Shown here in pieces: positions 1-11,292 of a stretch of DNA of 11,292 bases (position 1 is its first letter; each line of letters begins with the position of its first letter). The notes beneath the pieces are model-generated. The model searched no databases. It worked only from the letters and a program-made list of their open reading frames with translations, and had not been told where the DNA came from. The position numbers were made by a program, and so were the translations under genes. The stretch lies in NCBI GenBank assembly GCA_964586355.1, contig CAZPGO010000054.1, positions 1-11,292 of the forward strand. The letters are read 5' to 3'. Source of the DNA: an uncultured archaeon. GTDB taxonomy: Archaea; Iainarchaeota; Iainarchaeia; Iainarchaeales; CSSED10-239.

Positions 1-157
1 ACAGATTTTGATCTAAAATTAATAAATTTCATAAGAATCAATTCCAATATAAATTAAAGAAGTAATAAGATAAAAAGATTTAAATAGTTAACTAAAAAAA
101 AATTTATTAATAAAAAAATAGTTTCTTTTTCTAAGCTTTCTTTGTAAAAAAAGGTTA

Positions 158-229
158 CGCCCTAGACGGGAGTCGGACCCGTCCCGCAACCTCGACAGGG
201 TTGCATCCTAACCGATAGACTACTAGGGC
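158..229 (-). tRNA. tRNA-Asp: tRNA-Asp (anticodon GUC), 72 nt, CCA not encoded
   Basis: The reverse complement folds by hand into a cloverleaf. Acceptor stem is GCCCTAG/CTAGGGC (7 bp). D stem is GTCT/GGAT with an 8-nt loop. Anticodon stem is CAACC/GGTTG with loop CTGTCGA (anticodon GTC). Variable region is CGGG. T stem is ACGGG/CCCGT with loop TCCGACT. Discriminator is G, followed by TAACC rather than CCA. The segment is a sharp GC-rich island in AT-rich DNA. Confidence 0.9.
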
Positions 230-313
230 ATTATTTAGAAAAAACAGATCTAAATTAATACAAATTATATGCTACAAAATATTTATAAAGGTTAAAGAAT
301 ACCACTCTTACCC

Positions 314-910
314 CTAAACCTTTTGCTTTCTTTTGTTTATTTTGTGCCTTATTATAAAAAATAAAATAATTGCTCCAAAAACCCCTAAGATCAAATAATT
401 TGCCCACTTTAAAATGCCTGTGGATATAGTTAAACCAAAACTATAACCTAAATAGGTTAAAAAGAACATCCAGATTCCAGATCCTAAAGCAGTATAAAAA
501 ATAAATTTGAAAAAGTTCATTTTGGAAAAACCAGCAGGAATAGAAACATATTGCCTTACAACTGGTATTAATCGACCTATAAAGGTAGCAAGAGATCCGT
601 GCTTTACAAAAAATTCTTCTGATCTTTTAAGATGCTTTTCTTTTATAAAAAAGATCTTTTTGTGTTTTAATAAATAACTTCTTCCCAAATACCTTCCAAT
701 ACCATAATTAACAATAGCACCAAAAACAGAGCCAAATATTCCAAATAGAACCACAGGTAAAAACTCTAAAGTACCAATAGACACTAAATACCCTGCAGGA
801 ATCATTATTGCTTCTGATGGGAAAGGTATAAATGAGCTTTCTATACTCATAAGTATAAAAATACTAAAATAACTTAGACTATGAAGTAAGATCTCTAAAA
901 TATGTAACAT
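314..910 (-). CDS. dedA: DedA-family (VTT/SNARE-associated domain) integral membrane protein
   Basis: 198-aa ORF with several hydrophobic helices. It carries DedA-type motifs: ES..IPFPSEAIMIPAGYL, GAIVNYGIGRYLGR, KHG....FIGRLIPVVRQYVSIPAG..KM. Confidence 0.85.
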   Translation of the reverse strand: MLHILEILLHSLSYFSIFILMSIESSFIPFPSEAIMIPAGYLVSIGTLEFLPVVLFGIFGSVFGAIVNYGIGRYLGRSYLLKHKKIFFIKEKHLKRSEEFFVKHGSLATFIGRLIPVVRQYVSIPAGFSKMNFFKFIFYTALGSGIWMFFLTYLGYSFGLTISTGILKWANYLILGVFGAIILFFIIRHKINKRKQKV

Positions 911-969
911 AATTTTTCTTTATTTAAATATATAATAAAATAAAAAGCCTAAAACATTTATAATATGTT

Positions 970-1761
970 CTATAAAAACAAAGAAAATAAGAAAAACAAC
1001 AACAAAGACAAAGGAAGCAAAATAATAACATAAAGAGCAGATTTTCTTGAACTGTTTTCTATTAATCCTAAATATATTCCTGATATTATGGAATATTCTA
1101 TTATGTAGATAATAGTACAAACATAAGAAATAACAAAAACATCACTAGCAATGGTAGTTAGAGAAACATTAGATCTAAGATTATTAATTAAAGAAATAAC
1201 AACACCTAAGATACCAGGAACAATTAATCCACCAGCAAAAAGAACAGTGTATTTTTGCATTAGTAACATTGATTCTCTTTCAGAGAGCAATTCCTTTGAC
1301 TCTATAAACTGTGTTGCTAGTTTTTTATAATCCTTATTACTTACAACACCAGTAGTAATAGATAACAACAAAAGATCCAAAAATCTTGTAAGTATTATAG
1401 ACTCATACTTTTTTTTTAGAATTTCAAAAACAGATCTAGGGTTATGACCGTTATTTATTTTATCATAAACAAAACTAAATTCCTCAGAAATTATATTATT
1501 TTTAGAAAACTTTAATTTTTTTAAAATGTTTTTTAGATCATTACTTTTTGGATAAGAAGAGATTATCATTAACTCATCTATTATTGCTATTTCTAGTTTT
1601 TGTTTCTTAATTAAGAATTTATATCTTTTAAAAATACCATTAAACAAAAAACCAAACACCAAAATACCAACAAATATTCCTAGAAACAAATAAATATTTA
1701 GATCTAGAATAAATAAAAATAATAACAAAGGCAATAACAAAAATAATCTTTTAGATTTCAT
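970..1761 (-). CDS. Type II secretion system F-domain-like membrane protein (TadC/FlaJ-like platform subunit, second of two)
   Basis: 263-aa ORF with N-terminal TM helices, a helical cytoplasmic segment of about 120 aa, then 3-4 C-terminal TM helices. This is the topology of a single T2SSF repeat. It starts 13 nt downstream of the preceding platform-like gene on the same strand. Sequence similarity is weak, so the call rests on topology and context. Confidence 0.55.
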   Translation of the reverse strand: MKSKRLFLLLPLLLFLFILDLNIYLFLGIFVGILVFGFLFNGIFKRYKFLIKKQKLEIAIIDELMIISSYPKSNDLKNILKKLKFSKNNIISEEFSFVYDKINNGHNPRSVFEILKKKYESIILTRFLDLLLLSITTGVVSNKDYKKLATQFIESKELLSERESMLLMQKYTVLFAGGLIVPGILGVVISLINNLRSNVSLTTIASDVFVISYVCTIIYIIEYSIISGIYLGLIENSSRKSALYVIILLPLSLLLFFLFSLFL

Positions 1762-1774
1762 ATTTTCTCAAATT

Positions 1775-2506
1775 TTACATATTTGCCCTCATAAACAAAA
1801 GCAAAAATAAATCAATTACTGGAAACAAAACAACAGTTACAAAAATAATAGTGGTTTTTGAGAGGGAGAACTCCAAAAAAGAAGCACCAATTAAAAAAAA
1901 CATTAAAAATATTGCAGGAACTACTGCTGAAATTACTATAAATATCAAACTAATAAAGTTTAACTTGGTAGAATATCTTTTAGAATCTGATTTTTGTTTC
2001 TCTATTATGGTTTTAGATAAGGTTCTTAGGTTATCTGATTTATTTGTACCACCACTAGTAACAGTATCTGTTATTTGATAAAGAGATCTACTTAGGTTTT
2101 CTGTCTTAATTGATAAAGAACTAAAAGCCTTTTCTAAAGAGTATCCTTTTTTATTAATCTTATCTAGTCCTTGCTTAAGTAACACCCCTAAATCTTTATT
2201 TTCAAAGATCTTAGACTCAATTTCTAAAGCAGACTTTAAAGAGATCCCTTTCTCTAAATTATTTGCAAGATTATTTAGAAAATATGGAAGGTCTTGATCT
2301 ATTCTTTTTACAAGATCTCTTTGTTTTATTATTTCTAAAAAATATATTATAAGAAAATAACTAATAGCAACAGAGAATAATAAAAAAAACAGTTGAAAAA
2401 AAGTAATCTCTAAAAATATGTTATTTAATAAAAAATATAATAACAAAAAAGAAAACTCAATAATTAAAAATAAAAAAAACTGTTTTTTAGTAAAGATCTG
2501 TTTCAT
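1775..2506 (-). CDS. Type II secretion system F-domain-like membrane protein (TadB/FlaJ-like platform subunit, first of two)
   Basis: 243-aa ORF with two N-terminal TM helices and a cytoplasmic helical domain (DLPYFLNNLANNLEKGISLKSALE...GYSLEKAF...LYQITDTVTSGG) resembling the T2SSF pattern, followed by C-terminal TM helices. Its ATG overlaps the ATPase stop codon (ATGA at 2503-2506), which implies translational coupling. Confidence 0.62.
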   Translation of the reverse strand: MKQIFTKKQFFLFLIIEFSFLLLYFLLNNIFLEITFFQLFFLLFSVAISYFLIIYFLEIIKQRDLVKRIDQDLPYFLNNLANNLEKGISLKSALEIESKIFENKDLGVLLKQGLDKINKKGYSLEKAFSSLSIKTENLSRSLYQITDTVTSGGTNKSDNLRTLSKTIIEKQKSDSKRYSTKLNFISLIFIVISAVVPAIFLMFFLIGASFLEFSLSKTTIIFVTVVLFPVIDLFLLLFMRANM

Positions 2507-4203
2507 ATTTTATTTCCTAGTTTAGAGATTTTAAATTTATTAATAAGTTTTAAGGAGTTATTTTTTTTAATTAAAATGTTTTTCTTAGAATCGTATTCAA
2601 ACAACTTATTTAGAAATATCTTTTGTTTAGTATTATCAAAAACAACTTCAGAGATCTCCATAATCTTTCTTCTTTCAATTATTTGATCTTTGTTATATTC
2701 ATTATATCTTCTTTGATTAATAATTAGATCAATGGAGCCAATATCTTGCTCCAAAACCCCATAAGATCTTAATCTTAAAATAGCATCATTAGAGGACTGT
2801 GCATGAATGGTGGTATATGTGCCTTTTGCTTGCCCACAAAGAATTGAGTCAATCAAAGACAATATCTCTTCTTTTGATCTAACTTCTCCAATAATCACTC
2901 GGTCTGGTCTCATTCTTAAAGTGTTTATTACTAAAGAATCAAGTAATATATTTTGATCCTTATTTACAATTAATGAAACCTTATGAGGATGAGAAATATT
3001 AATCTCCCTTACCTCCTCAACTAAAACCATTCTCTCCGACTTAGGAATAAATTCTAAAAGAGCATTTAGGGTTGTTGTTTTTCCTGAACCTGTGTTACCA
3101 CAAACAAATATATTTGAATCTGTTAAAAAAGCTTTTTTTAAAAAATTAAAAACTTCTTTAGTAATTATCTTTTGGGATAATAGATCAGTAACAGTAAACG
3201 GGACAACAGGAAATTTTCTAATAGTAATGGATATAGAATCAGTTATGGGATTTATAACAGCATTAAGTCTAGTGTGGTTTTTTAGAGTTATGTCTAACAA
3301 AGGATTTTTTAAAGTTATATATTTACTAGACTCCCAGCTCATTTTGTTAATTAGATCCTTTAAACAGTCTAAGGATTTATAGACAATATTTGTTTTTAAC
3401 CAGCCAAAGTTTTTATGATAAACAAAAGCGGATTCATCTATATCAAAGATTACAATCTCCTCTAGATCATTATCCTTTAGCATTAAAGACAAAGGACCAA
3501 GATCAGATAAAATATTTACAGCACACTCTAAAATATACTTAAACTGATCATCATCAAGCTCAATAGAATTATTAAAACAATAATTTACAAGTATTTCATC
3601 AAGATCTTTTTTTATACTTTCAGTTATTTCCATATTATCTATTTCTTTGTTTGTGTGATCTGTTTTATAATTATCTAAAATGTCGTTTATTAGTTCTATT
3701 TCTGATAAAGAAAGCTTTTGATAATTAACAATATATCTCTTTTCATTATTTTTGTCAATTATAACAGAAGAATCTAGAGAGAGAGTTTTTTCTGTTTTTA
3801 TATCTTCTACTATAAAACCAAAATACTTAGACAAAATCTCTTTTTCTTTTATTTCATTTTCATCAACAAGTTCAAGCATTTCTTTATTATTATAAAAACA
3901 AGGCATCAGAAAGGAATTATTGAAACAGAGATCACATTTTTTTGCTTTATTTTTAATTAAAACAATAGCATTGTTCTTACAAGCTTTTACACAAGCCCCA
4001 CAACCAACACATTTTTTTGAATCTATGGTAACTATTCCTGTTTTTGAATCTTTTTTTATAGCTCCATATTTACAAGCCTTAAGACAAAGAGGGTCTTGAC
4101 AATTAACACAGTTAAAGACATTAATATGCTTCTCTTTAAAATTATAGGGACAATTTAGGAAAAGATCTTTCTCTGGTTTTTCTGATTTTAGTTTAAGATA
4201 CAT
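2503..4203 (-). CDS. Type II/IV secretion-system ATPase (FlaI/PilB/TadA-VirB11 superfamily) with an N-terminal 4Fe-4S ferredoxin-type domain
   Basis: 566-aa ORF. Walker A is GNTGSGKTTT (nt 3070-3099). The Asp/Walker B box is RMRPDRVIIGEVRSKE. The His box is GTYTTIHAQS. The N-terminal ~105 aa contain 12 Cys arranged as ferredoxin-type cluster motifs. Confidence 0.9.
   Translation of the reverse strand: MYLKLKSEKPEKDLFLNCPYNFKEKHINVFNCVNCQDPLCLKACKYGAIKKDSKTGIVTIDSKKCVGCGACVKACKNNAIVLIKNKAKKCDLCFNNSFLMPCFYNNKEMLELVDENEIKEKEILSKYFGFIVEDIKTEKTLSLDSSVIIDKNNEKRYIVNYQKLSLSEIELINDILDNYKTDHTNKEIDNMEITESIKKDLDEILVNYCFNNSIELDDDQFKYILECAVNILSDLGPLSLMLKDNDLEEIVIFDIDESAFVYHKNFGWLKTNIVYKSLDCLKDLINKMSWESSKYITLKNPLLDITLKNHTRLNAVINPITDSISITIRKFPVVPFTVTDLLSQKIITKEVFNFLKKAFLTDSNIFVCGNTGSGKTTTLNALLEFIPKSERMVLVEEVREINISHPHKVSLIVNKDQNILLDSLVINTLRMRPDRVIIGEVRSKEEILSLIDSILCGQAKGTYTTIHAQSSNDAILRLRSYGVLEQDIGSIDLIINQRRYNEYNKDQIIERRKIMEISEVVFDNTKQKIFLNKLFEYDSKKNILIKKNNSLKLINKFKISKLGNKI
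3898..4152 (-). other. Fe-S cluster-binding (4Fe-4S dicluster, CooF/DmsB-like) domain within the ATPase ORF
   Basis: Cys residues fall at aa 18, 32, 35, 40, 44, 65, 68, 71, 75, 90, 93 and 102. The motifs are CvnCqdplClkaC (C-x2-C-x4-C-x3-C), CvgCgaCvkaC (C-x2-C-x2-C-x3-C) and KCDLC-x8-C, the last resembling the KCDLC motif of CooF/DmsB/HybA-type subunits. Confidence 0.7.
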
Positions 4204-4335
4204 ACCAATAAATATAATATTTATATAAAAAAGCCCTATATGTGATTTTTTTGTGTATTTTAGAGAATATTTGGTAAAAGGTTAAATTTATTAAAATCTT
4301 TCATCTTTATATATTTAATAAAAGAAAGAAAAAAT
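4204..4335. promoter_or_regulatory. Divergent intergenic region with candidate archaeal TATA boxes for the ATPase operon (-) and the Prs-like operon (+)
   Basis: TTTATATAAATA-like element on the minus strand at about 4217-4228, roughly 15-25 nt upstream of the ATG at 4203. CTTTATATATTT at about 4303-4314, roughly 25-30 nt upstream of the ATG at 4336. No clear Shine-Dalgarno sequence is present, consistent with leaderless or short-leader archaeal transcripts. These are AT-rich motifs in AT-rich DNA, so specificity is low. Confidence 0.3.
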
Positions 4336-5259
4336 ATGGAAAAAGAATATATAATAATGGCACCACAAAAAGATCTGCCACTAGCAACAGCGATTGCTGA
4401 TAAATTGGATTTACCTATTGCTGGTATAGATCTTAAAAAAATAAATGAGTCTGAAACTGTTGTGGATATTAAAAGTTATGTAAACCATAAAACTGTGTTT
4501 TTAATATTTAATCTAAACACTCCAATAAACGATTCATTAATGAATCTTTTTTTCACATCTGATCTTTTAAAGAAACAAGGAGCTCAAAAAATTCATCTTT
4601 TTTTACCATATTTTCCATATACAAAAATACCTGATGATCTAATAACCTCTATAGATCTAAACCTTATTATTAGATTTATTGAGGTCTCTGGAATAGACTC
4701 TATCTATACCTTTGATATGTTTAATCCACAGATAACTAGTGCAATAAATATTCCTATATATAATATTTCTATGAAAAGAGTATTTAGTAAAACATTAGAA
4801 GAAAAATATAGATCTAATAAGGATCTGGTAGCTACAACAATTGATTTTGAATTTCAATATAGGGCAAGAGATATAGCTAAAGAAATTAAAAGTAAATTTG
4901 TAACTGTTAACAAATATTTTAAAGACTTTGAAGAAACCTATGAAATTGAAAGCAACATAAATAACAAAGATGTGTTAGTTATTGGAAACCTAATAGTCTC
5001 AGCACAAATACTTACCAACTTTGCAAATTATCTTACAACAAAAGGAGCAAGAACAGTATCTATTCTTGCAACTCATGGAGTGTTTAGTGAAGGTGCTGTA
5101 AATAGATTAGAAAAGAGTGTGATTAAAGATATTTATGTGTGTACTGCAGCAAAACAAAAATATTCAAAAAAAATAAAAGTGATTTCATATATTAATATTA
5201 TTAAAGAAATAATAGAAAGAATAATTGATCAAAAAAGCATAAAAAGCTATACCAACTAA
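4336..5259 (+). CDS. Ribose-phosphate pyrophosphokinase (Prs)-like protein, PRTase fold, with degenerate catalytic motifs
   Basis: 307-aa ORF whose overall layout matches class I Prs. It has an N-terminal 'IIMAPQKDLPLATAIADKLDLPIAGIDLKKINESETVVDI..V..K.VFLI' segment, LPYFPY, and a strong C-terminal match ILATHGVFSEGAVNRL. The YARQDR, DLH, SPDxGG and DDxIDTGGT motifs are all replaced (see findings). Confidence 0.75.
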   Translation: MEKEYIIMAPQKDLPLATAIADKLDLPIAGIDLKKINESETVVDIKSYVNHKTVFLIFNLNTPINDSLMNLFFTSDLLKKQGAQKIHLFLPYFPYTKIPDDLITSIDLNLIIRFIEVSGIDSIYTFDMFNPQITSAINIPIYNISMKRVFSKTLEEKYRSNKDLVATTIDFEFQYRARDIAKEIKSKFVTVNKYFKDFEETYEIESNINNKDVLVIGNLIVSAQILTNFANYLTTKGARTVSILATHGVFSEGAVNRLEKSVIKDIYVCTAAKQKYSKKIKVISYINIIKEIIERIIDQKSIKSYTN

Positions 5260-5274
5260 ATAAAGGACAAAAAT

Positions 5275-6327
5275 ATGATAACAGATAAAAAAATGCAAAA
5301 AGTTATTGGAGAGTTAATTACTCTTGCTAATAATGAGATAAAACTCTCAAGAGATCAACAACTAAATGTTATAGATCTAATTATAGAAAGAAGAGCACAA
5401 GATCAACCACAACTCTCTATTGAAAAAATACTTAGAGATCTAACAGCAAATATTCAAAGATCAGAATCACCAATGGCATATATTAGTCTTTTAAATAAAT
5501 ATGATCTGATTGAACAAAAGGAGCAAAAAATATTTGCACAAAAAATAAAATTAATAGCAGATATTGAACTTAAACTTTCTGAACAAAAACACATTAATCC
5601 AGCAGAATATGAAAGATATATAGAACCTTTGTTTAAATTACCTTTAAATCAAAAACTAAAACTATTTAATCAATCAGAAATTAAGAAAAAACTAAATAAA
5701 GCAACTACGATTTTAAGTAGATATAGAACATTAGTAAACATGTATTTAAAAAGCTCAGGAGAAAAAAAAGAAAAAATAAATTATTTATTAGAAAAAACAA
5801 GGCACAAAATAAAAACAGAAGTGCATCAAATATACTCTGAAATTAGTACAGATATAAAAAATCAGCAAATAAGAAACTCTAGAAAAGAAAGATCTGGGTT
5901 TAGAATGCTAGCAAAAAATGCAGAAACTAAAAAAGAGATAGATTATATTATGCTTCTTGGAGGTAATAAAGAAAATGCAAGATCATGGGAAAATGGATGT
6001 ATAGATTTTTCTAAAATACCTAGCACAAGAGAACTTTACATAGATCTATTAATAAAAAGAATAAAAGATAAAAAAACATTAACAGAAAGTGAATTTTATA
6101 GTTTTATAAACATCTTAACCAACACCATAGTAGAAAAAAGCCCAAACAAAAATAAGAATGCTATTAGAGAGAAACTTATAAAAGATCTATCCCATAATAG
6201 ATGCCTAGATCATATACTATTAAAATTAAAAAATCTAGGAGTCCTAAAAAAAGAAACACATAAAAAATTCTTTGAGGAACAAAAAGAAAGAATAGCAAAA
6301 AACATCAAATCTAAAAGAAGAAAATGA
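5275..6327 (+). CDS. Hypothetical lysine-rich, predicted all-helical protein (ORFan)
   Basis: 350-aa uninterrupted ORF starting 15 nt after the Prs-like stop. An AAGGA Shine-Dalgarno-like element lies about 8 nt upstream of the ATG. It has a very basic C-terminal tail (KNIKSKRRK) and no motif I recognise. Confidence 0.6.
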   Translation: MITDKKMQKVIGELITLANNEIKLSRDQQLNVIDLIIERRAQDQPQLSIEKILRDLTANIQRSESPMAYISLLNKYDLIEQKEQKIFAQKIKLIADIELKLSEQKHINPAEYERYIEPLFKLPLNQKLKLFNQSEIKKKLNKATTILSRYRTLVNMYLKSSGEKKEKINYLLEKTRHKIKTEVHQIYSEISTDIKNQQIRNSRKERSGFRMLAKNAETKKEIDYIMLLGGNKENARSWENGCIDFSKIPSTRELYIDLLIKRIKDKKTLTESEFYSFINILTNTIVEKSPNKNKNAIREKLIKDLSHNRCLDHILLKLKNLGVLKKETHKKFFEEQKERIAKNIKSKRRK

Positions 6328-6360
6328 TTTAAAAATCTTTTGGTGTTTTGACTTTATTTC

Positions 6361-6411
6361 CTATATATATGGCTTTCTATCTATAATATATATATTAAAT
6401 AATTAAAAAAA
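6361..6411 (+). promoter_or_regulatory. Candidate TATA-box region, preceded by oligo-T tracts that could terminate the upstream operon
   Basis: CTATATATATGG and TATAATATATATATT lie 20-35 nt upstream of the PPC-domain ORF start. T-runs (CTTTT, GTGTTTT, CTTTATTT) at 6337-6360 follow the ORFan stop. The context is weak and AT-rich. Confidence 0.25.
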
Positions 6412-6921
6412 GTGGTAAAAATGATAAAAAGTAGATATAATGATGTACAAGAATCAAAAGACACCATTCTAGAAGTAGTTTTAGATGATGGAGACGAGTT
6501 TCTTGAATGTATTGAAAGATCTTTTGAACAAAATGATATAAAGAAAGCATCATTATTAAGTGCTATTGGCACCTTAAGGGATCTAAAGATAGCAACCACA
6601 AAGATAGGGTCAATTAGACAAAAAGTATATGAACAACCATGCCTTATAACAAATGTTTCAGGAGACTTTACAAAGACAAAAAACGGAGAATATATGGGTG
6701 ATGTTCATATATCTCTTGCAAGAGATGCAATACATAAAGTAAATGGGGTATTACTTAAAGGTCTTTCTCATGGAGAAGTGAAATTAAAGTTTAAGGTTAT
6801 AACAGATCTTTCTATTGGAGTTATAAAAATGCCAGAAGAAAAAAGGAATATTACTTTAGTAAAAGAAAAAATATTAGAAGAAACTTATTCTAAACCAAAA
6901 AAGCCCTTTATTGTTTCATAA
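6412..6921 (+). CDS. PPC (DUF296, 'plants and prokaryotes conserved') domain protein
   Basis: 169-aa ORF with the DUF296 pattern: EVVLDDGDEFLECIERSFEQNDIKKASLLSAIGTLRDLKIA ... SGDF ... GDVHISLA ... V.G.LLKG ... EVKL. The track start is GTG at 6412. The ATG at 6421, preceded by GTGGT, is an equally plausible true start. Confidence 0.7.
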   Translation: MVKMIKSRYNDVQESKDTILEVVLDDGDEFLECIERSFEQNDIKKASLLSAIGTLRDLKIATTKIGSIRQKVYEQPCLITNVSGDFTKTKNGEYMGDVHISLARDAIHKVNGVLLKGLSHGEVKLKFKVITDLSIGVIKMPEEKRNITLVKEKILEETYSKPKKPFIVS

Positions 6922-6926
6922 ATACT

Positions 6927-7481
6927 TTATTCTTCAACACTAAAAATCTCTTTTTTAGTGTATCCTAGTTTTTTTGCAAGTTCTTTGTGTTTTTCATTAT
7001 CTATAATATTATTATACTGAACAACTATATTATTATACTTAGCAATAGCTTCTCTTACCAAAACATCTGCTTGGTTGATCTCTTCAGTTGCTTTTTGATA
7101 TTTTTGATTATCTTTTAGGACATCTTGATATTTTTCTAAAATTAAGAAGGACTTTTGTAAAGTGTCATTAACTTTATCATTAACCATCATAAAACTAGTA
7201 AAATTATCAGCATATTTAAACTCTGATCTCATTCTTAAAAGATCAGCTAGTACATTTTTTTCTTTTAAATCTACATTTTCTAAAGAGTCTACTAAAGTAG
7301 CTATTGTTTCATCTCTTTTTTTTAACGAATTTAATAAATTTTTCCAAGACTTAACAATTTCAGATCTTTTTTCCAAAAGCTCGTTTTTTGGAGTTTTTTT
7401 TCTTTTTTTTAATATTAGAAAATAAACTAATAAAAAAGAAATTAGAACAGCCAGAAAAATAAAAATTATTAATAAACTCAT
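6927..7481 (-). CDS. lemA: LemA-family membrane-anchored protein
   Basis: 184-aa ORF with a single N-terminal TM helix followed by a KKRKK stop-transfer. LemA-like motifs are present: SW.NL...LKKRDE.I..LV, then YQ..L....Y......I......V..A...YNN.V..YNN.I......LAKKLGY..KE.F. Confidence 0.8.
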   Translation of the reverse strand: MSLLIIFIFLAVLISFLLVYFLILKKRKKTPKNELLEKRSEIVKSWKNLLNSLKKRDETIATLVDSLENVDLKEKNVLADLLRMRSEFKYADNFTSFMMVNDKVNDTLQKSFLILEKYQDVLKDNQKYQKATEEINQADVLVREAIAKYNNIVVQYNNIIDNEKHKELAKKLGYTKKEIFSVEE

Positions 7482-7568
7482 ATTTAATCACATTTTTTTA
7501 TGTTTTATAATATATAGTAGTTAGAATAATATATAAAATCTTCTTTTTTTACAAAAACACAGTAAAAT

Positions 7569-8645
7569 TTAATTATATTTTCCAAACATAAGATCATTAT
7601 AATCCAAAATTTCTTGTTCTGATAAAAGATCAGCAAACAACTTAATATCATAAATCACTCCATTAAAAAAATAAGGAGAACTATAATCTCTTTGACCGAT
7701 TGTAAAAGAACTAGATACATAAATATATGGATTACGTGACAAATAACTTTTTTCTTCTCCATTTACAAACATTCTAATTTCTGGTATAGATCTATCAAAT
7801 AACACAGCAACAGTATAAAATTCATTATTATTTAATGATTCTGAAATATAATATTCATTACTTGAACTATAAGATGTTGATAACCTACCAGAAGCATCTA
7901 ATTTAATGGATGATTGTGACTGAAAAGAGGAAAATCCAAAACCATATATTATTGTTTGTAAAGAACTATAATCAGTTTTAAAAGAAATTAAAACACTAGA
8001 TACAGAATTAGCAGGAAGATGATTTCTTGAAAAACCACCATCAGAAAAAAAGATTCCTTTTTCTTGGGTTTCTGGATTTCCTGTTAATAAAGAAAGATTG
8101 TAATTATTTTTACTTTTATCAACTAAAACATTATCTACAACCGTCATATCATAATCTGCAACCAGACCGTTTTTTCCAAAACAATAATTATCAGACCTAT
8201 AATTATTTGTTTTTATTAAAATTGAAAAATAGGTTTTTTCTTCATTAAATAATTGTAAATAAAAATTACTTTCTGGTAAACAAATTAAATTAAAAGAAAC
8301 AAAAGCACCTGGATCTAAAATTATTTCGTTCTTAAAATATAATGGTTGATTTCCAAAAATATAGTTACTATCAGTAACAAGATTATAACCAATAAACTTA
8401 ATTGATTCTGTACTATGTATATTTCTAATAATTACTAAATTACTTTCAGATAATTGCTTAATATCAGTTAAAACTAAAAAAGAAGAAAGATCACTTTCCG
8501 TAAAAGTAGATGTAAGATCTATTTGGTTTAAGTTCTCTTTTGCAAAGCTTGAGCTCCAAGTTAAGACAACGGTGATCAATATAACACTTACAACTATTAG
8601 TAAGATTGTGGCGATCAATAGAGAAACAGATCTTCTAATAAACAT
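7569..8645 (-). CDS. Archaeal type IV pilin-like protein (class III signal peptide, Pilin_N/DUF1628-type N-terminus) with a C-terminal LamG/ConA-like lectin domain
   Basis: 358 aa. The N-terminus is MFIRRSV-SLLIATILLIVVSVILITVVLTW. The C-terminal ~190 aa match the Laminin_G_3 pattern, ending FTIGQRDYSSPYFFNGVIYDIKLFADLLSEQEILDY. Its start lies 2 nt after the stop of the upstream paralog, indicating an operon. Confidence 0.8.
   Translation of the reverse strand: MFIRRSVSLLIATILLIVVSVILITVVLTWSSSFAKENLNQIDLTSTFTESDLSSFLVLTDIKQLSESNLVIIRNIHSTESIKFIGYNLVTDSNYIFGNQPLYFKNEIILDPGAFVSFNLICLPESNFYLQLFNEEKTYFSILIKTNNYRSDNYCFGKNGLVADYDMTVVDNVLVDKSKNNYNLSLLTGNPETQEKGIFFSDGGFSRNHLPANSVSSVLISFKTDYSSLQTIIYGFGFSSFQSQSSIKLDASGRLSTSYSSSNEYYISESLNNNEFYTVAVLFDRSIPEIRMFVNGEEKSYLSRNPYIYVSSSFTIGQRDYSSPYFFNGVIYDIKLFADLLSEQEILDYNDLMFGKYN
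8537..8627. repeat. Pilin 5' cassette, copy A (nucleotide-level repeat)
   Basis: CTTTTGCAAAGCTTGAGCTCCAAGTTAAGACAACGGTGATCAATATAACA... aligns to copy C with 1 mismatch over the first ~50 nt and about 85% identity over ~90 nt. It encodes the signal-peptide/TM helix. Confidence 0.85.
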
Positions 8646-8647
8646 TA

Positions 8648-10102
8648 TTAAACAATCTCCGGAGTCAGTTTAATATTTGCAATTCTATCACCAGGATCTA
8701 AATCAATAACAAAATAATTACTATTAATATAACTACTATTTGTCACAGGATTAGAACCAGAAGCTAAAGAAACAAGAGTCCAATCATTATATCCAGGAGT
8801 TGATATAAAAAAAGGCCCTTTTATAAAAAAAGTAAACTTATTTGATTTATCTCTTGTAATTTTAATATTATACCAAAATTTATCTTTAATAAAATTGCTA
8901 TTAGTAACCATTAAAGCATTACCACCTGGATCATTTGACATTGTAAAATGTGTCACTTTCGTGTCTCTATAAATAAATAACATATACCCTTGAAAAGAAC
9001 TATATGCACTAGTTTTGTTAGAAATAATATGAATACGAGGATTTTGATCAGCACCCTTATACAGATCAAATTCCCAAGTACCATATGCTTGAGGACTTAT
9101 TAATGCTTTTCTTCCGTTAGTAAGATTTTCAAAATATTTAGTACCATCAGTAATTGTTTCTAATGGATCTATCTCTTTAATAGAATCAATTCTAACAACA
9201 ACATTAGCTGTTGTTGACTGACGTAACTGAAGTTGAAAATAAGATGATGATTCTCTATCACACCAAATGGTTAAAGTGTGTTTACCTATTTCTTTTATTG
9301 GTACTCCACTATCATCTAAATAATCAAAACTTAAACTAAATCTTTGAAAATATAAATCATCATTAGCAAGAATTCCAGTTGTGCTTAACGTCTCCAGCTC
9401 TATTTTATAAAGTCTACCAAAAGTATAAGGAATTAAACCTGAAGACATCATAGTTAATGTACCGCCATCTGATGTTAATGACCATGTTTTTTCTGAAATT
9501 TTAACTATATTACCAGTAGTATTTATTACTGAATCTAAATAAATATTTTCTTTTGTTTCTTTATTAAATTCATCTATTTTATAACTACCATTTATGGTTT
9601 CAAACTCCCATAAAGGAACATGAAAACTATTACATTTTGTAAACAATCTGTTTCCTTGTGGATTGATCTCTAAAGTATATGGCTGATCATTAATATCTAT
9701 TAACTCTAAAAAAAATTTATTCTCTGGAACACAGACTAAAGAAATTGGATTTATGGAAGATCTGTTAAATAAAATATTGTTTTCTAGGGTTCTATAACTA
9801 TTTAGCCAAAAATAGTCTGAGTTATAATCATTTGTTAAGATCTTGTAACCTTTAATTTCTAGATCACTATCAGAAATATTTCTTAGAACAAGTTGATTAC
9901 CAACTAAAGAAATTTGCCAAAAGAAATCTCTCTTTGAAATGTTTTTTGAAGACTCTAGAAGATCTGTGGCTTGGTTGGTTGTGTTTTCGGTAAAGCCTTT
10001 GCCCCAAGTTAAAACTACAGTGATCAATATAATACTTACAACTATTATTAAGATTGTGGCGATCAATGGGGAGAGAGATCTTTTATAATTTATTTTAACC
10101 AT
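8648..10102 (-). CDS. Archaeal type IV pilin-like protein with two predicted jelly-roll (CBM-like and LamG/ConA-like) C-terminal domains
   Basis: 484 aa. The N-terminus is MVKINYKRSL-SPLIATILIIVVSIILITVVLTW. It shares the pilin-proximal module with its neighbours. The C-terminal ~320 aa are beta-rich, with lectin/CBM-like endings (ANVVVRIDSIKEI; GTWEFDLYKG...WYNIKITRD...FTFFIKG...). The C-terminal domain assignment is tentative. Confidence 0.72.
   Translation of the reverse strand: MVKINYKRSLSPLIATILIIVVSIILITVVLTWGKGFTENTTNQATDLLESSKNISKRDFFWQISLVGNQLVLRNISDSDLEIKGYKILTNDYNSDYFWLNSYRTLENNILFNRSSINPISLVCVPENKFFLELIDINDQPYTLEINPQGNRLFTKCNSFHVPLWEFETINGSYKIDEFNKETKENIYLDSVINTTGNIVKISEKTWSLTSDGGTLTMMSSGLIPYTFGRLYKIELETLSTTGILANDDLYFQRFSLSFDYLDDSGVPIKEIGKHTLTIWCDRESSSYFQLQLRQSTTANVVVRIDSIKEIDPLETITDGTKYFENLTNGRKALISPQAYGTWEFDLYKGADQNPRIHIISNKTSAYSSFQGYMLFIYRDTKVTHFTMSNDPGGNALMVTNSNFIKDKFWYNIKITRDKSNKFTFFIKGPFFISTPGYNDWTLVSLASGSNPVTNSSYINSNYFVIDLDPGDRIANIKLTPEIV
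10004..10080. repeat. Pilin 5' cassette, copy B
   Basis: CCAAGTTAAAACTACAGTGATCAATATAATACTTACAACTATTATTAAGATTGTGGCGATCAATGGGGAGAGAGATC is about 85-90% identical to copy A by hand alignment. Confidence 0.8.
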
Positions 10103-10154
10103 AATAATAAATATAGAAGAAATAAATGTTTATAATATTATTTAAATAAAAAAT

Positions 10155-11276
10155 TTACTCAATTAAACTTTTTGTATTATTCCAAAGTGTTGTTATTTCA
10201 TCTATTGTTAATTTATTATCATAAACTTTTAACATCATCATTTTTCCTCTAAATCCACTGGTGTTACTAGAACTAAGTCCAAAAATAGTTGTCTCTGTTT
10301 CTGTATCTATAGGAATTCCACTTGATTGATCTGTGTGAGTACATGTCGGTGTATTTGTGCTATCTCCAGAATAAAAATTAACATATCCATCAACATCTCT
10401 TGTAATTGCAAAAAACTGTGTTGTTGTTGGATTTACATAATTTGAATTACTTAAAGCCGTTGTTAAACCATCCGATCTTATTCTCATTCTATTTGTTGTG
10501 CTGCCATCTATAAAAAAAGCACCATTATCTAAAAGATAAGTGCCAAGAGAAATATCATTATAATTAGCCCAAAAAACAATCGTTATTGAGCCTGTTCCAA
10601 TAAAATTAGAACTTGCTTTTAATTTATAACCACCATTCGTTACTTGTGCATAATTTTTTCTATTTTCAACAATGTTTGTTGATTCTACTCCTAGCAGTGT
10701 TAATATCTTTCCAGTTCTTTCTATTTGTGTTCCAGAGGTTACATCGTAATCAAAAAGCAATCTACATCTCAAAGGGTCTACATCATTTATAGATCTTGCA
10801 AGAACTTGTGTTCTTACATATGTGTTTTGATCTGTTAACAAATCTATGAAAAAAGATTCTTCTGGGTAACAATCTATTTGTAAGACTTCTGCTTGCTTAG
10901 ATCCTATTATTAATGGTTCTTCTAAATAATAGAGCTTATTTTCAAAATAATCATAAAGATAATGATCAAGAGAAGAAATTATTTTATAACCAACAACATT
11001 TAGATCTTTTGAAGAATGGTTATTGGAAATTAAAATGTTTTGTGCTGATAAAGAGCTGTTAGTGATTAAACCGATGAAATCTTTATTGTTAATTTTTGAT
11101 GTTTGGGCAGTTGATAAATTATCTTTTGCAAAGTTTGAGCTCCAAGTTAAGACAACGGTGATCAATATAACAGAAACAACTATTAGTAAAATGGTCGCTA
11201 TTAAAGGAGAGACATATTTATATTTTTTAAACAAAAATTTTTTTCTTAATTTAGATCTGTTTTTTTTGGATAACAT
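10155..11276 (-). CDS. Archaeal type IV pilin-like protein with a C-terminal LamG/ConA-like lectin domain and an unusually long basic leader
   Basis: 373 aa. The leader MLSKKNRSKLRKKFLFKKYKYV precedes SPLIATILLIVVSVILITVVLTW. The C-terminal domain follows the Laminin_G_3 pattern, ending TTIFGLSSSNTSGFRGKMMMLKVYDNKLTIDEITTLW. A TTG at 11234 is a possible alternative start. Confidence 0.8.
   Translation of the reverse strand: MLSKKNRSKLRKKFLFKKYKYVSPLIATILLIVVSVILITVVLTWSSNFAKDNLSTAQTSKINNKDFIGLITNSSLSAQNILISNNHSSKDLNVVGYKIISSLDHYLYDYFENKLYYLEEPLIIGSKQAEVLQIDCYPEESFFIDLLTDQNTYVRTQVLARSINDVDPLRCRLLFDYDVTSGTQIERTGKILTLLGVESTNIVENRKNYAQVTNGGYKLKASSNFIGTGSITIVFWANYNDISLGTYLLDNGAFFIDGSTTNRMRIRSDGLTTALSNSNYVNPTTTQFFAITRDVDGYVNFYSGDSTNTPTCTHTDQSSGIPIDTETETTIFGLSSSNTSGFRGKMMMLKVYDNKLTIDEITTLWNNTKSLIE
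11123..11213. repeat. Pilin 5' cassette, copy C
   Basis: CTTTTGCAAAGTTTGAGCTCCAAGTTAAGACAACGGTGATCAATATAACA... is near-identical to copy A. Confidence 0.85.
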
Positions 11277-11292
11277 AATAATAATAATAATA

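What the first reader, a model, noticed from the sequence alone, without database searches (positions are those of the whole stretch)
2503..4203. Pilus/secretion ATPase fused to an N-terminal ferredoxin-type multi-cluster Fe-S domain
One uninterrupted 566-aa ORF combines a CooF/DmsB-like Cys-rich domain with a canonical FlaI/PilB/VirB11-type ATPase. The Fe-S domain has 12 Cys in the first 102 aa, with motifs C-x2-C-x4-C-x3-C, C-x2-C-x2-C-x3-C and KCDLC-x8-C. The ATPase has Walker A GNTGSGKTTT, the box PDRVIIGEVR and the His box TIHA. Bacterial GspE/PilB ATPases are known to carry a tetracysteine zinc site. A complete ferredoxin-like dicluster module at the N-terminus is, as far as I know, not a described architecture for archaeal pilus or archaellum ATPases. 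It suggests that pilus assembly or secretion is gated by redox or electron-carrier state, which would be plausible for an anaerobic symbiont sensing host or environment status. That interpretation is inference.
Basis: partly seen in the sequence, partly recalled or inferred. Interest (0 to 1): 0.7.

Follow-up and report, generated by a model that had tools for sequence, protein, structure and literature searches.

The report
Iron-sulfur module fused to pilus ATPase
A tiny-genome (DPANN-type) archaeon carries a pilus-building motor ATPase with a three-cluster iron-sulfur 'wire' domain fused to its front end; the fusion is real and common in this lineage, I found no paper describing it, and it suggests that pilus assembly is tied to the cell's redox state.

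Summary
Window 2503-4203 (minus strand) is one uninterrupted 566-aa ORF. Residues 1-105 pass Pfam's curated cut-offs for 4Fe-4S ferredoxin families. Residues ~190-566 are a FlaI/GspE/CpaF-type secretion ATPase with intact catalytic motifs.

- **Not an artefact.** The identical gene occurs in three separate assemblies. More than 150 homologues keep the fusion.
- **Not a plain dicluster ferredoxin.** It is a CooF/HycB/DmsB-type polyferredoxin. The ancestral form has 16 Cys (four clusters), the query clade 12 (three) and a nested subclade 8 (two). Cysteines are lost only as complete four-ligand sets. This is strong indirect evidence that they bind [4Fe-4S] clusters.
- **A detachable subunit.** In two lineages the module is a separate 125-aa gene, translationally coupled to the ATPase gene.
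- **Context.** The ATPase is followed by two platform (T2SSF) genes. Three lectin-domain pilin-like genes lie nearby. This is a type IV pilus locus.
- **Novelty.** Databases name these proteins only generically. Two dedicated archaeal pilus censuses (2016, 2026) do not describe the fusion.
- **Closest precedent.** Sulfolobus AapX is a separate Fe-S protein that is essential for pilus assembly and has no known function.

Redox gating is plausible but untested.

The parts
2503..4203 (-). Whole gene: 566-aa fusion of an Fe-S module and a type IV pilus assembly ATPase
   Evidence: Single ORF. Pfam Fer4 families plus T2SSE, all above cut-off. AlphaFold2 mean pLDDT 90, pTM 0.71. Identical gene in three assemblies.
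3889..4203 (-). Residues 1-105: CooF/HycB/DmsB-type polyferredoxin module with three predicted [4Fe-4S] sites. Ligand sets by analogy to NarH: C18+C90+C93+C102 (FS2-like), C32+C35+C40+C75 (FS3-like), C44+C65+C68+C71 (FS4-like).
   Evidence: Fer4_11, Fer4_7 and Fer4 above cut-off. The reported match ranges place query 32-94 on NarH 184-248; residue-level alignments to PsrB and EbdB were also shown. All 12 Cys are invariant or at least 90% conserved in 54 homologues. Cys are lost only in complete four-ligand sets. Module modelled alone: pLDDT 92; best folds are WOR5-beta, EbdB, FdnH, PsrB and HycB3/4.
3628..3888 (-). Residues 106-192: junction (conserved 'LGW'-type motif, G129 nearly invariant) plus a small beta/alpha N0 sub-domain and a flexible hinge (181-190)
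   Evidence: Secondary structure and a pLDDT dip to 58 at 181-190. G129 is at least 90% conserved. The natural split point of the two-gene versions lies just after this motif. This is the least conserved region, with 26% mean pairwise identity.
3199..3627 (-). Residues 193-335: N-terminal domain of the secretion ATPase (helical bundle plus beta sheet), FlaI/afGspE-like
   Evidence: phmmer against PDB hits 2OAP and 4II7. Foldseek hits 4IHQ, 4II7, 2OAP and CpaF.
2503..3198 (-). Residues 336-566 plus stop: catalytic RecA-like C-terminal domain. Walker A GNTGSGKTTT at residues 369-378 (nt 3070-3099), Walker B/Asp-box region PDRVIIGEVR (433-442), His box TIHA (465-468).
   Evidence: T2SSE hit over residues 319-511. 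Motif positions. G372, S373, K375, T376, E396, E400, R430-D434, E440 and H467 are invariant in 54 homologues.
1775..2506 (-). Platform protein, first half (243 aa, one T2SSF domain). Its ATG overlaps the ATPase stop (ATGA).
   Evidence: PF00482 at 37.9 bits. Overlap read directly. The order ATPase-T2SSF-T2SSF recurs in the other loci examined; in L009 and L012 one or both downstream genes have no Pfam record.
970..1761 (-). Platform protein, second half (263 aa, weak T2SSF)
   Evidence: PF00482 at 24.6 bits, just under the 25.2 cut-off. Same position as the second T2SSF gene in related loci.
314..910 (-). VTT/DedA-family membrane protein directly downstream. It may belong to the same transcription unit.
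   Evidence: PF09335 at 89.7 bits. The same gene follows the two T2SSF genes in L011, at 58% ATPase identity.
4218..4232 (-). TATA-like A/T box (TTTTTTATATAAATA) centred about 22 nt upstream of the ATG. This would suggest a leaderless archaeal transcript, but the evidence is weak in a 26% GC genome.
   Evidence: Read directly from the sequence. No statistical support.
7569..8645 (-). Pilin-like protein (358 aa): N-terminal class-III-signal-peptide-like hydrophobic helix plus a concanavalin-A-like lectin domain
   Evidence: Laminin_G_3 at 43.6 bits. Pilin_N is below cut-off, 14.7 bits, but N-terminal.
8648..10102 (-). Pilin-like protein (484 aa)
   Evidence: Pilin_N at 16.7 bits, below cut-off. 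NCBIfam UpsA pilin N-terminus at E = 9e-4.
10155..11276 (-). Pilin-like protein (373 aa) with a lectin-type domain
   Evidence: Laminin_G_3 at 29.3 bits, above cut-off. Pilin_N at 18.6 bits, below cut-off.

Best explanation
SHOWN. The gene encodes the assembly ATPase of a type IV pilus machine of an AT-rich DPANN-type archaeon. The nearest named relatives are Iainarchaeota/Diapherotrites. The machine has a two-gene platform, like the Epd/Tad-type 'system 1'. The ATPase N-terminus carries a CooF/HycB/DmsB-type polyferredoxin module. In this clade the module keeps three of the ancestral four [4Fe-4S] sites. The module is an old, selectively maintained accessory subunit of this ATPase family. It is usually fused, but in some lineages it is a separate, translationally coupled 125-aa protein.

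INFERRED. The module sits on the N-terminal domain of each subunit of the hexameric motor. In related ATPases, regulators and partner proteins act at this position. There it makes ATPase activity, or docking to the platform, depend on the state of its clusters: present and reduced, or oxidised or lost. Pilus assembly and adhesion would then be coupled to the low-potential electron pool (ferredoxin/flavin), to anoxia and to iron supply. In this reading it is the fused counterpart of stand-alone Fe-S accessory proteins such as Sulfolobus AapX.
For: - **Identity and reality of the fusion:**
- **Family-wide conservation:** more than 150 fused proteins (98 with at least 15 Cys, 72 with 11-14, 16 with 7-10) from Diapherotrites/Iainarchaeum, Micrarchaeota and unclassified archaeal MAGs, some on contigs of 0.5-1.2 Mb.
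- **Cluster binding:** all 12 Cys are invariant or nearly invariant. Cys are lost only in ligand-complete sets, 16 to 12 to 8. The same set (FS1-equivalent) was lost independently in a second lineage, P0058/P0065.
- **Purifying selection on the module:** 43% mean pairwise identity (35% without the Cys columns), between the values for the ATPase NTD and CTD.
- **Split-gene versions:** L015/L016 and L017/L018. In L017 the junction is an ATGA overlap. Fe-S proteins are 84% identical and ATPases 72% identical between the two lineages.
- **Competent ATPase:** catalytic motifs are invariant. The fold matches FlaI, afGspE and CpaF.
- **Pilus context:**
- **Possible redox partner:** a Flavin_Reduct gene is conserved 2-4 kb downstream in five divergent 16-Cys loci.
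Against: - No biochemical data exist. Fe-S occupancy is inferred.
- All structural relatives of the module are electron conduits inside oxidoreductases. Classical Fe-S sensors use one cluster, not three or four.
- No conserved redox-active acceptor is visible in the ATPase. Its other Cys (209, 227, 280, 368, 456) are not conserved.
- The 8-Cys subclade lacks the middle cluster of the chain, so a continuous wire is not universally needed.
- The window and its clade lack the Flavin_Reduct, PAC2 and DUF192 neighbours.
- Homology to AapX could not be tested because no sequence was available.
- The geometry of the module relative to the hexamer is not known. No PAE or coordinates were available.
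Confidence: 0.5

Rival explanations
1. Structural scaffold only. The clusters (or just the Cys-metal sites) stabilise a compact N-terminal domain that helps hexamer formation or docking to the platform or membrane. There is no redox signalling. This would be analogous to the tetracysteine Zn site of bacterial GspE/PilB.
For: Whole clusters can be lost stepwise (16 to 12 to 8 Cys) while the domain and its length are kept. This includes loss of the middle cluster in P0045/P0046, which would break an electron wire. No conserved partner oxidoreductase is present in the window's clade. The 2026 census proposes that N-terminal extensions of archaeal TFF ATPases are interaction interfaces.
Against: Keeping 12-16 Fe per subunit (72-96 per hexamer) is costly for a purely structural role in a reduced genome. 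The canonical low-potential ferredoxin motifs are strictly kept. The stand-alone version is more conserved than its ATPase, 84% against 72%.
Confidence: 0.22
2. Working electron-transfer subunit. The polyferredoxin carries electrons between a cytoplasmic donor (ferredoxin, or the neighbouring flavoredoxin-type Flavin_Reduct protein) and an unidentified acceptor at the pilus base. The ATPase serves as anchor or as an ATP-dependent gate.
For: All sequence and fold relatives are multi-cluster electron-transfer subunits: WOR5-beta, AOR polyferredoxin, FdnH, PsrB, HycB3/4 and NarH. Flavin_Reduct is conserved next to PAC2 downstream of the locus in L006, L007, L008, L010 and L015, and riboflavin genes sit at the same place in L012. 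AapX homologues in other species carry an FAD-binding domain (bioRxiv 10.1101/2023.08.07.552258).
Against: No acceptor is evident. The T2SSF platform proteins have no redox cofactor motifs. The clade of the window has lost the terminal cluster and the Flavin_Reduct neighbour. The 8-Cys forms interrupt the chain. The PAC2-Flavin_Reduct adjacency may be plain synteny: PAC2 also follows an ATPase with no detected Fe-S module in L023.
Confidence: 0.15
3. Artefact: two adjacent genes (a small ferredoxin and an ATPase) joined by a sequencing or assembly error, or a chance Cys-rich stretch.
For: Two-gene versions do exist in some lineages. One 710-bp contig has an in-frame TAG at the junction.
Against: The identical fused ORF occurs in three assemblies. 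The 90% cluster has 10 members, nine of them 562-566 aa and one a 440-aa partial. More than 150 fused homologues are known, with a conserved junction. The AlphaFold2 model is confident across the junction. The Cys enrichment has P = 1.3e-13.
Confidence: 0.02

Closest known systems
Archaeal secretion ATPases FlaI/ArlI (PDB 4IHQ, 4II7) and A. fulgidus GspE (2OAP)
   Same: Two-domain fold (NTD plus RecA-like CTD). Walker A, Walker B, Asp box and His box are all present. These are the best Foldseek and phmmer matches, at about 24% identity over about 435-470 columns.
   Different: None of these has an Fe-S module. The query falls far below the FlaI equivalog cut-off (153.7 against 550 bits). Its locus has no archaellin or FlaF/G/H genes.
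Bacterial Tad pilus ATPase CpaF/TadA (PDB 8RKD, 9E24) and archaeal Epd-type 'system 1' loci
   Same: The platform is split into two single-T2SSF genes, as with TadB/TadC. CpaF is a strong fold match. The 2026 census defines system 1 by two platform genes and lists DPANN among its hosts.
   Different: TIGR03819 TadA scores 147.6 bits against a cut-off of 373. CpaF has no Fe-S domain. The pilin-like proteins here are large lectin-domain proteins, not short Flp/Epd pilins.
AapX of the Sulfolobus acidocaldarius Aap pilus (Saci_2316, arCOG07320)
   Same: An Fe-S protein genetically tied to an archaeal type IV pilus ATPase and platform. It is required for pilus assembly and its function is unknown. 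The split Fe-S gene plus ATPase versions found here have the same logic.
   Different: AapX is a separate protein. It is membrane-anchored in S. acidocaldarius and FAD-domain-bearing in other species. It is probably from a different Fe-S family (my recollection, not tested). Homology to the module here could not be tested because I had no sequence.
CooF/HycB/DmsB-type four-cluster ferredoxin subunits (Pfam Fer4_11), e.g. WOR5-beta 6X6U_B, FdnH 1KQF_B, PsrB 2VPW_B, HycB3/4 7QV7, NarH 1Q16_B
   Same: Four Cys groups with the same spacing. The fold match has probability 1.0 at 30-42% identity. Query Cys map one-to-one onto NarH groups II-IV.
   Different: Those proteins are subunits of oxidoreductases. 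Here the module is attached to a motor ATPase, and in the query clade it lacks the FS1-equivalent cluster.
N-terminal regulatory domains of bacterial PilB/MshE (MshEN, c-di-GMP binding) and the GspE N1 domain (binds GspL)
   Same: An extra domain at the N-terminus of the same ATPase superfamily serves as a regulatory or docking input. This rests on established knowledge and was not tested here.
   Different: Unrelated folds and ligands. No Fe-S is involved.
Tetracysteine Zn site of bacterial GspE/PilB C-terminal domain
   Same: A Cys-metal site in a secretion ATPase.
   Different: It is absent here. The CTD has only isolated, non-conserved Cys at 368 and 456. The Cys-rich part is N-terminal and ferredoxin-like.

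Membership tests
Type II/IV secretion-system ATPase superfamily (Pfam T2SSE, PF00437) | Profile match above the curated cut-off | tested here: met
   113.3 bits against a cut-off of 24.9, residues 319-511.
Type II/IV secretion-system ATPase superfamily (Pfam T2SSE, PF00437) | Walker A, Asp box/Walker B and His box present and conserved | tested here: met
   GNTGSGKTTT at 369, PDRVIIGEVR at 433, TIHA at 465. The key residues are invariant in 54 homologues.
Type II/IV secretion-system ATPase superfamily (Pfam T2SSE, PF00437) | Two-domain NTD plus RecA-like CTD fold | tested here: met
   Foldseek E = 1e-31 to FlaI and afGspE, TM-score 0.59-0.68.
Archaellum motor ATPase FlaI/ArlI (NCBIfam NF058587, equivalog) | Score above the equivalog cut-off | tested here: not met
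   153.7 bits against a cut-off of 550.
Archaellum motor ATPase FlaI/ArlI (NCBIfam NF058587, equivalog) | Locus with archaellins and FlaF/G/H/J | tested here: not met
   The window and 19-kb related loci contain none of these. The platform is two short T2SSF genes.
TadA/CpaF family (TIGR03819) | Score above the family cut-off | tested here: not met
   147.6 bits against a cut-off of 373.15. The fold similarity to CpaF is nevertheless high.
4Fe-4S multi-cluster ferredoxin domain, CooF/DmsB type (Pfam Fer4_11, PF13247) | Profile match above the curated cut-off | tested here: met
   33.7 bits against a cut-off of 26.2, residues 31-95. Fer4_7, Fer4, Fer4_9 and Fer4_2 are also above their cut-offs.
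4Fe-4S multi-cluster ferredoxin domain, CooF/DmsB type (Pfam Fer4_11, PF13247) | Four Cys groups giving four complete ligand sets | tested here: not met
   The query has three complete sets (12 Cys). Group I Cys 1-3 and group IV Cys 4 are missing. The full 16-Cys pattern is present in more distant family members.
4Fe-4S multi-cluster ferredoxin domain, CooF/DmsB type (Pfam Fer4_11, PF13247) | Fold of a polyferredoxin subunit | tested here: met
   Model pLDDT 92. Foldseek probability 1.0 to WOR5-beta, EbdB, FdnH, PsrB, HycB and NarH.
4Fe-4S multi-cluster ferredoxin domain, CooF/DmsB type (Pfam Fer4_11, PF13247) | Actual binding of [4Fe-4S] clusters | not testable with these tools
   Only indirect evidence: ligands are conserved and are lost in complete sets.
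AapX-type Fe-S accessory protein of archaeal pili (arCOG07320) | Sequence or profile homology to AapX | not tested
   No AapX sequence was obtainable with the tools. I know it only from the papers.
AapX-type Fe-S accessory protein of archaeal pili (arCOG07320) | Fe-S protein encoded with, and acting with, the pilus ATPase and platform | tested here: met
   It is fused to the ATPase here. It is a separate, translationally coupled gene in L015-L018.
AapX-type Fe-S accessory protein of archaeal pili (arCOG07320) | Required for pilus assembly | not testable with these tools
   Needs genetics or biochemistry.
Archaeal type IV pilus locus, two-platform-gene type ('system 1'/Epd-like) | ATPase followed by two platform genes | tested here: met
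   1775-2506 is T2SSF at 37.9 bits. 970-1761 is T2SSF at 24.6 bits, marginally below cut-off. The ATPase stop and next start overlap as ATGA. The order is conserved in related loci.
Archaeal type IV pilus locus, two-platform-gene type ('system 1'/Epd-like) | [quoted passage not shown] | tested here: inconclusive
   Three ORFs have an N-terminal Pilin_N match below cut-off (14.7-18.6 bits against 25.2), and one has a UpsA-N hit at E = 9e-4.
Archaeal type IV pilus locus, two-platform-gene type ('system 1'/Epd-like) | Dedicated prepilin peptidase | tested here: not met
   None is present in the window. A Peptidase_A24 gene is present in the related locus L013.
GspE/PilB tetracysteine Zn motif | Four conserved Cys in the C-terminal domain | tested here: not met
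   The only CTD Cys are 368 and 456, and neither is conserved.

The most novel reading that the evidence does not exclude
The polyferredoxin is a working electron conduit on a hexameric pilus motor. The machine would then be gated, or even partly driven, by low-potential electron flow from ferredoxin or from the neighbouring flavoredoxin-type protein. The fusion and split-gene pair would also reveal what the enigmatic, essential AapX-type Fe-S proteins of archaeal pili do: act directly on the assembly ATPase. That would define a general 'redox checkpoint' of archaeal type IV filament assembly.
Probability: 0.15. Interest if true: 0.85.

Novelty: new variant of a known kind. Interest (0 to 1): 0.55.

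Why it matters
Type IV pili are the main adhesion and host-contact organelles of DPANN archaea. How archaea regulate pilus assembly is largely unknown.

An iron-sulfur module is physically joined to the motor ATPase. It is kept across a large clade and can also exist as a separate subunit. This gives a concrete, testable handle on redox, oxygen or iron control of pilus assembly.

It also offers a hypothesis for the 14-year-old puzzle of why Sulfolobus needs the Fe-S protein AapX to make pili: the target would be the ATPase. The stepwise 4-to-3-to-2 cluster series is a natural mutational series for dissecting which clusters matter.

Tried and rejected
- **GTDB genome scan.** A single-protein query returned one relative (Iainarchaeum MAG, 56% identity) and one unrelated ferredoxin hit.
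- **Metagenome scan with A1.** Only L019 of 80 loci carried the module. This shows the module is rare in the superfamily, but it was not useful for neighbourhood statistics.
- **Representative-library search with the Fe-S profile.** Dominated by polyferredoxins and NrfC-NrfD proteins. Eighteen of the top 150 were single N-terminal matches longer than 460 aa; of the 17 new single-stretch candidates scanned, 15 carry T2SSE.
- **NJ tree of the ATPase core.** It resolves the query's 12-Cys clade, but fused and unfused forms interleave at depth. I draw no conclusion on the number of gains and losses. Some 'unfused' sequences may be split forms.
- **Model coordinates and PAE.** Not available, so inter-cluster distances and docking of the module on the hexamer could not be measured.
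- **Homology to AapX.** Could not be tested because I had no sequence.
- **Conductive-pilus idea.** Considered and rejected as unsupported. The platform proteins show no cofactor motifs, and the module is cytoplasmic.
- **Zn-finger reading of the Cys.** Rejected because of the canonical ferredoxin motif spacing and the fold matches.
- **TATA-like box upstream.** Noted but given little weight in a 26% GC genome.


Full report
**1. The observation**

The window has one uninterrupted 566-aa ORF at 2503..4203.
- Cys at 18, 32, 35, 40, 44, 65, 68, 71, 75, 90, 93 and 102.
- GNTGSGKTTT at 369, PDRVIIGEVR at 433 and TIHA at 465.

Twelve Cys in 102 residues compares with 14 in 2929 residues for the other ORFs of the window (binomial P = 1.3e-13).

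Pfam confirms both halves above curated cut-offs:

| Family | Score (bits) | Cut-off |
|---|---|---|
| T2SSE | 113.3 | 24.9 |
| Fer4_11 | 33.7 | 26.2 |
| Fer4_7 | 33.7 | 27 |
| Fer4 | 30.8 | 21.1 |

The fusion is not an artefact:
- The identical protein, with identical neighbours, occurs in three JGI assemblies.
- Its 90% cluster has ten members from four sources, nine of them 562-566 aa and one a 440-aa partial.
- The junction is conserved and confidently modelled.

**2. What the ATPase half is**

By sequence, the closest solved structures are A. fulgidus GspE (2OAP, E = 1e-38), FlaI (4II7, 4IHQ), VirB11 and CpaF. A high-confidence AlphaFold2 model (pLDDT 90, pTM 0.71) matches FlaI, afGspE and CpaF over about 435-470 columns. 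No solved structure covers the first ~100 residues together with the ATPase.

The catalytic residues are invariant in 54 homologues, so the ATPase looks competent.

It is not a member of the curated FlaI, VirB11 or TadA families. Its scores are 153.7 against a cut-off of 550 for FlaI, 154.3 against 250 for VirB11 and 147.6 against 373 for TadA.

The context identifies a type IV pilus machine:
- The ATPase stop overlaps (ATGA) the start of a 243-aa T2SSF gene, followed by a second T2SSF-like gene and a VTT/DedA gene.
- Three pilin-like ORFs lie 3.3 kb upstream on the same strand. Each has an N-terminal class-III-like hydrophobic segment, and two carry concanavalin-A-like lectin domains.
- A platform split into two genes is the hallmark of the Epd/Tad-like 'system 1', which the 2026 census reports from methanogens, Thermococcales and DPANN.

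The nearest named homologues are MAG proteins of 'Candidatus Iainarchaeum/ainarchaeum', Diapherotrites and, further out, Micrarchaeota. With 22-30% GC, the window most likely comes from an Iainarchaeota-like DPANN archaeon. This is an inference; no phylogenetic marker was tested.

**3. What the Cys-rich half is**

It is not a simple dicluster ferredoxin. Its sequence relatives in the PDB are the four-cluster beta subunits and polyferredoxins: MvhB, EbdB, PsrB, FdnH, HycB4, WOR5-beta and NarH. The module modelled alone (pLDDT 92) finds the same set by fold at probability 1.0: WOR5-beta, EbdB, the AOR polyferredoxin, FdnH, PsrB, HycB3/4, PcrB, NxrB and NarH.

An alignment of the family shows three forms.

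*Ancestral four-group pattern (16 Cys)* in the more distant members:
- Group I: CxxCxxCxxxCP
- Group II: CxxCx4-7CxxxC
- Group III: CxxCxxCxxxC(P)
- Group IV: CxxCx3-8CxxxC(P)

*The query clade (12 Cys).* It lacks group I Cys 1-3 and group IV Cys 4.

*A nested subclade (8 Cys).* P0045/P0046, with 12 member sequences from four sources, additionally lacks group II Cys 1-3 and group III Cys 4.

In DmsB/NarH-type proteins these are exactly the four ligands of one cluster each: FS1 and FS3 of NarH. That assignment is established knowledge of PDB 1Q16. The match ranges place query 32-94 on NarH 184-248, which puts query Cys onto the NarH group II-IV ligands one-to-one. The query is therefore predicted to hold three clusters:

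| Cluster (NarH name) | Query ligands |
|---|---|
| FS2-like | C18, C90, C93, C102 |
| FS3-like | C32, C35, C40, C75 |
| FS4-like | C44, C65, C68, C71 |

Ligands disappear only in complete sets. The same FS1 set was lost independently in P0058/P0065. This is the strongest computational evidence available that the Cys really bind [4Fe-4S] clusters. The module is under purifying selection, with 43% mean pairwise identity. That lies between the ATPase NTD (33-50%) and CTD (57%).

**4. How widespread it is**

| Cys in first 125 aa | Proteins |
|---|---|
| 15 or more | 98 |
| 11-14 | 72 |
| 7-10 | 16 |
| fewer than 7 | 33 |

Several sit on contigs of 0.5-1.2 Mb. In the 50%-identity representative library, 18 of the top 150 hits to the Fe-S profile are single N-terminal matches in proteins longer than 460 aa; of the 17 new single-stretch candidates scanned with Pfam, 15 carry T2SSE.

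By contrast, of 80 loci retrieved from metagenomes with the conserved Walker motifs, only one (L019) had the module. The architecture is therefore rare in the superfamily but dominant in this DPANN clade.

**5. The module also exists as a separate subunit**

In two lineages, each seen in two assemblies, the module is a 125-aa, 16-Cys gene:
- GCA_053996675.1 and SRR32938005 (L015/L016)
- GCA_027077895.1 and SRR13853571 (L017/L018)

It ends just after the conserved 'ILGW' junction motif. In L017 its stop overlaps the ATG of a 422-aa ATPase (ATGA). In L015 the two genes overlap by 19 nt. Between the two lineages the Fe-S proteins are 84% identical and the ATPases 72% identical.

This fusion/fission pair is classical evidence that the two parts work together physically. 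It also shows that the module is functional as a stand-alone subunit.

**6. Neighbourhood**

The order ATPase, T2SSF, T2SSF recurs in the loci examined; in L009 and L012 one or both downstream genes have no Pfam record.

The 16-Cys loci share a longer order: DUF192, Fe-S-ATPase, two T2SSF genes, PAC2, Flavin_Reduct. This is complete in L006, L007, L008, L010 and L015. L019 has DUF192 and PAC2. L012 has PAC2 followed by riboflavin genes. PAC2 identities across these loci are only 35-65%.

None of the three genes lies within 8-10 kb in the window, L001, L003-5, L009 or L011. In other words, the clade that lost the terminal cluster also lacks the flavoprotein neighbour. The sample is small and not independent, and PAC2 also follows an ATPase with no detected Fe-S module in L023. 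I treat this as a lead, not a finding.

**7. Mechanism**

Shown: a competent pilus ATPase carries, or binds, a polyferredoxin module at its N-terminus.

Inferred: in this superfamily the N-terminus is where inputs act. Examples from established knowledge are MshEN/c-di-GMP in PilB/MshE and the GspE N1-GspL contact. The 2026 census also proposes that N-terminal extensions are interfaces for accessory components.

The most economical reading is that the state of the clusters conditions ATPase activity or docking. This would link pilus assembly to the low-potential electron pool, to anoxia or to iron supply (confidence about 0.5).

Rivals:
- *Purely structural role (0.22).* Favoured by the tolerated loss of the middle cluster in the 8-Cys forms.
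- *True electron-transfer role with a flavoprotein partner (0.15).* Favoured by the fact that every relative of the module is an electron conduit, and by the Flavin_Reduct neighbour.
- *Artefact (0.02).*

**8. Comparison with what is known, and novelty**

The 2016 census of archaeal T4P contains no mention of ferredoxin or Fe-S. Of the DPANN-related terms I searched for in it, only 'Nanoarchaeota' appears. The 2026 census notes variable N-terminal domains but mentions Fe-S only for AapX. Five further full-text searches found nothing.

AapX is the closest functional precedent. It is an Fe-S protein encoded in the aap operon, required for Aap pilus assembly, of unknown function and location. Its homologues in other species carry an FAD-binding domain. 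Whether AapX is homologous to this module could not be tested.

Databases already hold many of these proteins under generic or composite automatic names. The architecture is therefore catalogued but, as far as I could find, not described or interpreted.

I rate it a new variant of a known kind: a type IV pilus ATPase with an undescribed accessory module. Interest is moderate (0.55). It would be higher if the link to AapX or a redox-gating function were demonstrated.

Noticed in passing
L015:6001-7637, L016 (same coordinates), L017:4627-6269, L018:2504-4146: Natural split versions: a 125-aa, 16-Cys Fe-S gene is translationally coupled to a 422-425-aa ATPase gene. L017 has an ATGA overlap and L015 a 19-nt overlap. 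Fe-S proteins are 84% identical and ATPases 72% identical between the two lineages.
   Followed up: yes
L006, L007, L008, L010, L015 (also L012, L013, L019): Conserved gene order in 16-Cys loci: DUF192, Fe-S-ATPase, two T2SSF genes, PAC2, then Flavin_Reduct (a flavoredoxin-like protein). In L012, riboflavin synthase and kinase genes replace Flavin_Reduct. None of these genes lies near the 12-Cys or 8-Cys loci, including the window.
   Followed up: partly
L014:598-600: A 710-bp contig has an in-frame TAG exactly at the Fe-S/ATPase junction (..EEILGRRVL*). The reading frame then continues with ATPase-like sequence. This could be an error, a pseudogene, a split or read-through; it was not resolved.
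   Followed up: partly
window 7569-8645, 8648-10102, 10155-11276 (minus strand): Three tandem pilin-like genes share a near-identical N-terminal hydrophobic segment (..SPLIATILLIVVSVILITVVLTW..). They have large C-terminal parts, and two carry concanavalin-A-like lectin domains. They are candidate adhesive pilins.
   Followed up: partly
L007:931-4915, L008:2670-6680, L015:1-3909, L017:1-2525: A second pilus locus lies directly upstream of the Fe-S-ATPase locus. It has an unfused PilB3-type ATPase (626-653 aa) and two T2SSF genes. These genomes therefore carry two adjacent type IV filament machines.
   Followed up: no
L006:1-7637, L010:1-7618, L011:1-6411, L012:1-6199: Giant ORFs (3170-4101 aa) lie immediately upstream of the ATPase operon. 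In L006 the ORF has Laminin_G_3 and DUF2341 domains. Further ORFs of more than 1400 aa lie downstream in several loci. They are probably surface adhesins.
   Followed up: no
P0350, P0369: A further variant: ATPases of about 430 aa whose N-terminus is a minimal 2x(CxxCxxCxxxCP) ferredoxin followed by the same 'VGW' junction.
   Followed up: no
window 5275-6327 (+): A 350-aa Lys/Glu-rich ORF with no significant Pfam hit lies between the PRPP synthase gene and the PCC-domain gene. The PRPP synthase and PCC genes are conserved upstream of the ATPase in L009 and L011; this ORF is conserved only in L003-L005.
   Followed up: no
L037, L059, L071, L089, L096: DUF192 genes also occur about 2-4 kb from distant ATPases that lack the Fe-S module. 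DUF192 may therefore be a general accessory gene of this kind of archaeal pilus locus.
   Followed up: no
precomputed Pfam column: Many of these ATPases, fused and unfused, carry PF27713 (UCP018868). This recent Pfam family is not in the local Pfam copy, and its position and meaning were not determined.
   Followed up: no

Follow-up and report, generated by a model that had tools for sequence, protein, structure and literature searches.

Modular pilins in bacteria and type IV pilins in archaea

The closest described counterparts of the proteins reported here are the modular pilins of bacteria, which combine a pilin with many families of head domain (Raynaud 2021; Shahin 2023). In PilC and PilB of Streptococcus sanguinis (7oa8 and 7oa7; PMC8179133, PMC9934059), a class III signal and a small pilin module are joined through a short linker to a ConA-like/LamG lectin module, and the same order of parts is found in the archaeal locus described below. 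PilC binds glycans within a minor-pilin complex, and the place of this complex at the pilus tip comes from modelling (PMC9934059).

The archaeal pilins with which the locus can be compared, both known from solved filaments, are those of P. calidifontis (flagellar-like AT4P, 8fk7; PMC10334743) and C. divulgatum (CdiPB, 8rey; PMC12448462), which have 135-144 aa and end after an Ig-like domain. The C-terminal domains of all known archaeal pilins appear to be Ig-like, and the P. calidifontis pilin contains an intramolecular disulfide (PMC10334743). [quoted passage not shown]

Lectin-like proteins have been connected with pili in DPANN archaea before. According to the passages of Golyshina et al. 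(2017, PMC5498576) on these proteins, Mia14 has an expanded set of jelly-roll LamG-like proteins, which are plentiful in DPANN generally. Its authors describe 'some of them linked to type IV pili loci' and propose that they take part in interaction with hosts. The same passages speak of linkage, not of fusion to a pilin module, and bring in neither a shared carrier nor a cleavage motif or head swapping (PMC5498576). Mia14 belongs to Micrarchaeota, while the genome described here belongs to Iainarchaeota.

A further system of similar design is the bindosome of Sulfolobus/Saccharolobus, in which a large binding protein comes after a class III signal and requires a FlaI-like ATPase as well as a platform protein. 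Its substrates are solute-binding proteins that feed ABC transporters and, to our knowledge, have no pilin globular module. The archaeal proteins reported here likewise place a large predicted binding protein behind an archaeal class III signal. Unlike the bindosome, their locus contains no solute-binding-protein fold and no ABC transporter.

Three tandem genes in an Iainarchaeota genome

The window, by which we mean the whole stretch of 11,292 nucleotides analysed, comes from a tiny DPANN archaeon of the phylum Iainarchaeota/Diapherotrites, the type of organism that the preliminary description had guessed. It contains three tandem open reading frames exactly where that description had placed them, all on the minus strand: g3 (10155..11276, 373 aa; supported by Laminin_G_3, AF2 and Foldseek), g2 (8648..10102, 484 aa; AF2 and Foldseek) and g1 (7569..8645, 358 aa; Laminin_G_3 and alignment). 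The gaps between them are 52 nt (g3/g2) and 2 nt (g2/g1).

The three proteins begin alike. Their alignment contains the invariant stretch L-I-A-T-I-L-x-I-V-V-S-x-I-L-I-T-V-V-L-T-W, and the segments of leader and helix are 64-81% identical. The 115 nt that encode the helix are present three times in the DNA at 77-79% identity, a similarity far beyond chance. The beta module that follows (about 100-120 aa) is 25-30% identical (pairwise BLAST E about 2e-8). All three proteins have two conserved Cys in it, together with the motif C.PE..F[FY][LI].L; a second motif that had been proposed, [IV][KV]GY[KN][IL], is slightly too strict, since g1 reads FIGYNL. The heads (203, 327 and 203 aa) show no pairwise BLAST similarity (E>1), in line with the divergence that had been described.

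We consider g1-g3 to be archaeal modular type IV pilins with lectin-like heads, most likely accessory subunits of a filament, and place the probability of this reading as a whole at about 0.62. The architecture of class III signal, common pilin module and variable lectin-like head, which had been proposed from the letters, is borne out by profile, Foldseek and cleavage-motif evidence.

A complete archaeal pilin at the N-terminus

The N-terminal ~150 aa of g1-g3 are a whole archaeal type IV pilin. A profile of this module (A4) matches 8fk7_A, the P. calidifontis type IV pilin, with E=1.4e-7 over profile positions 2-119, and 8rey_M with E=7e-5. In AF2 models of g2 and g3, a long N-terminal helix is followed by an Ig-like beta-sandwich, with pLDDT of 80-89 in the pilin modules. 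Foldseek aligns these models to 8fk7_A with E=1.4e-5 and 2.7e-5 (probability 1.0) in 144-146 columns, the full length of the 136-residue target. The helix comprises aa 12-53 in g2 and about aa 22-58 in g3 (aa 24-58 in the AF2 model), and the pilin module aa 57-146 and about aa 71-159, respectively; in g1, the module runs up to Cys155, and a LamG head follows. The conserved Cys pair (Cys122-Cys155 in g1, Cys124 and Cys157 in g2, Cys136 and Cys171 in g3) can be set beside the disulfide of the P. calidifontis pilin.

The module of g1-g3 is homologous to the P. calidifontis and C. divulgatum pilins, with which it shares the cleavage register, the alpha1 helix and the Ig-like domain, and not to bacterial pilins. 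Unlike 8fk7 and 8rey, g1-g3 have a further 200-330 aa past this point, made up of unrelated, predicted jelly-roll domains; the heads are an addition to the Ig-like domain and not a variant of it.

How secure is the pilin assignment? The Pfam family Pilin_N (PF07790), whose use as a check had been proposed, stays below its gathering score of 25.2 bits in g1 (14.7), g2 (16.7) and g3 (18.6), with E-values of 0.06 to 0.003, a result that goes partly against the preliminary description. Of 92 relatives, only 4 have a match at E<=1e-4. The assignment is therefore based on other evidence, and g1-g3 are not filed under PF07790, though related. Together with the database names ('hypothetical' or 'LamG domain-containing protein') and a Tyr at position -1 of g3, the low scores would fit common surface proteins, of the S-layer type or otherwise, that keep an N-terminal signal anchor uncleaved and resemble pilins only superficially. 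We regard this as very improbable: the profile matches solved pilins well past the helix, the fold match spans the whole 8fk7 chain, and type IV machinery genes lie nearby. The profile and fold evidence outweighs the sub-threshold Pilin_N score, and the pilin call stands as supported.

Signal peptide and processing

The leaders of g1 (MFIRRS) and g2 (MVKINYKRS) precede predicted cleavage sites before VSLLIATIL and LSPLIATIL, respectively. The leader of g3 (aa 1-21) is unusually long and has Tyr at -1. In all three proteins, an uncharged stretch of 25-29 aa lies past the predicted site. Among 148 relatives, the median leader length is 8 aa; position -1 is Ser in 101, Ala in 37, Gly in 6 and Phe or Tyr in 4 (S/A/G in 97%), and position -2 is Lys or Arg in 140 (95%). 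FlaFind-type rules demand Gly or Ala at -1; contrary to such a rule, it is Ser that prevails in the relatives of g1-g3. The parts of a class III signal (basic leader, small residue at -1, K/R at -2, hydrophobic stretch) are all present in g1 and g2 and only partly in g3, where the 21-aa leader and the Tyr are atypical. The proposed class III signal holds for g1, g2 and most of the 148 relatives; the g3 prepilin, judged by its -1 residue, may be uncleavable.

The mature N-terminus of CdiPB seen by cryo-EM is in register with the V/L-SPLIATILL predicted for g1-g3, and the most conserved residues of the relatives begin exactly at this experimentally observed position. Peak conservation at that point, together with the conserved [KR][KR][SAG] junction, again argues against an uncleaved anchor. 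A prepilin peptidase gene was not found in the window or in 19 kb of the same contig. In Ca. Forterrea, a Peptidase_A24 gene is located ~10 kb from a homologous array.

Lectin-like heads

Laminin_G_3 (PF13385) exceeds its gathering score of 27.6 bits in g1 (43.6 bits, aa 244-346) and g3 (29.3 bits, aa 217-361), in agreement with the LamG endings proposed for the two outer genes; the Pfam search gave no Laminin_G_3 match in g2. In g3, the LamG/ConA-like head (aa 173-352) is followed by a C-terminal helix (aa 358-372); the g2 head consists of two beta-rich domains (about aa 217-311 and 323-481) without a Pfam match. The best PDB match of the g3 model in Foldseek is 7oa8, PilC of S. sanguinis (E=1.2e-6). 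At a probability of 1.0, and with head models of mixed confidence (pLDDT 33-89), g3 also matches BoNT Hc-N, trans-sialidase lectin domains and PTX3, and g2 matches CBM66 (TMt 0.65), tandem galectins and ERGIC-53. Head confidence is moderate, with pLDDT of 41-54 over about half of the g3 head and 33-68 in the proximal g2 head. Structure prediction, suggested earlier as a check, returned jelly-roll matches for the heads and the full 8fk7 pilin fold in both models; in its model, the g2 head too appears as ConA-like jelly-rolls, apparently no different in kind from the other heads.

The distal region of g2 (aa 303-481) resembles the C-terminal domain of a non-pilin protein, P0017, at 47% identity. 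Domains of this type are unassigned in Pfam and accompany LamG in non-pilin proteins.

What might the heads bind? LamG folds can also be protein-binding or purely structural, and carbohydrate binding by the heads is something that we infer from family precedent only. No enrichment of N-glycosylation sequons was found.

Decoupling of carrier and head

Relatives of the carrier module, collected at E<=1e-10, form 241 representative clusters of proteins of 102-1271 aa, in which the carrier is always N-terminal. Among 92 representatives, at least 39 Pfam families occur attached to it, so that one carrier bears many head families, as in the bacterial modular pilins. In these proteins, a short linker connects the N-terminal pilin with a module of a kind not confined to type IV filament biology, the arrangement that defines modular pilins in the sense of Raynaud and Pelicic. 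The bacterial IPR012902 motif (G before the cleavage site, F/M...E5 after it) is absent: g1-g3 lack Gly at -1 and Phe/Met at +1, and +5 is Ile. Because the bacterial survey took IPR012902 as its definition, proteins of the g1-g3 type were undetectable in it. Unlike the bacterial module, the one found here is archaeal and Ig-like, with [KR][KR]S before and xSP after the predicted cut. By their sequences, g1-g3 are best described as an archaeal analogue outside the published bacterial set.

Module and head identities are decoupled. For example, relative P0005 is 95% identical to g2 in its module but 35% in its head; the modules of P0058 and P0065 are 86-89% identical to that of g3 and the module of P0067 is 81% identical, while none of their heads matches. 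The same can be seen between strains. Strain L006 is 98.9-100% identical to the window over 4481-10167, which covers g1 and g2. Within g3, DNA similarity to L006 is confined to the carrier module, made up of the mature helix and the beta module (10764..11213, minus strand; 83%), and it stops just past the codon of the second conserved Cys, at the module/head junction. The head cassette of g3 (10158..10757, minus strand) shows no similarity in its DNA to what L006 carries in this slot, and the 3' boundary of the unrelated stretch is the g3 stop codon. Compared with bacterial modular pilins, several genes here stand in tandem arrays and the heads are swapped between strains; one MAG has at least ten modular pilins. 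The fusion of one carrier to at least 39 Pfam families, the decoupling of module and head, and the head swap between strains are new.

Assembly machinery and place in the filament

Which machinery might assemble these pilins? At 3.3 kb from the array, separated from it by four unrelated genes, lie a T2SSE ATPase gene and two T2SSF genes. The FlaI/PilB-type ATPase (2503..4203, minus strand; T2SSE 113 bits) has an N-terminal 2x[4Fe-4S] ferredoxin domain (Fer4_11 and Fer4_7) and is a candidate motor for g1-g3. The Fer4-ATPase fusion is conserved in the lineage, where Fer4-fused and plain ATPase paralogs are both present. The platform protein is split, as in C. divulgatum, into halves with one T2SSF domain each (1775..2506, minus strand, 37.9 bits; 970..1761, minus strand, a marginal 24.6 bits against a gathering score of 25.2). 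At the edge of the window, another modular pilin gene (1..32, minus strand) is present with its first 10 codons (MKFINFRSKS) and runs off the window; its version in L005 has 376 aa and a DUF5018 head. Modular pilins therefore stand on both sides of the machinery genes, two of them on the far side from the array. Directly downstream of the array is a gene for a LemA-family membrane protein (6927..7481, minus strand), and the order of array and LemA is kept in the distant relative L001.

Archaeal class III signals also occur on non-pilin substrates (Szabo et al. 2007, as cited in PMC9934059), and g1-g3 might use theirs for membrane insertion and surface tethering only, possibly in a short pseudopilus or a bindosome-like assembly comparable to the Sulfolobus class III-signal sugar-binding proteins. 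A weak match of the ATPase to the bindosome BasE model (E=1.3e-22) points the same way, but the ATPase is far closer to FlaI (E=7e-45), and the locus has no solute-binding-protein fold or transporter. The helix alone would suffice for anchoring, yet the full Ig-like pilin domain and the Cys pair are kept in 241 clusters whose heads are unrelated. That g1-g3 are not filament subunits is therefore unlikely.

If g1-g3 are pilins of a filament, do they form its bulk? Same-lineage MAGs contain arrays of 147-180-aa short pilins that adjoin a second T2SSF pair, and one short pilin has 21-24 of its first 30 mature residues in common with g1-g3. A head-decorated filament may thus mean a few accessory subunits on a short-pilin filament. 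Because of this very similar alpha1-N helix and the analogy with S. sanguinis PilB/PilC, g1-g3 are most likely accessory subunits, at the tip or sparsely placed. No short pilin was found in the roughly 30-kb region around g1-g3, so this reading draws on other genomes.

The alternative, that g1-g3 are major subunits, alone or mixed, of a thick filament coated with lectin heads, is possible though considerably less probable. The adjacent Fer4-ATPase and split platform would then be a second pilus system, apart from the one for short pilins. The at least six modular pilins within about 30 kb, flanking the machinery, would fit this, as would the different T2SSF pair beside the short-pilin arrays and the two kinds of ATPase paralog; large filament-forming archaeal pilins are known, for example Iho670 (303-aa chain in 5kyh). 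However, a head of 200-330 aa would need room at every subunit position, completely different paralog heads would be unusual in a structural major subunit, and in L001 and L002 the genes for ATPase and platform lie away from the homologous arrays, a point that also weighs against the accessory-pilin reading. Modelling of bacterial modular pilins likewise favours a tip location (PMC8179133).

A proposed route to a variable attachment apparatus

For accessory modular pilins, we propose the following route. An archaeal prepilin peptidase (PibD/FlaK/EppA type, Peptidase_A24) would cut the preprotein, with its short basic leader, after [KR][KR]-S. At the N-terminus so created, V/L-S-P-L-I-A-T-I-L-L, an uncharged, hydrophobic alpha1 helix of about 25-29 residues would start, which with the following Ig-like beta module of about 100 aa would make up the complete pilin. 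In a type IV filament, extruded by the FlaI-like ATPase and the split platform protein encoded nearby, this part would take its place in core and shell. Beyond a short linker past the second conserved Cys, the jelly-roll head of ConA/LamG type, which has two beta domains in g2, would project from the filament and bind a ligand, in all likelihood a glycan of some other cell or surface. In this way the heads might serve in attachment to a host, as the preliminary description suggested.

With its three genes, the array would present one carrier with three distinct binding heads. Recombination at the module/head boundary would replace heads and could give rise to strain-level variation in binding specificity; the strain-specific head in the g3 slot is as expected of an attachment apparatus.

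A tandem array with a common N-terminus and variable heads

The window (11,292 bp, about 25% G+C) carries three adjacent genes on the minus strand: g3 (10155-11276, an ORF of 373 aa), g2 (8648-10102, 484 aa), and g1 (7569-8645, 358 aa), with gaps of 52 nt between g3 and g2 and 2 nt between g2 and g1. The preliminary description of these genes as tandem paralogs, each made up of a signal, a shared module, and a variable head, agrees with the identities of the separate segments. The leader plus helix is 64-81% identical among g1-g3 and contains the invariant motif LIATIL.IVVS.ILITVVLTW; at the DNA level, the 115 nt encoding the helix form a three-copy repeat of 77-79% identity. The beta module that follows is 25-30% identical (pairwise BLAST E about 2e-8) and aligns with two conserved Cys and the motif C.PE..F[FY][LI].L in common, while pairwise similarity is undetectable among the heads of 203, 327, and 203 aa. 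The shared architecture is real and goes beyond chance.

Immediately downstream of the array lies a LemA-family gene (6927-7481, minus strand). The same order of array and then LemA recurs in L001, a locus where a distant relative encodes six modular pilins in a 10-kb stretch (LemA at 15638-16192), and in L004-L006; two of these, L004 and L005, are JGI contigs with parts 100% identical to the window. Elsewhere in the window, a 350-aa Lys/Glu-rich ORF (5275-6327, plus strand) is located between the PRPP synthase and PCC-domain genes. This ORF is kept in L004-L006 and a Pfam search of it gave no match.

Pilin identity of the N-terminal region

Are the N-terminal 150 residues of these proteins those of a pilin? 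The Pilin_N test that had been proposed formally fails, because g1-g3 score 14.7-18.6 bits and are thus all under the Pfam gathering score of 25.2. NCBIfam provides no useful family and only a weak N-terminal UpsA match, for g2 alone (E=9e-4). Pilin identity is nevertheless supported by comparison with solved structures. An alignment of 20 N-modules from diverse relatives (A4), when searched by sequence against all PDB chains, matches 8fk7_A from Pyrobaculum calidifontis (E=1.4e-7) over profile positions 2-119, well past the helix, and 8rey_M (E=7e-5); both are filament-forming archaeal type IV pilins. The latter is CdiPB of Cuniculiplasma divulgatum, the mature form of which lacks the first 11 residues (PMC12448462). 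The deposited 8rey chain begins VSPIIATILL, in exact register with V/L-SPLIATILL of g1-g3. In AF2 models of g2 and g3 (mean pLDDT 66), a helix of 35-42 residues leads into a beta module at pLDDT 80-89, and in Foldseek both models align with 8fk7 over its entire chain (144-146 columns at probability 1.0).

The residues around the predicted cleavage site are conserved among 148 relatives: Ser is found at -1 in 101, Ala in 37, and Gly in 6; 140 have Lys or Arg at -2; and the leader has a median length of 8 aa. In g1-g3, the site is directly followed by 25-29 uncharged aa. The junction residues are those of a class III signal peptide, as had been predicted, and favour Ser at -1. The exception is g3, where the leader is 21 aa long and Tyr occupies -1. 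A reading as an archaellum or as FlaF/FlaG was rejected, the region having no archaellin, FlaH, or other archaellum genes. N-glycosylation sequons number 1, 9, and 5 in g1-g3, which is not above shuffled expectation, and sequon enrichment was dropped as support for surface filaments.

Lectin-like heads

The LamG/ConA-type endings first noticed in the two outer genes are borne out by Pfam, where Laminin_G_3 is above threshold in both g1 (43.6 bits) and g3 (29.3 bits). Among PDB structures, the g3 model is matched best by 7oa8 (Foldseek E=1.2e-6, 400 columns), the Streptococcus sanguinis protein PilC. This bimodular minor pilin includes a lectin module of the ConA-like type. The g3 model also matches the lectin domains of botulinum toxins and trans-sialidases. 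The head of g2 appears to be lectin-like too, although its Pfam search gave no match. It models as two beta domains and matches tandem galectins, CBM66 (TMt 0.65), and ERGIC-53. The distal domain (aa 303-481; window 8660-9196) shares 47% identity with the C-terminal domain of P0017, a non-pilin protein with a LamG domain elsewhere in its chain. Taken together, the LamG matches in g1 and g3 and the fold matches of the g2 model suggest that all three heads are ConA-like jelly-rolls at the fold level; some parts of the models are of moderate confidence.

Proteins related to the g2 distal domain (P0017-P0050) are 300-840 aa long, have no pilin N-terminus, and often bear LamG or CBM_4_9. One is encoded on a 90-kb contig, L033, among co-directional genes without Pfam or PHROG matches. 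This contig looked phage-like, yet the g2 head had no tblastn match in 50,697 phage records, and PHROGs gave no match for g1-g3, P0032, or five L033 neighbours; no viral origin of the heads is claimed.

One carrier, many cargoes

Relatives of g1-g3 come from MAGs named Candidatus Iainarchaeum ('ainarchaeum'), Diapherotrites, and Ca. Forterrea multitransposorum, which places the source among the DPANN archaea, in the phylum Iainarchaeota. An exhaustive profile search found 241 representative clusters at E<=1e-10, and the module is N-terminal in every case. The 123 newly retrieved representatives are 102-1271 aa long (median 464). Module-only members of 102-226 aa in the representative search may be complete genes or contig-end fragments, and bare-carrier pilins are not claimed. 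In a set of 92 representatives, the module is joined to 39 Pfam families. The combination with LamG was counted 8 times, alongside Glug (18), RCC1 propellers (9), Lcl_C (7), and further families including DUF5122, DUF285, CHB_HEX_C_1, Peptidase_M26_N, PKD, Kelch, NHL, and PT-HINT. Within the set P0095-P0200, two carrier-module proteins have PT-HINT pretoxin domains and four have Peptidase_M26_N; since these domains are found on carrier modules, the cargo may include toxins or enzymes besides adhesins.

Module and head identities are decoupled. Compared with g2, the related protein P0005 is 95% identical in the module but just 35% in the head, and P0058 and P0065 have modules 86-89% identical to that of g3 with unrelated heads. 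The same is found at much closer range in L006, a contig of a near-identical strain, which matches window positions 4481-10167 at 98.9-100% identity, a span that takes in g1, g2, LemA, and genes beyond. At g3, by contrast, the module has 83% DNA identity and the head no DNA similarity; similarity ends just past the second conserved Cys codon and resumes at the g3 stop codon. This pattern indicates replacement of a head cassette in the g3 slot between near-identical strains, and the module may have been replaced too. Because heads appear to be exchanged between strains that are 99% identical, binding specificity is suggested to be the fast-evolving trait.

The complete, conserved pilin domain is retained whatever the head. 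This makes it improbable that the proteins act as non-filament tethers in the manner of a bindosome, and very unlikely that they are uncleaved anchors.

In Ca. Forterrea, the array encodes proteins of 494, 445, and 617 aa and lies about 10 kb from a Peptidase_A24 gene, which starts at L002 position 21073 and is truncated by the end of the locus sequence. Five modular pilins in tandem are found in Ca. ainarchaeum STD2_171 (L008 1531-7962; 432, 467, 431, 467, and at least 341 aa). The products of the two 467-aa genes do not differ in the 60 N-terminal residues compared, so a unit of two genes appears to have been duplicated recently.

Assembly machinery and short pilins

Three machinery genes lie 3.3 kb from the array on the same strand. 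One encodes a FlaI/PilB-type ATPase (2503-4203, minus), the N-terminal part of which contains a 2x[4Fe-4S] ferredoxin domain at aa ~27-96. The other two (1775-2506 and 970-1761, both minus) each encode one T2SSF domain and together make up a split platform; the same split is known from C. divulgatum, as CdiPFa/CdiPFb (PMC12448462). Beyond the machinery genes are two more modular pilins, with DUF5018 and LamG heads. The first (376 aa, junction RSKS|VSPLIASILL) has its start in window 1-32 on the minus strand and continues in L005 (11760-12890), and the second (363 aa) is at L005 13038-14129; another modular pilin of 369 aa is found at L004 383-1492. Tight operonic linkage between array and ATPase is ruled out as a general rule by L001 and the Ca. 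Forterrea locus (L002), where no such ATPase gene lies within 10 kb of the arrays.

The Fer4-ATPase fusion is kept in >80 protein clusters from Iainarchaeota/Diapherotrites and related MAGs, down to ~32% identity; plain ATPase paralogs of 450-500 aa without the ferredoxin domain also occur in the lineage. The ferredoxin domain may couple pilus assembly to redox state. The archaeal type IV pilus survey of Makarova et al. 2016 does not mention LamG, DPANN, or ferredoxin fusions, and so offers no precedent either way.

The MAGs of the modular-pilin relatives also have arrays of three or four Cys-rich pilins of 147-180 aa with the same class III junction (L016 4857-6989; L025 5496-7014; L017 5494-7484; also L019, L022, L024, and L026-L028). 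These arrays are directly downstream of a second split T2SSF pair (L016 3011-4729). One short pilin has 21-24 of its first 30 mature residues in common with g1-g3, and the resemblance between short and modular pilins is limited to the helix. The short proteins are likely to be the conventional pilins of the lineage.

Probable archaeal modular pilins

The evidence best supports a reading of g1-g3 as archaeal modular pilins. Their leader would be cleaved from the preproteins, the helix and Ig-like module would be built into a type IV filament, and the jelly-roll head would be exposed for ligand binding; we infer cleavage, assembly, filament position, ligand, and any host for g1-g3. Do these proteins form the bulk of the filament? 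S. sanguinis PilB and PilC have been modelled at the pilus tip and bind host proteins and glycans, respectively (PMC8179133, PMC9934059). Given this precedent, and given short pilins with a similar alpha1-N helix, an accessory role is the most likely, with a probability of roughly 0.4. The main rival, which is rather unlikely, is a homopolymer or heteropolymer coated with lectins and assembled by a Fer4-ATPase machine of its own. Overall, the initial description of the genes is confirmed and its interpretation supported, refined by the sub-threshold Pilin_N scores, an apparently lectin-like head in g2, and a probable accessory role; host attachment is a possible function.

Modular pilins are established in bacteria, and the published survey was defined by the bacterial motif IPR012902 (PMC8179133), to which proteins of the g1-g3 type are therefore invisible. 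The design principle is the same in g1-g3. In contrast to the bacterial proteins, the scaffold is archaeal and non-homologous, with array expansion and strain-level cassette exchange. Golyshina et al. 2017 (PMC5498576) described LamG-like proteins as expanded in DPANN, some of them linked to type IV pilus loci, and Makarova et al. 2019 reported divergent pilins in DPANN pilus loci. Kreutzberger et al. 2023 (PMC10334743) noted that the C-terminal domains of all known archaeal pilins appear Ig-like. The literature searched describes neither the fusion of an archaeal pilin carrier with lectin or other cargo domains nor head swapping; earlier notes may exist. The modular principle seems to have arisen independently in archaea, on the Ig-like archaeal scaffold.

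A broader and more tentative proposal is that Iainarchaeota and neighbouring DPANN possess a dedicated 'pilin display' system. One conserved carrier, cut at [KR][KR]S|xSP, would present rapidly exchangeable cargo on a filament driven by the ferredoxin-fused, possibly redox-gated, FlaI-type ATPase. Cargo cassettes (lectins, beta-propellers, Glug/Peptidase_M26-type modules, and even PT-HINT pretoxin modules) would recombine exactly at the module/head junction, and would set partner or host range as phage receptor-binding proteins or polymorphic toxin loci do.

These observations extend the 'modular pilin' principle from bacteria to archaea, and provide an annotation rule for several hundred metagenomic proteins now named 'hypothetical' or 'LamG domain-containing'. 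Among DPANN archaea, in which the annotation 'hypothetical' is given to most surface proteins, the locus is a concrete candidate for the attachment to and choice of partners. Its carrier can be recognised with profile A4, its cleavage site is predicted, and its soluble heads are defined; apparent head replacement between 99% identical strains is the pattern expected of a host-range determinant.
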